From assembly GCA_963842525.1 (NCBI GenBank), contig CAWJGT010000011.1, positions 96,001-160,000 on the forward strand: a stretch of 64,000 bases of DNA. The letters run 5' to 3'. This DNA is from an uncultured Holophagales bacterium. Lineage in GTDB: Bacteria > Acidobacteriota > Thermoanaerobaculia > Multivoradales > UBA5704. The position numbers were made by a program, and so were the translations under genes. Of the stretch, positions 1 to 64,000 are shown one piece after another; positions within the stretch are counted from its first letter, which is position 1, and every line of letters begins with the position of its first letter. The notes below the pieces were generated by a model. The model was not told where the DNA came from, did not search any database, and worked only from the letters and a program-made list of their open reading frames with translations.

Positions 1-704
1 ATCTTCTGGTCGCGCAGGGCCACCTGGTATTCGGTGCCCTGGGCCGGCTGGGGGAGGCGGGGGTAGAAGAAGCCCTTGCCGTCGGCCGTCCAGGCCGCGC
101 AGCAGAGCTTGATCCATTTCAGCACATCGGGCAGGAGCTGGCCGGTCTCGACGTTGAGGACGCGCCAAGTCTGCCAGTCCGAACCCGCCTCGCTGATGGC
201 GTAGGCCACATAGCGGCCGTCGGGGCTCGCCTCGAAGTCGTCGACCGAAACGGACCCGTCCTTGGACCAGGGGTTGGGATCGAGGAGGACCCGGGGCTCG
301 TCGAGCAGGGAGGTCTGCACATAGAGGACCTCCAGGTTCTGGCGCCCGTCGTTGGCGAAGAAGAAATAGCGGCCGCCTTTCTTCTCGGGCACGGTGCGCC
401 GCTCGTAGCTCCACAGCTCCTCCACGCGCTGGCGGATCGCCGTCCGTTCCGGAATGGCCGCCAGCCAGGCGGAGGTGACCTTGTTCTGCGCCTCCACCCA
501 CTGGCGGACCTCGGGCGCCTGCCGCACGTCCGCTTCGAGCCAGCGGTAGGGGTCGGCCACCGGCACGCCGTGGTAGGTGTCGGTCTGGTCGACCCGCCGG
601 CTCGCGGGATAGTCGAGCGGGGCTCCGGCGAGCGGGCCGGCGAGGGCGAGGGCCAGGCAGAATGCAGCGGCCCGCGGGACGGAAACGAGGCAGTGTGAGC
701 GCAT
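1..704 (-). CDS. Prolyl oligopeptidase (S9A), secreted; 5' part only, continues off the window
   Basis: Manual translation: signal peptide, then YPASRRVDQTDTYHGVPVADPYRWLE...WVEAQN...SPDGRYVAYAISEAGSDW, typical of the POP N-terminus and propeller. GGAGGAG RBS upstream of the ATG at 704. Confidence 0.9.
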   Translation of the reverse strand, partial: MRSHCLVSVPRAAAFCLALALAGPLAGAPLDYPASRRVDQTDTYHGVPVADPYRWLEADVRQAPEVRQWVEAQNKVTSAWLAAIPERTAIRQRVEELWSYERRTVPEKKGGRYFFFANDGRQNLEVLYVQTSLLDEPRVLLDPNPWSKDGSVSVDDFEASPDGRYVAYAISEAGSDWQTWRVLNVETGQLLPDVLKWIKLCCAAWTADGKGFFYPRLPQPAQGTEYQVALRDQK

Positions 705-772
705 CGAAAGCTCCTCCGGTCGGGGTCCGGGCAAGGAGCATTCAGGATAGCAGGATGGGGGCGGAGGCCTGC

Positions 773-1291
773 TCACCTCTGTAGATGAGGCCCAAGCCCC
801 GACCAGCCCAGGGACCAGGAGACCAGCCAGTCGTCGCCGTTGCGGAAGATGCCGGCCCGGACCATGGAGTTGAAGATCGGGAAGACCAGGGTCTGTCCCT
901 CGAGGCCGACGTAGGTCTTGCCCGGATCGGCGTGCCAGGGATGGCCCCAGGTCCGCAGGACGGTCGCCCGGACCAGAGCGTGCCCATAGACCGAAACGGC
1001 CCCGTAGCCGGCGCTGAGCTTGCCGCCCCCGAGGCCGGGCTCGGCGGAAAGGACGAAGCCGGTCCCGCCGTAGGGGCTCGTGCTTTTCCCGACATAAAGG
1101 CCAAGGCCGGCGCTCAGCTTCTGCGGAGTCCCGGCCGACACGTCCGCAAGGGTCGTCACGACCCGCTTGCCCTTCCACGACGACGGCTCCGGATCGGAAG
1201 GCGTCTCCTGGGCTTCCTGGCCGAGGACGGCGGTCGCCGCGAGGAGAAGAGCCGGCAGGGCGGTCAGGACCACTCGGACGCGTGATCTCAT
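773..1291 (-). CDS. Hypothetical exported protein, beta-strand rich
   Basis: MRSRVRVVLTALPALLLAATAVLG signal peptide followed by alternating hydrophobic/Gly strands. Its start overlaps the stop of the upstream gene (ATGA). Confidence 0.65.
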   Translation of the reverse strand: MRSRVRVVLTALPALLLAATAVLGQEAQETPSDPEPSSWKGKRVVTTLADVSAGTPQKLSAGLGLYVGKSTSPYGGTGFVLSAEPGLGGGKLSAGYGAVSVYGHALVRATVLRTWGHPWHADPGKTYVGLEGQTLVFPIFNSMVRAGIFRNGDDWLVSWSLGWSGLGPHLQR

Positions 1292-1653
1292 GGCCGGATC
1301 TCGACTGCCGCTCCGTCGGGGACGGCGTCCCAGATCTCCTCGATCTCTTCGCTGGTGACCGCGATGCACCCTAACGTCCAGTCGGTCAGCCGGTGCCGTG
1401 AGCCGACTTCCGCTTGGCCGTTGGGCAGGCCGTGGATCATGATGTCGCCCCCCGGGGAGCAGCGGAGCTTGCGGGACTGCGCCCGATCCTCGGTGTTGGG
1501 ATAGGAGACGTGGAGGGACCGGTGGAACGCCGAATGCGGGTTCCGGTAGTCGATCCGGTAGATCCCTTCCGGCGTCCGCTTGTCCCCTTGGCACCGCTTC
1601 GGTTCGATCGGATTCGGGCATAGCGGTTCCGGTCCGGGTCCTGGTCGCTCCAT
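1288..1653 (-). CDS. L,D-transpeptidase (YkuD family) catalytic domain, apparently N-truncated
   Basis: GDKRTPEGIY...SLHVSYPN...GGDIMIHG...WTLGCIAV contains the conserved His/Cys catalytic motif. Confidence 0.85.
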   Translation of the reverse strand: MERPGPGPEPLCPNPIEPKRCQGDKRTPEGIYRIDYRNPHSAFHRSLHVSYPNTEDRAQSRKLRCSPGGDIMIHGLPNGQAEVGSRHRLTDWTLGCIAVTSEEIEEIWDAVPDGAAVEIRP

Positions 1654-1695
1654 CGTCGTCCTCGCTCTACGGGGATTGGACCGGGGCTGGGTGTG

Positions 1696-2328
1696 TCAGG
1701 TTCCCGGTGAATCCCCCCACCGCAGCCCCGGCTCGCCCGGCTCGGAAATGCCGAAGCAGTCGAGCACCCGCAGGGTGTAGTGGTCGAGGAAGCGGCCCAG
1801 GTTCTCGCCGCCGATGTAGAAGGCCGGGACGGGCGGGAGGAGGACGGCGCCGGCATAGGCGAGGCGGCGCATGTTCTCGATGTGGACGAGGCTGTAGGGG
1901 GTCTCGCGGAAGCCGAGGACCAGGGGCCAGCGCTCCTTCAGGGCGACGGCTCCGGCCCGGTGCACCAGGGTGCGGGCGGAGCCGGACGCGAGCGCTCCGA
2001 GGGTGCCGGCGCTGCAGGGGAGGATCAGGGTGCCGGTCAGCCGGTAGGAGCCGGAGGCGATGGGCGCATCGAGCTCGTTGTCGCGGTGGGTGCGGACTTT
2101 TTCCCGTGCTTCGGGAGGCAGGCCGGCCGCGTCGGCCAGATCGTCGGCGCCGGTCTTGTCCGGCCCGAGCTCGTGGCGGAGCACCTGGCTCGCCCCGGCC
2201 GAGGCGACGAGATGGATACGCTCGATCTCCGGATGGGCCGCCAGCCGGCCCAGCACATGGCGGGGCAGGAGCATCCCGGAGGCGCCGGAGACCAGCAGGG
2301 CGACGCGGTGCGGCATGGCCGGCGCCAT
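1696..2328 (-). CDS. ubiX: UbiX-family flavin prenyltransferase
   Basis: SGASG, APIASGS, PCSAGTL, ALKERWPLVLGFRETP and PPVPAFY motifs. Confidence 0.88.
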   Translation of the reverse strand: MAPAMPHRVALLVSGASGMLLPRHVLGRLAAHPEIERIHLVASAGASQVLRHELGPDKTGADDLADAAGLPPEAREKVRTHRDNELDAPIASGSYRLTGTLILPCSAGTLGALASGSARTLVHRAGAVALKERWPLVLGFRETPYSLVHIENMRRLAYAGAVLLPPVPAFYIGGENLGRFLDHYTLRVLDCFGISEPGEPGLRWGDSPGT

Positions 2329-2404
2329 CGTAACATCCCACTCCTGCGTATAAGACCGTAGTAGTGAGCCAGCGGCCGGATCCCGCTGGCCCGGAGGTGC
2401 CTGG

Positions 2405-4411
2405 ATGAGCCTCTTCCGAGATGTCCGTTACGCCGTGCGGAGCCTGGCGCGGGCTCCCGCGCTCACCGCCGTCACCTTGACGATCCTGACCCTCGGGATC
2501 GGCGCCAACGTCACCATCTTCACCCTGGTCGACCGCCTCTTCCTCGAGCCGCCGCCCGGGATCGCCGAGCCGGAGCGGCTGGTGCGCCTCGGCCGGTTCG
2601 ACAAGGAAGACCCGGAGGCGTGGTGGGGCTATCCGGACTTTGCCTACTTCCGGGAACGCAACCAGGCCTTCTCGGACCTGGCTGCCTACTCCCCGGGGAC
2701 GAACGCCCTCACGGCGATGACGGCCCAGGCGAGCCTGGACAACCAGTCGGCGGCGCTCGCCCGGGATTTTCCGGAGTCGGTGCGCGAGGGCCAGGGCGTG
2801 AGAGTCCTCCCCTCCTTCCAACGTTTTCCCGGTATCCATGATCAGCTTGGGCGGCTCCTGCGGCTGCTCTCGGCCGTGGTCGCCCTGGTGCTGCTGGTGG
2901 CCAGCGCCAATGTGGCGATCCTGCTCCTGGCCCGGGCCATCGGACGGAGCCGGGACTTCGGTGTGCGGGTGGCCCTCGGGGCGAGCCGGCGACGGATCGC
3001 ATACCAGCTCCTCCTGGAGGGCCTGCTGCTGGCCTTCGCCGGAGGCGCCGCCGGCTACCTTCTGGCTTTCTGGTCGGCCGGACTGGCCGCAAAAATGCTG
3101 CCGTTCCAATTCGCGGTGAAGCCCACTCCGGATCTCCGGGTGCTCGGCTTCACGCTCGGCGTTGCCGTGCTGGCAGCCCTCCTTTTTGGCTTGGCTCCGG
3201 CGCTCCAGGCCCGGCGCGTGGACATGGCCGTGGTGATCAAGGAAGGGGAGCCGGCCAGCGGACGCTCGCCGTGGCTCAATGCCCTGGTGACCATCCAGGT
3301 GGCGCTGTCGATCGTCCTGGCCACGGGCGCCCTGCTCTTCGTCCGCAGCCTGCGGGCCGCCGAGTCGGTGGACCTCGGGTTCGCGACCGAGGGGCGGCTT
3401 TTGGTCACCGTCGACCTGGCCCACCGCCGCTACGGGGAGCAGGGGATCGCGCGGTTCCTCGATCAGGCCTTGGACCGGGTGTCGGTGCTGCCCGGAGTGC
3501 GGCGGGCTTCGGCCATGCTCAACCAGCCGTTCGGAAGCAGTTGGAGGACCAGCATCGGCGAGCCGCCGGACGAGGGCCTGACCGTCAGCCTGAATGGGGT
3601 TGGCCCGGGCTATTTCGAAGCCATGGGCATCCCGCTCCTGGCCGGGCGCGGATTCGGGCCGCAGGACCGGACCGGGTCGTCGAAGGTGGCGGTCCTCAAC
3701 CAGGCCGCCGCGGCGAAGCTCTTCCCGCGGGCCCCGGCGGTGGGCCGGACGTTCCAGAGCGGGAGCCTGGGGGCGATCACGGTCGTCGGCCTGGCCCGGA
3801 ACGCCCAGTACCACGACCTGGGGGAGGAGCCGGTCCCCCATATCTATCTGCCGTTCCTCCAGACGGGCCGCGAGCGATTCCACCTGCTGGTGCAGACCGC
3901 CGGCGAGCCGGAAGCCCTGGCGCGGCCGGTAGAGCAGGCGCTCTATGCCATCGATCCGTATGTCACCGTGGCGCAGACCAGGACGATGGAGAAGGCGGTC
4001 GAGAAGGAGCTGGTCCGGTATCGGGTGAGCGCTACGCTTGTCGCCCTCTTCGCCGTGCTGGCGCTGGCGCTGGCCGCGGTGGGCCTCTATGGCGTCCTGT
4101 CCTATCTGGTGGCGCGCCGGCGGAGGGTCCTGGGAATCCAGATGGCCCTGGGAGCCACGACGCAGCACGTGGTGCGCTCGGTCCTGCGCCGTGGGCTGAC
4201 GCTGGCGGGCGCCGGCATCGTCCTCGGCATGGTGGCGGCCTGGTGGGCCTCGCAGTGGATCGCGAGCTTCCTGTTCGGCATCGACCCGCGGGACCCGGTG
4301 AGCTTCCTGGCGGTGCCGGCAATCCTGGTGACAGTGGCCTGCCTCTCCAGCGCGATTCCCGCACTGCGGGCGGCGCGGGTCGACCCTGCGGGGGTGCTGC
4401 GGGAGGAGTAG
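2405..4411 (+). CDS. ABC transporter permease (MacB/FtsX, acidobacterial ADOP type)
   Basis: DVRYAVRSL...LGIGANVTIF, GVRVALGASR, QVALSIVL, AAVGLYGVLSY and RAARVDP motifs. Confidence 0.9.
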   Translation: MSLFRDVRYAVRSLARAPALTAVTLTILTLGIGANVTIFTLVDRLFLEPPPGIAEPERLVRLGRFDKEDPEAWWGYPDFAYFRERNQAFSDLAAYSPGTNALTAMTAQASLDNQSAALARDFPESVREGQGVRVLPSFQRFPGIHDQLGRLLRLLSAVVALVLLVASANVAILLLARAIGRSRDFGVRVALGASRRRIAYQLLLEGLLLAFAGGAAGYLLAFWSAGLAAKMLPFQFAVKPTPDLRVLGFTLGVAVLAALLFGLAPALQARRVDMAVVIKEGEPASGRSPWLNALVTIQVALSIVLATGALLFVRSLRAAESVDLGFATEGRLLVTVDLAHRRYGEQGIARFLDQALDRVSVLPGVRRASAMLNQPFGSSWRTSIGEPPDEGLTVSLNGVGPGYFEAMGIPLLAGRGFGPQDRTGSSKVAVLNQAAAAKLFPRAPAVGRTFQSGSLGAITVVGLARNAQYHDLGEEPVPHIYLPFLQTGRERFHLLVQTAGEPEALARPVEQALYAIDPYVTVAQTRTMEKAVEKELVRYRVSATLVALFAVLALALAAVGLYGVLSYLVARRRRVLGIQMALGATTQHVVRSVLRRGLTLAGAGIVLGMVAAWWASQWIASFLFGIDPRDPVSFLAVPAILVTVACLSSAIPALRAARVDPAGVLREE

Positions 4412-4532
4412 GCGGGAGGGTGATGCGAGGACGAGAGGGGTTCGGGGACCGGCTCGTCGAGGACCGCGGATCACGGGCGGCACCGGAGCACGCGAGCTCG
4501 GGGGGAGGGCGCGCCCCTTGTGGGCGCCGGTG

Positions 4533-5309
4533 CGTAGCCCCGGGTTTCAACCCGGGGTGACGGAGACGACCCCCATTCCCCCTTGGCCCCTTCAGGGGCG
4601 TCGGCATGGTCGCCTGATGGCATGTGATGGCGTATCCCATCCCCCCTCCACCTGCCAAAATCTTCAGATGACGTCCTCCGTTTGGCGCCGGTTTTCGCAT
4701 TCCGATATTCTTTGGCCAAATCGGATCACATGGGCCGGCGCCACAACACGATACGTGTGCGCATGAAACCGGAAGGGCAGGAGAGACGATGGCCAAGACC
4801 TATACGAAGCTCATCTATCACATCGTGTTCAGCACGAAGGAGCGGGCTCCGTTGATCACCGAAGAGATCCGGGACCGGCTGTACCCATACCTCGGTGGTG
4901 TCATTCGAGGAGAAAAGGGGAGCCTCATGGAGATCGGCGGCGTGGCGGATCATGTTCATCTCCTCGCCCGGTTTGGGGCGGCCATCGCCGTCTCGGACAT
5001 GGTCCAACGCATCAAGGGCAACTCCTCCCACTGGCTGAATCAGCAGCCCGGATTCTGGTTCGCCTGGCAAAATGGGTACGGTGCCTTCACGGTCAGCGAG
5101 TCTCAGATGTCGGCCGGTCCGGAAGTACATCCAACGTCAGGAGGAGCATCACAAACGGGTGTCTTTCAAGGACGAGCTCATCTCCCTCCTGCGCAAACAT
5201 CGAATCGATTTCGACGAAAACGAGATTCTCGATTAGACCCCCCGTCGCCCCTGAAGGGCTCAGGGATGATGGGGGCCTCCGCGACCCCGGGTTGAAACCC
5301 GGGGCTACG
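4533..5309. mobile_element. Y1 HUH transposase element flanked by ~70-bp imperfect inverted repeats containing GTAG-headed hairpins
   Basis: 4533-4604 (cgtagccccgggtttcaacccgggg...gccccttcaggggc) is mirrored by 5241-5309 (gcccctgaagggc...ccccgggttgaaacccggggctacg). Confidence 0.8.
4789..5236 (+). CDS. tnpA: IS200/IS605-like / REP-associated tyrosine (Y1) transposase, frameshift near 5113
   Basis: YHIVFSTKER, DHVHLL (HUH motif), WQNGYGAFTVS. Continues in another frame as VRKYIQRQEEHHKRVSFKDELISLL to the TAG at 5236. Confidence 0.88.
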
Positions 5310-5399
5310 CGCCCGCGCCCTCGTCTCGGCGCTGCTGCCATTGCGAACCGAGAAAAGCCCTGGCGGCCTTCCGCGCCAGCACATCCATGTCAAATCGGC

Positions 5400-5590
5400 C
5401 CTGATCTTCCTTCGTTCTGTCCTCATCTTCCTCGTCCGGTCCTCATCTTCGAACGACCAGCTCTGGTCCGGGATGGGTGTCCGTAGATCTTCATAGGACG
5501 ACCCTCATCCAAGCTGGATCAGGCCAGATCCGTCCTCGATCTCGCCTGATCGGCGTTCGACATCAGGATCTTCGGGCGGATCTGCCTCTG
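5400..5590. repeat. Degenerate tandem array, ~20-21 bp period
   Basis: An ATC core (GTC at 5466) recurs at 5404, 5425, 5445, 5466, 5487, 5507, 5528, 5549 and 5568. Confidence 0.6.
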
Positions 5591-5617
5591 TTAGCATCCC
5601 GCAGCGAGGAAATCCCG

Positions 5618-7383
5618 GTGCCGATCCGTTTCCTGAAGCCTCTGGAGTGGCTGATCCTGGCCGCCTTGCTGGCCCTGGCCGTGGCCCGGGCTTCGCTCCC
5701 CCTGTCGCACGACGACCTGTTCGGGCATCTGCGGACGGGGGAGTGGATCGCCGAGCACCGGGAAGTGCCTCTCGTCGATCCCTTCTCCTACACCCGTTCA
5801 GGGGTGCGGTGGATCACCCACGAGTGGTGTTTTCTCCCTGCTGGCCTGGGGGATCTGGTCGCTCGGCGGCGACCCGGGGTTGATCGCGGCGCGGGTCCTT
5901 CTGGTCCTCGCGATCGGTCTCGTCGTGGGGCAGCGGATGCTGGCGGAGGCGAAGACGCGGTCCGTGCCGTGGATGGCGGCTCTCCTCGGGCTGGGCCTCT
6001 GGGCGGTCGCCAGGGAGCTGATCCTGCGCGCGGCCCTGGGCAGCGAGCTCTTCCTCTCTGTGACGTTTTGCTCCTGGCCCGGTACCGCCAGACGGGCGCG
6101 CGGCGGTTCCTGATCGTCCTGCCGTTCCTTTTTCTTCTGTGGGGAAACTTCCACTCCGGGAGTGATCTTCGGACTCTACGTCCTGGGCCTCGTCGCGCTG
6201 GAGACTCTGGTGACCGGGCCGCAGCGAATCCGGCGGGCCCTTCCTCATCTTGATAGCGCTGGGAGCGTGCGCGCTCGCCAGCCTGCTCAATCCGAACGGG
6301 ATCGAGGTCTGGCTGTATCCGTGGAAGCTGAGCCGGCTGCTCTTCGCGAGCGGCATCGCCTGGGACCTGGGACATTTCGCGGCGGCGCGCCCGTGGGAGA
6401 GCCCACCCTTCCTGCTGCTCTTCCTGCTTCTGCTCGGCGGCCTCCTCCCTCTGCGGCGCCTGCGCGAGCTGTCGCTTCCGAGATCCTGGGGATCGCGACC
6501 TTCCTCGTTCTTTCGATCCGGACACCGCGGTTTGTCTTCCACTTCGCGGTCCTCGCGCTGCCGGCGATCTACCGCCTGCTGGCGGACCGCCCTCTCGGAT
6601 GGAATTGAATGGAGCCCGGCGTTCCGCCGCACCCTGTCCGCTGGCGTGCCGGCCGTGCTCGCTCTGACCGCTCTTCTGGCCTGGATGGGCCACCCCCGGC
6701 GGTTGGTCGATCCGCGGCTCCCGGAGGGTGCGGTCCGTTTCCTGGAGACGGAGAGGATCGAGGGCCGGATCTTCAACCACCAGAATTTCGGCGGCTATCT
6801 CCTCTGGCGGGCGCGGGTGCCGGTCTTCTGGGACGGCCGCAACGACGTCTTCGCCCCGCTGGTGCGGGAAGTCACGACCACGCCTTTTCCTGAGATTGCC
6901 GACCGCTACGGGATCGACGTTCTCCTGATCACCGAGCGCGAAGCCGAGGGCCTCCTCCCTCCCAGTGGGGGTTGGTCTATTGGGACGACGACAGCGCGGT
7001 CTATCTTCGGCGGGATCGCTTTGCATCGTTCCTGGCGCGGAACGAGCTGCGGCTTTTCCCCGGCTTCGGCGGTCGTCCGGGCCTGGAGCAGCTCGCCCGC
7101 GATCCCCGCCTCGCGACCGGCAGCCTTCGCCGAGCTGGGCCGGTTGCTCGCAGTCCACCCGGAGAACCAGCGGGCCCTCTACTTCCGCGGCGTGCTCCGC
7201 CTCTATCAAGGGGACCTGGAGAACGCCCGCCGCGACCTGGAGGCGGCTCTGGCGATCCGGGAGAACGATCAGGTGCGGAAGGCGTTGGAGGCGGTCGCGG
7301 AGACAGATGACCTCTACGCCCCGAAGAACTTCCTGACCTCCGCGCAGACCTGCTCCACCTGCTCGTTGGTCAGCTCGGGGTAG
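5618..7383 (+). CDS. Polytopic membrane protein, GT-C-like, with C-terminal TPR; several frameshifts
   Basis: DDLFGHLRTGEWI...DPFSYT...WITHEW, LWGNFHSG, SLLNPNG, NFGGYLLW...VFWDGRND pieces in successive frames, then a TPR segment (ALYFRGVLRLYQGDLENARRDLEAAL). Confidence 0.7.
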
Positions 7384-8423
7384 ATGGGCAGGCAGAGGAC
7401 CTCGCGGGCGGCGGCGGTAGAGACGGGGAGGTCGCCGTCCCGGACGTCGACCAGGCCTGCGAGGGCCGGCAACTGGTGGAGCGGCGCGGGGTAGTGGACC
7501 GCGGAGGCGATGCCGGCGGCCTTCAGGTGCTCCATCAGGGCGTCGCGCCGGGCGGTGCGGATCGTCATCTGGTGGTAGACGGAGAGCACGCCCTCGCGGT
7601 CCGGCAGGAGCTGGACGTCGCCGGCTCCGGCGAGGCCGCCGTAGTAGCGGCAGGCGAGCTCGCGGCGGCGGGCGTTGTCCTCCTCCAGCAGCGCCAGGCG
7701 GCAGTTGAGGACCGCCGCCTGCAGGCTGTCCAGGCGGCTGTTGGTGCCGACCAGGACGTGGTGATAGCGCGAGGTCTGGCCGTGGTTGGCCAGGAGCCGC
7801 ACCCGGTCGAGCAGGCCGCGGTCGTTGCCGGTCACCGCGCCGCCGTCCCCGAAGCAGCCGAGGTTCTTGGTGGGATAGAAGCTCCAGGCCGCGAGCTTCC
7901 CGAAGCCGCCGACCCGCCGGCCCTTGAAGCGCGCGCCGTGCGCCTGGGCCGCATCCTCCACCAGCCAGAGCCCCCGCTTCTCGCAGAGCGCCAGGAGCGC
8001 GTCCACGTCGAACGGCCGGCCATAGAGGTGGACCGGCAGGAGGCCCACGGTGCGGTCGGTGACGCGCGCCTCGGCATCGGCCGGATCGAGGTTCAGGGTC
8101 TGCGGATCGACGTCGGCGAGGACGGGCTTGCCGCCGAGGAGAGCCACCGCCTCGGCCGTGGCGAAAAAGCTGAAGGCCGGGACGATCACCTCGTCGCCGG
8201 GCTGGAGGTCCAAGGCGCGCAAGGCGAGGACGAGGCCGTCGGTACCGTTGGCAACGGCCACGCAGCCGGCGACCTCCTGGTAGGCCGCGAAGGCGTTTTC
8301 GAATTCCCGGACTTCGGGACCGAGGACGTACGAGCTCTCGTCGAGGATGCGCTTCCAGCGCTCTTCGAGCTGCGGAGAGATGCGTGCCCGGGCACGGGAG
8401 AGGTCGAGGATGGGGACGTTCAT
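7314..8423 (-). CDS. DegT/DnrJ/EryC1/StrS PLP-dependent sugar aminotransferase
   Basis: GDEVIVP, PVHLYG, EDAAQAHGA, SFYPTKNLGCFGDGG and NSRLD motifs. Confidence 0.95.
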   Translation of the reverse strand: MNVPILDLSRARARISPQLEERWKRILDESSYVLGPEVREFENAFAAYQEVAGCVAVANGTDGLVLALRALDLQPGDEVIVPAFSFFATAEAVALLGGKPVLADVDPQTLNLDPADAEARVTDRTVGLLPVHLYGRPFDVDALLALCEKRGLWLVEDAAQAHGARFKGRRVGGFGKLAAWSFYPTKNLGCFGDGGAVTGNDRGLLDRVRLLANHGQTSRYHHVLVGTNSRLDSLQAAVLNCRLALLEEDNARRRELACRYYGGLAGAGDVQLLPDREGVLSVYHQMTIRTARRDALMEHLKAAGIASAVHYPAPLHQLPALAGLVDVRDGDLPVSTAAAREVLCLPIYPELTNEQVEQVCAEVRKFFGA

Positions 8424-8443
8424 CGCGGAGGGATTGTACTCGC

Positions 8444-8502
8444 GTTCCCCCTCTCCCGGCGGGGGGTGGAAGGGAGATGGGAGAGGGGGCCAGGGGGTGA
8501 GG
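8444..8502. repeat. CCCCTCTCCC...GGGAGAGGGG palindromic interspersed repeat
   Basis: Near-identical copies at 13213-13271 and (reverse strand) 39721-39780. A related subtype lies at 11093-11137 and 14052-14095. Confidence 0.8.
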
Positions 8503-10026
8503 ATGTATACTCCCGCGATGCTTTCCCGTCTGCGCTTCTACTGGGTCGTCGCGGCCTGTGGCGCGATTCTCATGGCTCTGGAGATCCTCTCGAGCCGGGT
8601 CCTGGCACCCCACTTCGGCAACAGTGTCTACGTGTGGGGCTCGATCATCAGCGTCTTCCTGGCCGCCCTGTCGCTCGGCTATGTGTGGGGTGGCCGGCTG
8701 GCGGACCGGCATCCGTCCATGGCGGCCCTGGGCCGGCTGGTCGTCCTCGCCGCCCTGTTCCAGGCGGTCGTGCTGGTGGCCGGATCGCGTCTGGCGGCCT
8801 GGCTGGGCGAGCTGACCGGCGGCACGCCGGCCGGCACGCTCCTCGCCACGGCCGTGCTGTTCGGTCCGGCGAGCGTGCTGCTCGCCACGGTCTCTCCCTA
8901 TGCCGTGCGCCTGGCGGCCCGCGACCTCGGCCGGCTCGGCAACACGGCCGGGCGGCTCTACGCCCTGTCGACCCTGGGCAGCCTGGCGGGCACTCTCGGC
9001 TGCACCTTCGTGCTGATTCCGTTCCTCGAGCTACGGCAGATCGTCGGCCTGCTGACGGCGGCCACGGCCGCGACGGCGGCGATCTCGCTGGCCGGGTCGC
9101 TGCGCAGCGAGGTGCCGGCCGCGGCGCTGGCGGCCCTGCTCCTCGTCCTGGCTGTTCCCGCGGCCTCCCTGCCCGAGCGCCTCCAGGAGGGCGTGATCTA
9201 CGAGCGGGTCACCCCCTACCAGACGCTCCAGGTCCGGGAGCGGGACGGCGTCCGCATCCTGGAGAGCGACCGCATCTGGCAGGCCGCGGTCCGCCTCTCG
9301 GACGGCGAATCCATGCTCCCCTATGCGCGGTACGCGGCCGGCGGCTTCCTGGTCCAGCCGCGGCTCCGGCGCATGCTGGTCATCGGTCTCGGCGGGGGCA
9401 GCATCGGTGGGCATCTGCAGCGGCAGATCCCAGGCCTCGAGATCGACTACGTCGACATCGATCCCGCCGTGCCCGAGGTCGCCCGGCGCTTCCTCGCCTT
9501 CCGGGAGGGGCCGCGCACGCGGGTGTTCGTCGCCGACGGCCGCAACTTCCTGCGCGGCTCGAAGCAGCGGTGGGACTACATCTTCGGCGACGCCTACATC
9601 GGGCTGTCCGTGCCGTTCCACCTGACCACGATCGAGTTCCTGGACGAGGTCAAGCGCCACCTCGAGCCTGGCGGCGTCTTCGGGCTCAACGTGGCGGGAG
9701 GGCTCTCACACCCCTTCTCGCAGGCCATGTACCGCACGGTCCGGGAGCGCTTCAGGTCGGTCTACCTGCTGCGGGTGCCGGATTCGCTGAACGCGGTGGT
9801 GATCGCGAGCGATTTCCCGGAGCTGACGACCGCCGAGCTGGTCGCCCGCGGCCGGGAGCTCGACCGGCGCTGGCGGCTGGAGCCCTCCTTCGCCGAAATC
9901 GCCTCCCACCGCCAGGCCGTCGACTTCGTCAGCTCGGAGGTGCCGGTGCTCTCCGACGAGTTCGCGCCGGTCGACCGGTTGATCAACCTGGGAGTCAGAG
10001 ACCGGGCTCCCGACGTAGGCCGGTGA
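8503..10026 (+). CDS. Fused MFS-like membrane domain / spermidine synthase-like methyltransferase
   Basis: LEILSSRVLAPHFGNSVYVW...GRLYALSTLGS membrane part, then VIGLGGGS, VDIDP, DGRNFL, PFHLTTIEF. Confidence 0.9.
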   Translation: MYTPAMLSRLRFYWVVAACGAILMALEILSSRVLAPHFGNSVYVWGSIISVFLAALSLGYVWGGRLADRHPSMAALGRLVVLAALFQAVVLVAGSRLAAWLGELTGGTPAGTLLATAVLFGPASVLLATVSPYAVRLAARDLGRLGNTAGRLYALSTLGSLAGTLGCTFVLIPFLELRQIVGLLTAATAATAAISLAGSLRSEVPAAALAALLLVLAVPAASLPERLQEGVIYERVTPYQTLQVRERDGVRILESDRIWQAAVRLSDGESMLPYARYAAGGFLVQPRLRRMLVIGLGGGSIGGHLQRQIPGLEIDYVDIDPAVPEVARRFLAFREGPRTRVFVADGRNFLRGSKQRWDYIFGDAYIGLSVPFHLTTIEFLDEVKRHLEPGGVFGLNVAGGLSHPFSQAMYRTVRERFRSVYLLRVPDSLNAVVIASDFPELTTAELVARGRELDRRWRLEPSFAEIASHRQAVDFVSSEVPVLSDEFAPVDRLINLGVRDRAPDVGR

Positions 10027-10045
10027 CCCGGGCGGTCACCCGCGG

Positions 10046-11752
10046 TCACCCGTCCATGGGGTCCACGGGGGAAGCCTTCTTCCTCTTTTCCTGCATCAGG
10101 GTCCCGGGGAGAGGGGCTGCATCGCGCAGCGGGTGGCGGGTCCACGGGGTGGCGTAGACCACGATCACGCCGTCCCCCAGGGTGATGTTGTCCTTGACCT
10201 CGATCACATGGACCGGCTGGAAGCGCGGATCCCGCGACAGATTGGGGAACCAGGCGGGGAAGATCACCAGGTAGTCGGGCTGGCGGCGTTCGATCTCGGC
10301 GGCGACCGTGACCTCCCACGGGACGCCGCGCTTCGACTGCCGCAGCATCTCCCTCCGGATCTCCGGGGTGGCGATCCCCGCCAGGTCGATCAGCCGGTTG
10401 GGCAGCAGGAAGCCGATCGCGCCGATGTCGTTGACCGCGAGGACCGCTTCGCGCGGCAGGCGCTCCGCCAGCCAGCGGGCGACGAGGACGTCGCCGTCCT
10501 GGATGTTGGCGACGTTCTGGACGTAGCGGCCGGCACCCCGCATCAGGCCCGCGACCGTGGGCCAGAGGAGCAGGGCGACCAGCACGGCGCCCATGGGCAG
10601 GCGCAGGCGGCCGGCGGCGATCCGGGGGCCGAGCGCGGCGGCGGCCCGCTCCATGCCCAGCACGCCGAGCAGCACCAGGAGCGGGAAGAAGGGGAAGTAG
10701 TAGCGGCCGAAGTTGCCGAGCAGGGCCGTGCCGCCCGCGGGCTGGCTGATCGTCGAATAGACGAGCGGGACGGCGATCGGCCACAGGGCCGGCAGGAGGC
10801 CGCGGTCCCGCGGCGTGCCCAGGCGCTCCAGCAGGCTCAGCACTCCGGCGCCGGAGAGCAGGGACATGTACGGCTGGGTGCTCAGGAAGGTCCCGAAGGC
10901 GGAATAGACGTAGAGGATCTCGGGGAGCCAGCGCCGCAGCGACGCCCCCTTGGCAGCGAAGGTGGTGGGGAGGAACGAGCCGCCCACCCAGCGATAGAAC
11001 AGGATCGGGCCGATCAGGGCGCAGGCGGCCAGCAGGGCGCCGCCGAGCAGCCGGGCGAACGGCGGCCGGCGCCAGCGCAGCTCGCCAGATTCTCCCTCTC
11101 TCCCGGTTCGGGGGAGAGGGCCGGGGAGAGGGGGCTCCCGGTCGAAGACCAGGCAGCGGTCGACGAAGGCCAGCCCGAGCAGCATCAGCCCCTCGGGCCG
11201 GGCCAGGCAGGCGAGGGCGAGCACGGCGAAGGAGAGCGGCGGCCTCGCCGGGTCGGCGCGCTCGCGCAGGTGCAGGATCATCCCCCAGAGATAGAGGAAG
11301 ATGAACAGGGGGATCTCCATCCCCGAGAGGGCCGACCAGACGAGCCAGGAGGTGGCGAGGGTCAGCCCGGCGGCCAGGGAGGCAAGGCCGGAGCCGAGGC
11401 CGAGCTCCCGGCCGAGCCGCCAGGTGGCGGCGATGCCGCCCAGGTAGAGCGCGACGCCCAACACCTTGGTCCAGACAATGACGTTGCCCGGCAGCAGGAA
11501 GAGCAGCGAGAGCAGGGCCGTCCACAGCGGCGCGGTCGAGCCGGTCACCAGCTCGCCGGGATTGTAGGAGAGCCCGTGCCCGGCCGTCAGGTTGCGCGCG
11601 AACTGGAGGTGGATCCAACTGTCGTCCAGCGGGAAGCCGAGGTCGGACGAGAGGAGCCAGGCCTCGCTGAGGAAATATCCGAGGCAGGCCAGCAGCCCGG
11701 CCAGCGACAGCCAGAAGACCGGATAGGCTCCGCGACGTTGGTGTTTGCGCAT
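10046..11752 (-). CDS. GT-C superfamily membrane glycosyltransferase-like protein
   Basis: DDSWIHLQFARNL...YNPGELVTGSTAPLW, SGMEIPL, RPEG, DIGAIGF...IDLAGI motifs; many transmembrane segments. Confidence 0.8.
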   Translation of the reverse strand: MRKHQRRGAYPVFWLSLAGLLACLGYFLSEAWLLSSDLGFPLDDSWIHLQFARNLTAGHGLSYNPGELVTGSTAPLWTALLSLLFLLPGNVIVWTKVLGVALYLGGIAATWRLGRELGLGSGLASLAAGLTLATSWLVWSALSGMEIPLFIFLYLWGMILHLRERADPARPPLSFAVLALACLARPEGLMLLGLAFVDRCLVFDREPPLPGPLPRTGREGESGELRWRRPPFARLLGGALLAACALIGPILFYRWVGGSFLPTTFAAKGASLRRWLPEILYVYSAFGTFLSTQPYMSLLSGAGVLSLLERLGTPRDRGLLPALWPIAVPLVYSTISQPAGGTALLGNFGRYYFPFFPLLVLLGVLGMERAAAALGPRIAAGRLRLPMGAVLVALLLWPTVAGLMRGAGRYVQNVANIQDGDVLVARWLAERLPREAVLAVNDIGAIGFLLPNRLIDLAGIATPEIRREMLRQSKRGVPWEVTVAAEIERRQPDYLVIFPAWFPNLSRDPRFQPVHVIEVKDNITLGDGVIVVYATPWTRHPLRDAAPLPGTLMQEKRKKASPVDPMDG

Positions 11753-11776
11753 GGGCCTATTATCATCACACGCCGC

Positions 11777-13201
11777 ATGATCTCCACCTACGTCCCCCTG
11801 CAGCGCCGCCGGCGCATGGCCGCCCGCGTCGCCCTCTACGGCAGCCTGGTGCTGGTGGCCGGGTTGACCTTCCTGGCCGTCCACTACCTCGACCGGCCGC
11901 TTCGCCAGCGGCAGGCCGAGCAGTGGATCGACGTGGACTACCTCCAGCTCCCCGAGGTCAAGCTGCTGCGCGAGTACGTCCGGATCGACACCAGCGAGAA
12001 GACCGGCGACGAGGTGGCGGGCGCCCGTTTCCTGGCCCGCCAGCTCCAGAGCGCGGGCATCCCGGCCCGGCTGGAGGTGCTCGACGGGCGGCACGCGAAC
12101 CTCTACGGCCTGCTTGAAGGCGAGGACCCCCGGCCGCTGGTGCTGCACAACCACATCGACGTCGAGGCGGCCGATCCCAAGGAGTGGTTCTACCCCCCCT
12201 TCGAGGCGCACGTCGACCTGCCGTGGATCTACGGCCGCGGCGTCTTCGACATGAAGAGCGTGGCCATCGCGCAGCTCCTCGCCATGATCGACCTCAAGAA
12301 GAGCGGCAAGCCCCTGAAGCGCTCGGTGCTCTTCCTCGCCACCAGCAGCGAGGAGCGCGGCAGCCGCCTCGGCGTGCGCTGGATCCTGCGCCGGCACCCG
12401 GAGCTCGTCCGCAGCTTCTGGGCCGTACTGACCGAGGGCGGCGCGGTCGAGGCGCGGGCGCGCGACGACATCAAATACTGGGCGACCGAGGTCGCCCAGA
12501 AGCGCTTCGTCGACGTCATCGTCTGCAGCGGCGACCGCCGGCGGCTCGTGGACCTGCGGCAGGCCCTCCTGGACCGGGGCTATGCCGAGACCGGGCTGCG
12601 CATCGTGCCCGAGGTGCGGACCTATCTCGAAAGCTACGGCCGTACCCGCGACAGCAAGGATCTGCGGGACCTCCTCGAGCATCCGGACGAAACCCTGGCC
12701 GACATCGCCGCATTCCGCAAGCTCCCGGACTACGTCAAGTCGCTCTTCCGCAACGAGGCGGTGCCGTTCGCGGTCCAGGAGGCCCCGGGCGGCGGCTATC
12801 AGCTCCTCATCAAGCTCCACCTCCTGCCTGGACAGGAGACCGCCCCGGCCTTCGACGAGCTGGTCCCCCGCTGGATGACCCACGGCCTGAGCGTCACTCT
12901 GGACGAGCCGCCGAGCGCCCGGCACGGCAGCCCGCTGGACCACCCGGTCTTCCGCGAGATCGCCGGCGCCATCGAGGACCGTTATCCCGAGGCCCGGGCC
13001 GGCCCGGGGTTCCTGCCCTGGACGGCCACCGACTCCCGCTTCTTCCGGCAGGCAGGCGTGCCGTCCTACGGCTTCTCGCCGTTCCTCATCATGAACACCG
13101 ACACCCTCCAGGTCGACCGGGCAAACGAGCGCTTCGCCCTCCCCGCCTTCCTCGACGGCGTCAGCCTCTACCGCGACCTCGTCCGCCGATTAGTCCTCTA
13201 G
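11777..13201 (+). CDS. M20/M25/M40 metallohydrolase, N-terminal membrane anchor
   Basis: RIDTS, LHNHIDV, YGRGVFDMKS, SEERG, TEGG and TDSRFFR motifs. Confidence 0.9.
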   Translation: MISTYVPLQRRRRMAARVALYGSLVLVAGLTFLAVHYLDRPLRQRQAEQWIDVDYLQLPEVKLLREYVRIDTSEKTGDEVAGARFLARQLQSAGIPARLEVLDGRHANLYGLLEGEDPRPLVLHNHIDVEAADPKEWFYPPFEAHVDLPWIYGRGVFDMKSVAIAQLLAMIDLKKSGKPLKRSVLFLATSSEERGSRLGVRWILRRHPELVRSFWAVLTEGGAVEARARDDIKYWATEVAQKRFVDVIVCSGDRRRLVDLRQALLDRGYAETGLRIVPEVRTYLESYGRTRDSKDLRDLLEHPDETLADIAAFRKLPDYVKSLFRNEAVPFAVQEAPGGGYQLLIKLHLLPGQETAPAFDELVPRWMTHGLSVTLDEPPSARHGSPLDHPVFREIAGAIEDRYPEARAGPGFLPWTATDSRFFRQAGVPSYGFSPFLIMNTDTLQVDRANERFALPAFLDGVSLYRDLVRRLVL

Positions 13202-13212
13202 GCAGCAGCAGC

Positions 13213-13271
13213 GTTCCCCCTCTCCCGGGGCAGGGTGGATGGGAGATGGGAGAGGGGGCCAGGGGGTGAGG
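13213..13271. repeat. CCCCTCTCCC...GGGAGAGGGG palindromic interspersed repeat
   Basis: Matches 8444-8502. Confidence 0.8.
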
Positions 13272-13275
13272 TCCT

Positions 13276-13371
13276 CTGACACAAGCTGTCAGCCGGGGGT
13301 GCCAAGATTTGTCACGTCCGGAACCTAAGCTCAACAAAATAAAGGATCTTTCTCCTGGCATCGGCCCTGCT
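13276..13371 (+). promoter_or_regulatory. Sigma-54 promoter with upstream TGACA-N5-TGTCA activator site
   Basis: TGGCATCGGCCCTGCT (GG-N10-GC) at 13356-13371; dyad ctgacacaagctgtcag at 13276-13292. Confidence 0.75.
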
Positions 13372-13456
13372 ATGTAGAGAAAGCGAAACGCCATTGAGCC
13401 CCGTGGAATAGACCAGGGGCGGGAATCTGAAAACCCTGAGGGAGGAGAACGACGTC

Positions 13457-13972
13457 ATGCTGAGCAGAATCCGGAACCGGCAAAAGGGCTTCACGCTGAT
13501 CGAGCTGTTGATCGTGGTGGCGATCATCGGCATCATCGCGGCGCTGCTGATCCCCAACTTCCTCGACGCGCTGCAGAAGGCCAAGCAGAAGAGGACCGTG
13601 GCCGACGTCCGCAATACCGGCACGGCGATGTTCTCCTGGTTGACCGACCAGGTCGGTGCCGCTGCGGCCGGCGCGAACACCACCGTCCAGATCTCGTCCT
13701 ACGCGTCGCTGGCGACCACGGTGATCGCCACCGTCCTGGCGCCCCAGTACATGCAGGAAGTCCCGGCGCTGGACGGCTGGAAGAACCCCTATGAGTACTA
13801 CCTGAACACCGCGAACCCGCTCGCGCAGCAGGTGATGATGATCCGCAGCACGGGCCGGGACAAGAAGGCTGACGGCAGCTCGTACAACGTGACGTCGTTC
13901 AACCCGACGGCCTATGACAGAGACATCGTATGGGCTGACGGCTTCTTCGTGTCCTGGCCGCAGAAGCAGTAA
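13457..13972 (+). CDS. Type IV pilin / GspG-like pseudopilin, paralogue A copy 1
   Basis: QKG|FTLIELLIVVAIIGII prepilin cleavage/methylation site; DGWKNPY motif. Confidence 0.92.
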   Translation: MLSRIRNRQKGFTLIELLIVVAIIGIIAALLIPNFLDALQKAKQKRTVADVRNTGTAMFSWLTDQVGAAAAGANTTVQISSYASLATTVIATVLAPQYMQEVPALDGWKNPYEYYLNTANPLAQQVMMIRSTGRDKKADGSSYNVTSFNPTAYDRDIVWADGFFVSWPQKQ

Positions 13973-14008
13973 CGCGGTCGAGCCGAGAAGCTAAATCCTC
14001 CTCTTCGT

Positions 14009-14044
14009 GGGGCGCCGTGGTTGGCGGCGCCCCCTTTTTTATTT
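14009..14044 (+). terminator. Rho-independent terminator
   Basis: ggggcgcc-gtggttggc-ggcgcccc followed by a T-run; repeated at ~16954-16989. Confidence 0.75.
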
Positions 14045-14138
14045 GATCCCGTCCCCCCTCTCCCCGGCCCTCTCCCCCGTACCGGGGGAAAGGGAGCAGA
14101 AGCCGACAACGGGCTGTATCCAGTAGACTCTCCCGCCA

Positions 14139-15527
14139 ATGCTCCGGACGTTCCGTCGTCTCTTCGTCCTCCTGCTCTGCGCCGCCGCGCTGGCTCCGGC
14201 TTCGGGTGCCGAACGCTCCACACCGGAGCTGTCGGAAGCCGCGCGCTGGCTCCAGGGCTATCTCCGCATCGACACCTCGAACCCGCCGGGCCGCGAGCAC
14301 CTGGCGGCGGCCTGGCTGGCCGGCATCCTCCACCGGGAGGGGATTCCGACGCGCCTGCTGGTGACGCCCGAGGGGCGCACCAACCTGTGGGCCCGCCTTT
14401 CGTCGCCGAAGAGCGGCGGCCGCGCGGTCGTGCTGCTGCACCACATGGACGTGGTCCCCGCCGGACCGGGATGGACGGTCGGCCCGTTTTCGGGGGAGGT
14501 CCGCGACGGCCGCCTCTGGGGCCGCGGGGCCCTGGACGACAAGAGCCTCGGCATCGCGCAACTGGCCGCCTTCGTCGACCTGAAACGGCACCGGGCGCCG
14601 CTCGAACGCGATGTTGTCTTTTTGGCCGTCGCCGACGAGGAGAGCGGAGGCGGGCAGGGCACGGCCTGGCTCCTCTCCCATCATCCCGGCCTCTTCCGCG
14701 GCGTCGAGGCGGTGCTCGGCGAGGGGGGGAGGGCCCAGGTCGGTGCCGGCGACAAGATCCTCTGGTGGGGGATCGAGGTGGCGCAGAAGCGCCCGCTCTG
14801 GCTCGAGGTCGCCACCACGGGCCGCGGCGGTCACGGCTCGGGTCTCAATCCGGAGAGCGCCAACCACCAGCTCGTCCTGGCCCTGGGCCGCCTCCTCCAG
14901 CGCCCCGCCCGCTGGCGGGTCACCCCTCCGGCCCGCGACTATCTGAGCTCCATCGCGCCGCTCCACAGCGGGCCGCTGCGGCGTACCCTCGCCAACGTCG
15001 ACGCGGCGGTGACCGAGAGCGGGCCGCGCGAGTTCCTGCTCCCCGGCATGGCCAACCTCTTCCTCGACACCGTCCAGGTCACCGTGCTCGACGGCGGCGA
15101 GCGCATCAACGTCATCCCGGACCGGGCGAAGGCGCGGATCGACATCCGCCTGCTGCCGGACACGGATGCCGAGGCCTTCCTGCGCGAGGTCCGGAGCTCT
15201 CTCGGCGACGACTGCCAGGTGGAGGTGCTGGTCACCTCGCCGCCCGCCCCGCCGTCCCCCGCCGCGGGCCGCTTCTATGGGGCCCTGCGGCGTGTGCTCG
15301 GCGAGAGCGCGCCGGTGGTCCCCACCTTCATCCCCGGCTTCACCGACTCGCGCCTTTTCCGCGAGCGGAAGATCCCGGCCTATGGCGTCATGCCCTTCGC
15401 CCTCGCCGGCGACGACCTGCGCGGCATCCACAACCCGGACGAGCGCATCCCGCTCGCGGAGCTCGACCGCGGCGTCGAGCGCCTGCGCCGCGTGATATGG
15501 GCCTATGCCGTGCCGGCGGCGCACTGA
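14139..15527 (+). CDS. M20/M25/M40 metallohydrolase, secreted
   Basis: Signal peptide; RIDTSNPPG, HHMDVV, GRGALDDK, DEESGG, GHGS, TDSR and HNPDER motifs. Confidence 0.92.
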   Translation: MLRTFRRLFVLLLCAAALAPASGAERSTPELSEAARWLQGYLRIDTSNPPGREHLAAAWLAGILHREGIPTRLLVTPEGRTNLWARLSSPKSGGRAVVLLHHMDVVPAGPGWTVGPFSGEVRDGRLWGRGALDDKSLGIAQLAAFVDLKRHRAPLERDVVFLAVADEESGGGQGTAWLLSHHPGLFRGVEAVLGEGGRAQVGAGDKILWWGIEVAQKRPLWLEVATTGRGGHGSGLNPESANHQLVLALGRLLQRPARWRVTPPARDYLSSIAPLHSGPLRRTLANVDAAVTESGPREFLLPGMANLFLDTVQVTVLDGGERINVIPDRAKARIDIRLLPDTDAEAFLREVRSSLGDDCQVEVLVTSPPAPPSPAAGRFYGALRRVLGESAPVVPTFIPGFTDSRLFRERKIPAYGVMPFALAGDDLRGIHNPDERIPLAELDRGVERLRRVIWAYAVPAAH

Positions 15528-15639
15528 CACGGAGTGTCGGCCGGGTGACTTTTTTTGACCGCGGTCTTCCCGTTGGCGGACGCAAACCCCTGTAAATACG
15601 GGCCGAATTGCGTCGCCACAGATTGGCATATCGTTTGCC
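15524..15639 (+). promoter_or_regulatory. Sigma-54 promoter with upstream activator site
   Basis: TGGCATATCGTTTGCC at 15624-15639; ctgacacggagtgtcgg at 15524-15540. Confidence 0.75.
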
Positions 15640-15681
15640 TTCCAGGGAGTTGCCGTATTCTTGATCTGGAGAGGGATTGCC

Positions 15682-16200
15682 ATGAGGAGAGCGCAAGGCG
15701 CACCGCAGGGTTTTAGTTTGATCGAGTTGTTGATCGTCGTCGCGATCATCGGTCTCATCGCGGCGATGCTCATCCCGAATTTGCTCGATGCCATGCAGAA
15801 GGCGAAGCAGAAGAGGACGATGGCGGACGTACGGATCGTCGGAACTGCGATGTTTTCCTGGTTCACGGACCAGGTGGGCGCCGCCGCCGCCGGCGCCGGC
15901 AACACGACGGTGGACCTGACCTCCTACGGCAGCCGGAAGGGTGCCGCTGACCTGCACACCATCCTGGTGCCGCAGTACATCCAGGATGTCCCGCCGCGGG
16001 ACGGCTGGAAGAACGCCTACGACTATTACGTGAACGTGACCGACCTGCAGGGTCGGCACGTGCTGGCGATCCGCAGCAAGGGCGCCGACTTCGCGTCGCC
16101 GGGTGAGCAGTACAACGTCTCCTCGTTCGAGCCGACCGACTACAGCCAGGACATCGTCTGGGCGGACGGCTTCATGGTCCAGTGGCCGCAGAAGCAGTGA
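15682..16200 (+). CDS. Type IV pilin / GspG-like pseudopilin, paralogue B copy 1
   Basis: QG|FSLIELLIVVAIIGLI; DGWKNAY; ends WPQKQ like paralogue A. Confidence 0.92.
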   Translation: MRRAQGAPQGFSLIELLIVVAIIGLIAAMLIPNLLDAMQKAKQKRTMADVRIVGTAMFSWFTDQVGAAAAGAGNTTVDLTSYGSRKGAADLHTILVPQYIQDVPPRDGWKNAYDYYVNVTDLQGRHVLAIRSKGADFASPGEQYNVSSFEPTDYSQDIVWADGFMVQWPQKQ

Positions 16201-16216
16201 AGCGCGGCTGATCCCT

Positions 16217-16312
16217 CTGACAGAAGCTGTCAGCCAGGGGTGCCAGGATTTGTCAGTCTCAGAATCTAAACTCAACAAAACAAAGAGTTTTTGACTTGGC
16301 ATAGGCCCTGCT
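16217..16312 (+). promoter_or_regulatory. Sigma-54 promoter with upstream activator site
   Basis: TGGCATAGGCCCTGCT at 16297-16312; ctgacagaagctgtcag at 16217-16233. Confidence 0.75.
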
Positions 16313-16401
16313 CTCTAAAGAGACAGCGACAACGCCATTGAGCCCCGTGGAATGAACCAGGGGCGGGAATCCGAAAACCCTGAGGGAGAGGAGACGACGT
16401 C

Positions 16402-16917
16402 ATGCTGAGCAGAATCCGGAACCGGCAAAAGGGCTTCACGCTGATCGAGCTGTTGATCGTGGTGGCGATCATCGGCATCATCGCGGCGCTGCTGATCCCC
16501 AACTTCCTCGACGCGCTGCAGAAGGCGAAGCAGAAGAGGACCGTGGCCGACGTCCGCAACACCGGTACGGCGATGTTCTCCTGGTTGACCGACCAGGTCG
16601 GTGCCGCTGCGGCCGGCGCGAACACCACCGTCCAGATCTCGTCCTACGCGTCGCTGGCGACCACGGTGATCGCCACCGTCCTGGCGCCCCAGTACATGCA
16701 GGAAGTCCCGGCGCTGGACGGCTGGAAGAACCCCTATGAGTACTACCTGAACACCGCGAACCCGCTCGCGCAGCAGGTGATGATGATCCGCAGCACGGGC
16801 CGGGACAAGAAGGCCGACGGCAGCTCGTACAACGTGACGTCGTTCGACCCGACGGCCTATGACAGAGACATCGTATGGGCTGACGGCTTCTTCGTGTCCT
16901 GGCCGCAGAAGCAGTAA
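16402..16917 (+). CDS. Type IV pilin, paralogue A copy 2
   Basis: Protein identical to 13457..13972 except SFNPT vs SFDPT. Confidence 0.92.
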   Translation: MLSRIRNRQKGFTLIELLIVVAIIGIIAALLIPNFLDALQKAKQKRTVADVRNTGTAMFSWLTDQVGAAAAGANTTVQISSYASLATTVIATVLAPQYMQEVPALDGWKNPYEYYLNTANPLAQQVMMIRSTGRDKKADGSSYNVTSFDPTAYDRDIVWADGFFVSWPQKQ

Positions 16918-16998
16918 CGCGGTCGAGCCGAAGAACTCAATCCTCTTCTTCGCGGGGCGCCGTGGTTGGCGGCGCCCCCTTTTTATTTTGATTCCGCA

Positions 16999-17113
16999 CT
17001 GACACGGAGTGTCGGCCGGGTGACTTTTTTTGCTATACGCCTTGCCGGCGGAGCGCCCAAAACCCTGTATTTTCAAGCGATTCCGCCGGTCTGAGCCTGG
17101 CACATCGTTTGCG
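16999..17113 (+). promoter_or_regulatory. Sigma-54 promoter with upstream activator site
   Basis: TGGCACATCGTTTGCG at 17098-17113; ctgacacggagtgtcgg at 16999-17015. Confidence 0.75.
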
Positions 17114-17153
17114 TTCCCCAGGAATTGCCGTTCTCTTTGATCTGGAGAGTGCC

Positions 17154-17672
17154 ATGAGGAGAGTGCAGGGCGCACCGCAGGGTTTTAGCTTGATCGAGCT
17201 GTTGATCGTCGTCGCCATCATCGGTCTCATCGCGGCGATGCTCATTCCGAACCTGCTCGATGCCATGCAGAAGGCAAAGCAGAAGAGGACAATGGCGGAT
17301 GTACGGATCGTCGGAACCGCGATGTTTTCCTGGTTCACGGACCAGGTGGGCGCCGCCGCCGCCGGCGCCGGCAACACGACGGTGGACCTGACCTCCTACG
17401 GCAGCCGGAAGGGTGCCGCTGACCTGCACACCATCCTGGTGCCGCAGTACATCCAGGACGTTCCGCCGCGGGACGGCTGGAAGAACGCCTACGACTATTA
17501 CGTGAACGTGACCGACCTGCAGGGTCGGCACGTGCTGGCGATCCGCAGCAAGGGCGCCGACTTCGCGTCGCCGGGTGAGCAGTACAACGTCTCCTCGTTC
17601 GAGCCGACCGACTACAGCCAGGACATCGTCTGGGCGGACGGCTTCATGGTCCAGTGGCCGCAGAAGCAGTGA
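17154..17672 (+). CDS. Type IV pilin, paralogue B copy 2
   Basis: Identical to 15682..16200 except leader MRRVQG vs MRRAQG. Confidence 0.92.
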   Translation: MRRVQGAPQGFSLIELLIVVAIIGLIAAMLIPNLLDAMQKAKQKRTMADVRIVGTAMFSWFTDQVGAAAAGAGNTTVDLTSYGSRKGAADLHTILVPQYIQDVPPRDGWKNAYDYYVNVTDLQGRHVLAIRSKGADFASPGEQYNVSSFEPTDYSQDIVWADGFMVQWPQKQ

Positions 17673-17719
17673 GGGGCTAGAATCCGCCCCGCTCGGCCGG
17701 AGCCGGGCGGAGACTCCCT

Positions 17720-20144
17720 ATGCGCCGCCGGATCGCCGCCCTTGCTCCTGTCTGGCTGGGGGCGGCTTGGTTGGCCAGCTTCTTCCTGCCGCTGCTCTCG
17801 CCGCGCTGGGCGCTGGCCAACCGCGACGTCCCGCTCTTCCACCTGCCGCTCCGCACCGCCTTCCGTGAGCTGGCCGCGAGCGGCCTGCCGGTGTGGAACC
17901 CCTGGCTGCACGGCGGCCAGCCGATCCTCTCGAACCCCAGCTACGCGGCCTTCTACCCGCCGAGCTGGCTGGCCTTCGCCGTCCCTCCGGCCTACGCGCT
18001 CAACCTGCTGGCGGTCCTCCATGCAGGGATCGCGTTCGCCGGGGCTTGGCGGCTCGCGCGCCGGCTCGGTACGGGCCGCGGCGCGGCTGCGCTCGCCGCC
18101 CTCGGCTACACCGGGAGCGGCGCCCTGCTCTCGCTGCTCAGCGCCTACACCCTGTTCTGCAGCATGGCCTGGTTCCCCTGGGTTCTCGCGGCGGGGGACG
18201 CTGCGCTGCGGTCGGCCGATCGCCGCGGCTGGCTGCGCCCCGCCCTGGCCTGCGGCGGCGCCCTCGCCCTCCAGCTCCTGAACGGCGAGCCGGTGACCGT
18301 CGTGGTGAGCGGGCTCGGGCTGCTCTGCCTGGCGGCATCCGCCGCAGCCCGCAACCCCCGGGCCGCGCCGCGGGTGCTGGTGCCGGTCGCGGCGGCCCTG
18401 GCCCTCGCCGCCATCCAGCTCGTCCCCACCCTGGGAAGGCTTGCCGACTCGCCGCGCGCCGGCGGGGTCGAGGCCGGCCAGGCGGCCACCTGGTCGGCGC
18501 CGCCGGCGCGCCTCGTCGAGCTGGTGTTCCCGCGCTTCTTCGGCGACCCGGCGCGCCCACAGGCCGGGGCCTTCTTCGGCTGGAACCTGCACGACCGGGA
18601 CTACCCCTACGTGGCCTCTCTGTACCCCGGCCTGCTGCTGACGGTGCTCGGGGTCTGCGCCCTCGCCCTCTGGCCCATCCCGCGCCGCGGCGCGTGGGCC
18701 CTGGCCATTGTCCTCGGCGCCTTCCTCGCCCTCGGCCGGCACAATCCGCTCTTCGAGCCTCTGCGGCAGGCAGTGCCGCTGCTCGCCGCGCTCCGCTATC
18801 CCGAGAAATTCGCCATCCTGGCGGTCGCCTGCCTCGGCTTTGCCGGCGCGCTCGGCTGGCAGCGGCTGCTCGACGAGCGCCGGGCCGGCCGCTACGCGGC
18901 GGCCGACTTCCCGCTGGCGCTCGCGCTCGTCCTGCTCGCGACGGCCACCACCCTGACCGCGCTGCTCTACCTCACCCCGCGGGCCGCCCTCTGGTTCATC
19001 CACAGCTACGGCGGGCCGGACCTCCAGCCGCGGGACGTGGTGCGCGGTCTCGCCTATCTGCGTGGCGAGGGGTGGGCGGCCGTGGCGACCGCGGCGGCGG
19101 TGGCGGCTCTGCTCGCGCTGTGCCGCTGGCGCCGCGCTCCGGAGCGAGTCCTCCTTCTTGCCGCCGTCGGGCTGCTGGCCGCCGACCTCTGGCACTACGG
19201 GCACGGTCTCGTGGCCACGATCCCGGCGGAGGCCTACCGCGAGCCGCCGCCGCTCGCGCGGGCGATGGCCCCAATGGCTCCGGGGAGCCGCGTCTGGGTC
19301 GAGCCGGCGGCCGAGAGCGGGCCGGAGCTGATCCGGCGTGGCGGCGATCCGCGGCGCGCGATCGTCCGCGCCCTGCTCGGCCGGCTCGAGCCCTATTCCG
19401 GGACCCTCTGGGGGCACTCCTACGCGATGCACGAGGACTACGACCTGATGCTCACACGCTGGGCGCGGCTCTCCCTGAGCGTCGCCGAGACCGAGCGGCG
19501 CAATGACCCGGAGATGCCGGAGATGTTTCGTCGCTATCTCGGCGCCTGGAACGTCGGCACCCTGCTGGTGCGCAAGCCGCAGGCCAAGTGGGCCCGCGAG
19601 GTGGCGCGCGATCCGGACGCGCCGCCGGTGCGGCCGGAGGTCAATCCGCGGGTGCAGCCGCGGATCCGCTTCGCGCCGCGCGCCAGCTTTCACGAGAGCT
19701 GGGAGAATGCCCTCTACGCCGCCCGCAGCCGGGGGTACCTCGCCGGCTGGGAGCACTGCATCCGCCCCGGAGACTCCCGCCACCACGGTCGTCTACCCGG
19801 CCCGGCCGGAGCTCCTCGACGTGGACGACACCGGCGGCCGCATCCGGCTACGCTACCGGGCGGTCTCGCCGGCCTTCCTCGCCGTGGCCGAGACCTTCGA
19901 CGCCGGCTGGCAGGCGATGCTGGAAGGGGAGGACATGGATGGGGAGCCTCTGCGCCTCGAGCCGACCGTGTACGGCCAACTCGGGCTGGAGCTGCCGGCG
20001 GGCGAGCATCGCCTGCTCCTCGCATATCGCGAGCGCCTGCTGCCGGCCGGAGCCGCGGTCAGCCTGCTGTCGCTCGCGGCCTTCCTGGCGGGGCTGGCGT
20101 TTATGCGCCGGAGGTCCGGCGCGAGCCGGGGACGACAGATCTGA
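17720..20144 (+). CDS. YfhO-family (GT-C-like) membrane protein, frameshift near 19775
   Basis: LPVWNPWLHGGQP...FYPPSW, LRYPEKF, ADLW; YfhO C-terminus ETFDAGWQA...LELPAGEHRLLLAY in ORF 19503..20144. Confidence 0.82.
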
Positions 20145-20420
20145 ACCGGGGGAGAGGCCCGGAAGCTGGGGGCGCCGGCTCTCAACAGGGCTGCGCATCC
20201 CCCAAGCAGGGGACGTGGGATCTGAGCGGAGGATGCGGTCCCCTGGCTGGGGGGCGTCAGCTCTGAGCAGGGGGCCGCAGCTTTGGGTGGGGGAGCTCTT
20301 CCCCAAGGCCGGGGGCGCTGCAGCCCGGCTGGAAGCTGCGCTCCCCCAGCCGGCGACGCGCCGCCCCGGACGGCCGCGCCGCTCCTCCTTGTCCGGCTGG
20401 ACCCCGACGGCCGCTGCGCG
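20145..20420. repeat. Degenerate tandem array, ~20-21 bp period
   Basis: G-runs start at ~20148, 20168, 20188, 20209, 20228, 20249, 20270, 20289, 20311 and 20331. Confidence 0.6.
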
Positions 20421-20430
20421 CCCTGATCTT

Positions 20431-21894
20431 TCAATCCGGCCGGGGGGCCGAGCGCTTCACCTTTTCGATGTCGGCGATCACCTTCCGCGTCAGGTCCGCG
20501 GTGGCGACTTCATGCTTCGCAGCCTCGCAGAAGAGCTTCAGCGCCGCCAGGGCCTCCCGCTCGATCCCCTGGTGCCGGAAGATCCACTCCATGGCGACCG
20601 CCATCTGCGCCACCTCTTTCGCGCGCCCCGCTTCCAGCCAGAGCACCGCCAGGTCCAGCCCTGAAAGAGCAGCGTCGTAGGGCAGCTCTTCGGCGGTGAA
20701 CACCCTTTGCGCCTGCTCCAGCCGTTCCATCGCCACCTGCTTTTGCCCCAACCCGGCCATGGTTTTCGCTTCCAGCCAGAGCACGCGGTTGAGGTCCAGG
20801 CGCTTGCGCTGCTTCTCGGCAAGGGAACGCACCTCAGGCATCCACCTGGCGGCCTCCGCATAGCGCTCCAGGTACACCAGGTTGGCAGCCGTGTTGAAGC
20901 GGTGTGCGAAGAGAAGGTGCTCATCACCCACTACCGCAATCTTGGCCGCGGCTTGCTCTAGAGCCACGACTGCGCCCTTGAAATCACACATTTGTTGAAA
21001 GATATTCGCTTTCATCACCAAGAGCCGCGCAATCGCGACGGTATCGATTCCCTGAGCCTCCACCGCCTGGTCGAGGAGAGTTAGGGCTTCGGCAAAGCGG
21101 TGCTGTTCCCGCCGCAGCGAGGCTTCGCGGTCGAGCATCCGCCATCCAGGGAGCAGGCCTTCGGGATCAGCGCCGGCCTTCCTGAGGTTAGCTGCCCGCG
21201 CAAAGTCGGCATCGGCCCCGTCGAAATCGTTGGCTACCCTACGAGCATTGCCAATATAGATCCAACAGTACCCCTGGAGCGCGGCGCGGAAGCCTTCGTC
21301 GCCCTCTGCCTGCTTGGCGATCGCTAGAGCGAGCTCGGCCAGCTCCAATGCCTCTTTGGTGCTGTGGGCCGCGGCGCGCTCGCTTTCGTGGCAGAGCCTC
21401 ACCGCCAGGGCCCAGCTCCGGGAGGCCCGCAGTGAGAAACCCAACCGCCGTTGCCGTTCCTGCATAGGAAAAGGTTCCAGAGCCTGCCAGACCTCGTCCG
21501 CGGCGCGAAGCGCCTCGGTGGGCGGCTGCCGGTCTTCTTCCGCTGCCCACTCTTCGAGGCTCAAGGGGATCTCCGCCAGCAGCCCGGGCTGCACGATGGC
21601 CGGTTTGAACCGGAGATCCCTCCCGCCGACGGCCGGGCCGCGCCTCCTGGTTGAAGCGAGGGCCGCGGCAAAGAAGCGCCGTGCATGCACCACGAGGGAC
21701 CAGTCAACGTCAGCGGCGCCAGCCATCCGCCGAAGCTGCTCCTCTTTCGGTGCAAGCTTTCCCGCCTCCATGAGCGAGATGTCGCTCTGGGAGATCCGGG
21801 CCTTCTCGCCAAATTTCTCCTGCGACATGCCGGCGTGGAAGCGGAGATGCGCCACCACATACTTCAAGACCGCGGGATCACCCTTCCTTGCCAT
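20431..21894 (-). CDS. XRE-family HTH fused to TPR-like helical repeats (putative regulator/peptide receptor)
   Basis: LRFHAGMSQEKFGEKARISQSDISLMEAG HTH, followed by helical repeats (GNARRVAND, RVLWLEAK, YDAALSGLDLA, IEREALAAL). Confidence 0.85.
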   Translation of the reverse strand: MARKGDPAVLKYVVAHLRFHAGMSQEKFGEKARISQSDISLMEAGKLAPKEEQLRRMAGAADVDWSLVVHARRFFAAALASTRRRGPAVGGRDLRFKPAIVQPGLLAEIPLSLEEWAAEEDRQPPTEALRAADEVWQALEPFPMQERQRRLGFSLRASRSWALAVRLCHESERAAAHSTKEALELAELALAIAKQAEGDEGFRAALQGYCWIYIGNARRVANDFDGADADFARAANLRKAGADPEGLLPGWRMLDREASLRREQHRFAEALTLLDQAVEAQGIDTVAIARLLVMKANIFQQMCDFKGAVVALEQAAAKIAVVGDEHLLFAHRFNTAANLVYLERYAEAARWMPEVRSLAEKQRKRLDLNRVLWLEAKTMAGLGQKQVAMERLEQAQRVFTAEELPYDAALSGLDLAVLWLEAGRAKEVAQMAVAMEWIFRHQGIEREALAALKLFCEAAKHEVATADLTRKVIADIEKVKRSAPRPD

Positions 21895-22010
21895 CCCTCT
21901 CGCCTCCCGATTCTGGGAATAGGCTATACCCGGTCAGTGTCCTGTTTCGGGCCGGAGCAGCGCCTGCGAGGTCATGGGGGCCGCGCCGGAGCGCTCTCCA
22001 GGGAGACGCC

Positions 22011-22313
22011 ATGTCCCATGTCTCGCTGCGTCGCAAGCTCGCCTTCCTCCTGCTCCTCGCCTTCTTCGCCGCCCCTTGGGCCACCGTGGCCGGGGAGCGG
22101 AGCGGAAGCCAACGGCCGCTGCAATCCGCCGCGGTCGAGTCCTTGAACCTCGCCGGCCGCCTGTGGCGCCTCCTGACGCGCGTCTGGAGTGAGACAGGCT
22201 GCATGATCGACCCAGGCGGCCGCTGCATCCCCGGCACGGGCGACGCGCCTGCGGCAACGACCCAGGGGGACGAAGGCTGCCAGATCGACCCATCGGGCCG
22301 CTGTGTGTCCTGA
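22011..22313 (+). CDS. Small secreted propeptide with two GCxIDPxGRC cores
   Basis: GGGAGA RBS; signal peptide MSHVSLRRKLAFLLLLAFFAAPWATVA; cores ETGCMIDPGGRC and DEGCQIDPSGRC. Confidence 0.8.
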   Translation: MSHVSLRRKLAFLLLLAFFAAPWATVAGERSGSQRPLQSAAVESLNLAGRLWRLLTRVWSETGCMIDPGGRCIPGTGDAPAATTQGDEGCQIDPSGRCVS

Positions 22314-22317
22314 TCCT

Positions 22318-23829
22318 TCAACCCCGGCCTCCCGGCGCGTTGCCCGGCCGGGAGGCCGAGCGCATCACCTTTTCGATGTCGGCGCTCACCTGCCCGGCCA
22401 GCTCCACGGTGGCGGCCTCCTGCCTGGCCGCATCGCAGAAGAGCTTCAGAGCCGCCAGGGCCTCCCGGTCGATCCGCTGGTGCCGGAAGATCCACTGCAT
22501 GGCGTTCGCCAACTGCCGCACTTCCTTCGAGCGGCCCGCTTCCAGCCAGAGCATAGCCAGATCCAGACCTGAAAGCGCTGCGTCGTAAGGGAGCTCTTCG
22601 GCGGTGAAGGTCCCCTGTACCTGTTCCAGCCGCGCCATTGCCTCCTGCTTCTGCCCCAGCCCGGCCATCGCCTTCGCTTCCAACCAGAGCACGCGGGTGA
22701 GGTCTAGGAGCTTGCGCTGCTGCTCGGCGAGAGCGCGCACCGCTGGCAGCCGCCGGGCGGCCTCTTCGTAGCGCTCCACATAGAACAGGTTGATACAGGT
22801 GTTGAACCGCAGGGCGAAAATCAGCGGCTCGTCGCCCATCCTTTCGATTGCAGGTGCGGCTTCCGCTAGAGCCGTTAGCGCACCTTCAAAATCACCCATC
22901 TGTTGAAGGATATTAGCCCTTACCAATCGGAGTCGCGCGGTCGCTAGAGCATCGCTCCTGTGTGCCGCCACTGCCCGGTCAAGTAGCGAAAGTGCTTCCG
23001 GGAACTGGTGCTGTTCCCGCCTTAGCGCGGCCTCGCGCTCGAGCATCCGCCAAGTAGGAAGTAGGCCGTCGGGGTTAGCCCCGACCTTCCAGAAGTCGGC
23101 GGCGCGGGCAAAGTCGGCATCGGCTCCATCGAAGTCGTTGCCGACCCGCCGGGCATTGGCGATGTAGATCCAGCAATACGCCTGGAGCGCGGCGCCGAAG
23201 CGGGTGTCGCCCTGGAAATGCTCGGCCATGAAGAGGGCGAGCCGCGCGAGCTCCAGCGCCTCCTTGGCGCTGTGGGCCGCGGCGCGCTCGCTTTCATGGC
23301 AGACCTTCACGGCGAGGGCCCAGCGGCGGTATTCGGGGAAGGTGAGGACCTGGTCGCGCCATTCTTCGCGCGGAACGGTCTTCAATTTGGCCCACAGCTC
23401 GGTGGCATCGCGGTGAGCCGCTGCCGCCTTTTCCTGTTTGCGTTTGCGGACCAGCTCGGCGCGCACCTCGCGGACGAGCGCCCAGCCATGGGTCATGACC
23501 GTGCGGAGGATGCGCTGGCGCTCTTCTGGAGTGAGGGCCACGGGCGAGGCCGACTCGTCAACGGACGGGGGCACGACCAGCTCGTGGAGGAAGAGGAGGA
23601 GATCGACGGCCTCGGGGGGCTGGCCGATGCGGCCCACCAGCTCCTCGAGCTGCTCACGACTCAGTGTCTGGCTGCCGATCTCGTAGCGGCGGAGCAGCTT
23701 TTCGTTGATCCTGAGGAGGTCGGCGCCGTCCTTGGGGATCGGGGCCACGAGGGCGCGGAGGTAGAGCAACGCCATGGCGGTGGCCGGGGTGATGTCCTGC
23801 TCTGGTTCCGGGGGTGTGTCCGGGCTCAT
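22318..23829 (-). CDS. Degenerate XRE-HTH + TPR-like protein, paralogue of 20431..21894
   Basis: LLYLRAL...LLRRYEIGSQTLSREQLEEL; shares CHESERAAAHS, NARRVxNDFDGADADF and EELPYDAALSGLDLA with the first copy. Confidence 0.85.
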   Translation of the reverse strand: MSPDTPPEPEQDITPATAMALLYLRALVAPIPKDGADLLRINEKLLRRYEIGSQTLSREQLEELVGRIGQPPEAVDLLLFLHELVVPPSVDESASPVALTPEERQRILRTVMTHGWALVREVRAELVRKRKQEKAAAAHRDATELWAKLKTVPREEWRDQVLTFPEYRRWALAVKVCHESERAAAHSAKEALELARLALFMAEHFQGDTRFGAALQAYCWIYIANARRVGNDFDGADADFARAADFWKVGANPDGLLPTWRMLEREAALRREQHQFPEALSLLDRAVAAHRSDALATARLRLVRANILQQMGDFEGALTALAEAAPAIERMGDEPLIFALRFNTCINLFYVERYEEAARRLPAVRALAEQQRKLLDLTRVLWLEAKAMAGLGQKQEAMARLEQVQGTFTAEELPYDAALSGLDLAMLWLEAGRSKEVRQLANAMQWIFRHQRIDREALAALKLFCDAARQEAATVELAGQVSADIEKVMRSASRPGNAPGGRG

Positions 23830-23975
23830 GCCTGTCTCCCTGAAGACCTCTTTCAGAAAGAAGGTTGCCGCACCAAGGAAATCTGTGACACGCGGGAAAC
23901 CGGACGCAGATAGTCCATATGAAATCGCGGCGGCCGGATCAGGCAATTGTGCAGCCGCCCTACGATGCCCCTGCA

Positions 23976-24185
23976 ATGGGACAAGACCCGCTGCTGTGTC
24001 AACGCCGGCCCGCCGTGGAGAGCCCGCATGTGGACGAGCGCCGCTTGCTGCGGGGTGAGCTCGATCGGGCCGAGCGGCGCCAATTCCTCCGCTGTCTGCT
24101 GAAAGGCTGCCCGGAGTGTACCGCCCTGGCACGCTGGATCTGGCGGATGGGCGAGCTTCCGGAGAAGGGCCGCGCCGCGCGATGA
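23976..24185 (+). CDS. Small protein resembling a stand-alone ZAS/zf-HC2-like zinc finger
   Basis: HVDERRLLRGELDRAERRQFLRCLLKGCPEC resembles the N-termini of the 25474 and 44736 proteins; its stop overlaps the next ATG. Confidence 0.55.
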   Translation: MGQDPLLCQRRPAVESPHVDERRLLRGELDRAERRQFLRCLLKGCPECTALARWIWRMGELPEKGRAAR

Positions 24186-24439
24186 CGTTCGGGGAGGCGC
24201 AGGCGGAGCTCCGGCAGATGCTGTCGGAGCTGGAGAGGGTACGGGCGCGGCTGCATGTCGTGCACGGGAGCCTTCCGGCAGCGCCTGAAGATCTGGACAC
24301 GGAGGATTTCGCGAGCCACCCGGAGGGGATCAGCGGGCTGCGGAGCGCAATCGAAGGCCTGTTGGCCGACCAGATCGGCCCGACGATCCGGGACGTGCGG
24401 GCGGCGCTGGAGATTCCCGAGAGAGAGCAGAAGCTGTAA
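24182..24439 (+). CDS. Small helical hypothetical protein
   Basis: ATGA-coupled ORF, MTFGEAQAELRQMLSELERVRARL...; a hairpin with T-run follows (~24481-24512). Confidence 0.65.
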   Translation: MTFGEAQAELRQMLSELERVRARLHVVHGSLPAAPEDLDTEDFASHPEGISGLRSAIEGLLADQIGPTIRDVRAALEIPEREQKL

Positions 24440-24542
24440 GGAGGCGAGGAGGCTGCGTTGTCGCCGGGTCGAATCCCCGCGCCCGGGTGCCGAAAGCCCG
24501 GGAGCTTTTTTTCTACGAGCCGGCCGAACGAAAGGAGCGTAG

Positions 24543-25123
24543 ATGGACGACGATCTGCTGAGGTTCTGCACGTTCATGGCGCGGGACCCCGACGGGGGGG
24601 AAGGCTGTTGCCCGGCGCCGCCTAGCGCAGGGGAGCCGGAAGCGGTCCCGGCCCTGAAGCTGGATCACATCGCGGTGGTGGTGGCGGATCTGGAACGAGC
24701 GGTCCATCTGTTCACGCTCCTCGGGTACGAGGCGACGGAGCAGCGGCGCATGGCCGGCAATCTGAGCGTGATGATGAAGAGCGGTGAGTCGGCGATCGCT
24801 CTGTTCGTCCCCGTGAGCCGGCATTCAGATCTTCGCCAGTTCGTGGCGACCCGGGGCGCGGGGTTGCAGCACATCGCCTTCGAGGCGGCGAGCCTGGAGC
24901 AGGCGGCGGAGGTCCTTGGCTGTGTTCTCGAATGGGAGCGGGAACCGTTCGTCCATGCCGGGCTCCGTATGCTGTGGTCGAAGCCGGACCCGACCACCGG
25001 GCTGGTCATCGAGCTGTTCGAACGCCGCGCCGCGGGCGAGGAAGAGGGCGAGGCGCCGACGTGCTGCAGGAACACGTGTTTGTGGCGTTCCTGCGACGGC
25101 AGGTCGCCTTTTGCGACGGTTGA
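24543..25123 (+). CDS. VOC (glyoxalase / methylmalonyl-CoA epimerase-like) protein; C-terminus uncertain
   Basis: KLDHIAVVVADLERA...GLQHIAF...GLVIELFE; AAAGGAG RBS. The uncorrected ORF runs to 25337. Confidence 0.75.
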
Positions 25124-25129
25124 TCGTGC

Positions 25130-25349
25130 TGCAGGGCAAGGGCGAGCCGCGGCTGGATTTTTTGCTGCGGGTGGTGCGCGCGTCGCGCGACCCGGGCTGG
25201 CGCAACCCGAGGTCGCGGGCCACCTCGACCGCAGCCTTCGCCAATTCCACCATCTCCCCCACATCGCGGTGCCGGACTTCCCAGCTCCGCGCCAGCAGAG
25301 CCGCATAGACCCCGCCCACCCTGGCGGCTCTCCTTGACTGCGCGCGCAT
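25130..25349 (-). pseudogene. Fragment of the same TPR-like family
   Basis: ALLARSWEVRHRDVGEMVELAKAAVEVA resembles the first helical repeat of the neighbouring TPR proteins. Confidence 0.4.
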
Positions 25350-25384
25350 TTTTGACCCCGGCCGGCAAAGCGCGCGCGATGTCA

Positions 25385-25413
25385 TTGACATCGTGCGACG
25401 CAGTGTATAAAAT
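25385..25413 (+). promoter_or_regulatory. Near-consensus sigma-70 promoter
   Basis: TTGACA-17 nt-TAAAAT upstream of a GGAGG RBS and the GTG at 25474. Confidence 0.65.
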
Positions 25414-25473
25414 CAGTACCGTCGTTCAAGTAGAGCGACATTCTGTCCGGGGTCTTGGCCCCAGGGAGGTGAT

Positions 25474-26776
25474 GTGGACGGCCATTTGAGTCGAGAGGCA
25501 TTGAGCCGGATGTTCGCGGGAGGGGACGAGCGGGACGCCGCGCAGGTGCTTCACCTGCTGGACTGCGAGCCTCTGCTTCGCCCTGGCCCAGGAATTCCTG
25601 GCGGCCTGCCAGGAGGACGAAGACGGCGGGAGCGAGCTGCTGTGGGGGCCGGTCGGGGTGCCGGTGGAGACGGCGGTCTGGGCCGCCGAAGCGGCGCCGT
25701 TGTACGCCGAGCTGCTCGGCCTGGCGGCGCCGCGCCGTTTCGAGGCGATCCGGGAGGCGCGGTTCAAGAACCTGTTTCTGGCGGAGCTGCTCCTGCGGGA
25801 AGGCGAGCGGCTCGCACCGGCAGAGCCGGAGAAGTCGGAAGAGCTGGCCCTCCTCGCCTATCACCTCGGAGGGTCTACGTATCCGCGGGAGCTGAGCGTC
25901 TGGGTCGAAGAGGTCGTGGCGCGGTCCTGCTGCCTGTTGGGGAACGCCCGCCGCGTGGGTGGAGACCTGGAGGGTGCCGACAAGAGGTTTCGCATGGCGT
26001 CGGCCGCTCTGGCAGTGCCTCCGGATTCGCCGGTGCGGGCCTTTTTCTGCCAGATGCTGGCCTATTTGCGCGAGGACCAGAGCCGCGACCGGGAGGCCGA
26101 GCCGCTGCTCTGGCGAGCGGCCCGGATCTACCGCGAGGCAGGGCGGAGAGCGCCGCAGGGGGAATGCAATTGCCGGCTTGGCTTCCTTTTCTTGCGGGCA
26201 TACGACCTGGAGAGGGCGGCATCGGTCCTGTTGCGCGCCTGGCTGCTGCTCCAGGATGCGGGCTCGCCGTTGCTTGCGGCGCGCTCAGGCCTCGGCCTGG
26301 CCGTCTGTCTGGCGGCGCTCGGGCAGCCCAGGGCGGCCAGAGTCCTGCTGGAACAGTGCCGCGAGCTGACGACCGTGTGGCAAGGCGACTCCGCAGAGCT
26401 GGTCCGTCTGCACTGGCTGGAGGGCAGGATCGAAGCGCACCTCGGCGACCTGGCGGAAGCGGTGCCGCGTCTCGAAGCCGTGCGCCGCCGGCTGTTGGAC
26501 GAGGAGAAGCTGGTGGAGAGCGCCCTCTGCACCATCGACCTGGCGACCGTGTACGCAAAGGTCGGCCGGGCAGAGGACATCCTGCCTCTGATTCATGAAA
26601 TCGCCGCCCATTTTCCGGGCTCCCTCGGCCTGACGCGCATCCTGGTGGCGTTGTGCGGTGTGCTGAACACGGCCCACCTGGGCGAGGGCGACCTCGAAAC
26701 CGTGGCCCGCAGGGCGGTGGGCCTGATCCTCCGTCCCGAGGAGTGGCACGAGCCGCCTCCTCCGGAGGAAAACTGA
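25474..26776 (+). CDS. ZAS-like zinc finger + TPR-like protein, frameshift near 25572
   Basis: MDGHLSREALSR...HLLDCExC, then GNARRVGGD, LHWLEGRI and SALCTIDLA in ORF 25658..26776. Confidence 0.78.
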
Positions 26777-26831
26777 TCGGCTTTCCCGGTGCCAATGAAG
26801 GCGCCGGATGTTCGAGCCAAGGAGGTTCGAC

Positions 26832-27221
26832 ATGTTGGTAGAGAACGTCAAGCAGGGGCAGTCTGCGGTGGTGAAGGAACCCGGCGAAGCGCTCGGTTTG
26901 AAGGCGGAGCGAGTGCAGGAGGAGCTCGCCTTGGGGGTCCGGGAGGTGCTCGGTCTCAAGGCGGAGCGGGTGCAGGTGCTGCTCCAGGCGGGCTGGCGCC
27001 TGATCGAAGGAGCGACGGCGCTCCAGCGGGTCCGGGTGTTTCCTCATGCGCGCGTGGCGCAGGAGTACTCGAACTATGTCTCGGCGCTCGCCAATGCGCT
27101 GCGGCTGTCGATCCAGACCCGTCTGGCCGGCAGGCGGTGCGACGTCATCCTGCGGCTCGTGCCGGGACCGGCGGGCGGCGTCGAGGAGGCGCTGATCGAG
27201 CTCGGCGCCGAGCTGGGCTGA
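26832..27221 (+). CDS. Hypothetical protein with LGLKAERVQ duplication, weakly pterin-carbinolamine-dehydratase-like
   Basis: GGAGG RBS; GWRLIEGATALQRVRVFP...YVSALA pattern. Confidence 0.6.
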   Translation: MLVENVKQGQSAVVKEPGEALGLKAERVQEELALGVREVLGLKAERVQVLLQAGWRLIEGATALQRVRVFPHARVAQEYSNYVSALANALRLSIQTRLAGRRCDVILRLVPGPAGGVEEALIELGAELG

Positions 27222-27234
27222 AAGGAGGTCCATC

Positions 27235-27633
27235 ATGCCCACAGGCGCATTGTCCGACATCCGGAAGGAGTGGGAAACCCTTCTGGAAACCATCCAAACC
27301 AATGCCGAGGACCTGCCGTTTTTAGGGCCGTACCGGACTCAGCTCACGGGCGAGCTCGACGGGCTCAAGGCAGCGAGCCTCCGGCAGGGTACCTTCAAGG
27401 CGCAGTTCCAGCAGGCCACACGGGATGTCGAAGGTCATCGCAAACGGGGTCAGGATCTGGCGACCCGGCTGCGGAACGGCATCCGGTCCGCGTACGGCAT
27501 GACGGCGGAAAAGCTGACCGAGTTCGGTCTGCAGCCCCGTCGCAACCGCCCGAAGAAAAAGCCGCAGGAGACCGGCTCTTCACCGACGGCTCCTACGGCC
27601 AGCTCCACGACCGCTTCCACGATCAAGGAGTGA
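27235..27633 (+). CDS. Hypothetical helical/coiled-coil protein
   Basis: AAAGGAGG RBS; ...RLRNGIRSAYGMTAEKLTEFGLQP with a basic tail; GC hairpin at ~27655-27680. Confidence 0.75.
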   Translation: MPTGALSDIRKEWETLLETIQTNAEDLPFLGPYRTQLTGELDGLKAASLRQGTFKAQFQQATRDVEGHRKRGQDLATRLRNGIRSAYGMTAEKLTEFGLQPRRNRPKKKPQETGSSPTAPTASSTTASTIKE

Positions 27634-27703
27634 ACCCAGTATAGCCCTACACCACGGGGGGCGGCGCAACCGCCCCCCGCCTTTACCGGTACAATCCCGG
27701 GCC

Positions 27704-28477
27704 GTGCAGCTCCAGATCCTGATTGCTCTCTACGTGGCGGTCCTCGGGCTGATCGTGGGCAGCTATCTGAACGTGGTCATCTACCGGCTGCCGCGGGGGA
27801 TCTCGACGGTGCTGCCGCGGTCGCGCTGCCCGGGGTGCGGCGCCGCGATCCGCGCCCGCGACAACGTGCCGGTCTTCTCCTATCTCCTGCTGCGCGGGCG
27901 CTGCCGCTCCTGCGGGACGAAGATCTCGTGGCGCTATCCGCTGGTCGAGGCGGCGACGGCCCTGCTGTTCGTCGCCTGCCTCTTCCGCTTCGGCCTGACG
28001 GTCGAAGCCCTGGTCGCCGTGGTCTTCTCCTGCCTGATGCTGGCGCTGGCGCTGATCGACTACGACCACATGATCCTGCCCGACCGGATCACCCTGCCGG
28101 GGATCGTGCTGGGGCTCGCCGTGCAGCCCTGGATCCACTGGGTCGGGCTGGTGGCCTCCGTTCTCGGGGTCCTCCTCGGCGCCGGCATCCTGCTCGCCGT
28201 GTGGGGCGCCTGGTACCTGATCCGCAAGGAGGAGGGGATGGGGCTCGGCGATGTGAAGATGCTCGCCCTGATCGGCGCCTTCCTGGGCTGGAAAGGGGTC
28301 CTGGTCGCGCTCTTCTGCGGCGCCCTGGCCGGTTCGGTGGTCGGCATCGCACTGATGCGATGGGGGAGCCATGACATGCGGTCGAAGCTGCCGTTCGGCA
28401 CCTTCCTCGCCCTCGGCGGCCTGATCGCCCTCTTTGCCGGCGAGGCGATCGCCGGCTTCTACGCGCGGCTGTTATGA
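27704..28477 (+). CDS. pilD: Prepilin peptidase / N-methyltransferase (A24)
   Basis: GSYLNVVIYRLP, SRCPGC, GRCRSC, MGLGDVKM and PFGTFL motifs. Confidence 0.95.
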   Translation: MQLQILIALYVAVLGLIVGSYLNVVIYRLPRGISTVLPRSRCPGCGAAIRARDNVPVFSYLLLRGRCRSCGTKISWRYPLVEAATALLFVACLFRFGLTVEALVAVVFSCLMLALALIDYDHMILPDRITLPGIVLGLAVQPWIHWVGLVASVLGVLLGAGILLAVWGAWYLIRKEEGMGLGDVKMLALIGAFLGWKGVLVALFCGALAGSVVGIALMRWGSHDMRSKLPFGTFLALGGLIALFAGEAIAGFYARLL

Positions 28478-30258
28478 GCGAGGCCCCGCGCCGCTGGCGG
28501 CTGGGGTTGCGCCGCGAGACGCTGATCCTGCTCCCGGCCGCGATCGTCCTGCTCGTCGTCATCTCGACGTTCACCCTCCTCGCCTACCGCAGCTCGATCA
28601 CCCGCCTGGTCGAGGCGCGGCAGGCCGAGGCGATGCGGCAGGCGCGGCAGGTTGCAGAGCGGCTCGCCCGCACGGGAGAAGACATTGGCGGCCTGCCCGC
28701 CGGGGCTCTCGCGGTCACCTTGCTCGACGCGGCGGGAGAGACGCTCGCCGCCGCCGGGGACGCTCCCGCCCAGCCGCTGGCACCTCTGCGCGGCCAGTCC
28801 GCCCGCCGGCCCGTGGGGATCGGCCCGGACGACCTGCTGCCGGACCGCGTGGCCGGGTTCGCCTCCTGGGACACCCTCCAGGGGCGCCGGACCGTCCGCG
28901 TGGACCTCGAAGCCGCCCTGCTCGGCGCGAGCCTGCGCTCGGTCAGGCTGCTCACCCTCGTCGTGGTCTCCGTGGACGGCGCCCTCGTGCTGTTGGTCCT
29001 CCTCTTCCTGCGCCACCTCCTGCGGCCTTGGGAGCTGATGCTGGAGCGCGCGCGGCAGCTCGGCGGCGGCGCCGCGGGGGACGACGAGGTCGACTTCCTC
29101 CTCTCCGCCTTCGAGCGCGCCCTGGGCGCCCTCTCCGCGCCGGAGCCCAGTGCCGAGAACGACTTCGCCGCGCTCGAAAGGACCCTCTCGTCGAGCCTGC
29201 AGAGCGGGCTTCTTCTGCTCGACCGCGAGGGCCGCGTGCTCGCCCTCAACGCGGTGGGCGCCCAGCTCCTGGGCCAGGAGATCCCCGAGCCCGGGAGACC
29301 GCTGCACGAGGCCCTGGCCGGCCAGCCGCAGCTCCTCGAGATCCTCACCGGCGCGGTCGCCGAGGAGCACGCGCCGCGCCGCCAGGAGTGCAACGTGCGC
29401 TCGGGCGGCGCGACCTTGACGCTCGGGCTCACGGTCCATCCGCTGCGCCGCGACGACGGCGAGATGCGCGGCTACCTCGTGCTCTTCGCCGACCTGACGG
29501 AGGTGCGGCGGCGCACCGAGGAGATCCGCCTGGCCGATCACCTCGCACGCCTGGGGGAGATGGCCGGCGGCATCGCCCACGAGCTGCGCAACAGCCTGGC
29601 CACCCTGCGCGGCTACCTGACCCTGATCGAGCGGCGTCCGGACGAGGGCTCGGTCGTCGACTACCTGTCCGAGATCCGGCACGAGGCCGACCACCTCGAA
29701 CGGGTGCTCGACGACTTCGTCTCGTTCGCGCGGCCGGGGACCACCCGCTTCCAGGAGGTCCCTCTCGCCCGCCTCGCGCGCCGCGTCGCCACCGATCCGG
29801 CCCTGGAGGGCTTCGCGGTCGAGGTCCTGGGCCCGCCCGGCGAGCTGTGCGTCCGCGGCGACTACCAGCTCCTCGAACGGGCGTTGCGCAATCTCCTGCG
29901 CAACGCGGCGCAGGCGGAACGCGCGGCCGGGCGCGAGGGTCCTGTCCTCCTGCGGATCGAGCGCGCGCAGGACGGCGTCGAGATCGCGGTCGAGGACCGT
30001 GGCGACGGCGTGCCGGCGCAGATCCGGGACCGTCTGTTCCACCCCTTCGCGACCGGCCGGCGCGGCGGCGTCGGCCTGGGGCTGGCCCTGACCCACCGCA
30101 TCGTCGTCCTGCACGGCGGGCGCATCCGCCTGGAGGACCGGCCGGACGGCGGCACCCGCGCCGTGCTCTCGCTGCCGGCCGACACGATCGTTACCGAAGG
30201 CCCCAACCCCGCGCGCCAGAACACCGCCGGCAGCCCGGCGAACGTTTCCCCCAACTGA
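28474..30258 (+). CDS. PAS-containing sensor histidine kinase, PilS-like
   Basis: Two TM segments; GIAHELRNSL H-box; NLLRNA, DRGDG and GVGLGL. Confidence 0.9.
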   Translation: MSEAPRRWRLGLRRETLILLPAAIVLLVVISTFTLLAYRSSITRLVEARQAEAMRQARQVAERLARTGEDIGGLPAGALAVTLLDAAGETLAAAGDAPAQPLAPLRGQSARRPVGIGPDDLLPDRVAGFASWDTLQGRRTVRVDLEAALLGASLRSVRLLTLVVVSVDGALVLLVLLFLRHLLRPWELMLERARQLGGGAAGDDEVDFLLSAFERALGALSAPEPSAENDFAALERTLSSSLQSGLLLLDREGRVLALNAVGAQLLGQEIPEPGRPLHEALAGQPQLLEILTGAVAEEHAPRRQECNVRSGGATLTLGLTVHPLRRDDGEMRGYLVLFADLTEVRRRTEEIRLADHLARLGEMAGGIAHELRNSLATLRGYLTLIERRPDEGSVVDYLSEIRHEADHLERVLDDFVSFARPGTTRFQEVPLARLARRVATDPALEGFAVEVLGPPGELCVRGDYQLLERALRNLLRNAAQAERAAGREGPVLLRIERAQDGVEIAVEDRGDGVPAQIRDRLFHPFATGRRGGVGLGLALTHRIVVLHGGRIRLEDRPDGGTRAVLSLPADTIVTEGPNPARQNTAGSPANVSPN

Positions 30259-30304
30259 TTGTCGGACAGAGCTTTAGGCGATTTTGGACGCGGCTTCGGA
30301 GGGG

Positions 30305-30320
30305 TGGCACTCCTCTTGCC
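30305..30320 (+). promoter_or_regulatory. Sigma-54 promoter of the minor pilin operon
   Basis: TGGCACTCCTCTTGCC (GG-N10-GC). Confidence 0.7.
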
Positions 30321-30336
30321 TTCCAAGGAGACGCAT

Positions 30337-30906
30337 ATGACTATGAAAGAGATCCGACGCATGTCGCGAGGCAGTGCGGGGTTCACCATGATCGAGGTCC
30401 TGGTCGCCGTGGCGATCATGGCGGTCCTGACGTTGATCGGCGGTGCCGAGCTGTTCCGGCAGATCGAGAGACGGAAGCTCATGGACAACGCCCAGCAGGC
30501 CTCGATGCTGCTGCGGCTGGCGCGCCTCGACGCGGTGAAGACCTCCTCCTCCGGAGTCGTCCAGGTCCAGCTCGATCCCGTGTTCAACAGGCACCTCGTC
30601 CTGCTCAGCTTCTCGGACCGCGACCGCGACGGGGTTCACGATGCCGGCGAGAAGCAGCTCGGGTATTTCCAGATCACCAAGGGGATCTCCGTCAGCACCG
30701 TCGGATTCGCCGGCGACCAGGCGATCTACGGGAGCGATGGATCGATGCAGACGATCGGGGCCTTCCGGTTCAAGAACGCACGCGACGAAGAGGTGGAGGT
30801 CGCGGTCCCGGCGAGCACCGGAGTGAAGGTCGTGCTGCGGAAAAAGGTCGGCCCCGACGACTACCGCGAGCAGGGTGAAGGCGGCGTCTCCTGGACCTGG
30901 AAATGA
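30337..30906 (+). CDS. FimT/FimU/GspH-like minor pilin
   Basis: AG|FTMIEVLVAVAIMAVL; LRLARLDAVK. Confidence 0.85.
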   Translation: MTMKEIRRMSRGSAGFTMIEVLVAVAIMAVLTLIGGAELFRQIERRKLMDNAQQASMLLRLARLDAVKTSSSGVVQVQLDPVFNRHLVLLSFSDRDRDGVHDAGEKQLGYFQITKGISVSTVGFAGDQAIYGSDGSMQTIGAFRFKNARDEEVEVAVPASTGVKVVLRKKVGPDDYREQGEGGVSWTWK

Positions 30907-31526
30907 GGTGGAGCATGGATTCGACGAGGAGGGATGAATCGATGAGGAGGGTGCCACGGGCTGAGTGTTCGGTGAGCGCGGCGGGCGCGGCGGGCGAAGC
31001 CGGATTCTCGTTGATCGAGGCGCTGATCGCCGCCGCCATCCTGCTGATCATCGCCATGGGCATGGTCCCGCTGTTCAAGCGGTCGATCGACAACAACGCG
31101 CTGGGCAGCGACTACACCCAGGCGACGTCCTACGCGAAGACCAACATCGAGGACCTGCTGGAGGTCCCGTTCGAGAGCAACGACATGGTGCTGCCCAACG
31201 GCGCCGGCAGCCTCACGAACGTCCGCTTCCTGCAGAAGGGGATCCAGACCGGCGCGCCCACCCGCTGGCAGGACTGGGTGGACACGGCGGTCACCACCAG
31301 GCCGGTCATCTGGACCCGGACGACGCAGGTGCGCCAGTTCGGCGTCGCTGCGTACGACGACGGGATCCTGGACGACGCGGAAGCCCTGCCCGGAGGCACG
31401 GACGAGTCCTTCGTGCAGATCCAGGAGATCTCGTCCGTCCTGGACAGCGGCAAGGCGGTGGCTGGCCGGCGCGGCGGGGCGTCCGCCGTGGGGCGGATGA
31501 CCTTCCAGTTGATGAAGCCCTTCTGA
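30903..31526 (+). CDS. PilV-like minor pilin
   Basis: AG|FSLIEALIAAAILLII; second gene of the operon. Confidence 0.8.
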   Translation: MRWSMDSTRRDESMRRVPRAECSVSAAGAAGEAGFSLIEALIAAAILLIIAMGMVPLFKRSIDNNALGSDYTQATSYAKTNIEDLLEVPFESNDMVLPNGAGSLTNVRFLQKGIQTGAPTRWQDWVDTAVTTRPVIWTRTTQVRQFGVAAYDDGILDDAEALPGGTDESFVQIQEISSVLDSGKAVAGRRGGASAVGRMTFQLMKPF

Positions 31527-31547
31527 GGGAGAAGGAAGGAGAAGGAA

Positions 31548-32870
31548 ATGCCTGATCTCCGGTCTCGCAGCTCGCAGGCGGGCTTCACGATGGTCGAGCT
31601 CATCGTTGCCCTGCTGGTGGTCGTCCAGGTCCTCGTCGCCGTCCTGGTGCTGTTCGACTTCGTCAACAAGATCTCCCGTGTCCAGACCAACGTCTCGGAC
31701 ATGCAGCAGTCGCTCCGCACGGCGCAGTCGGAGATGGAGCGCGTCATCCGCATGGCGGGCCGCGGGGGCATCCCGATGTCCACGGCCCTGCCGCTGGGCA
31801 ACGCCCTCTGGGTGGTCGACAACGTGGCCGCCAACGCGCGGATCGCCGGCGCGACCTCTCCGCAGGTCGTCGCCGGCTCCGACGTCCTGGTCGTGCGCGG
31901 CGTCTTCGCGAGCCCGATGTACCAGATCAACTCCCTCGGCATGGGGGTCTTCACCCTTAAGGATGCGGCCAACAATCCGACCCTGGATCCGGCGCAGGCC
32001 TTCACCGGCACGATCATGATCGGTGCCGTCTCCCCGACCAGCATCACCCAGAGCCTGAAGACGCTCGACGATGCGGTGACGAACGGGGTCCACGAGGCGC
32101 TCGTCCTGATGAGCGCCCGCAACCGCGACGTCTTCGCGGTGGTGGAGCTCATCCCCGAGACGTCGAATGTCGACCTGGCCAACCAGGCGCAGATCAATTT
32201 CCGCATCCAGGGCAGCGTCACCGCCGACAGCTTCCGGCAGCTCTCCTCGGGCGGCACCTTTCCGGCGACGCTGACGAGCGTCGGCTTCGTGGGCGTCCTC
32301 GAGGAGCACCGCTTCTATGTCCGCAGGACCCTCGCCGGTGCGGAGGTCGCGCCGATCCTGACGCGCGCCCGCGTCCTGCCGAACACCCAGGTGGCGTACG
32401 GTCCCCTCGGCGACGCGGCCAATGACGCCAACCTGGAGATCGACCTGGCGGACAACATCCTGGACCTCCAGGTGGCGCTCGGCCTGGACACGATCAACCA
32501 CGTGCCGCGCCCGCGGCCGGCCGGCGCTCCGGCCGAGCCGGCCGGGCTGACCTCGATCGATGCCGACCCGATCAACGGTTACATCTCCGAGGCGACCGAC
32601 GGCGTGAACGACGACTGGCTGTTCAACAGCACGGTCGACAACCCGGTGAACCCGGTCTGGACCGGGGCGCGCCTCTGCTATGTGCGCCTGAACCTCCTCG
32701 CTCGCACCGACCGCCGGGACCCTGGGTACCAGGCGCCCGTCCTCAGCCAGATCGAGGATCGGACCTATGCGGTCAACGACCCCTTGAACCTCGCCCAATC
32801 CGCCGGCGGCATAGACCGCATGTTCCGCCGGCGCATCCTGCAGACGATCATCAACGTGAGGAACCTGTGA
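31548..32870 (+). CDS. PilW-like minor pilin
   Basis: AG|FTMVELIVAL, IRMAG, C-terminal RRILQTIINVRNL. Confidence 0.85.
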   Translation: MPDLRSRSSQAGFTMVELIVALLVVVQVLVAVLVLFDFVNKISRVQTNVSDMQQSLRTAQSEMERVIRMAGRGGIPMSTALPLGNALWVVDNVAANARIAGATSPQVVAGSDVLVVRGVFASPMYQINSLGMGVFTLKDAANNPTLDPAQAFTGTIMIGAVSPTSITQSLKTLDDAVTNGVHEALVLMSARNRDVFAVVELIPETSNVDLANQAQINFRIQGSVTADSFRQLSSGGTFPATLTSVGFVGVLEEHRFYVRRTLAGAEVAPILTRARVLPNTQVAYGPLGDAANDANLEIDLADNILDLQVALGLDTINHVPRPRPAGAPAEPAGLTSIDADPINGYISEATDGVNDDWLFNSTVDNPVNPVWTGARLCYVRLNLLARTDRRDPGYQAPVLSQIEDRTYAVNDPLNLAQSAGGIDRMFRRRILQTIINVRNL

Positions 32871-33427
32871 TGAGCATGCAACGCGACCCACGGCGTGGAG
32901 AGCGGGGGAGCGCCTACGTTGCCGCCCTGCTGGTTCTCGTGGTGCTGTCGATCGTCGGTCTGTCCCTGGTGATGATCACCGAGACGGAGATGCGGATCGG
33001 GTCCAACGAGCGCACGATCAACCGGACGTTCTATGCCGTCGAGTCCGGGCTCGGCGTCGCCGCGGCCAGGGTCCTGACCACCCGCGCCTACAAGCCTTTC
33101 GCCTATATCCAGGACGAGGTGCGGGTGGGCAACCAGCGGGTCGCCGACCTGGTCGACGTCACGCTCATGGTGCCGATCTCCATCGAGCCCTGCGACTGGT
33201 GCCCGCGCAACGACGACGGGGTGCCCAAATTCTACAAGATCAATCACGCGGTGACGGCGAAGGCGCGCCGGGTCAATTGGAACGGCGCCGGCATGCCGCC
33301 CTCGGATGCGGAGGTGTGGGCGCAACGCGAGGTCACCGTGATGTTCGAGTTTCAGCCTTTCGACAGTCCGGGGAAAGAGGCGCCGGACATCTTTGATCCC
33401 GCCCAACTGGCGCAGATCAAGTTCTGA
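32867..33427 (+). CDS. PilX-like minor pilin
   Basis: ERGSAYVAALLVLVVL (no Glu5); FYAVESG. Confidence 0.85.
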   Translation: MMSMQRDPRRGERGSAYVAALLVLVVLSIVGLSLVMITETEMRIGSNERTINRTFYAVESGLGVAAARVLTTRAYKPFAYIQDEVRVGNQRVADLVDVTLMVPISIEPCDWCPRNDDGVPKFYKINHAVTAKARRVNWNGAGMPPSDAEVWAQREVTVMFEFQPFDSPGKEAPDIFDPAQLAQIKF

Positions 33428-33460
33428 TTCGGATCCGCGAGATCCGTTAGGGAGAGCGCT

Positions 33461-36400
33461 ATGACTTCCGTCCATCCGAGGTCCCGATCCCGCTGTCGCG
33501 CCATGACGGCGCTCCTGGGAGCTGTGCTGCTGCTGACGCTGTCCATTCCGCGTCCGGCCGCGACCGACGACCGCGACCTGCTGCGGGACTCGACGGGCGA
33601 GCCCTATGTGTTCATCGTCCTCGATACCTCCGGCTCGATGAACTGGACCCCCAAGTGTACCCAGGCGCAGCTCGACGCCGGGGACTGCACGACGCTCTGC
33701 CCCACCGGCGACTGCTACGCGCGCCTCCAGGCCGACGACCCTTCGTCGAAGTTCTACCAGGCCAAGGAGGCCCTCTACGAGGTGCTCAAGGACGTCGACG
33801 ACATCCAGTTCGGATTCGCCACCTACAACCAGGACGACCTGACGGCCTGGTCCAAGCACTGGATCTACAAGGCCGGGGCCGGCGGCGTCACGCTGGCCGG
33901 CGGCCGGGTGTTCCCGGCACCCGGGGACGACGACGTCTTCGGCCGGACGTGGAATTGCGACACCGGCGGCGGCGACCACAACATCGGTTGCTACGAAGAC
34001 GACGCCGCCGACCTCAACGACACCTGGGAGCGCACCCGCGTTCAGCGGCTCCCCAAGGGGGGAACCTCCTTCAACCAGGACGTCACCTTCTACGTCGCCT
34101 CCGGAGGCAGCAGGTACAGGGTGCGCTATCGGCCCACCGGATCGAACCTCCCGGGCGCCGCGACGATCCAGGTGAGGGTGCGCGTCGACCGTTGCACCAA
34201 CAGCGATTGCTCCAGCACTTCGAACGTCGGCGAGCCGACGATCACCTACAACCTGGGCTTCACGAACGGTCTGCCGGACGAGTTCCTGTCGTGGGACAAC
34301 GCGGGCAACGCTCCGAACCGCACCTCCACGAATCAGAATCCCACCATCTCCTACTTTCCCCAGGTCGACGGCAGCGGCAACCCGCTCTCCGCCGATCCGA
34401 CCTCGAACAACACCTGCGCCGGTTGGGATCCGAACACCGGGGATCCCAGCGGCGCCAGTCCGACCGGGGCGAGCGATGACGACACGGGCCCCGACACGAC
34501 GCTCCGTTTCCCGGACGGCTCCGCGGACAGCCGGGGCTGGTGGTTCAGGACGGGGGACAGGATTCCCCTGGACTGGCAGGTCGACCACAAGACGGACATC
34601 CTGCGCCGCCTCGCGCCCAACCAGATCGCGGACTCCAGCGCGGCTCCCGACTTCCGGATCGCGCCCTACCTCCGAGACGTCCCGGCCGTCGGCGACTCCT
34701 CTCTGCTCCTCGAGGCCAACAACATCCGTCCGCTGTTCGCCGCGGGCTCGACGCCGCTCGGCTTCTCCGTCAAGTCGTTCCGTACCTGGTACGCCGGCTG
34801 CTCCGCGGGCAACTGCCCCAAGAACACCGGCTGGAAGCACGTCGCGTCGGCCCAGGACCCCGAATGGGGGTGCCGCAAGAAGTACCTGCTCGTGATCACC
34901 GACGGCGACGACACCTGCCCGGGCGCGGATCCGTGCTCCGGCACGGCCGGTCTTCGCGCCCAGGAGGCGATCCAGACCTACGTCGTCGCGTTCGGCGTCG
35001 AGAACACCTCCGGCAACAAGCTCAACTGCATGGCCGCCAACGGCGGCACCGGCGACCCCATCTATCCGCAGAACAAGCAGGACCTGATCAACGCGCTGAC
35101 CAGCATCTTCGCCCAGATCCGTGAGCAGACGAGCTCCTTCGCGTCCGCCGCCGTGCCGACGGTGCAGACCGAGGTCGCGGACAAGGTCTACATCTCCAAC
35201 TTCACCCCGTTGAACGGCGAGCCGACCTGGGATGGGCACGTCGACGCGTTCCTCAAGCCGCTGCCGCTGACGACGGCCGGCCTTCCCGACCGCAGCCGGA
35301 CCTGTCCGGCCGTCGGCTCGGTGGCCAATCCGCGCAGCGCCTGCCATCTCTGGGATGCCGGCACGAGGATCGAGTCGCAGGCGCCGTTGTGGGACGACAT
35401 CGACACCGTCGTCGCGCCGACGCGGTCCGAGCTGAAGCTCGGCACCAACAGCCTCACCAACGAGCGGCGTGTGTTCCACGGCATGGCGCGCAACGGCGCC
35501 ACGGTGCCTACGGACCTGCGCCTGTTCAACCTGCCGGGGAGCGTGCCGGACTGGCAGGACTTCCTGGACGGCTTCAAGCTGCCGCGCTCGACGGCGCCGG
35601 TGGAAGCCGCCTCCAAGCTGCGGGCGTCCGAGATCGTCAGGCGGACCCTCGCGATCAAGAGCTCGACGATCCAGAACGGCACCGCCCCCCCGATCCCGGT
35701 CGACTGGGTGCTGGGAGACACCTTCCACGCCGACCCGACCGTGTTCGATCAACCGGCCGACTTCGGGCGCTTCGCGCAGGACCTGTTCACGAACGGGCAG
35801 CCTTGCGGCGAGGTCAGCGCGACGAAGCTTCCCCGCAACCCCGGGTATCGCTGCTTCTCTCTCAAGCACCAATTGAGGCGCAAAATGATCGCCGTCTCCT
35901 CGAACGACGGCCAGGCCCACTTCTTCGACGCCGGCACCTGGCGGACATCCGACAAGAAGTTTACGGACGGCACCGGACAGGAGCTGTTCTCGTTCATGCC
36001 GCGGAGCGTGCTGCCCATCCTCCGTTACCAGTTCAACCCGGCCGATCCGCACAGCAAGCACGTGTTCGGGCTCGACAGCACACCCCGTATCGACGAAGCC
36101 TTCATCGACCCGCAGAACACCGGGATCGCTGCCACCTCGACCGACCCTCCCAGGGCCGCGGAGCGGGAATGGCGGACCGTGGTGATCGGCGGCCTGCGGG
36201 AAGGGGGCTCTCCGTTCGGGGGCAGCCGTCTCACCGACGTCGTGAGCGGCTACTACGCGCTCGACATCACCCAGCCGGACGTCCTCGACGCGCAGAACAA
36301 GCCGACTCCCGAGCCGTCCTCGTTCTTCAGCGGCACCCTGCCGAGCTGTCTCACCGTGGGCAACACGGCCGTCGCGACGCTGAACGGCTGCGGCCGCCTC

Positions 36401-37657
36401 CCCTTCCCCACGCTCCTCTGGGAGTTCAACGACACGCTCCTGACCTCGCGCCTGGACGAGGACCGCAACGGCAGCGCCGATCTCGGCCAGACCTGGTCGG
36501 TTCCGACCGTAGGCCGGATCCGCATCAAGAACACCGCGGGGACGGTCGAAGACAAGTTCGTCGCCATCTTCGGCGGCGGCATGGACGCCGAGAACAAGTC
36601 GGCGCCGCGCAGCGGCAACTATCTCTACATGGTGGACATCGAGACCGGCCAGGTGATCTACAAGCGGTCGATCACGGGAGCCACGCCCGCCGAGCCGGGG
36701 GTCATCGACAACGACAACGACGGCGTCCTCGACACCATCTACATCGGCACCACAACGGGCTTCGTCTACAAGGTCGATATGAGACAGCCGGCGCCGCTTG
36801 AGGCGGTGACGCTGACCACGAACCAGGGGATCCCCGCCTTCGCGGCCAATCAGACCGTCCTCCGCGTGGTGGACGAGACGGGCAACTCCTGGGCGCCCTT
36901 CCCGGTCTTCGACACCGGCGGCAAGCCGATCTACTTCGCACCCACCGTGGTCTTCGTGTCGAAGCTCGATCGCAACGCTCTCGCCTTCGGCGCCGGCGAC
37001 CGCGAGGACCTGTGGAACCTCTCCGGCCAGGAAGGCCGCTTCTACCTGGTTGTCGACGAGGGCTTCCAGGCTTCCCAGGTGGGATCGAGCCTGCCGCGGA
37101 ACGAGAGCCAGTACACCCAGCTCACACCCACCACCGCGCCGACCTCCAACGACTTCGTCCTTGCGCCGCTGGCCGGCAAGAGCCGCGGTTGGTTCCTGCG
37201 CCTCGAGCCGAACGAGAGGGTGATCACCTCGGCCTTCGCCCTGGGCGGCCTCGTCATCTTCTCGACCTACGAGCCCGACGCCACCTCGGTCACGACTGGG
37301 CCCGGCGGCCCGGTCTGCGGCCGCACCGGGACCAGCCGCGCCTACACCATCCTGGCCGGCAATGCCAATCCGTTGCTGACCGACGACCACCGGTTCCAGG
37401 AGGTGCCCGTCGTCACCTCGCCGCCGACCGTGGACCGGGGACAGACCAAGAACCAGGCCAGCTCGGCTTCGAGCCTTGAGGATCTGACCGCCGAGCAGGT
37501 CGAGATCATGGAGAAGCTCAAAGACCTCTTCCCAAAGGGCACCAAGTTCGGCAACTATTATTGGAACGTCTACTCGATGGGATCGGACACCCGCGTGGTC
37601 GGCATCGCGGCCATCCCGATCGGCATCATGGAGCAGAACTGGAAGGACATCAACTGA
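33461..37657 (+). CDS. PilY1/PilC-like pilus tip adhesin
   Basis: Signal peptide; vWA-like DTSGSM and ITDG; WDGHV, LGDTFHADP, DLGQTWSVP; Ca-binding DNDNDGVLD. Confidence 0.9.
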   Translation: MTSVHPRSRSRCRAMTALLGAVLLLTLSIPRPAATDDRDLLRDSTGEPYVFIVLDTSGSMNWTPKCTQAQLDAGDCTTLCPTGDCYARLQADDPSSKFYQAKEALYEVLKDVDDIQFGFATYNQDDLTAWSKHWIYKAGAGGVTLAGGRVFPAPGDDDVFGRTWNCDTGGGDHNIGCYEDDAADLNDTWERTRVQRLPKGGTSFNQDVTFYVASGGSRYRVRYRPTGSNLPGAATIQVRVRVDRCTNSDCSSTSNVGEPTITYNLGFTNGLPDEFLSWDNAGNAPNRTSTNQNPTISYFPQVDGSGNPLSADPTSNNTCAGWDPNTGDPSGASPTGASDDDTGPDTTLRFPDGSADSRGWWFRTGDRIPLDWQVDHKTDILRRLAPNQIADSSAAPDFRIAPYLRDVPAVGDSSLLLEANNIRPLFAAGSTPLGFSVKSFRTWYAGCSAGNCPKNTGWKHVASAQDPEWGCRKKYLLVITDGDDTCPGADPCSGTAGLRAQEAIQTYVVAFGVENTSGNKLNCMAANGGTGDPIYPQNKQDLINALTSIFAQIREQTSSFASAAVPTVQTEVADKVYISNFTPLNGEPTWDGHVDAFLKPLPLTTAGLPDRSRTCPAVGSVANPRSACHLWDAGTRIESQAPLWDDIDTVVAPTRSELKLGTNSLTNERRVFHGMARNGATVPTDLRLFNLPGSVPDWQDFLDGFKLPRSTAPVEAASKLRASEIVRRTLAIKSSTIQNGTAPPIPVDWVLGDTFHADPTVFDQPADFGRFAQDLFTNGQPCGEVSATKLPRNPGYRCFSLKHQLRRKMIAVSSNDGQAHFFDAGTWRTSDKKFTDGTGQELFSFMPRSVLPILRYQFNPADPHSKHVFGLDSTPRIDEAFIDPQNTGIAATSTDPPRAAEREWRTVVIGGLREGGSPFGGSRLTDVVSGYYALDITQPDVLDAQNKPTPEPSSFFSGTLPSCLTVGNTAVATLNGCGRLPFPTLLWEFNDTLLTSRLDEDRNGSADLGQTWSVPTVGRIRIKNTAGTVEDKFVAIFGGGMDAENKSAPRSGNYLYMVDIETGQVIYKRSITGATPAEPGVIDNDNDGVLDTIYIGTTTGFVYKVDMRQPAPLEAVTLTTNQGIPAFAANQTVLRVVDETGNSWAPFPVFDTGGKPIYFAPTVVFVSKLDRNALAFGAGDREDLWNLSGQEGRFYLVVDEGFQASQVGSSLPRNESQYTQLTPTTAPTSNDFVLAPLAGKSRGWFLRLEPNERVITSAFALGGLVIFSTYEPDATSVTTGPGGPVCGRTGTSRAYTILAGNANPLLTDDHRFQEVPVVTSPPTVDRGQTKNQASSASSLEDLTAEQVEIMEKLKDLFPKGTKFGNYYWNVYSMGSDTRVVGIAAIPIGIMEQNWKDIN

Positions 37658-38406
37658 TGACGAAGTCGAAGCAAGCCTCCTCCCGCAGGAGGGCCGCCGT
37701 CTGGACGGCCCTCCTCCTCGCCGCGGTCGCCCTCCCGGCCGGCGCGGACTGGCTGGTCCTGCGGACCGGGGAACGCGCGGAGACCAAGGGGCCCTGGAAG
37801 GTGAAGGGCAAGCTCGTGGTCTTCACCTCGCCCAAGGGGACGCTCGCGAGCCTCCGCCTGGCGGACGTCGACCTCGCGGCGAGCGAGCGCGCCACGGCCG
37901 ATGCCAAGGCGCAGGCCGAGAAGCCGCCGGAGCCTCCACCGCCGCCGCCGCGGAGAGAGTCGGTCCGCACCTTGACGGACGCCGATTTCGCCAGCAAGAC
38001 ACCGCCGCCCAGCCAGGAGGGCGGCGGCACCGGCGAAGCGAAGGACGACGGCAAGAAGGACGAGGAGAAGAAGGACAAGGGCGCGGTGTCGGTGAGCTCT
38101 TGGAACCAGATGAGCCGCACCGAAGGCGACGGTCTCGACCTGGTCGGCGCCTTGCGCAACAACGGCAACCTGCTCGTCTCCGACCTGACCCTGACCGTGA
38201 AGGTCTACGACGACGAAGGGACTTTGTTGAAGACGGTCGACGGGGTCCTCGCCTCGACGACCCTGCCGCCGGACGGCACGACCAGCTTCCGGGTGCCGCT
38301 GCCCGGTGTGTTCACTTTTGCCAGGGCCACGTTCGAGACCCGGAACTCCACGGTGACCATGGATCCGGTTTCGGAGCAGGAAAACGCCGAGGCTCCTCCG
38401 CTGTAA
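37657..38406 (+). CDS. Secreted protein with C-terminal FxLYD-like domain
   Basis: Signal peptide, Pro-rich linker, LVGALRNNG...VKVYDDEG...LPPDGTTSF. Confidence 0.7.
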   Translation: MTKSKQASSRRRAAVWTALLLAAVALPAGADWLVLRTGERAETKGPWKVKGKLVVFTSPKGTLASLRLADVDLAASERATADAKAQAEKPPEPPPPPPRRESVRTLTDADFASKTPPPSQEGGGTGEAKDDGKKDEEKKDKGAVSVSSWNQMSRTEGDGLDLVGALRNNGNLLVSDLTLTVKVYDDEGTLLKTVDGVLASTTLPPDGTTSFRVPLPGVFTFARATFETRNSTVTMDPVSEQENAEAPPL

Positions 38407-38422
38407 GCGGTAAAAGCGGGAG

Positions 38423-39726
38423 TCATTCCCGGTAGCGGGGCACCCCTTCGAGGTCGTGCTCCTTCACCTTGCGCAGCAAGGTGCGGTAGCTCATCCCCAG
38501 GAGCTCGGCGGCTTGGCGCTTGTCACCGCCGGCTTCGGTGAGCGCCTGCCGCAGCCGGTCTCTCTCGCCCGCTCCGGTCAGGGGGCGGAGCAGGGTGCGG
38601 AGGTCGGCGGCCCGCAGGGTCGAGCCGTCGGCCAGGATCACGGCCCGTTCGAGGACGTTCGTCAGCTCGCGCACGTTGCCCGGCCAGGGCTCGCCAGCGA
38701 GCAGCTCGGCGGCATCGTCCTCCAGCCGCGGCGGCTCGGTGCCGTGCCGGCGCGCGATCTCGCCGAGCAGGTGGTGGGCGAGGAGCGGGACGTCGCTCGC
38801 CCGCTCGCGCAACGCCGGCAGCTCGATCGGGAAGACGTTCAAACGGAAATAGAGGTCGGCCCGGAAGCCCCCTTCCCGCACCATGGCGTCGAGGTCGCGG
38901 TTGGTCGCCGCGACCAGCCGCACGTCGGCGCGCATCGTCCGGCCGCCCCCGACCCGCTCGAAGGTGCGCTCCTCCAGCACGCGCAGCACCTTGCCCTGGA
39001 TGCCCGGCGGAGCTCGCCGACCTCGTCGAGCATCAGCGTGCCGCGCTCGGCCACCTCGAAGCGGCCCGGCTGCCGGCGGTCGGCGCCGGTGAAGGCCCCC
39101 TTTTCGTGCCCGAAGAGCTCGTTTTCGAGCAGCGCCTCCGGGATGGCGGCACAGTTCAGGGCCACGAACGGCCCGCTCCGCCGCGGCGACAGGGCATGGA
39201 TCGCCCGCGCGAAGAGCTCCTTGCCCGTGCCGCTCTCGCCGGTCAGCAGCACCGTGCTCTCCATGGGAGCGACCCGCTGCAGCAGACGGATGGCGGCGCG
39301 CAGGCGCGGATGGCGGCCGACCAGGGGCGGCGCTCCGGGAGCGTGGAAGACCGCCGCGTCGTCGGGCTCGCCCACGGCGTGCTCGATCAGGCGGGAGAGG
39401 TCGTCGATGGCGAGAGGCTTTTCCAGGAAGTCGTAGGCGCCGAGCTTCATGGCCTCGACCGCGGAGCCCACGGTGCCGTAGCCGGTGAGGACCACGACGG
39501 GCACCCGCGGCTGCGCCTGCCGGCTCGCCGCCAGGACTTCCAGGCCCGAGACGTCCGGCAGCTTCAGGTCGGTGAGCACGAAGTCGAACGGGTGCTCGCG
39601 GACCAGCCGGATGCCGCCCGCTCCGTCGGCGGCGGACTGGACCTCGTAGCCCTCCTGCCCCAAAGCCCGCTCGAGCATCCGGCGCAGCGAGTCGCGGTCT
39701 TCGACGATCAGGATGCGCGCCCTCAC
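38423..39726 (-). CDS. Sigma-54-dependent response regulator, PilR/NtrC-like, frameshift near 39010
   Basis: Receiver domain (ILIVED, DLKLP), [29 protein letters not shown], Fis-type HTH. Confidence 0.9.
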
Positions 39727-41156
39727 CCCCCTGGCCCCCCTCTCCCATCCGCACTCCCGCCCTCCGGGAGAGGGGGGAACACGGCCCGGCGGACGGCGGC
39801 AATCAGGAGATCATCGTCCTCGGGGTCCACGGTGCGCAGGTCGAGGATGAGCCGTCCCTGGCGCAAGTAGCCGGCGACCGGAGGACTGCCCCGGTTACCG
39901 CGGCGGAGACGGGCGACGAGGGCGTCGCTGCCGGGCAGGGCGAGCGCCTCGCCCGGGATCGGAGCCTCCGGCGCCGAGCCGCCGCCCACGAAGGCGTCGG
40001 CCGGCACGATCTCGGCGGTCAGCTCCGCGGCGACCCGCGCGAGCCGTTCCCGGTGCGCCTGTGGGTCGGGCCAGAGGCGGTCGAGCGGCAGCGGCGCGCC
40101 CGCCAGGTGCAGGCGGAGCACCCCTTCGAGAGCGGCAAAGGCGGTGCGGTCCGGGCGCAGGGGCCGGTAGAGCGGATGCCGGCGGCAGCGTCCGAGCAGA
40201 TCGCGGCGGCCGAGGATCAATCCGGCCTGGGGTCCGCCCAGCAGCTTGTCGCCGCTGCCGCAGGCGAGGTCGCACCCCTGCTCGATCAGCTCCTGCAGGC
40301 TCGGGTGGTCGGCGAGCTGCGGCGCGGGATGCGGCCGCAGCAGGCCGCTCCCCTCGTCGACCAGCACGGGCACGCCCGCCCGCCGGCCCAGCTCCGCCAG
40401 CTCGCGCGGCGCCACCGAGGCCACGAAGCCGGTGATCCGGAAGTTGCTGGGGAAGACCTTGAGCAGCAGCGCCGTTTCGGGGCGCAGGGCGGCCTCGTAG
40501 TCGGACAGGCGGGTGCGGTTCGTGGCGCCGACCTCGACCAGCCGGGCGCCGGCCGCGGCCATGATCTGGGGGATGCGGAACGAGCCGCCGATCTCGACCA
40601 GCTCGCCGCGCGAGACGATCACCTCCTGCCCCTGGGCCAGGGTGGCCAGGAGCAGCACCAGCGAGGCCGCGTTGTTGTTCACCACCAGGGCCGCCTCGGC
40701 GCCGGTGAGCGCGGTCAGGAGCCGCTCGGCCCGGCGGTTGCGCTCGCCGCGGCGCCCGGTCTCGCGATCGAATTCCAGGTCGCAGTAGGCGTCGAGGAGA
40801 GGCGGCAGGCCCGCGGCCACCGATCGCGGCAGCGGCGCGCGACCCAGGTTGGTGTGCAGGAAGATGCCGGTGGCATTCAGCACGCGGGTGAGGGACTCGC
40901 CGAGCGCGGCCTCGATCTCGGTGGCCACCCAGGCCGGCAGGGAGGCGAGCGCGCGGTCCCGCTCGTCGTCAGACGGTGCCGGATCGCCGGTCAGACGGCC
41001 GCGCAACGCCTCGACGATGCGGCGGGCTTGGACCCTTACCTGCTCTCGTCCGTATAATGGGATGAGTCGGGAAACCGCCGGATCGCTCAGGACCCTGTCG
41101 AGCGAGGGGATGCCGCGTCGGGTGTCTCGGGCGTTGGTGGGCTCGGGGTTTTCCAT
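39723..41156 (-). CDS. selA: L-seryl-tRNA(Sec) selenium transferase
   Basis: [50 protein letters not shown] and LDLRTV motifs. Confidence 0.95.
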
Positions 41157-41183
41157 CGTAGACGCTGTCATTCTAGGAGATCC

Positions 41184-41861
41184 GTGGACCCCAAGCGAGT
41201 TTCGAGACCCGGCCCCGGCCCGATTCCGCCCCAGAAGCCGGGGAGCCCTGCCCGCGGGCTTGCCGCCCCGGGCCGGCCGTCGCCTGTCCAGCCGGTGCAG
41301 CGCCGCGCGCCCGGCCTCCAGGAGACGCTGGACCAGCTCGCCCAGGAGATCCGCAAGCTCCAGATCGATTTCGAGCGCTTCTTCAACGGCGGCCTCCCCT
41401 TCCCGCCCGAGGACCAGCGGACGCGCATCCAGACCCAGTTCCGCAGCCTGCGGAACCTGAAGATCACCTCCGCGGTCGACAACTTCCGGCTGGGAGACCT
41501 GGAGGCCCGCTTCAACACCTACAACGAGCTCTTCAACCGCCGCCTGCGCGAGCGCGAGGAAGGGAAACACCAGCCCGCCCGTGCGGTGGCCGTCGAGAAG
41601 CGCCGCTACGACCCCATGGCCGGGATCGTGGTCGGCGACCGCCTCGACCCCGAGGCGGTCGAGGCGCTCTACCAGGGCCTGGCGTCCGGTCCCGAGGCCC
41701 CGAAGTTCGACCTCGACAGCTTTCAGACCTATCTCGATCGGCAGGTCGCCGCCCTGCGCGAGAAGACGGGCTGCTCCCAGGTGCAGTTCCGCCTGGCGGC
41801 CGAAGATGGCAAGATCAAGCTCAAGGCACGGCCCCTTGCAGCCCGCGAGGGCAATCAGTAA
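41184..41861 (+). CDS. MXAN_5187 C-terminal-like protein
   Basis: LQIDFERFFNG...PP...FRLGDLEARFNTY...V.FRLAAEDGKIKLKA pattern. Confidence 0.65.
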   Translation: MDPKRVSRPGPGPIPPQKPGSPARGLAAPGRPSPVQPVQRRAPGLQETLDQLAQEIRKLQIDFERFFNGGLPFPPEDQRTRIQTQFRSLRNLKITSAVDNFRLGDLEARFNTYNELFNRRLREREEGKHQPARAVAVEKRRYDPMAGIVVGDRLDPEAVEALYQGLASGPEAPKFDLDSFQTYLDRQVAALREKTGCSQVQFRLAAEDGKIKLKARPLAAREGNQ

Positions 41862-41871
41862 GAAGGAGATC

Positions 41872-42847
41872 ATGGTGCGTAGACGGACCCTGTGGATCCC
41901 CGCCTTTTCTTTCGTCGCCGCGATCGTCGCGGTGGTTGCCGCGATCGCCGCCGGGCCGCCAAACCTGGGCAAGGCGATCGAAGCTCAGAAGCGCCTGGCG
42001 ACCGAACGGCCCCAGGATGCCGCCGTGTTCAACGACCTCGGCAACCTCCAACTCCTCGCCAACCGGCCCAAGGAGGCCGAGGAGGCCTACCGCAAGGCGG
42101 TGGAGATCGACCCCGCGAAGGTCTCGTCCCTGTTCAACCTCGGCCTCCTGTTGCAGCAGCGCGGCGAGGTGCGGGAGGCGATGCGCCTCTACGACCGGGT
42201 GCTGGAGATCCAGCCCGGGCATGCCTGGGCGCACTACCAGACGGGGACGATCCACGAGCGCCGGGGCAACGAGTCGCGCGCCGTCGAGGAGTATGCCCGG
42301 GCGTTTCGAGCTCGACCCGCAGCTCGCCTTCCCGGAGGTCAATCCGCACATCGTCGAGAACCAGCTCTTGACCGAGGCGATGCTGCGTGCCTATCAGGAG
42401 GGCTACGGGGTGCCCGGGGCGCCCCCCGTCTACGACGAGCCGGGGCGGATCGCCAACCTGCTGGTGCCGCAGCCACAACTGCAGCCCGCGGAGCAACCCC
42501 GCGAGGACGTGGCGGGCCAGCAGGCACCACCCCAGGCGGCGCCGGCGCAACGCCCGGGTCCGCCGGGCGCCACCGTGCTGCGCGAGCAGGACCTGGATCC
42601 GCGCAACATCGGCCAGGCCGCGCCGCGCCGCCCCAGCCAGCCGATCAACCCGAGCCTGAACCCGGGGGGAGCCACGCGCGGCCTGCGGCAGTGGGAGCGG
42701 CCCGACCCCTCGATGCAGCAGATCGTCGACCCGGACCAGCCCCCGGGCCAGGTCATTACGCCGCCGCCCGGCGGGGTGTACTACCGCCCCGGCATCCAGA
42801 GCACCGGCCGCCTGAACGTGCAGGTGGTGCCGGACCGGCAGGGCTGA
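41872..42847 (+). CDS. Secreted TPR protein, frameshift near 42300
   Basis: Signal peptide; TPRs (FNDLGNL...AYRKAVEIDP, LFNLGLLL); continues FELDPQLAFPEVNPH in another frame. Confidence 0.8.
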
Positions 42848-43412
42848 TGGCGTCACAGGGTGGGTCTGGAAAATCAGCCCCGCCAGGGGCGACAGGAATC
42901 CGACCGGCAAACACCCTCTCTTATACGACCGGGAACTGACGCAAGGGACTTCACACAACTCACGGCAAGTCACTGACTTGCCGTGAGTTGAGCCCTCCTT
43001 CCAGGACGCCTTATACCCGATTTTCCGCCGCAGATCGCTCCTTTGCACCAGTCCCAGTCGAGCTTCTCTGACGCATAAGAACTTCCCGTGTTCCTGAAAC
43101 ACGAAGCGCACGTAGCGTCAGATGCGAACTGCCCAACCTCCTTCGCTCGTCGAGCATGACGTAGTTGCGAATCTCGAGGCACAGGGTCACCAGAATACCG
43201 ATCCACGAGCCCTGGCGGTCTTGACGCGGATACTCAAGAGATGTAGGGTGGCTAAGTAGAAGAGGATAAGCACCTTGCACGCACGACACTCTGGGACCGG
43301 CCGTGGAGTCAACCCGCAAGGTTGTGTCGCATACGCCTGTGGACGGGGTGCCGGCGAATATGTGAGGCAGAGGTTAGCAGTCGGAAAACGCTCCGCCGAA
43401 GGAGTGCTTCAC

Positions 43413-43883
43413 ATGAGAAAGATAGTCCAGGGTATAGGCATCTACATAGCTATCGCAGGGGCCGGGATCGCTGTAAGTGGCGCACAAGGGAAAGAGATTG
43501 TCATGCCGGGCTTATCGTATGGCGATATACGCACGTCTGACTTTACTTTCAGGGAGGGCCCGGACGGAGAACTAATCGGACTGGGAGTTTTGATGGTGTC
43601 CATTGGGCTGGCGGCCATCATCATTCCTTCCGTTCGGCAGGGTTCGTGGCAAATTAGCGGCAGGGGCCTACTCTCGCGTTCGCCAGCCTTCCTCTGTTGG
43701 ATTCTAGGCGCGATAGGCATTCAGCTATCTGCAAAGGTGTTTGACGGATTCCCAGGCTATTTGTCAGCCGCTGCCGGCTTTGGGCTGATTGCGTTAGGAG
43801 CACGCCTTTTTGCTGAGGCAAAACGTGCGGAGTCACCATCTGCTACCTTGAAGCTGACAGGTCATTGTCGTATTTGGCGATGA
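43413..43883 (+). CDS. Hypothetical membrane protein in a lower-GC segment
   Basis: AAGGAG RBS; about four hydrophobic segments; atypical codon use. Confidence 0.55.
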   Translation: MRKIVQGIGIYIAIAGAGIAVSGAQGKEIVMPGLSYGDIRTSDFTFREGPDGELIGLGVLMVSIGLAAIIIPSVRQGSWQISGRGLLSRSPAFLCWILGAIGIQLSAKVFDGFPGYLSAAAGFGLIALGARLFAEAKRAESPSATLKLTGHCRIWR

Positions 43884-44346
43884 GGTGCCAATCCAGCACT
43901 TCGCCCGTGTACGCGTCTCTGCCGTTGCTTCGGAGAACGGCGGCATGTATGGCTTGTTTGTAGCTCGACTTGGTAACAGCGAGGTTGCCGCGCCCTCGGT
44001 CACGTCGGCAGTGGGCATGGGCCTTTCGGTCAAGCCAGCTCGGCAGCGGAGACCTGTGTGGTTACGAATCCGGGAGGGACGTACTTGGGAACCATCGGGG
44101 TAGATTGCTACATTCGATAGCTATTATAGAGCACCTAAGGCTAACCTCACTTCTCCTCACTTCAAGGATTCACCGGCCCCACGCTTTCCAGTCTTACCCG
44201 TTGAAGTCTGCCGGTCCGTCCCACAGCGGAGGCGTTGGTGCCCTTTGGCAGTCCCGGCCGGCTGCCGATGCCCGACCTTACTTATATGAAGGGCGGGCTC
44301 CGGTGGCAACGTCGCCGCCTGGGACCCGCCCTCGAGGAGCGGACCC

Positions 44347-44619
44347 ATGCCCCGATGTCGTCTCCGCAGCGCCCTTCTCCTTCTGGCGATCCTTGTCCTC
44401 CTTCCCGGAGTCGCCGCCGCCCGGCCGGTTACTTCTGACTCCGGCGGCCCAGCCGCTCTACGCCCCCCCGCACTCTTCGCCGCCGTCCTTTCCCGCCTTG
44501 TCGACCTTGTCTCCTTCTTCTGGGCTGCCGACTCGGCGGACACGGGCATGTCCATCGACCACCACGGCCCGCCGGGAGAGACGGTCGACACGGGCATGAC
44601 GATCGACCCTCACGGCTAG
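44347..44619 (+). CDS. Small secreted propeptide with two DTGMxIDxHG cores
   Basis: GAGGAG RBS; signal peptide MPRCRLRSALLLLAILVLLPGVAAA; cores DTGMSIDHHG and DTGMTIDPHG at the C-terminus. Confidence 0.8.
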   Translation: MPRCRLRSALLLLAILVLLPGVAAARPVTSDSGGPAALRPPALFAAVLSRLVDLVSFFWAADSADTGMSIDHHGPPGETVDTGMTIDPHG

Positions 44620-44627
44620 CTGGCACG

Positions 44628-44666
44628 CTCGGGGACCGGAGCGCCGGAGCCGGTCTCCGAGGTTTC
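44628..44666 (+). terminator. Hairpin after the peptide gene
   Basis: ctcggggaccgg...ccggtctccgag followed by gtttct. Confidence 0.5.
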
Positions 44667-44735
44667 TGAATTGGGTGTCACAGAATCCCTTCCAGCGGCA
44701 ACTAAGTATCTAGAGATCGATGTGGAGGAGAGAGC

Positions 44736-45980
44736 ATGGAACATTCGCATCTGTCGCAGGAGACGCTCGCGAGGTGGCTGGCCGGCCGGCTGGAGCACGA
44801 GGCCGTGCTCAGCGAGGTCGTTCCTCACTTCCTGTCCAACTGCACCGTCTGCCGGGATCGGGTCGCAGAGATCCGCAAGCTCCAGGAGGAGGTCGGCCAC
44901 TGGGACGAGGAGGTGGCTGTCATCGAAGGGCAGGAGGCTCCCGAGCTGCTGAGGAGGATCGAGGATCAACCTTTCGCGGAGCAGGCCCGGCGAGCGGAGC
45001 AAGACGACGCCCTGCACACCTGGGGCCTGTGTCACCTTCTGCTGAAGAAGAGCCTCGACCGGATTTCGGACGAGCCTGCCAGGGCACTCGATCTGGCCGA
45101 TCTGGCCGTGCGGATCTCCCGGCACCTCGGCGAGGCCTATCATCCGGCCTGGGTGCTCGGTCTGCGGGCCCGAGCCTTTGCCTACCTCGCCAATGCCCGC
45201 CGGGTGCTCGGCGAGCTGCGCAGCTCCGAAGCGGCCTTCCGCAAGGCCGAGGCCTGTCTCGATCGCAGCGGGCTCGGGGACCCGGGGACCGAGGCCGAGA
45301 TCCTCGATATGAAGAGCTCGCTTCGACGTGAGGCCTTGGAGCTATCGGACCGTGCGCTCGCTCTATACCGGGAGGCCCGGGACACTCATGGGGTTGGTAT
45401 CGGTCTCCTCAAGAAAGGCAAGATCCTTGAGGAGGCCGGCGATCTGGGTCCGGCCGAATGGCTCCAGCAGAGCGCCGCCGAAATCGACGCTTCAGGCGAT
45501 CCTCGCCTTTCGACCTCTCTCCGGTACAACCTCGTGGGCTGCCTGACCCTGGCCGGCCGCCATTCCGAGGCGGAGCGGCTGCTGCCGGAGGTGCGGTCGT
45601 TGTTTCAGGAAACGGCGCAGCCCTTGGACTGGGTCCGGCTGCGGTGGGCCGAGGGGTCCATCGCCTGCGGGTTGGGGCGGACCGGGGAGGCCGAGCCCGC
45701 CTTCCGCGAGGTCCAGCGCGAGTTCCTGGACCGTGGCATGGACTACAACGCCGCCCTGGTCGCCCTCGATTTGGCTGGCCTCCTCGCCCACGAGGGGCGC
45801 ACCGCCGAGCTGAAGAGTCTCGCTGCCGAGCTTTTGCAGGCTTTCGAGATGCGGGAGATCTACCGCGAGGCGGCGGCTGTCTTTCTCCTTTTCCGTCAGG
45901 CGTGTGAGGAGGAGCGTTTCACCAACGAGCTCGCGCGTCACCTGGCCAGCCTGCTGCGCGAGCGGCGGAGGGACAGATAG
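44736..45980 (+). CDS. ZAS-like zinc finger + TPR-like protein
   Basis: HLSQETLARWLAG...PHFLSNCTVC; ANARRVLGE, LRWAEGSIA, YNAALVALDLA and IYREAAA. Confidence 0.85.
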   Translation: MEHSHLSQETLARWLAGRLEHEAVLSEVVPHFLSNCTVCRDRVAEIRKLQEEVGHWDEEVAVIEGQEAPELLRRIEDQPFAEQARRAEQDDALHTWGLCHLLLKKSLDRISDEPARALDLADLAVRISRHLGEAYHPAWVLGLRARAFAYLANARRVLGELRSSEAAFRKAEACLDRSGLGDPGTEAEILDMKSSLRREALELSDRALALYREARDTHGVGIGLLKKGKILEEAGDLGPAEWLQQSAAEIDASGDPRLSTSLRYNLVGCLTLAGRHSEAERLLPEVRSLFQETAQPLDWVRLRWAEGSIACGLGRTGEAEPAFREVQREFLDRGMDYNAALVALDLAGLLAHEGRTAELKSLAAELLQAFEMREIYREAAAVFLLFRQACEEERFTNELARHLASLLRERRRDR

Positions 45981-45984
45981 ACGT

Positions 45985-46425
45985 GCCCGCGAACCAGCGT
46001 CACCTCACGCTGGAGCAGTGTCCCGAGACACTGGCTCAGCGTACGCTCCGCAAACCCAGCGTGAGCTCACGCTGGCACAGCGTGTCGAGACACTGGCCCA
46101 GCGCACGCTCCGCAAACTCAGCGTGAGCTCACGCTGGCGCAGCGTTCCGAGACACCGGCTCAGCGTGTGCTCCACAAACCCAGCGTGAGCTCACACTGGC
46201 GCAGCGTGTCGAGACACTGGCCCAGCGTGCGCTCCGCAAACCAGCGTCAGCTCACGCTGGCGTAGCGTCCCGAGACGCTGGCTCAGCGCACGCTCCGCAA
46301 ACCCAGCGTGAGCTCACGCTGGCGCAGCGTCCCGAGACACTGGCTCAGCGTCCCGAGACACTGGCTCAGCGTGCGCTCCGCAAAGCCAGCGTGCTGCTCC
46401 GCAAACCCAGCGTCAGCTCGCGCTT
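45985..46425. repeat. Tandem 62-bp repeat (20+21+21 bp subunits), each with a perfect 20-bp palindrome
   Basis: Consensus ccagcgtgagctcacgctgg-cgcagcgtcccgagacactgg-ctcagcgtgcgctccgcaaac, about 6-7 copies, no unique spacers. Confidence 0.92.
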
Positions 46426-46440
46426 ACGAGAGGTGCCCGG

Positions 46441-46962
46441 TCAGCTCTTGCTGAGCACAAAGTCGTCGAACTGCACTGTGAAACCGGGCTCCCCGCTGCA
46501 CGCGGGGCGAAGCTGAATGGACTTTGCCGCGTCGGATGTCGTGGCAGAACCGTCGAGTGCTGCCCAGTCCGCGGCCGGTGGCCCAGCAGCCGAGCCGAGC
46601 GGCTCCTCGCCTTCCGTGCATTTCTCGTCAGAGTACTGAAAGACATTGACCGAACAGAAGTACGATGTACCCACGGTGCTCCGGAGCCGAGCGCCAATGC
46701 GGTACCGCGTCTTTGCCTGTGCTGCGACACAGGGGCCGAGGATGGTCAGGCTGCCTCCGGAATTGGCAACAGCCTTCAGGACGCCATGGTCGGCTGGGTC
46801 TTGAGACAGCGAAGCGGAGGGAACTGCCGTCCAGCCCTTCGCGTCCTTGTCGAAGCCGCAGTTGCTTGCAGCTAGAAGGTTCCCGGCCGAATCGTGGCAG
46901 CTTGCGGCGGCCGGCGCAGCTCCGAGCATGCTCAGCAGGACGAGAGCGTTCAGAGAACGCAT
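46441..46962 (-). CDS. Secreted Cys-rich protein, CBM4/9-like fold
   Basis: Signal peptide; NLLAASNCGFD...GW; C-terminal QFDDFVL. Confidence 0.7.
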   Translation of the reverse strand: MRSLNALVLLSMLGAAPAAASCHDSAGNLLAASNCGFDKDAKGWTAVPSASLSQDPADHGVLKAVANSGGSLTILGPCVAAQAKTRYRIGARLRSTVGTSYFCSVNVFQYSDEKCTEGEEPLGSAAGPPAADWAALDGSATTSDAAKSIQLRPACSGEPGFTVQFDDFVLSKS

Positions 46963-47042
46963 GATCCGCCTCCTTTTAGTTCGCAAGGCCCGTGGCGTGT
47001 GCAACATAGCATGCCGATTGGCCGCCTGCGGGGCACCGGCTC

Positions 47043-47058
47043 TGGCACACGCCTTGCT
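47043..47058 (+). promoter_or_regulatory. Sigma-54 promoter
   Basis: TGGCACACGCCTTGCT upstream of the DUF1328 gene. Confidence 0.6.
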
Positions 47059-47162
47059 TGAGAGCCAGCCAGCCGGACGAGCATCCCAGGTCGTCTCCGC
47101 GAGGTTCGCGCTGGCGTATCGGGAGGGGACGCCGCTCCGGTTCAAGAAGGAGGAAAACCCTC

Positions 47163-47327
47163 ATGCTCAGGTGGGCCCTGATTTTTCTGGTCGTCGCGCT
47201 GGTCGCCGCTCTGGTCGGTTTCGGCGGTATCGCGTCGGGCGCGGCGGGCATCGCCAAGATCTTGTTCGTGCTGTTCCTCGTCGTCTTCGTCGTCTCGCTG
47301 GTCCTCGGGCTGGTGCGGCGGGCGTGA
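47163..47327 (+). CDS. DUF1328 (YtjA-like) small membrane protein
   Basis: [35 protein letters not shown]. Confidence 0.9.
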
Positions 47328-47420
47328 AGGAAGGCGCGGACCCAGCCGGGGTCCCGCGCCGTAGAATGACATCCGGAGCCGCCCGCCGGTCCTCATGAGG
47401 AGCCCGCCGTGGAGGCGGCC

Positions 47421-48575
47421 ATGAGGTCCATGATGCTCGAGCCTTTCCGGCGGGAGCGGCGGTCCGAAGAAGAGGAAGAAGGGCAGTTCCCGCGCCCGAA
47501 TATCCGCCGCTTGCGGGACCTCATCCAGGCGCCGTTCGGCATCCGGTCGCTGGCGCTGACCGGCCTCTTCGTCCTCGCCGCCTTCTATACCCTGTTTCTC
47601 GCGCGCTCCTTCATCCTGCCGATCATCCTCGCCCTGCTGCTCAATTTCCTGCTCAGCCCGGTGGTGCGGGGTCTCAAGAACCGGCTCCGTATCCCGGAGG
47701 GGCTGGGAGCGGCGCTGGTCGTCTTCGGTTTTCTCGGCTCCCTGGGCTGGGGCATCTACGAGCTCTCGGGCCCCGCGTACGAGTGGGCCCAGAAAGCGCC
47801 GCAGCAGATCCGGCGCCTGGAGCGCAAGCTGGCCGAGTTCAAGAAGCCCGTCCAGACGATGAGCAAGGCGACCCAGCAGGTGGAGAAGATGACCGAGGTG
47901 GGGGGCGGCCCCGCGACGCGCAAGGTGGAAGTGCAGACCGAGACCTTCGGCGAGCGGATGTTCAGCCAGGCCACCGAGCTGGTCGCCGGAGGTGTGGTGA
48001 TGTTCATCCTCCTCTTCTTCCTGCTCGCCTCGGGGGACCTCTTCCTGCGCAAGCTCATCCGGGTGCTCCCCAGGCTGGCGGACAAGAAGCGGGCGGTGGA
48101 GATCGCCCGCCAGATCGAGAGCGATGTTTCCACGTATCTGGTGACCATCACCATCATCAACGTCGGCCTCGGGCTCGCCACCTGGGGGCTTCTGGCGTTG
48201 CTCGGCGTGCCCAACCCGCTGCTCTGGGGTGTCCTGGCCACGGTGACGAACTACATCCCTTATCTGGGTGCGCTGATCATGTACGCGGTGCTTGCCATGG
48301 TCGGCTTCCTCACCTTCGACACGCTCGGCCAGTCGCTCCTGGTGCCGGGAGTCTTCGCCGGGTTGAACCTCCTGGAGAGCTATCTGGTCACGCCGATGGT
48401 GCTGGGCCGGCGGTTGACGCTCAATCCGGTGGTGATCTTCCTCGGCCTGACGTTCTGGGGATGGCTGTGGGGGATCACGGGCGCGCTGCTCGCCGTGCCC
48501 ATCATGGTGGTGGTCAAGATCATCTGCGACCACAGCGAGCCGCTGGCGCCGATCGGCGAGTTCCTGGGGGATTGA
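47421..48575 (+). CDS. AI-2E family transporter
   Basis: LLSPVV, NYIPYLG, TPMVLGRRLTLNPV and WGITGALLAVP motifs. Confidence 0.92.
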   Translation: MRSMMLEPFRRERRSEEEEEGQFPRPNIRRLRDLIQAPFGIRSLALTGLFVLAAFYTLFLARSFILPIILALLLNFLLSPVVRGLKNRLRIPEGLGAALVVFGFLGSLGWGIYELSGPAYEWAQKAPQQIRRLERKLAEFKKPVQTMSKATQQVEKMTEVGGGPATRKVEVQTETFGERMFSQATELVAGGVVMFILLFFLLASGDLFLRKLIRVLPRLADKKRAVEIARQIESDVSTYLVTITIINVGLGLATWGLLALLGVPNPLLWGVLATVTNYIPYLGALIMYAVLAMVGFLTFDTLGQSLLVPGVFAGLNLLESYLVTPMVLGRRLTLNPVVIFLGLTFWGWLWGITGALLAVPIMVVVKIICDHSEPLAPIGEFLGD

Positions 48576-48737
48576 TGCCCCCGGAGCAAACTGCCTGATC
48601 TACGTCCCCTTCTCCTGAGGCGGTGAGGTTTTGTCCCGTTCTTCCCCGGCTCGTGCGTCCCTTTCTTATGGAAGAATAGACCGTCGCGCGAGAAGCAACC
48701 CGCTCATCCACCCGACCAGTTCGAAAGGAGAGTGCTC

Positions 48738-50537
48738 ATGTCGTCAGCTCGTTCTCCCGAACCTGAAGGAGGCCGGACCGACCGTACCGATGCCGAAGAG
48801 GTGAGCCGCAGGACCTTCCTGCGCCTCGGCGCTCTCGCGGGCGCCGGGGCGTCGCTCGCAGGCCTGGGCACCGCCGCGGCGAGCGCCGCCGGGGTGGGGG
48901 GGCAGAGCGCACCGGCGGAGGCCCTGGAAGAGGCGACCATCGCGCAGATGGTGGCCGACATGGAGGCGGGCCGGCTGACGTCCGCCGAGCTCACCGACTT
49001 CTATCTCGACCGCATCGAGTCGCTCGACCAGCGCGGCCCGACCGTCAACTCGGTCCTGCAGCTCAATCCCCAGGCGCTGCAGCTCGCCCGCAACCGTGAC
49101 AAGGAGCGCCGGGCGGGCAACGTCCGCGGGCCTCTCCACGGCATCCCGATCCTGGTCAAGGACAACATCGACACGGCGGACCAGATGATGACCACGGCCG
49201 GCTCGCTCGCCCTGGTCGGCGCCTCCGCTCCGCAGGACTCCACGGTCGCCCGCCGGCTCAAGCAGGCCGGCGCGATCATCCTCGGCAAGGCCAACCTGAG
49301 CGAGTGGGCCAACTTCCGCGGCTTCAGCTCGTCGAGCGGCTGGAGCGGCGCGGGCGGCCAGACGCGCAACCCGTACGTCCTCGACCGCAACCCCTGCGGC
49401 TCGAGCTCGGGCTCGGCGGCGGCCGCGTCGGCCAACTTCGCGGCGGCCGCCCTGGCCACCGAGACCGACGGCTCCATCGTCTGCCCCGCGCACATCTGCG
49501 GCATCGCCGGCATCAAGCCTACCGTCGGCCTGACCAGCCGGGCCGGCGTCATTCCCATCTCGCACACCCAGGACACCGTCGGAGTGCACGGCCGCACGGT
49601 GGCCGATGCGGCGGCTGTGCTCGGCTCGCTCACCGGGGTCGACCCCCGCGACCCGGCGACGCAGAGGAGCGCCGGGAGGTTCCACACCGACTACACCCCG
49701 TTCGTCGATCCCGACGGCCTGCAGGGGGCGCGCATCGGCGTGGCCCGCGGCGGCGGCTTCACCGGCTACAGCGAGGAGACCGACGCCATCTTCGAGGCGG
49801 CCCTGGAGGCGATGGCCGATGCCGGAGCGATCGTCGTCGATCCGGCCGAGATCCCGACCATCGACGAGCTCAACGCCAGCTCGTTCGAGATCATCGTCCT
49901 GATCTACGAGTTCAAGCGCGACCTGAACGCCTATCTGGCCACCCGCACGGGCGTGCCGGTCCACACCCTGGCCGACGTCATCGAGTTCAACAACGACCAC
50001 GCCGCCCAGGAGCTCAAGTGGTTCGGCCAGGAATTCCTGATCCTCGCCGAGCAGGAGATCTTCACCGAGCAGGAATACCTGGAGGCCCTGGAGGCCGGCC
50101 CGCGGCTCGCCGGTCCCGAGGGGATCGACGCCGTCCTCGCCGAGCACAACCTGGATGCTCTGGTCGCTCCTACCGGCTCGCCGGCCTGGCCGATCGACCT
50201 GGTCAACGGCGACCATTTCCTGGGCGCCAGCTCCGGGCCTGCTGCGGTCGCCGGCTATCCGCTCATCACCGTCAACGCCGGCTTCGCTCACGGCATCCTG
50301 CCCGTGGGCATCAGCTTCATGGGGACGGCCTTCAGCGAGCCGGACCTCATCAAGGTGGCTTCGGGCTTCGAGCACGCCATCGACGCCCGGCGCGCGCCGA
50401 GGTTCCTGAAGACCATGCCGCTCGACGGCCCGAGCGGCGCCCACCGGATCGAGGCGTCCAAGGCGCGGCTGGAGCGCATGATCGACGGGCTGACCAAGGC
50501 CAAGGCCGCTCCGCTGCGGCGGGTCTTCGGACTGTAG
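48738..50537 (+). CDS. Amidase (amidase-signature family), Tat-exported
   Basis: SRRTFL Tat motif; GPLHGIPILVKDNI, GSSSGSAAA, TETDGSIVCP. Confidence 0.93.
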   Translation: MSSARSPEPEGGRTDRTDAEEVSRRTFLRLGALAGAGASLAGLGTAAASAAGVGGQSAPAEALEEATIAQMVADMEAGRLTSAELTDFYLDRIESLDQRGPTVNSVLQLNPQALQLARNRDKERRAGNVRGPLHGIPILVKDNIDTADQMMTTAGSLALVGASAPQDSTVARRLKQAGAIILGKANLSEWANFRGFSSSSGWSGAGGQTRNPYVLDRNPCGSSSGSAAAASANFAAAALATETDGSIVCPAHICGIAGIKPTVGLTSRAGVIPISHTQDTVGVHGRTVADAAAVLGSLTGVDPRDPATQRSAGRFHTDYTPFVDPDGLQGARIGVARGGGFTGYSEETDAIFEAALEAMADAGAIVVDPAEIPTIDELNASSFEIIVLIYEFKRDLNAYLATRTGVPVHTLADVIEFNNDHAAQELKWFGQEFLILAEQEIFTEQEYLEALEAGPRLAGPEGIDAVLAEHNLDALVAPTGSPAWPIDLVNGDHFLGASSGPAAVAGYPLITVNAGFAHGILPVGISFMGTAFSEPDLIKVASGFEHAIDARRAPRFLKTMPLDGPSGAHRIEASKARLERMIDGLTKAKAAPLRRVFGL

Positions 50538-50643
50538 GAATTCCTCGGGGCGCCTCCTCGGGGGCGCCCCTCATCCCCTGCTCATCCTCCCTGTTTTCAG
50601 GCTTTCCCGCCGGGGCCGCTATACTCTGCCTCTGGATTCACTC

Positions 50644-52329
50644 ATGGAAGACGATTTTTGGCTGGCGCTGTCCGACGGGCTGTTCGAGGAACCGGACGAA
50701 GCCGCGCCGGGCACGCCCACCCATGCCGTGCCGGCGAGCCCGGCGGCGATCCTGGCGCGGGTCGGGTCGGTGAAGACGAGCGTCTACCGCCACGTCCGGG
50801 AGTGCCTCGACGAGCTCGAGCGGATCGCTCCCTGGCGGCCGCTCTACTACCCGCCGGAAGACCCGGCGGAGCTGGTCGCCCTGGTCTGCTCCCTGCTCGA
50901 CTTCATCCGCGGCATCCCGAAGCGGGTCGAGGCGCTGCTGCGCACGATCCCGCCGAGCGAGGGCGCCGGCGACGAGCCGGGCCGGGAGGACGTCGGCTTC
51001 CTCTTCCACGGCCTCCACCGCATGGTGGCGCACGAGCTCAAGCGGATCGAGGCCAACGTGGCGCCGTTCCGGAGCGGGCCGGCCGTGCCATCCGCCGTCG
51101 AGGGCCAGCTCCTCTGCGAGCTGTGCGCCGACCTCAAGGGGAAGTACACGAGCGCCCTGATGGGCGCCGCCGCGAGCCTCGTCGGCCAGGGGCTGTGGAA
51201 CGGGGTCGAGCTGGAGCCGGTGCTCTTCCCCGAAAAAGCCGAGGAGTTCCGCTGCACCCGCGAGCTCGTGGACTCGCTCAAGGACGTGCTCGCGGCCATC
51301 CGCCACCTGCCCGAGCAGGTCCCCTTCGCCGAGCTGCGGGAGCGCTGGAGCCAGGGCCAGCGGGTCGACCAGTATGCACTGGCCGACCTTCCGAGCCTGC
51401 GCGGCAAGCTGGGTTGCCTGCTGCGGGAGAGGAGCCGGCGGGCCCTCTACTCGGGCGATTACCACCAGATCAGCCGGCGCGAGGTCCAATTGAGCGGGCG
51501 CGCCAACGAGCTGGAGCGCCTCCACCAGCAGACCTGGGAAGCAACCAGCGCGGGAGTCCCACAGGATCCGGCGCCGGTCTATGCCCGGCTGGCGCAGCTC
51601 ACGTTGGAGATCGCCGCCATCCTGGACGTGACGATCCTCAAGACGATGATCGGGGAGAGGAAGGTCAACGACCTGCGGGCGCGAATCGCCATGATGAAGG
51701 GGCGGCCCGCCGCCGCCGCCGAGGGTCCCGAAGCGCTCCTCCCCCTGCTGGCCGAGGACGACCTGCGGATCTTCTTCGAGCTCCTCCTCGGCAACGTGCT
51801 CCGCCGCGCCTCGCTCAGCGTGTCCACATCGGCGGAGCCCGAGGCGGCTCCGGCTCCAGCACCTGCACCGGTCAAGCCGCCGGCTCCGAAGCCGGCACCG
51901 AAGCCAGCCGCGCCGCCCCTGCCTCCGCCGGCCAGGCCCAAGGCGGCCGACCGGCCGGACCTGGTCCCTGCCTTGCGCCGGTCCCATGAGGTCCTGGCCG
52001 AGCTGCTGGCCGCGACCAATCCGCATCTGAGCGCCTTCCGGCTGACGCAACGTCTGTTGGACAAGCACGCGCGCATCCCGGGCGCCATGTTCGAGTCGAT
52101 CCACCCCTACCTGGAGGAGATCCGCGGCAAGCTCGTGCACGTGCTCCGCCGCATCGCCCCGTACGAGGGCGTCACCGACGAGTCGATCGACCGGCTGGAC
52201 GGCTACTGCTACGACCTCCTCCACGCCGACCCCTCCCTCGCACCTCTGCGAGAGGAGATCGCCAAGAAGATGGAGCGCCTCCTGCGTTTCCTCGAAGCGG
52301 TCCGCGCCGCCCTCCCCAATCCGGGGTGA
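50644..52329 (+). CDS. Hypothetical all-helical protein
   Basis: 561-aa ORF with host-like codon use and a Pro/Ala linker; no recognised motif. Confidence 0.75.
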   Translation: MEDDFWLALSDGLFEEPDEAAPGTPTHAVPASPAAILARVGSVKTSVYRHVRECLDELERIAPWRPLYYPPEDPAELVALVCSLLDFIRGIPKRVEALLRTIPPSEGAGDEPGREDVGFLFHGLHRMVAHELKRIEANVAPFRSGPAVPSAVEGQLLCELCADLKGKYTSALMGAAASLVGQGLWNGVELEPVLFPEKAEEFRCTRELVDSLKDVLAAIRHLPEQVPFAELRERWSQGQRVDQYALADLPSLRGKLGCLLRERSRRALYSGDYHQISRREVQLSGRANELERLHQQTWEATSAGVPQDPAPVYARLAQLTLEIAAILDVTILKTMIGERKVNDLRARIAMMKGRPAAAAEGPEALLPLLAEDDLRIFFELLLGNVLRRASLSVSTSAEPEAAPAPAPAPVKPPAPKPAPKPAAPPLPPPARPKAADRPDLVPALRRSHEVLAELLAATNPHLSAFRLTQRLLDKHARIPGAMFESIHPYLEEIRGKLVHVLRRIAPYEGVTDESIDRLDGYCYDLLHADPSLAPLREEIAKKMERLLRFLEAVRAALPNPG

Positions 52330-52332
52330 GGA

Positions 52333-53559
52333 TCAATCCTCGAACACCCGCCTGGCCCAGTTGAAGATCGGCTTCTCCGCGAAGTCCCGGTGGTGCTTCG
52401 TCATGAAGTGGTCGATGTGGCCGAACTGCGGCTCGATCCGCACGGTCTTGTCCGTGGTGCCGGAGAACTTGGCGACCTGATCTCCGATGAAGCCTCCGAA
52501 CCCGCGCCCGCCGCCGATCACCAGCACCGCCCCCGTGTAGCTCCCGAGGTTCGAGGTGTAGTCGGTCTCGACCCCGGCGAGCGAGCAGGAGATGTCGCGC
52601 ACGAGGGGGATCGGCGAGTAGCTGTTGAACTGGCCGATCACGTTTTCGAAGATCCGCGGCTCGGAGGCGAAGAAGAGGCGGTCCTGGGCCAGGCTGCCGT
52701 TCATCTGGATGTAGTTCGGCACCGGCATGCTGATCGGCCCCGGCGAGGAGGTGCTGAGCAGGAGCACCATGACCTGGTGGCTGGTCAGCGTCGGCGGGAA
52801 CAGGGGGATCGGCGTCAAGCCGGTCGGGGAGAGCCGGGCCTGCTTCGCGACCTCCCGGAAGACGTTGGTCCCGACCCCGTCGTAGACCGCACCCGCGGCG
52901 ATCTGCGCCTCGAGAGCCGCGCAGTAGCCCTGGTTCAAGGCCAGCACCTGCGGGTCCTGGCTGTGGAGCATCCCCTCCCAGACGATGACGCCGTCGTAGT
53001 CGTTGGGATGGGCGTTGGCGGTCGCGACGGCGAGCATGCCGCCCAGCGAGGCGCCGCCGGCCACGATCTTCGTGCCCGGATGGAGCGTTTCGATCTGCGA
53101 GCGGATGAAGTCGATGTCGTCCACCATCGACGCGAGGTTCCAGGTCGCCATGATCGAGCAGTCGAGGAGCCCGGCCTCGCAGGTCCCCGCCGGCAGACCC
53201 TCCATGCGGGGCGCATAGCCGTAGACGTCGAAGCCGCGCTGGGCAAAGTACTCGGTCATCGCGCTGCCCACGCCGCCGTTCTCATCCCGCTGCTCGTAGA
53301 ACGGATAGGTGGGGCCGAGCGGCGGCAGGAGGAGGATCGAGCCGCGCAGCGAGGAGTGGTGGCCGTCCTTGACCAGACGGACCATGCGGAACCGGTCCAG
53401 GGGATGGGGCCCGGCACTGATGTTGTACTCGGTGCGCACCAGATTGCCGATCCGGCTCTCGGTCGTGCCGACGACCTGATAGGGACCGGAAGCGGACGCC
53501 TGCGCGGCAATCATCAGGCCGAGGGCTGCCGCGAGGACGACGTTGAAGCGTTTGTTCAT
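52333..53559 (-). CDS. Secreted alpha/beta hydrolase
   Basis: Signal peptide; GFDVYG, GASLGG nucleophile elbow, FGHID. Confidence 0.85.
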   Translation of the reverse strand: MNKRFNVVLAAALGLMIAAQASASGPYQVVGTTESRIGNLVRTEYNISAGPHPLDRFRMVRLVKDGHHSSLRGSILLLPPLGPTYPFYEQRDENGGVGSAMTEYFAQRGFDVYGYAPRMEGLPAGTCEAGLLDCSIMATWNLASMVDDIDFIRSQIETLHPGTKIVAGGASLGGMLAVATANAHPNDYDGVIVWEGMLHSQDPQVLALNQGYCAALEAQIAAGAVYDGVGTNVFREVAKQARLSPTGLTPIPLFPPTLTSHQVMVLLLSTSSPGPISMPVPNYIQMNGSLAQDRLFFASEPRIFENVIGQFNSYSPIPLVRDISCSLAGVETDYTSNLGSYTGAVLVIGGGRGFGGFIGDQVAKFSGTTDKTVRIEPQFGHIDHFMTKHHRDFAEKPIFNWARRVFED

Positions 53560-53630
53560 GTAAGACCTCCTGAGGGAAGCGGTGGGATGGGACTACATCC
53601 CTACTGAACGAGGTGCCTGCCGGCATCTCC

Positions 53631-54116
53631 TCAGAGCCGCCACCAGTCGAAGCTCTGGCTCTCGGGGTCCCAGTAGATGTGGAAGGAGTCGCAGCGGTCG
53701 TCGTAGAGGGTGACGCCCTTGCCCGCCTTCACCTTGGGGGGGCGGTCCTCTTCGGGGAGATCCTCCAGCCGGATCTTCGCATGGCGCGAGCAGAGGGAGT
53801 CCTGGCTTCCCGGCTTCCAGGGGAACTCCAGGGTCCAGTGACGGCTCCGGGGTCCCACCGGACCCTGGACGAAGCCGACCACGAAGCCCTCCTTGCGGGT
53901 GCCGGCCACGGCGAAGTCGTCGACGCCGTCCTGGTCGAGGTCGGAGCGCAGCGCGCTCTTCGCGTCCCAGGTCGTCCCCGGCTCGCGGACGCGGAGCACG
54001 TCCAGCGCCGTCCGCGGAGACCGCCCCGCGGTGCCGGGTGGAGGGGAGGTGCCGGCGCAGGCGAGGAGGCCCAGCGGCGCGAGCGTCAGGAGGGTGAGCC
54101 GGATGGCGGTCTTCAT
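53631..54116 (-). CDS. Hypothetical lipoprotein
   Basis: LLAC lipobox; DLDQDGVDD Ca-binding-like motif. Confidence 0.7.
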   Translation of the reverse strand: MKTAIRLTLLTLAPLGLLACAGTSPPPGTAGRSPRTALDVLRVREPGTTWDAKSALRSDLDQDGVDDFAVAGTRKEGFVVGFVQGPVGPRSRHWTLEFPWKPGSQDSLCSRHAKIRLEDLPEEDRPPKVKAGKGVTLYDDRCDSFHIYWDPESQSFDWWRL

Positions 54117-54131
54117 AAGGAGGTCGTCGGG

Positions 54132-55317
54132 TCAATACCGCGGCACCGCCGGATCGACGTCCGTGCTCCACGCGTCGATGCCGCCGTGCAGGTTGATGGC
54201 GCGCGAAAAGCCCATCCCGCGCAGGAGCTGGACGGCGCGGGCGGAGCGGGCGCCGTGGTGGCAGTGGGCCACGATCGTCGCCGCCGGGTCGAGCTCGCCG
54301 AGCCGGTCCTGGAGCTCGTGGAGGGGGATCAGGACCGAGCCGGGGAGGCGCGCGATGTCGTACTCCGGCGGATTGCGCACGTCGAGGACCGTGATCTGCT
54401 CGCCCCGGTCCAGCCGGTCCTTGAGCTCGACAGCCGTCATCTCCCAATCCATGTCTTCTCCCGTGGTCGGCGGCCTCCGGGCCGATGCCGCAGAACTGCT
54501 GGTAGTCGATCAGCTCGCGCTGCGTCGGATTCTCCGAGCAGATCGGGCAACGCGGGTCCTTCTTCAGCTTCAGCTCGCGGAACTTCATTTTCAATGCATC
54601 GAAGAGCACCAGCCGGCCGATGAGCGGATCGCCGATGCCGACGATCAGCTTGATCACCTCGTTGGCCTGGAGCGAGCCGATGATGCCGGGCAGCACCCCG
54701 AGCACGCCGCCCTCGGCGCACGAGGGGACCAGCCCCGGCGGCGGCGGCTCCGGGAAGAGGCAGCGGTAGCAGGGTCCCTTGGCGCCCCAGAAGATCGAGG
54801 CCTGACCCTCGAAGCGGAAGATCGAGCCGTAGACGTTCGGCTTGCCGAGGAGCACGCAGGCGTCGTTGACCAGATAGCGCGTCGGGAAGTTGTCCGTGCC
54901 GTCGACGATGACGTCGTAGTCCCGGAAGAGCTCCAGGGCGTTGCTCGAATCGAGGCGCGTTTCGTGCGGCTCGATCCGGATGTGCGGGTTGACGTCGCGC
55001 AGGCGCTCGGTTGCGGCCTGGATCTTGGGCCGGCCGACGCTCGAACGGCCAAAGAGCACCTGCCGGTGGAGGTTGCTCTCGTCCACCACGTCGAAGTCGA
55101 CGAGGCCGAGGGTGCCCACCCCGGCGGCGGCCAGGTAGAGGCCGAGCGGCGAGCCGAGGCCGCCGGCGCCGATGGTCAGCACGCGCGCCGCCTTGAGCTT
55201 GCGCTGGCCGGCCGTCCCCACCTCCGGCATGATCAGGTGGCGGCTGTAGTGGCGGATCTCGGCCGGCGTCAGCTCCGGCAGAGTCGTCGTGGCAGGGCTC
55301 TCGCGCAGCAGGGTCAT
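54132..55317 (-). CDS. moeZ: MoeB/MoeZ adenylyltransferase-rhodanese fusion, frameshift near 54470
   Basis: YSRHLIMPEVG, GAGGLGSP, SNLHRQ, CYRC and CPIC; rhodanese LDVRNPPEY...CHHGARS in ORF 54132..54452. Confidence 0.9.
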
Positions 55318-55595
55318 ACCGCACCTCCGGCGATCGACGGAATGATGAACAGCGCGTCCCCGGATGCGACCGGGGTCGCCTGGCTCTGCAGGTGGCGCAC
55401 GTCTTCCTCGTTGAGGAAGATGTTGACGAAGCTCCGCAGGGCCCCGTCATCCGTGTAGAGGTGGCGCCGCAGCGCGGGATATTTCTGCGTCAGGTTGGCC
55501 AGGGCCTCTCCCACGGTCCCGCCGTCCACCTCGACTTCGCCCTGCTCGTCGGTGAAACGGCGCAGCGGCGTCGGGATCTGGATCGTCACACCCAT
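55314..55595 (-). CDS. MoaD/ThiS/CysO-like sulfur carrier ending GG-AV
   Basis: IPTPLRRFT...FVNIFLNEED...IIPSIAGGAV. Confidence 0.88.
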   Translation of the reverse strand: MGVTIQIPTPLRRFTDEQGEVEVDGGTVGEALANLTQKYPALRRHLYTDDGALRSFVNIFLNEEDVRHLQSQATPVASGDALFIIPSIAGGAV

Positions 55596-56077
55596 CAGAC
55601 AGCCTCCTTCTTCTGCACCCCTGGGCTCCCGGCCGGCGGCGACGCACCGATCGCGGCCTGGTCGATGGCCTCCTCCTCGAACGCGGCGCGGTCGTCGCCA
55701 AGGCGCCAGCTCCGGGCGTCGACGACCTTGCCCTTCTCGACCGAGACGATCAGGTAGGAGAGGCCTGGCCAGGCGTGCTCGCGGTCGAAATCGCTCGGGC
55801 GCGCCGGGTGGTCCGGGTGGGAGTGATAGTAGCCCAGGACGTCCAGGCCGAGCGCGCTCGCCTCCTTGTGCGCCGCCAGGATCGTCTCCGGGCTGATCAG
55901 ATAGCGGTTGTGCCTGCTGTCCTGCCGTTCGTTGCCCACCGAGAGGACCCGCTCGACGAAGATGGACCCGCCATTGGGCCTGCCGATCAGAACGCCGCAA
56001 CACTCGTCCGGATAGCTCATGGCAGCATGGCGTTCGATGGTGTGCAGGTGACGGGGCGAGATGAAAAGACGGCTCAT
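55595..56077 (-). CDS. M67 JAMM/MPN+ (Mec-like) metallopeptidase
   Basis: YPDECCG and YHSHPDHPARPSDFD motifs. Confidence 0.92.
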   Translation of the reverse strand: MSRLFISPRHLHTIERHAAMSYPDECCGVLIGRPNGGSIFVERVLSVGNERQDSRHNRYLISPETILAAHKEASALGLDVLGYYHSHPDHPARPSDFDREHAWPGLSYLIVSVEKGKVVDARSWRLGDDRAAFEEEAIDQAAIGASPPAGSPGVQKKEAV

Positions 56078-57033
56078 GCGTTCCCTTCTTCCCAGAAACG
56101 TTCGGACAGGTACTTGTCCGCGTTGTCACAGAGGACCGTGACGACCGCGCCGGACTGCAATTCCGAGGCCACTTGGAGGGCTGCGACGACGTTGGCCCCG
56201 GACGAGACACCCACCAGCAGGCCGGCCTCGCGGGCCAGCCTCTTGACCATAACGTAGGCGCTCTCGGTCGAGATTTCCCGCGCCTCGTCCGCCAGGCCCG
56301 GATCGTAGATCGGCGGCACGATCGCGGAGGCCATGTGCTTCATCCCCTCCAGGCCGTGGAAGGGCGAGTCGGGCTCGAACGAGACCAGCCGCACCCCTGG
56401 ATGGCGTTCGCGCAAAAAGCGTCCCACGCCCATGAAAGTGCCGCTGGTGCCGAGCCCCGTGACGAAATGGGTGACGGCGCCGCCGGTCTGCGCCCAGATC
56501 TCCGGCCCGGTCGTGCGGTAGTGCGCCCGCCAGTTCTCCGGATTGCTGTACTGGTCGAGATAGGCCCAGCGGTCCGGCTCCTCGGCCACCAGCCGGCGGG
56601 CTTCGAGGATCGCGCCGTCGCTCCCCGCCAGCGGATCGGTCAGCCGCAGCTCGGCGCCATAAGCGTGGAGGATCCGCTTGCGCTCGACGCTCGCGCTGTC
56701 CGGCAGGCAGAGGGTCACCGGGATGCCGCGCGCTGCCCCGATCATGGCGTAGGCGATGCCGGTGTTGCCCGAGGTCGCATCCAGCAGCCGCCGGCCCTGG
56801 CGGAAGAACCCGCGCCGTTCGGCCTCCTCGATCATGGCCAGCGCCGGCCGGTCCTTGACCGATCCCCCGGGGTTGGCGTACTCCGCCTTGGCATAGAGCC
56901 GCACCCCGGCCCGCCCCGTCAGCTCCGACAGGTCGATCATCGGCGTGTTGCCGATCAGCTCCAGCAGCCGGACCGGCCGGGCCTCCAGGGGCTGCGGAGC
57001 GGCGAAGGTGAGCGCTTCCCTCATCGTCGACAC
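56074..57033 (-). CDS. cysM: PLP-dependent cysteine synthase (CysM-like)
   Basis: IGNTP, NPGGSVKDR, TSGNTG, GLGTSGT and KYLS motifs. Confidence 0.88.
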   Translation of the reverse strand: MSTMREALTFAAPQPLEARPVRLLELIGNTPMIDLSELTGRAGVRLYAKAEYANPGGSVKDRPALAMIEEAERRGFFRQGRRLLDATSGNTGIAYAMIGAARGIPVTLCLPDSASVERKRILHAYGAELRLTDPLAGSDGAILEARRLVAEEPDRWAYLDQYSNPENWRAHYRTTGPEIWAQTGGAVTHFVTGLGTSGTFMGVGRFLRERHPGVRLVSFEPDSPFHGLEGMKHMASAIVPPIYDPGLADEAREISTESAYVMVKRLAREAGLLVGVSSGANVVAALQVASELQSGAVVTVLCDNADKYLSERFWEEGNA

Positions 57034-57164
57034 CCGTCGGGGACGCTAGCAGAGCCCCCTCACCGTGTAAAGGTGACCAATGTCCTTACTTTGGACCTCT
57101 GTGGCCCCGCGTCATCCCGCACCGGCTTGGCAGGCAGATGGCACATCCTCCTCCGTGATACGGC

Positions 57165-57435
57165 GGACCTGTGGCGTTTGGCGGTCGACCTGCGGGTTGT
57201 CCAGGTGGACCCGCGGGTCCACCCGCGTGCCCCGCAGGTTGACCACCATGACCTGCGGGTCAAGCCGTGCGCCCCGCAGGTCGACCACCCTGACCCGCAG
57301 GTCAACCCGCGTACTCCACAGGTCAACTGCCCTGACCCGCAGGTCCACCCATGCACGCGGCAGGTCGAGTGCCCTGACCCGCGGGTCGACTTGCGTGCTT
57401 CGCAGGTCGACCGCCATACCTCGCAGGTCAGTCAG
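57165..57435. repeat. Degenerate tandem array, strict 21-bp period
   Basis: GGT core (consensus cgcaggtc) every 21 bp from 57195 to 57426, 12 units. Confidence 0.8.
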
Positions 57436-57436
57436 C

Positions 57437-60611
<3,175 letters not shown>

Positions 60612-60809
60612 GGAATAAGCCGGAATTGGAGTCGGAATTGGAGTTCAATTGGAGTCGAATTGGAGTTGGCCATGGGCTCGTCGTAACTCATTGACCTGTA
60701 AGGATTCAGTCTCGATCGACCTTGGCGCGGGCATGGAATGAGCCGGAATAAGCCGGGAATTGGAGTCTAATTGGAGGTCCAATTGGAGCCCAGTCCGTCC
60801 CACAGTAAC

Positions 60810-61257
60810 TCATTGACGCTTAAGCATCCAGTACGAACCGCGGCCATGCCCCTGCGACCGAATCAACTCCAATTGCTTGAGCAGGTTCAGGTCTTCCTTG
60901 ACCTCCCACTCTGCGGGCGATACGCCTGCCCTCGATAGCTGTACGGGCCGTTCTGCCCGGTGGCCACGCTGACAACTAGCACCTCCCGCCCGTTGCCAAG
61001 GTCCACCCGATCGATGGTTGGAAACACGGGCGGGTCAATGGCGTACAGTTCCTGCGCCACCTCCTCGATCGTGTGGTCGCTGACCTGCTGGCCGAGAGCC
61101 CGGCCACTGGGCTCGACACCAAAAAGCACCCGCCCACCCCGGTGGTTGAGCATCGCACACAGCGTGCGCGCGGCTTCCCGGCGTTCTCCGGTCGTGCGCT
61201 TGAGCTCGAGCGTCTCGGACTCACCGGCAGCCGCCCACGTGGTGATCTGCTCGCAGG

Positions 61258-61261
<4 letters not shown>
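60810..61261 (-). pseudogene. AlbA_2/Schlafen-domain regulator with internal deletion
   Basis: GESETLELK...CAMLNHRGG...GV domain, joined out of frame to a wHTH tail EVKEDLNLLKQLELIRSQGHGRGSYW ending at 60810. Confidence 0.65.
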
Positions 61262-62541
<1,280 letters not shown>

Positions 62542-62669
62542 ACCCAAGCTCCTTCGGGTTGGAGGCAATGGACCGCAACGGCAATTGGTCAGAAGGCTGC
62601 TGCCCAATTGGGCAGGCGGGACACATTTGGTCAGCAGCCTGCTGACCAATTACACCGATGGGCCACCTC

Positions 62670-64000
<1,331 letters not shown>

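Follow-up and report, generated by a model that had tools for sequence, protein, structure and literature searches.

The locus described here is a copy of a regulatory cassette that is specific to one lineage, the Thermoanaerobaculia-type Acidobacteriota, and massively amplified there; the genome of this soil acidobacterium contains ~60 copies of it. A typical copy combines a gene for a small peptide with one or two genes for TPR proteins. The function that we consider most likely for the cassette, with about even confidence, is a circuit of a peptide signal and a cytoplasmic receptor.

Within the window, i.e., the whole stretch of 64,000 nucleotides that was analyzed, three genes form the core of the cassette, and all three are present where an earlier sequence-only reading had placed them. 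The gene U (20431..21894, minus strand) encodes a 487-aa regulator with an XRE-type HTH and nine TPR repeats (based on Pfam and an AF2 model) and is divergent, at a distance of 116 nt, from the gene of a 100-aa pre-pro-peptide (22011..22313, plus strand). The gene D (22318..23829, minus strand), encoding a paralogous TPR regulator of 503 aa, is convergent with the peptide gene, with 4 nt between the two stop codons. The unit as first read was incomplete, however, as it missed two further small genes, a fused receptor architecture and the ~60-copy family. The cassette extends past D into zf (23919..24185, plus strand, divergent from D), which was recognized with a family HMM and encodes a small protein with the motif ...LLRGEL...CLLKGCPEC..., and hx (24182..24439, plus strand; family HMM E 1.1e-14), the translation of which is a helical protein of 85 aa and the ATG of which overlaps the zf stop codon (ATGA). 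A terminator-like hairpin (24482..24512, plus strand), consisting of a 7-pair stem (6 GC) and a T-run (AGCTTTTTTT), follows hx.

The layout of the pre-pro-peptide, i.e., signal peptide, W-ended helix and two cores, reads as described earlier. The signal peptide (approximately residues 1–28) is a prediction by eye inspection and a heuristic; it comprises a basic n-region (RRK) and a hydrophobic stretch of nine or more residues, with small residues ahead of the spacer, and is kept in 28 paralogues. The spacer is followed by a W-rich helix (residues 47–59; LAGRLWRLLTRVW), core 1 (residues 60–72, nt 22188–22226; ETGCMIDPGGRC), a linker and core 2 (residues 86–98, nt 22266–22304; DEGCQIDPSGRC); the 100-aa peptide thus contains two G-C-x-I-D-P-x-G-R-C loops. 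The ORF looks coding because its GC content by codon position is 0.66/0.60/0.85, and a GGGAGA Shine-Dalgarno sequence is located 7 nt 5′ of its ATG. No Pfam or NCBIfam family was matched by the peptide, and every one of its 186 homologues is unnamed or annotated as “hypothetical.” Searched against 1.84 billion proteins, its profile yielded 3046 cluster representatives at E≤1e-3, of which 1059 also passed E≤1e-10. The family members (~70–160 aa) have a common plan of a conserved helix followed by one to four repeated Cys-containing cores, the W-helix being the best conserved element outside the cores. Many members that lack Cys have a C-terminus that is exactly ...DPNG, ...DPDG or ...DPHG before the stop codon, in tandem units. 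Orthologues with 68–81% identity all retain G-C-x-[ILV]-D-P-x-G-x-C, and nearly every one of them has changes at the x positions; in 301 cores, the x positions have entropies of 3.7, 2.8, and 3.1 bits and the scaffold positions 0–1.6 bits.

Enrichment of peptide genes next to this TPR family had been set beforehand as a test of the sequence-only reading and turned out to be very strong, both within and between genomes. In this genome, 55 of the 74 heuristically defined peptide ORFs have a family TPR locus at a distance of ≤1 kb, compared to 2.8% of random 300-nt windows, and 55 of the 63 peptide ORFs found with the HMM have an adjoining TPR gene (a convergent D in 20 cases, only a U in one, and a TPR gene downstream on the same strand in 34). 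In the other genomes (Acidobacteriota MAGs) a TPR gene is present at 67 of the 68 peptide-positive loci vs. none of the 12 chance-pattern loci, with a convergent D at 66 and a divergent U at 63 of these 68 loci. The 67 related loci at which both genes are present are all labeled as acidobacterial (Thermoanaerobaculia, Thermoanaerobaculaceae, Holophagales, or “Acidobacteriota”). The peptide was detected in all 24 genomes of the same family and in 7 of 16 others of the order, and is absent as well from the three genomes without the TPR family; the linkage of peptide and TPR genes is obligatory. Every genome searched of one family contains the cassette, with 2 to 67 profile matches per genome. 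Given the 3046 representatives and the replication of the pairing within and between genomes, the locus is far beyond a chance finding.

The same TPR domain is joined to two types of N-terminus, an HTH or a zf domain, and the peptide gene adjoins both forms. The second architecture (type B), in which zf is fused directly to the TPR domain, also occurs in the window: a second family peptide gene, of the non-Cys type (44347..44619, plus strand; C-terminus ...GMTIDPHG-stop), is followed, on the same strand, by a receptor in which the family TPR domain is preceded by a fused zf-like N-terminus (44736..45980, plus strand; TPR_MalT E 1.1e-10, below the cut-off). A further family TPR paralogue (25658..26776, plus strand; E 1.5e-8) has no adjoining peptide gene; its zf-like N-terminus is in a different frame (25474-...), which was read by eye as a frameshift. 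Many family TPR genes of this assembly are split over two to four frames, possibly by decay or assembly error.

With respect to the regulators, the earlier assignment of two XRE-HTH/TPR proteins holds for U, in which Pfam recognizes HTH_31 (E 1.3e-7, 32.2 bits, cut-off 27) and HTH_3 (E 1.3e-5, 25.6 bits, cut-off 23) as well as TPR_12 (E 1.7e-5, 25.4 bits, under the cut-off of 30.1), but not for D of the window, in which Pfam finds no HTH. The N-terminus of D nonetheless aligns with the HTH of its paralogues; the domain is degenerate in this copy, and an HTH is recognized by Pfam at E≤1e-3 in 49 of 53 foreign D proteins. D is 66% identical to U over U residues 122–486. In the 22 cassettes in which both regulators are full-length, the identity of the TPR domains of U and D (156–485) is 0.73 within a cassette vs. 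0.46 between cassettes, the cassette-specific signal being highest in helices 285–341. The identity of their HTH domains within a cassette is 0.25, in 43 of 44 cases an HTH has its nearest neighbor in its own position class, and the HTH of the U class is conserved from cassette to cassette. The two regulators of a cassette, in other words, have a common TPR sensor and position-specific HTH domains, and sensor and output evolved as a mosaic. The likeness of the two TPR domains could also be maintained by gene conversion, with the two genes acting as direct repeats, and need not reflect selection for a common ligand.

The AF2 model of U (pLDDT 85) has 18 helices between residues 125 and 482 that form nine TPR-like hairpins and, as modeled, the receptor is a nine-repeat TPR superhelix of the peptide-binding kind. 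The model matches TPR proteins at Z 17–23, with LGN (23.5), RapI (21.3), and NprR (19.7), all peptide-binding TPRs, as the best matches; Rap proteins overall score 18–21, APC subunits 19–20, designed TPRs 18–19, and MalT domain III 17.3. Judged from the model, these matches are generic for TPR superhelices, RapI and NprR not ranking above LGN or the APC subunits. Since Rap and NprR are no nearer to this fold than LGN and the APC subunits are, the RRNPP receptors are not singled out as homologues. When a profile was compared with PDB sequences, PlcR was matched over the HTH only (E 3.1e-4), and the matches of the TPR part were with designed TPRs. TPR_MalT is the nearest Pfam model to the family TPR for several members (E 6.7e-7 to 6.7e-11), with no match reaching the 45-bit cut-off.

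The locus shows the five computable properties of RRNPP systems as far as these are set out in the part of PMC10075063 covered here. The TPR-containing receptors are of the expected size (~250–500 aa; U 487 aa, D, with 503 aa, just over), the propeptide falls at the end of the 10–100 aa range, export (by Sec or PptAB) is suggested by the predicted signal peptide, and receptor and propeptide genes are direct neighbors. By its Pfam matches, U is also an XRE-family protein. The locus differs in its range, Acidobacteriota instead of Bacillota with their plasmids and phages. The idea of an “analogous or distantly related” receptor-peptide system, which accompanied the first description of the locus, is partly supported, by the linkage, the TPR superhelix and these properties, but the likeness to PlcR in the HTH only and the Z-scores, no better than those of LGN and APC subunits, do not establish homology with RRNPP receptors.

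In the flanks of the 68 related loci (≤3 kb on each side), zf and hx are the sole identifiable recurrent families; clusters present in 10, 7, and 4 loci resembled off-frame GC-rich ORFs. The zf family HMM matched not only the zf ORF of the window (E 6.9e-11) but the N-terminal parts of type-B TPR proteins as well, and hx has no Pfam family. A sequence reminiscent of the signature of ZAS (zf-HC2) proteins, ...GEL...E...V..HLL..C..C..., is present in zf and in the type-B N-terminus, but all matches are below the curated cut-offs (zf-HC2 E 0.026–2.2, NCBIfam “antisigma” 0.0086, ChrR 0.09); for zf-HC2, the zf of the window reaches 8.9 bits and the best relative 15.1 bits vs. a cut-off of 22.2, and we do not assign zf to the ZAS proteins. 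The spacing in zf is H-x4-C-x2-C, unlike the H-x3-C-x2-C of ZAS. Inspection of type-B sequences by eye revealed no transmembrane segment, and no sigma factor occurred among the recurrent flank families of the 68 loci.

The control region common to U and the peptide gene (21895..22010) comprises an AT-richer stretch with a short palindrome (ATAGGCTAT) and the peptide leader, in which a GC-rich hairpin or palindrome (21954..21999, plus strand) stops just 5′ of the Shine-Dalgarno sequence. Of 44 related loci, 17 have a perfect 5+5 palindrome 5′ of the hairpin vs. 6.2 ± 2.2 in shuffles. The hairpin itself covaries: 79.1% of the cells in 44 leaders are paired vs. 42–50% with slid partners, 16 of the 17 pairs changed on both sides (none of 500 shuffles scored as high), and the mean MFE z-score is −1.6. 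The hairpin has no Rfam match and is present before type-B peptide genes too. Upstream of zf there is a promoter-like site (23885–23914).

In the circuit that we favor, the 100-aa precursor would be exported by Sec and cut outside the cytoplasm, yielding one peptide per core. Each core would form a loop of nine residues, C-x-[IL]-D-P-x-G-x-C, with a probable disulfide closing it; its scaffold is fixed, and the hypervariable x positions may carry the specificity. The peptide would re-enter the cell and bind the TPR superhelix of both flanking regulators, which would combine one common cassette-specific sensor with different position-specific HTH domains. The target of U would be the divergent promoter region between U and the peptide gene, resulting in a feedback loop, and that of D the divergent zf-hx operon as the output; in the second architecture the zf domain would be joined straight to the TPR sensor. 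Several considerations argue against this circuit. To reach a cytoplasmic receptor in a diderm, the peptide would have to pass the outer membrane on its way out and again on its way back, and would then need import. The reducing cytoplasm would open a disulfide, and with an invariant IDPxG scaffold few variable positions remain in which ~60 specificities could be encoded. Furthermore, ~60 parallel channels per genome are, to our knowledge, far beyond any known peptide quorum-sensing repertoire, and we know of no counterpart of the conserved W-helix in RRNPP propeptides. There is no importer within the cassette and none is linked to it in the flanks of the 68 loci; the genome contains only three SBP_bac_5 genes, without permease genes beside them in the two regions examined, which represent capacity for uptake only.

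This missing importer would be expected if the peptide is itself the output, i.e., a secreted effector (a disulfide-stabilized antimicrobial, or a competitor-directed, adhesive or metal-binding mini-protein), the expression of which is controlled by HTH/TPR regulators that sense another cue. The signal peptide and the Cys-bounded loops would suit a protein that works outside the cell, effectors engaged in arms races typically also combine a fixed scaffold with hypervariable loop residues, and the Trp-rich amphipathic helix could be membrane-active. We nevertheless consider an effector rather unlikely, since it leaves unexplained why U and D have the same cassette-specific TPR sensor with position-specific HTH domains and why an HTH-less zf-TPR form has the peptide gene directly upstream at 34 loci of this genome. 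Moreover, no immunity-like or membrane protein is recurrent in the flanks of the 68 loci, and it would be unusual for some 60 small effectors each to have a regulator set of its own.

It seems quite improbable that the peptide is a multi-core RiPP precursor with the W-helix as leader for maturation enzymes encoded elsewhere and the TPR proteins as scaffolds or regulators. A Sec signal peptide precedes the supposed leader, and no recognized modifying enzyme, including an in-cluster maturation enzyme as expected for a RiPP, adjoins the peptide gene in the window (based on ORFs, Pfam and NCBIfam), as was already remarked from the sequence. Only zf and hx are identifiable among the families that recur in the flanks of the 68 loci, and many family members are entirely devoid of Cys. 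The conserved helix followed by one to four Cys-containing cores would agree with a RiPP, as would the weak match of a family TPR paralogue with the RiPP-associated TPR protein HaaT of NCBIfam (E 1.7e-4, far below the cut-off). Equally doubtful is the explanation that the TPR domain senses the unexported pre-peptide, e.g., its W-helix, in the cytoplasm, by which the cassette would report the state of export or of the envelope rather than cell density. Re-import across two membranes would then not be needed, and both the conservation of the W-helix and the leader hairpin, which suggests tight control of precursor synthesis, are in line with it, but the hypervariable loop positions, the tandem cores ending exactly at the C-terminus, and the keeping of ~60 different reporters of one process are left unexplained. 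Finally, a chance open frame is practically inconceivable: high-GC DNA is rich in spurious ORFs, several of which overlap the peptide ORF, but conservation (3046 representatives, with signal peptide, helix and cores retained), a GC3 exceeding GC1 and GC2, the Shine-Dalgarno sequence, and the fixed place of the gene in the cassette effectively refute it.

Returning to the peptide-receptor circuit, its closest parallels are found among systems with TPR sensors. MalT also couples a ligand-sensing TPR to a transcriptional output, but the family described here has no STAND ATPase module, and MalT has a sugar as its ligand instead of a peptide from a neighboring gene. Rap-Phr systems, the Rap proteins of which have no HTH, resemble the cassette in having several core copies per exported precursor; the tandemly duplicated pheromones described in the part of PMC11343458 covered here provide a precedent for tandem cores in RRNPPA propeptides, and extracellular cutting into several peptides is implied in both cases. 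The cores here, however, are unlike each other at the variable positions (CMIDPGGRC vs. CQIDPSGRC).

With the RRNPP(A) systems of Bacillota, above all those of the HTH + nine-TPR types (NprR-NprX and AimR-AimP), the cassette shares a cytoplasmic HTH + TPR receptor of ~490 aa beside a small Sec-type propeptide gene and conserved cores at the C-terminal end of the propeptide. It differs in belonging to a diderm phylum, in having no sequence likeness beyond the HTH, in cores that are Cys-bounded loops instead of short linear peptides, in the conserved W-helix ahead of these cores, in the two receptors per peptide with a common sensor and unlike HTH domains, and in the extra zf and hx genes, the ~60 cassettes per genome and the absence of a linked Opp importer. 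Paired receptors with one sensor and two DNA-binding domains, and zf-TPR fusions, are not described in the covered parts of the RRNPP literature (PMC10075063, PMC12700828), nor were they found in literature searches, which also yielded no description of the cassette or of peptide cell-to-cell signaling of this type in this Gram-negative phylum. As far as these two papers were covered, RRNPPA systems are described for Bacillota and their plasmids, phages, and mobile elements, cytoplasmic-TPR peptide signaling is regarded as a hallmark of Bacillota, phages, and plasmids, and an outgroup of the RRNPPA family is still missing (PMC12700828). It is possible, although we put this forward only tentatively, that Thermoanaerobaculia use a massively parallel peptide code of dozens of orthogonal disulfide-looped pheromones, with paired receptors in which one sensor drives two promoters and a fused zf-TPR variant acting via protein partners, as a form of RRNPP-type quorum sensing or kin recognition that was either independently invented or derives from the long-sought RRNPPA outgroup. 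The cassette yields directly testable hypotheses with synthetic cores, purified TPR domains, and two defined promoter regions and, if the circuit is real, would offer a natural library of matched peptide/receptor pairs, in a peptide family of >3000 cluster representatives. A form of communication known from Bacillota would then extend, via soil Acidobacteriota, to Gram-negative bacteria.

The peptide gene (22011-22313, + strand) lies between two paralogous regulator genes, U (20431-21894, - strand; 487 aa), which is divergent from it, and D (22318-23829, - strand; 503 aa), which is convergent with it, in a window (C11:96001-160000 of an assembly of 9.95 Mb in 34 contigs, genome G000) with a GC content of 63-75%. 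The sequence-only reading had placed all three genes at these positions, and this was confirmed. The peptide ORF (100 aa) is preceded by a GGGAGA Shine-Dalgarno sequence, its GC content by codon position (0.66/0.60/0.85) is that of a coding frame, and reading it bore out the layout claimed for it: a basic n-region and hydrophobic core as in a signal peptide, then a spacer and the helix LAGRLWRLLTRVW, followed by the cores ETGCMIDPGGRC and DEGCQIDPSGRC. Neither Pfam nor NCBIfam has a family that matches it. Both flanking proteins had been described as HTH/TPR proteins, which held for U (Pfam HTH_31, 32.2 bits with the cut-off at 27; TPR_12 sub-threshold); D is its paralogue (66% identity across U residues 122-486), but Pfam finds no HTH in it. 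The N-terminus of D can nonetheless be aligned to the HTH of its paralogues. On the 5' side of D, and transcribed away from it, are two small genes, zf (23919-24185, + strand) and hx (24182-24439, + strand), both recognized by custom family HMMs, with the ATG of hx overlapping the zf stop codon (ATGA), a promoter-like site 5' of the pair and a strong terminator-like hairpin 3' of it (about 24482-24502). The other neighbors, i.e., a GspG/PilA-like pseudopilin (17109-17672, + strand), an 848-aa ORF without Pfam or NCBIfam match (17720-20266, + strand), the hydrophobic sequence of which suggests a membrane protein, and a glyoxalase/methylmalonyl-CoA-epimerase-like protein (24543-25337, + strand), do not recur with the cassette.

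The association between peptide and TPR genes is repeated throughout G000. With U as tblastn query, 113 matches were obtained at E<=1e-3, merging to approximately 95 loci, and with the peptide 31 matches at E<1e-3. A heuristic ORF scan (Met, basic residue, hydrophobic run, then [ILMV]DPxG) yielded 74 small ORFs, 55 of which have a TPR locus no more than 1 kb away, compared to 2.8% of 20,000 random 300-nt windows; the remaining 19 include obvious false positives and contig-end copies. HMMs built from alignments of 28 peptides (A1) and 15 TPR proteins (A3) detected 63 peptide ORFs and 158 TPR ORF pieces, and the co-location proposed earlier was found for 55 of the 63. These comprise 20 of type A (convergent TPR gene), a number slightly inflated because two copies are duplicated identically at contig ends, 34 of type B (TPR gene immediately downstream on the same strand) and one with a divergent TPR gene only; eight were unclassified. 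The identical copies (C8:904-1179 and C10:32938-33213; C9:4061-4408 and C18:2594-2941) probably reflect repeats left unresolved or contig ends assembled twice. Many family TPR genes of G000 are broken over 2-4 reading frames (e.g., C1:45283-46984, C19:68953-70584, C5:32927-35375, and C4:4239-5718) and may be pseudogenes or the product of errors in long-read assembly. At C9:424157-441065, eight or more family TPR genes form an array, with short secreted ORFs of a divergent sub-type, ending in ...C-I-D-P-x-G-x-P-x-P-C, between them. The window itself holds a second cassette, of type B, with a Cys-free peptide (44347-44619, + strand; C-terminus ...GMTIDPHG) and, downstream of it, a zf-TPR gene (44736-45980, also + strand), and a family TPR paralogue at 25474-26776 (+ strand) without a neighboring peptide gene. 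Since a zf-like N-terminus (MDGHLSREAL...HLLDCEP...) sits upstream of this paralogue in a different frame, it may be a frameshifted copy.

The same arrangement was encountered in other genomes. A DNA pattern for the core gave at least 113 stretches in genome contigs, 80 of which were fetched. The peptide HMM matched in 68 of these loci and a family TPR gene adjoins in 67 of the 68 (slightly fewer independent loci, L094 and L095 overlapping), compared to none of the 12 loci without a peptide match; the association with this TPR family predicted for relatives is thus borne out. The sole exception is a weak match (E 6e-4) on a Verrucomicrobia contig, with no TPR gene beside it. The 67 loci are labeled Thermoanaerobaculia, Thermoanaerobaculaceae, Thermoanaerobaculum, Holophagales or Acidobacteriota; the 12 others derive from Planctomycetota, Anaerolineales, actinomycetes, proteobacteria and one member of the Terriglobales. 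D is present 3' of the peptide gene in 66 of the 68 loci, convergent, usually as a full-length HTH-TPR protein and mostly with a stop-to-stop gap of 1-80 nt. U is present 5' in 63, divergent, with starts 110-250 nt apart, and occurs as full-length, approximately half-length or HTH-only forms, the short forms being plain XRE HTH proteins (HTH_3, E 1e-11 to 1e-14). Pfam recognizes an HTH (E<=1e-3) in 49 of 53 full-length D proteins, the D of the window being among the exceptions. Clustering of the flanking ORFs produced one recurrent group, in 20 loci, which splits into the zf and hx families, placed relative to D as in the window. Their HMMs match in 30 (zf) and 37 (hx) foreign loci; in G000 there are 33 and 12 matches, respectively. 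The zf motif is HPxPxQLERFMRGEL…VVRHLLxGCPxC…, with an H/C-x4-C-x2-C pattern and a similarity to zinc anti-sigma domains that is sub-threshold only; hx is helical (…SLPxP…acidic…E[LVM]RxxIECV[LI]xDxIxPAIRDL). Type B is read as a zf-TPR fusion, because its TPR proteins have N-termini that are likewise hit by the zf HMM (E 1e-5 to 1e-19); the relation to zf comes from this custom HMM, and in Pfam the type-B N-termini have no match even at E<=5.

The peptide profile has matches in all 24 members of the family to which G000 belongs (2-57 per genome), in 7 of 16 genomes from elsewhere in the order and, in an even sample of the phylum, in 2 of 301, G000 being one of them (E<=1e-5; 16 candidates scored per genome). 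The TPR profile (E<=1e-30) is present in 38 of 41 relatives, and the three genomes lacking it also lack the peptide. Among 1.84 billion proteins, the peptide profile matches 3046 cluster representatives at E<=1e-3, of which 1059 remain at E<=1e-10 and 14 at E<=1e-30. None of the 186 matches in the annotated collection has a Pfam domain or a name other than 'hypothetical', and the ESM Atlas returned only unnamed clusters of Acidobacteriota. For U, 984 homologues were obtained at E<=1e-20 among 8000 scored candidates, all with generic names (e.g., 'helix-turn-helix transcriptional regulator [Thermoanaerobaculia bacterium]'), and a search of genome contigs with the single U protein found no relative. 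DNA searches of five same-genus genomes revealed no close orthologue of the window cassette (at best 67-76% identity, in pieces), from which it follows that the cassette turns over fast. The core DNA pattern had no match in viral contigs, which for a single pattern says little about phages.

All members of the peptide family share a signal peptide, a variable spacer, a helix with LWxxLTxxW and 1-4 cores. Across 301 cores from 133 ORFs, the consensus scaffold is [DKE]-x-G-C-x-[IL]-D-P-x-G-x-C, with G in 92%, D in 97% and the first Cys in 77%; the three x positions have entropies of 3.7, 2.8, and 3.1 bits, respectively. In this sample the pattern used for extraction itself demands P and G, and the way of retrieving foreign loci enriched Cys-type members. 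Where the first Cys is present, the second follows seven residues later in 212 of 232 cores. A Cys-free sub-family (…G-x-x-[IL]-D-P-N-G) has tandem units that often terminate exactly at Gly. Orthologues of the window peptide from metagenomes (68-81% identity) all keep the scaffold unchanged, and nearly every one has other residues at both x positions inside the loop.

The sensor and output domains of the two regulators have evolved differently. In 22 cassettes with both U and D full-length, the identity of the TPR region (156-485) is 0.73 between U and D of the same cassette and 0.46 for U-D of other cassettes, U-U, and D-D alike; for the HTH (1-85) these values are 0.25, 0.24, 0.30, and 0.35, respectively. 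By TPR, 37 of 44 proteins have their cassette partner as nearest neighbor; by HTH, the nearest neighbor of 43 of the 44 belongs to their own position class. Since the TPR thus pairs by cassette and the HTH by position, each cassette combines one sensor specificity with two distinct DNA-binding domains. Homogenization begins near residue 156 and the cassette-specific signal peaks in helices 285-341. Judged from these sequences, this fits two regulators reading one cassette-specific ligand. Gene conversion acting on the pair of direct repeats could also maintain the likeness, so that selection for a shared ligand is one possible cause.

The peptide gene is preceded by a conserved, GC-rich hairpin with covarying pairs (21954-21999, + strand) that ends right before the Shine-Dalgarno sequence. 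In 44 leaders, 79.1% of cells are paired compared to 42-50% with slid partners, 16 of 17 pairs are altered on both sides and none of 500 shuffles reaches any of the five hairpin measures, a count biased towards the hairpin, as the structure came from single-sequence folds of the same leaders. RNAalifold on a MAFFT alignment recovered only three apical pairs, and the mean MFE z-score is -1.6 (17 of 44 below -2). Because the hairpin also occurs before type-B peptide genes, which have no HTH-TPR partner, an RNA feature is a likelier reading of it than an operator for the HTH proteins. Rfam gave no match to it in 20300-24700, the single hit being at chance level (gntR-DTE, E 0.49, inside D). Short AT-richer palindromes, specific to sub-groups, recur 5' of the hairpin in foreign loci (e.g., ACATAGGTTATGT and GTGGATTAATCCAC); perfect 5+5 palindromes occur in 17 of 44 loci compared to 6.2 +/- 2.2, at most 13, in shuffles, and these are candidate operators. 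A box GGCAC(C/T)NT(A/G) also recurs in foreign loci, 10-15 nt 5' of the hairpin and closer to it than the palindromes, as a candidate promoter or operator element; its assignment as a sigma-54 element was dropped, since by eye the GG-to-GC spacing is off by one.

We consider the chances about even that the locus encodes a peptide signal and its cytoplasmic receptors, working like the RRNPP quorum-sensing systems of Bacillota. The precursor would be exported and cut into loop peptides, which would re-enter the cell and bind the TPR sensor common to the two regulators. Feedback on the peptide promoter would come from U and control of zf-hx from D, and the zf-TPR protein would be a fused variant of the circuit. 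Against this stand the two-membrane barrier, the reduction of disulfides in the cytoplasm, the very many channels for few free positions on the scaffold, and the lack of a linked importer in the flanks of the 68 loci. Two of the three SBP_bac_5 (OppA-like) genes of G000 (C9:403483-405414 and C1:375095-376933) do lie within approximately 5 kb of family TPR genes. This proximity was rejected as importer linkage, because they adjoin a dCache-HAMP histidine kinase gene or DUF3179 genes and have no adjacent permease genes. A peptide that acts outside the cell as a secreted effector, with its production under regulation, is rather unlikely in our view and would not explain the cassette-wise pairing of the TPR domains. 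Improbable, finally, are both a RiPP precursor served by unlinked enzymes, zf and hx being the one recurrent flanking group, and an unexported precursor sensed in the cytoplasm.

The signal-receptor reading can be compared with known systems at the level of fold. In the AF2 model based on A3 (pLDDT 85), an HTH at the N-terminus is followed by a disordered linker (85-121) and then by 18 helices forming nine TPR-like hairpins, and the modeled fold is of the peptide-binding TPR superhelix type. In the suggested comparison with RRNPP folds, Rap, NprR and PlcR are among the matches, but LGN/Pins score higher. Foldseek ranks LGN/Pins first, Rap proteins next and PlcR lower, and a second, independent structure search gave Z-scores of 23.5 for LGN, 23.1 for Pins, 21.3 for RapI, 19-20 for APC subunits, 19.7 for NprR, 19.3 for a phage Rap, 17.3 for MalT domain III and 16.3 for PlcR. 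In a profile search of PDB sequences the match to PlcR is confined to the HTH (E 3.1e-4), and a predicted complex between the TPR domain of U (120-487) and the mature form of the peptide (29-100) scored 0.01, which weighs neither way on binding. Literature searches for RRNPP systems in Acidobacteria and for tetratricopeptide and helix-turn-helix proteins in Thermoanaerobaculia found no paper, and the range of RRNPPA systems described in PMC10075063 and PMC12700828, i.e., Bacillota and their elements, does not include this locus. No homology of U and D to RRNPP receptors could be demonstrated, and they may or may not descend from them; the likeness lies in the fold and in the five computable criteria set out in PMC10075063, all of which apply to the locus, and the tandem cores in one propeptide have a reported precedent in Rap-Phr propeptides (PMC11343458).

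What the first reader, a model, noticed from the sequence alone, without database searches (positions are those of the whole stretch)
44347..45980. Second, independent peptide + TPR pair with a different core sequence
Seen: a 90-aa ORF with the same layout (signal peptide, spacer, helix ending FFW, two cores DTGMSIDHHG and DTGMTIDPHG) lies directly upstream of a TPR-family gene with an N-terminal HxxxxCxxC zinc finger instead of an HTH. The four cores give the consensus [DE]xGxxID[PH]xG. Inference: finding the pairing twice within about 25 kb, with diverged cores (Cys-free here), suggests a paralogous family of receptor/ligand specificity groups. DPxG also recalls the RHS self-cleavage motif and contains an acid-labile Asp-Pro bond, a possible processing clue.
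Basis: partly seen in the sequence, partly recalled or inferred. Interest (0 to 1): 0.8.

Follow-up and report, generated by a model that had tools for sequence, protein, structure and literature searches.

The report
Secreted repeat-peptide plus TPR receptor pair
A small exported peptide gene carrying two copies of a short conserved motif sits directly in front of a cytoplasmic repeat-protein sensor gene, one of about sixty such pairs in this acidobacterial genome, an arrangement that looks like the peptide quorum-sensing circuits known from Gram-positive bacteria but has never been tested.

Summary
The 90-aa ORF (44347-44619, +) has a Sec-type signal peptide, an aromatic helix and two cores (DTGMSIDHHG, DTGMTIDPHG, the last ending at the stop). 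It lies 117 bp upstream of a 414-aa soluble TPR protein (44736-45980) with an N-terminal HxxxxCxxC motif. A profile of such peptides finds 67 ORFs in this 9.95-Mb Thermoanaerobaculia (Acidobacteriota) genome. 58 of the 67 lie within 1 kb of a paralog of the TPR gene (background 3.6%). No third gene recurs beside them. In 17 of 17 distinct orthologous loci from other genomes the peptide gene is kept upstream, and the cores are its best-conserved part. Cores co-diverge with the adjacent TPR. The TPR domain resembles peptide-binding TPR superhelices (LGN/Pins, then NprR and Rap). The pair meets all five signature criteria used to detect RRNPP quorum-sensing systems, but in a diderm phylum, with unannotated families and a zinc-finger output domain. 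The best reading (about 0.5) is a secreted multi-core propeptide sensed by its neighbouring cytoplasmic TPR receptor. Binding, processing and import are inferred, not shown. The RHS self-cleavage idea is not supported. My searches found no published description.

The parts
44347..44619 (+). Propeptide gene, 90 aa plus stop
   Evidence: ORF list and sequence. Member of a 67-ORF family in this genome (E 2.7e-13 to the in-house profile). Orthologs lie upstream of the orthologous TPR gene in 17 of 17 distinct loci.
44347..44421 (+). Predicted Sec signal peptide (aa 1-25; basic n-region, LLLLAILVLL core, AAA then RP)
   Evidence: Read from the sequence. 64 of 67 family members have a 12-aa window with Kyte-Doolittle mean above 2.0. 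SignalP was not on hand, so the cleavage site is inferred.
44470..44523 (+). Amphipathic aromatic helix (ALFAAVLSRLVDLVSFFW), the family-wide 'LWxxLxxxW' element just before the first core
   Evidence: Alignments A1 and A3. The helix character is inferred from the sequence pattern.
44539..44568 (+). Core 1, DTGMSIDHHG
   Evidence: Motif scan. Column conservation among 18 orthologs is 0.72, against 0.27 for the linker.
44587..44616 (+). Core 2, DTGMTIDPHG, ending at the stop codon
   Evidence: Motif scan. Column conservation is 0.78; G83, I86, D87, P88 and G90 are invariant in 18 orthologs. 21 of 64 distinct family members end exactly at DPxG.
44736..45980 (+). Soluble TPR protein, 414 aa (candidate receptor)
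   Evidence: AlphaFold2 model with mean pLDDT 85.6, all-helical. Maximum 19-aa hydropathy is 0.96, so no membrane segment. Orthologs share 50-67% identity across the family.
44736..44906 (+). N-terminal helical domain with H31-x4-C36-x2-C39 (44826-44852), a putative zinc site
   Evidence: H5, P30, H31, C36 and C39 are invariant in 17 orthologs. The only family match is a weak one to ChrR anti-sigma (E 0.016). zf-HC2 is not among the Pfam families listed.
45009..45977 (+). TPR superhelix (aa about 92-414)
   Evidence: VIA-align: LGN Z 20.5, Pins 19.6, NprR-NprX 17.4, RapH 17.3, RapI 17.0 over model residues about 92-394. Foldseek agrees.
22011..22313 (+). Propeptide gene of the first pair (Cys-bounded cores ETGCMIDPGGRC, DEGCQIDPSGRC)
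   Evidence: E 8.1e-30 to the family profile.
20431..21894 (-). XRE-HTH + TPR regulator, divergent from the first peptide gene
   Evidence: HTH_31 E 1.3e-7. Model pLDDT 84.6. Pins Z 24.1, RapI 20.3, RapH 18.9, NprR 18.0.
22318..23835 (-). Second TPR paralog, convergent with the first peptide gene (start uncertain; the frame is open up to 24300)
   Evidence: 66% identical to the HTH-TPR over residues 122-486.

Best explanation
The pair is a two-gene peptide-signalling module that works on the logic of Gram-positive RRNPP systems. The 90-aa product is exported by Sec and its signal peptide is removed. The pro-region is then cut to release one or both short cores of the type x-G-M-[ST]-I-D-P-x-G, the last of which is already the C-terminus. 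The released peptide is sensed by the adjacent cytoplasmic TPR protein in its concave groove. That changes what the small N-terminal domain does. In this pair that domain is a Cys/His putative zinc domain acting on a protein partner, possibly a sigma factor. In the first pair it is an XRE helix-turn-helix acting on DNA.

The genome holds about sixty such modules with different cores, that is, many private channels.

Shown: the gene pair, its layout, the size of the family, the tight linkage, conservation concentrated in the cores, co-divergence of core and TPR, a soluble TPR fold of the peptide-binding kind, and the absence of a linked third gene.

Inferred: export, cleavage, the identity of the mature peptide, re-entry into the cytoplasm across two membranes, binding to the TPR, and the output.
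For: (1) Linkage. 58 of 67 profile hits lie within 1 kb of a TPR paralog; so do 36 of the 43 hits that were not used to build the profile. The background is 3.6% of all 56,816 ORFs of 45-299 aa. 73 of 94 TPR-paralog ORFs have such a peptide within 1 kb.

(2) Minimal module. Among 537 neighbouring ORFs the only large cluster is the TPR family (63). The second cluster (10) I did not check; I guess it to be frames opposite TPR genes. No other cluster exceeds 8 (those 8 are the peptides themselves).

(3) Conservation. The peptide lies upstream of the orthologous TPR gene in 7 of 7 loci and 11 of 11 loci. One locus is common to both sets, so 17 are distinct. Cores are the best-kept part: 0.72 and 0.78, against linker 0.27, spacer 0.38, helix 0.48 and signal peptide 0.52.

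(4) Specificity pattern. Cores within one precursor differ at 2.45 of 6 variable positions, against 4.12 between precursors. Core distance correlates with the distance of the adjacent TPR: Mantel r 0.25, 0 of 2000 permutations as high; r 0.385 within the 33 same-strand pairs.

(5) Topology. The peptide has a signal-peptide-like N-terminus. The TPR protein has no hydrophobic segment.

(6) Fold. The TPR domain aligns best with peptide-binding TPR superhelices. Among bacterial proteins the best are RRNPP receptors solved with their peptides or partners: NprR-NprX Z 17.4, RapH 17.3, RapI 17.0, phi105 Rap with peptide 16.7. A profile of the orthologs against PDB sequences gives RapH at E 1.3e-3.

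(7) All five criteria of the RRNPP signature in PMC10075063 (passages) are met.

(8) Propeptides with several pheromone copies are known in Rap-Phr systems (PMC11343458, abstract).

(9) The last core sits at or within 8 residues of the C-terminus in 54 of 64 distinct peptides. From my own knowledge, not from a call: mature PapR, Phr and AimP peptides also come from the propeptide's C-terminal end.

(10) Opp/Dpp-type binding proteins are present (3 SBP_bac_5 matches).
Against: No experiment and no binding evidence exists. Linkage and co-divergence follow from duplication of a module as a unit and do not show contact.

TPR superhelices resemble each other generically. Eukaryotic LGN/Pins score above the RRNPP receptors, and for helical repeats Z up to about 13 can be a common arrangement. 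Sequence similarity to Rap is marginal (E 1.3e-3 and 0.05).

The organism is diderm (6 Omp85 matches). An exported peptide therefore lands in the periplasm and would have to leave and re-enter through an outer membrane, or act without leaving the cell. No importer or protease is linked to the pairs.

The precursors are longer than typical RRNPP propeptides. They carry a family-wide conserved aromatic helix that the RRNPP model does not explain.

The output of the zinc-finger type is unknown. Only 4 of 47 sigma-70 region-2 matches lie within 3 kb of a TPR paralog.

The D-P-x-G part is nearly invariant across paralogs, so only about 3-5 positions could encode specificity.
Confidence: 0.5

Rival explanations
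1. Regulator and cargo only. The TPR protein is a dedicated regulator of the adjacent exported peptide, which has an extracellular job of its own (antimicrobial, adhesive, metal- or mineral-binding). The TPR domain senses something other than the peptide.
For: Tight adjacency and likely co-transcription; no terminator-like site was found between the two genes. HTH-type members are divergent from the peptide gene, as is usual for local regulators. The conserved acidic D-P-[ND]-G repeats and Cys-x7-Cys loops could serve an extracellular function.
Against: About sixty different cargo peptides, each with a private regulator, have no linked immunity, export or modification genes. The cores co-diverge with the TPR. 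The zinc-finger type has no recognisable DNA-binding domain.
Confidence: 0.2
2. RiPP-like precursors. The conserved aromatic helix is a leader recognised by one or a few maturases encoded elsewhere, and the repeated cores are cut out and modified, as with many scattered precursors served by one enzyme. The TPR proteins act as regulators, chaperones or immunity factors.
For: The layout is a conserved leader-like helix plus 1-3 variable repeated cores with Cys. The helix is shared by all paralogs while the cores vary.
Against: No modifying enzyme or transporter recurs beside the pairs. The precursors carry Sec signal peptides, which is unusual for RiPP leaders (my own knowledge). Many cores lack Cys, Ser or Thr patterns typical of known classes. 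No Pfam or NCBIfam precursor family matches.
Confidence: 0.1
3. Secretion or envelope-state sensor. The TPR protein binds the unexported precursor (signal peptide or aromatic helix) in the cytoplasm, so that the output reports how well export is running rather than cell density.
For: It avoids the problem of re-import across two membranes in a diderm. The aromatic helix is conserved across all paralogs. The N-terminal domain is anti-sigma-like in sequence pattern (weak ChrR match, E 0.016).
Against: It does not explain why the cores are the best-conserved part among orthologs and differ between paralogs. It does not explain why sixty parallel copies would be needed.
Confidence: 0.1
4. The small ORF is not a gene; the motif is a chance product of high-GC sequence.
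For: High-GC genomes hold many long spurious frames (52 ORFs of 40 aa or more in 5 kb). No RNA data are available.
Against: Reversed-sequence control: 0 frames with two or more motifs, against 20 observed. The frame, signal peptide and cores are kept in 17 of 17 distinct orthologous loci, with variable linkers. 78 database proteins match the profile at E of 1e-3 or lower.
Confidence: 0.02

Closest known systems
RRNPP(A) peptide quorum-sensing systems of Bacillota, especially Rap-Phr (receptor without a DNA-binding domain) and NprR-NprX / PlcR-PapR (HTH-TPR receptors)
   Same: A two-gene module: a small Sec-exported propeptide next to a 250-500-aa cytoplasmic TPR receptor (signature in PMC10075063). 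The N-terminal output domain is either HTH or a protein-interaction domain. Many paralogous pairs occur per genome; more than 25 pairs in some Paenibacillus (PMC7425212, seen only as the start of its abstract in the listing). Several pheromone copies can sit in one propeptide (PMC11343458, abstract). The TPR fold is similar (Z 17-20 to NprR, RapH, RapI).
   Different: The phylum is a diderm Acidobacteriota, not Bacillota. There is no significant sequence homology beyond generic TPR (RapH E 1.3e-3). The precursors have a conserved aromatic helix and a nearly invariant D-P-x-G core, often Cys-bounded. The HxxxxCxxC N-terminal domain is, to my knowledge, not described for RRNPP receptors. The expansion, about 60 pairs, is far larger. 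In the HTH type two TPR genes flank one peptide gene.
Zinc-binding anti-sigma factors (ZAS; RsrA, ChrR, RslA type)
   Same: The N-terminal pattern is of the kind L..WL.G.L....(about 10)..H-x3/4-C-x2-C, with a weak ChrR-family match (E 0.016, residues 4-55). Paralogs in other families of the order carry Hx3Cx2C. The canonical ZAS motif Hx3Cx2C is recalled, not taken from a call.
   Different: This pair has Hx4Cx2C. Pfam zf-HC2 is not among the families listed for 17 orthologs. There is no adjacent sigma-factor gene: 4 of 47 region-2 matches lie within 3 kb of any TPR paralog. The C-terminal part is a soluble TPR superhelix rather than a membrane span with an outer domain.
LGN/Pins TPR domains (eukaryotic), MalT domain III and AfsR TPR
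   Same: These are the best structural matches (LGN Z 20.5, Pins 19.6-24.1, MalT 15.2-16.4). Pfam TPR_MalT gives E 1.1e-10. AfsR gives E about 1e-3. LGN binds extended peptides inside the superhelix (entry titles).
   Different: The domain context is unrelated and none has a cognate adjacent peptide gene. The similarity is at the level of the repeat fold.

Membership tests
RRNPP-type quorum-sensing pair (signature of RRNPP_detector, PMC10075063) | Propeptide is small (10-100 aa) | tested here: met
   90 aa. Other family members are 61-128 aa from the chosen starts.
RRNPP-type quorum-sensing pair (signature of RRNPP_detector, PMC10075063) | [quoted passage not shown] | tested here: inconclusive
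   The sequence shows a basic n-region, a hydrophobic core and AAA before RP. 64 of 67 members have a strongly hydrophobic 12-aa window. SignalP itself was not available.
RRNPP-type quorum-sensing pair (signature of RRNPP_detector, PMC10075063) | Receptor is 250-500 aa long | tested here: met
   414 aa. The HTH type of the first pair is 487 aa.
RRNPP-type quorum-sensing pair (signature of RRNPP_detector, PMC10075063) | Receptor harbours TPRs | tested here: met
   TPR_12 at 30.9 bits, over the 30.1 cut-off. 17 of 17 orthologs match TPR_12. The AlphaFold2 model is a TPR superhelix.
RRNPP-type quorum-sensing pair (signature of RRNPP_detector, PMC10075063) | Propeptide and receptor genes are direct neighbours | tested here: met
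   117-bp gap, same strand. 58 of 67 genome-wide lie within 1 kb.
RRNPPA receptor superfamily (homology) | Detectable homology of the receptor to Rap, Rgg, NprR, PlcR, PrgX or AimR | tested here: inconclusive
   Profile against PDB sequences: RapH E 1.3e-3, RapF 0.05, over one or two repeats only. Structure: NprR Z 17.4, RapH 17.3, PlcR 14.7, AimR 13.5, but LGN and Pins score higher. No RRNPP-specific Pfam or NCBIfam family is hit.
RRNPPA receptor superfamily (homology) | Mature peptide is re-imported and binds the TPR groove, changing receptor activity | not testable with these tools
   Needs biochemistry. Only the presence of 3 Opp/Dpp-type binding proteins in the genome was seen.
RRNPPA receptor superfamily (homology) | Occurrence in Bacillota and their mobile elements | tested here: not met
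   Relatives' record titles read Thermoanaerobaculia / Acidobacteriota. Omp85 is present.
ZAS anti-sigma factors | Hx3Cx2C zinc motif in an N-terminal anti-sigma domain (motif recalled) | tested here: inconclusive
   Hx4Cx2C here, invariant in 17 orthologs. ChrR-family match at E 0.016, 15 bits against a cut-off of 124.5. zf-HC2 is not among the 25 families listed of 41.
ZAS anti-sigma factors | Cognate ECF sigma-factor gene adjacent | tested here: not met
   No sigma gene lies beside this pair. 4 of 47 Sigma70_r2 matches are within 3 kb of any of 94 TPR-paralog ORFs.
   No RHS or YD family was listed among Pfam or NCBIfam matches for the 22 peptides at E up to 1. DPxG is followed by the stop or by x-Cys.
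RiPP precursor with cis-encoded maturase | Modifying enzyme or dedicated transporter encoded beside the precursor | tested here: not met
   No recurrent neighbour family apart from the TPR genes among 537 flanking ORFs. Enzymes encoded elsewhere are not excluded.

The most novel reading that the evidence does not exclude
Thermoanaerobaculia run a very large private peptide code. Dozens of exported multi-core propeptides per genome are each read by its own cytoplasmic TPR receptor, which is coupled either to DNA binding (HTH type) or to sequestration of a protein partner such as a sigma factor (zinc-finger type). This would be an independently evolved, or extremely diverged, counterpart of RRNPP quorum sensing. 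It would be the first genetically encoded peptide-pheromone / cytoplasmic-receptor system in a diderm phylum, with the largest number of channels known in one genome.
Probability: 0.4. Interest if true: 0.9.

Novelty: new variant of a known kind. Interest (0 to 1): 0.75.

Why it matters
Peptide signalling through cytoplasmic TPR receptors is treated in the papers I read as a trait of Gram-positive Bacillota and their phages and plasmids (PMC10075063 and PMC9765709, passages). A two-gene module with the same logic in Acidobacteriota, expanded to about sixty pairs in one genome, would change that picture. It would also raise the question of how a peptide signal crosses a diderm envelope in both directions.

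It would give a handle on regulation in a barely cultured lineage. It would offer a large natural set of short-peptide / TPR specificity pairs for studying and engineering recognition. The claim can be tested directly: the candidate ligands are 8-12-residue unmodified or disulfide-closed peptides, and the receptors are soluble 400-aa proteins.

Tried and rejected
(1) Complex prediction with the TPR alignment A2 and residues 27-90 of the peptide alignment A3 gave no verdict (score 0.00, under the mark). This is neither support nor evidence against.

(2) The look-up of sequencing runs: no RNA holder is listed. Nothing is said here about expression or habitat.

The single TPR protein was used instead.

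(4) Pfam and NCBIfam scans of 22 peptides found only scattered single-member matches at E of 0.03 or higher. The weak sig_GCG_CRPN_rpt match (E 0.12, 1 of 22) was not pursued.

(5) ESM Atlas: the nearest clusters are unnamed 'hypothetical protein' clusters, mostly Acidobacteriota, at score 0.90. This is a lead only.

(6) Sigma-factor linkage was considered, to explain the zinc-finger domain as a cis anti-sigma, and rejected: 4 of 47.

(7) The promoter and terminator scan around the pair found one promoter-like site on the minus strand and two terminator-like sites inside the TPR gene, none informative. A 40-nt imperfect palindrome spanning the peptide start (44297-44370, 70% complementary) was not followed up.

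(8) A crude typing of N-termini in the 63-member TPR cluster gave 16 with H-x3/4-C-x2-C, 9 with an HTH-like start by BLAST and 38 unassigned. It is too rough to use, because ORF starts are uncertain and some ORFs are fragments.

(9) 9 of 63 TPR-cluster ORFs have a 19-aa window with hydropathy above 1.6. I did not check whether these are membrane segments.

(10) EF-hand-like or other calcium-loop readings of the core were considered by eye and dropped, because the spacing does not fit the pattern as I recall it. No tool was used.

(11) An earlier run of the alignment and profile script hit the time limit and was repeated with faster settings.
Full report
**1. The observation**

The ORF 44347-44619 (+) encodes 90 residues. 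It has four parts:
- a basic N-terminus and a hydrophobic stretch ending AAA before RP, which looks like a signal peptide;
- a Pro/Gly/Ser-rich spacer;
- a hydrophobic-aromatic segment, ALFAAVLSRLVDLVSFFW;
- after AADSA, two ten-residue cores, DTGMSIDHHG (44539-44568) and DTGMTIDPHG (44587-44616), the second ending at the stop codon.

The two cores are also a tandem duplication at DNA level: 42 nt, 79% identity, spacing 48.

A 414-aa ORF (44736-45980) starts 117 bp downstream on the same strand. It carries H31-x4-C36-x2-C39 near its N-terminus. It matches TPR_12 over the cut-off and TPR_MalT at E 1.1e-10, which is under that family's cut-off. No terminator-like site lies between the two genes.

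Its peptide gene (22011-22313, +) has two Cys-bounded cores. Two minus-strand TPR genes flank it. The upstream, divergent one carries an XRE-type HTH.

**2. More than chance**

In the reversed translations it occurs 25 times in 25 frames. Twenty frames hold two or more motifs, against none in the control. All twenty show the same layout of signal peptide, aromatic helix and repeated cores.

**3. Size of the family and linkage**

I built a profile from 23 distinct motif-selected peptides and searched all ORFs under 300 aa. It found 67 ORFs at E of 1e-3 or lower, 64 of them distinct.
- 58 of the 67 lie within 1 kb of an ORF that matches one of the window's three TPR proteins (blastp E of 1e-5 or lower).
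- Of the 43 hits not used to build the profile, 36 are so linked.
- Only 3.6% of all 56,816 ORFs of 45-299 aa are so linked.
- Conversely, 73 of 94 TPR-paralog ORFs have such a peptide within 1 kb. The 94 include fragments and perhaps some overlapping frames.

Two arrangements recur:
- Same strand: peptide then TPR, with a gap mostly of 40-500 bp. This finding is of that kind.
- Opposite strand: a Cys-core peptide flanked by TPR genes, one divergent and one convergent. The first pair is of that kind.

The second arrangement is kept in another genus: G009 contig C531 has a TPR gene at 495-1925 (-), the peptide at 2039-2338 (+) and a TPR gene at 2379-3809 (-).

I clustered 537 ORFs flanking the peptides. 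The TPR family (63 members) is the only large cluster. The second cluster (10) I did not check; I guess it to be frames opposite TPR genes. The peptides themselves form a cluster of 8, and nothing else exceeds 5. No protease, transporter, modifying enzyme or sigma factor is a regular neighbour. Only 4 of 47 Sigma70_r2 matches lie within 3 kb of a TPR paralog.

**4. Organism and distribution**

Record titles of the closest relatives read Thermoanaerobaculia, Thermoanaerobaculaceae or Acidobacteriota. The genome encodes Omp85-family proteins (6 matches), as expected for a diderm.

The TPR protein has matches in 29 of 31 related genomes. That includes 18 of 18 genomes of the same family, with 16 to 59 matches each.

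The paralog peptide profile (A1) gave these results:

| Sample | Genomes with a match |
|---|---|
| Same family | 3 of 3 (14-31 matches each) |
| Five other families of the same order | 0 of 25 genomes |
| Another family of the class | 8 of 28, weak partial matches only |
| Whole class sample | 12 of 121 |
| Phylum-wide sample, besides G000, at E of 1e-4 or lower | 0 of 200 |

Looking by eye beside zinc-finger TPR paralogs in other families of the order, 3 of 9 loci showed a signal-peptide ORF with an aromatic helix and a single core ending in DPNGG or IDPDG. One more had a short doubtful candidate. The rest showed none by a crude filter. The module therefore extends beyond the family in more diverged form.

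In the 5.8-billion-protein collection, 78 proteins match the profile at E of 1e-3 or lower. Every name given is 'hypothetical protein', and where an organism is named it is Thermoanaerobaculia. No Pfam or NCBIfam family covers the peptides. The nearest ESM Atlas clusters are unnamed.

**5. Orthologs of this pair**

L029 and L002 are the same record, so 17 loci are distinct.

In the alignment of 18 orthologous peptides the last core is G-x-x-I-D-P-x-G, with G83, I86, D87, P88 and G90 invariant. By region, the mean majority fraction is:

| Region | Mean majority fraction |
|---|---|
| Core 2 | 0.78 |
| Core 1 | 0.72 |
| Signal peptide | 0.52 |
| Helix | 0.48 |
| Spacer | 0.38 |
| Linker | 0.27 |

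Selection therefore acts chiefly on the cores. L030 was left out of the TPR alignment because its frame holds a stop. Its peptide was kept.

**6. Pattern of variation**

Within one precursor the cores differ at 2.45 of 6 variable positions on average. Between precursors they differ at 4.12 (38 precursors).

Over 50 non-redundant pairs, core distance correlates with the distance between the adjacent TPR domains: Mantel r 0.25, with 0 of 2000 permutations as high. Within the 33 same-strand pairs r is 0.385, again 0 of 2000. This is what duplication of whole modules followed by joint divergence produces. It does not by itself show contact.

The last core is at the C-terminus (21) or within 8 residues of it (33, of which 26 have a closing Cys) in 54 of 64 distinct peptides.

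**7. The TPR proteins**

The AlphaFold2 model of the 414-aa protein (17 orthologs, mean pLDDT 85.6) is all-helical. It has four short N-terminal helices around the His/Cys motif and a superhelix from about residue 92. Its highest 19-residue hydropathy is 0.96, so it has no membrane segment.

An exhaustive structural comparison gave:

| Chain | Z |
|---|---|
| LGN | 20.5 |
| Pins | 19.6 |
| APPBP2 | 19.5 |
| NprR with NprX | 17.4 |
| RapH | 17.3 |
| RapI | 17.0 |
| phi105 Rap with peptide | 16.7 |
| MalT domain III | 15.2 |
| PlcR | 14.7 |
| AimR | 13.5 |

Foldseek gave the same order: LGN first at E about 1e-4, RapF at 7e-4.

The HTH-TPR of the first pair (model pLDDT 84.6) gave Pins 24.1, LGN 23.8, RapI 20.3, RapH 18.9 and NprR 18.0.

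These values are above the level the tool gives as common for helical repeats (about 13). But a eukaryotic TPR domain tops both lists, so they show the class of fold, not descent. A profile of the orthologs against PDB sequences reaches gamma-SNAP, AfsR and RapH only at about 1e-3.

The N-terminal domain has no family assignment. There is a ChrR anti-sigma match at E 0.016, and zf-HC2 is not among the listed Pfam matches of 17 orthologs. Its sequence pattern resembles zinc anti-sigma domains as I recall them. Paralogs elsewhere in the order have Hx3Cx2C.

**8. Reading**

The shown facts are these:
- a minimal two-gene module;
- an exported small protein next to a soluble TPR protein with a small N-terminal output domain;
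- conservation focused on short repeated cores at the C-terminus;
- many paralogous modules with different cores.

They fit best a propeptide and its cytoplasmic receptor, the logic of RRNPP systems. The pair meets the five signature criteria listed in PMC10075063 (passages read), with Sec export judged by eye and hydropathy only. Propeptides with several pheromone copies are described for Rap-Phr (PMC11343458, abstract).

The steps from export to binding are inferred. The main difficulties are:
- the diderm envelope;
- the lack of a linked importer or protease, although 3 Opp/Dpp-type binding proteins exist in the genome;
- the unexplained family-wide aromatic helix;
- the near-invariant D-P-x-G, which leaves few positions for specificity;
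- the unknown output of the zinc-finger type.

I put this reading at about 0.5. The rivals are regulator plus cargo (0.2), RiPP-like precursors served by enzymes encoded elsewhere (0.1), a sensor of unexported precursor (0.1), and not a gene (0.02).

**9. Comparison and novelty**

The module works like an RRNPP pair, but membership in the RRNPPA superfamily is not established. Homology is inconclusive and the phylum differs. The RHS analogy fails.

As for print:
- The terms 'RRNPP' with 'Acidobacteria' gave 0 papers.
- 'Thermoanaerobaculia' with 'tetratricopeptide' gave one unrelated paper.
- A five-term search on Acidobacteriota, quorum sensing, peptide, receptor and TPR listed 15 of 276 papers, none of which mentions Acidobacteriota.

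These searches cover only the held library, and no supplements were read.

Earlier notes of this same scan describe the same kind of cassette in other Acidobacteriota genomes and reach the same reading. They are unchecked AI notes and not independent evidence. They do agree with the spread seen here.

**10. Verdict**

This is a real, conserved and heavily expanded peptide + TPR module, apparently undescribed. The best reading is RRNPP-like peptide sensing in a diderm phylum. Interest is 0.75.

Noticed in passing
window 45987-46413: Directly after the stop of the TPR gene lies a tandem array with period 62 nt, 5.9 copies and 85% matches, built from about 21-nt sub-units (CAGCGT...). It has no unique spacers, so it does not look like CRISPR. 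Its function is unknown.
   Followed up: partly
window 25474-26776 (+): A third TPR paralog in the window appears frameshifted inside its zinc-finger motif. The N-terminus (..HLLDCEP) is in one frame and the rest (CFALAQEF.. onwards, about 370 aa) in the next. It is either a pseudogene or an assembly error. The profile found no peptide ORF beside it.
   Followed up: partly
G000 contig C34, about 43.6-47.9 kb: This is the one place where sigma-factor genes do lie beside the module. The order is Sigma70_r2 match (43598), TPR paralog (44061-45434), peptide (45503-45853), a second Sigma70_r2 match (46015), then a second TPR paralog (47103-47870).
   Followed up: no
G000 contig C9, about 424-438 kb: A run of at least six TPR paralogs alternates with single-core peptides of the type ..TGPCIDP[LM]G.. 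/ ..TGSCIDPQG... This is a local tandem amplification of the module.
   Followed up: no
window 44297-44370: A 40-nt imperfect palindrome (70% complementary) spans the start codon of the peptide gene. An AT-rich stretch at 44100-44160 stands out in this 68% GC window.
   Followed up: no
G000 contigs C9:4004-4408 and C18:2594-2998; C10:32938-33213 and C8:904-1179; C18:42535-42825 and C19:528567-528857: Identical peptide ORFs, with their TPR neighbours, occur near contig ends on two contigs each. These are either recent duplications or the same repeat assembled twice.
   Followed up: no
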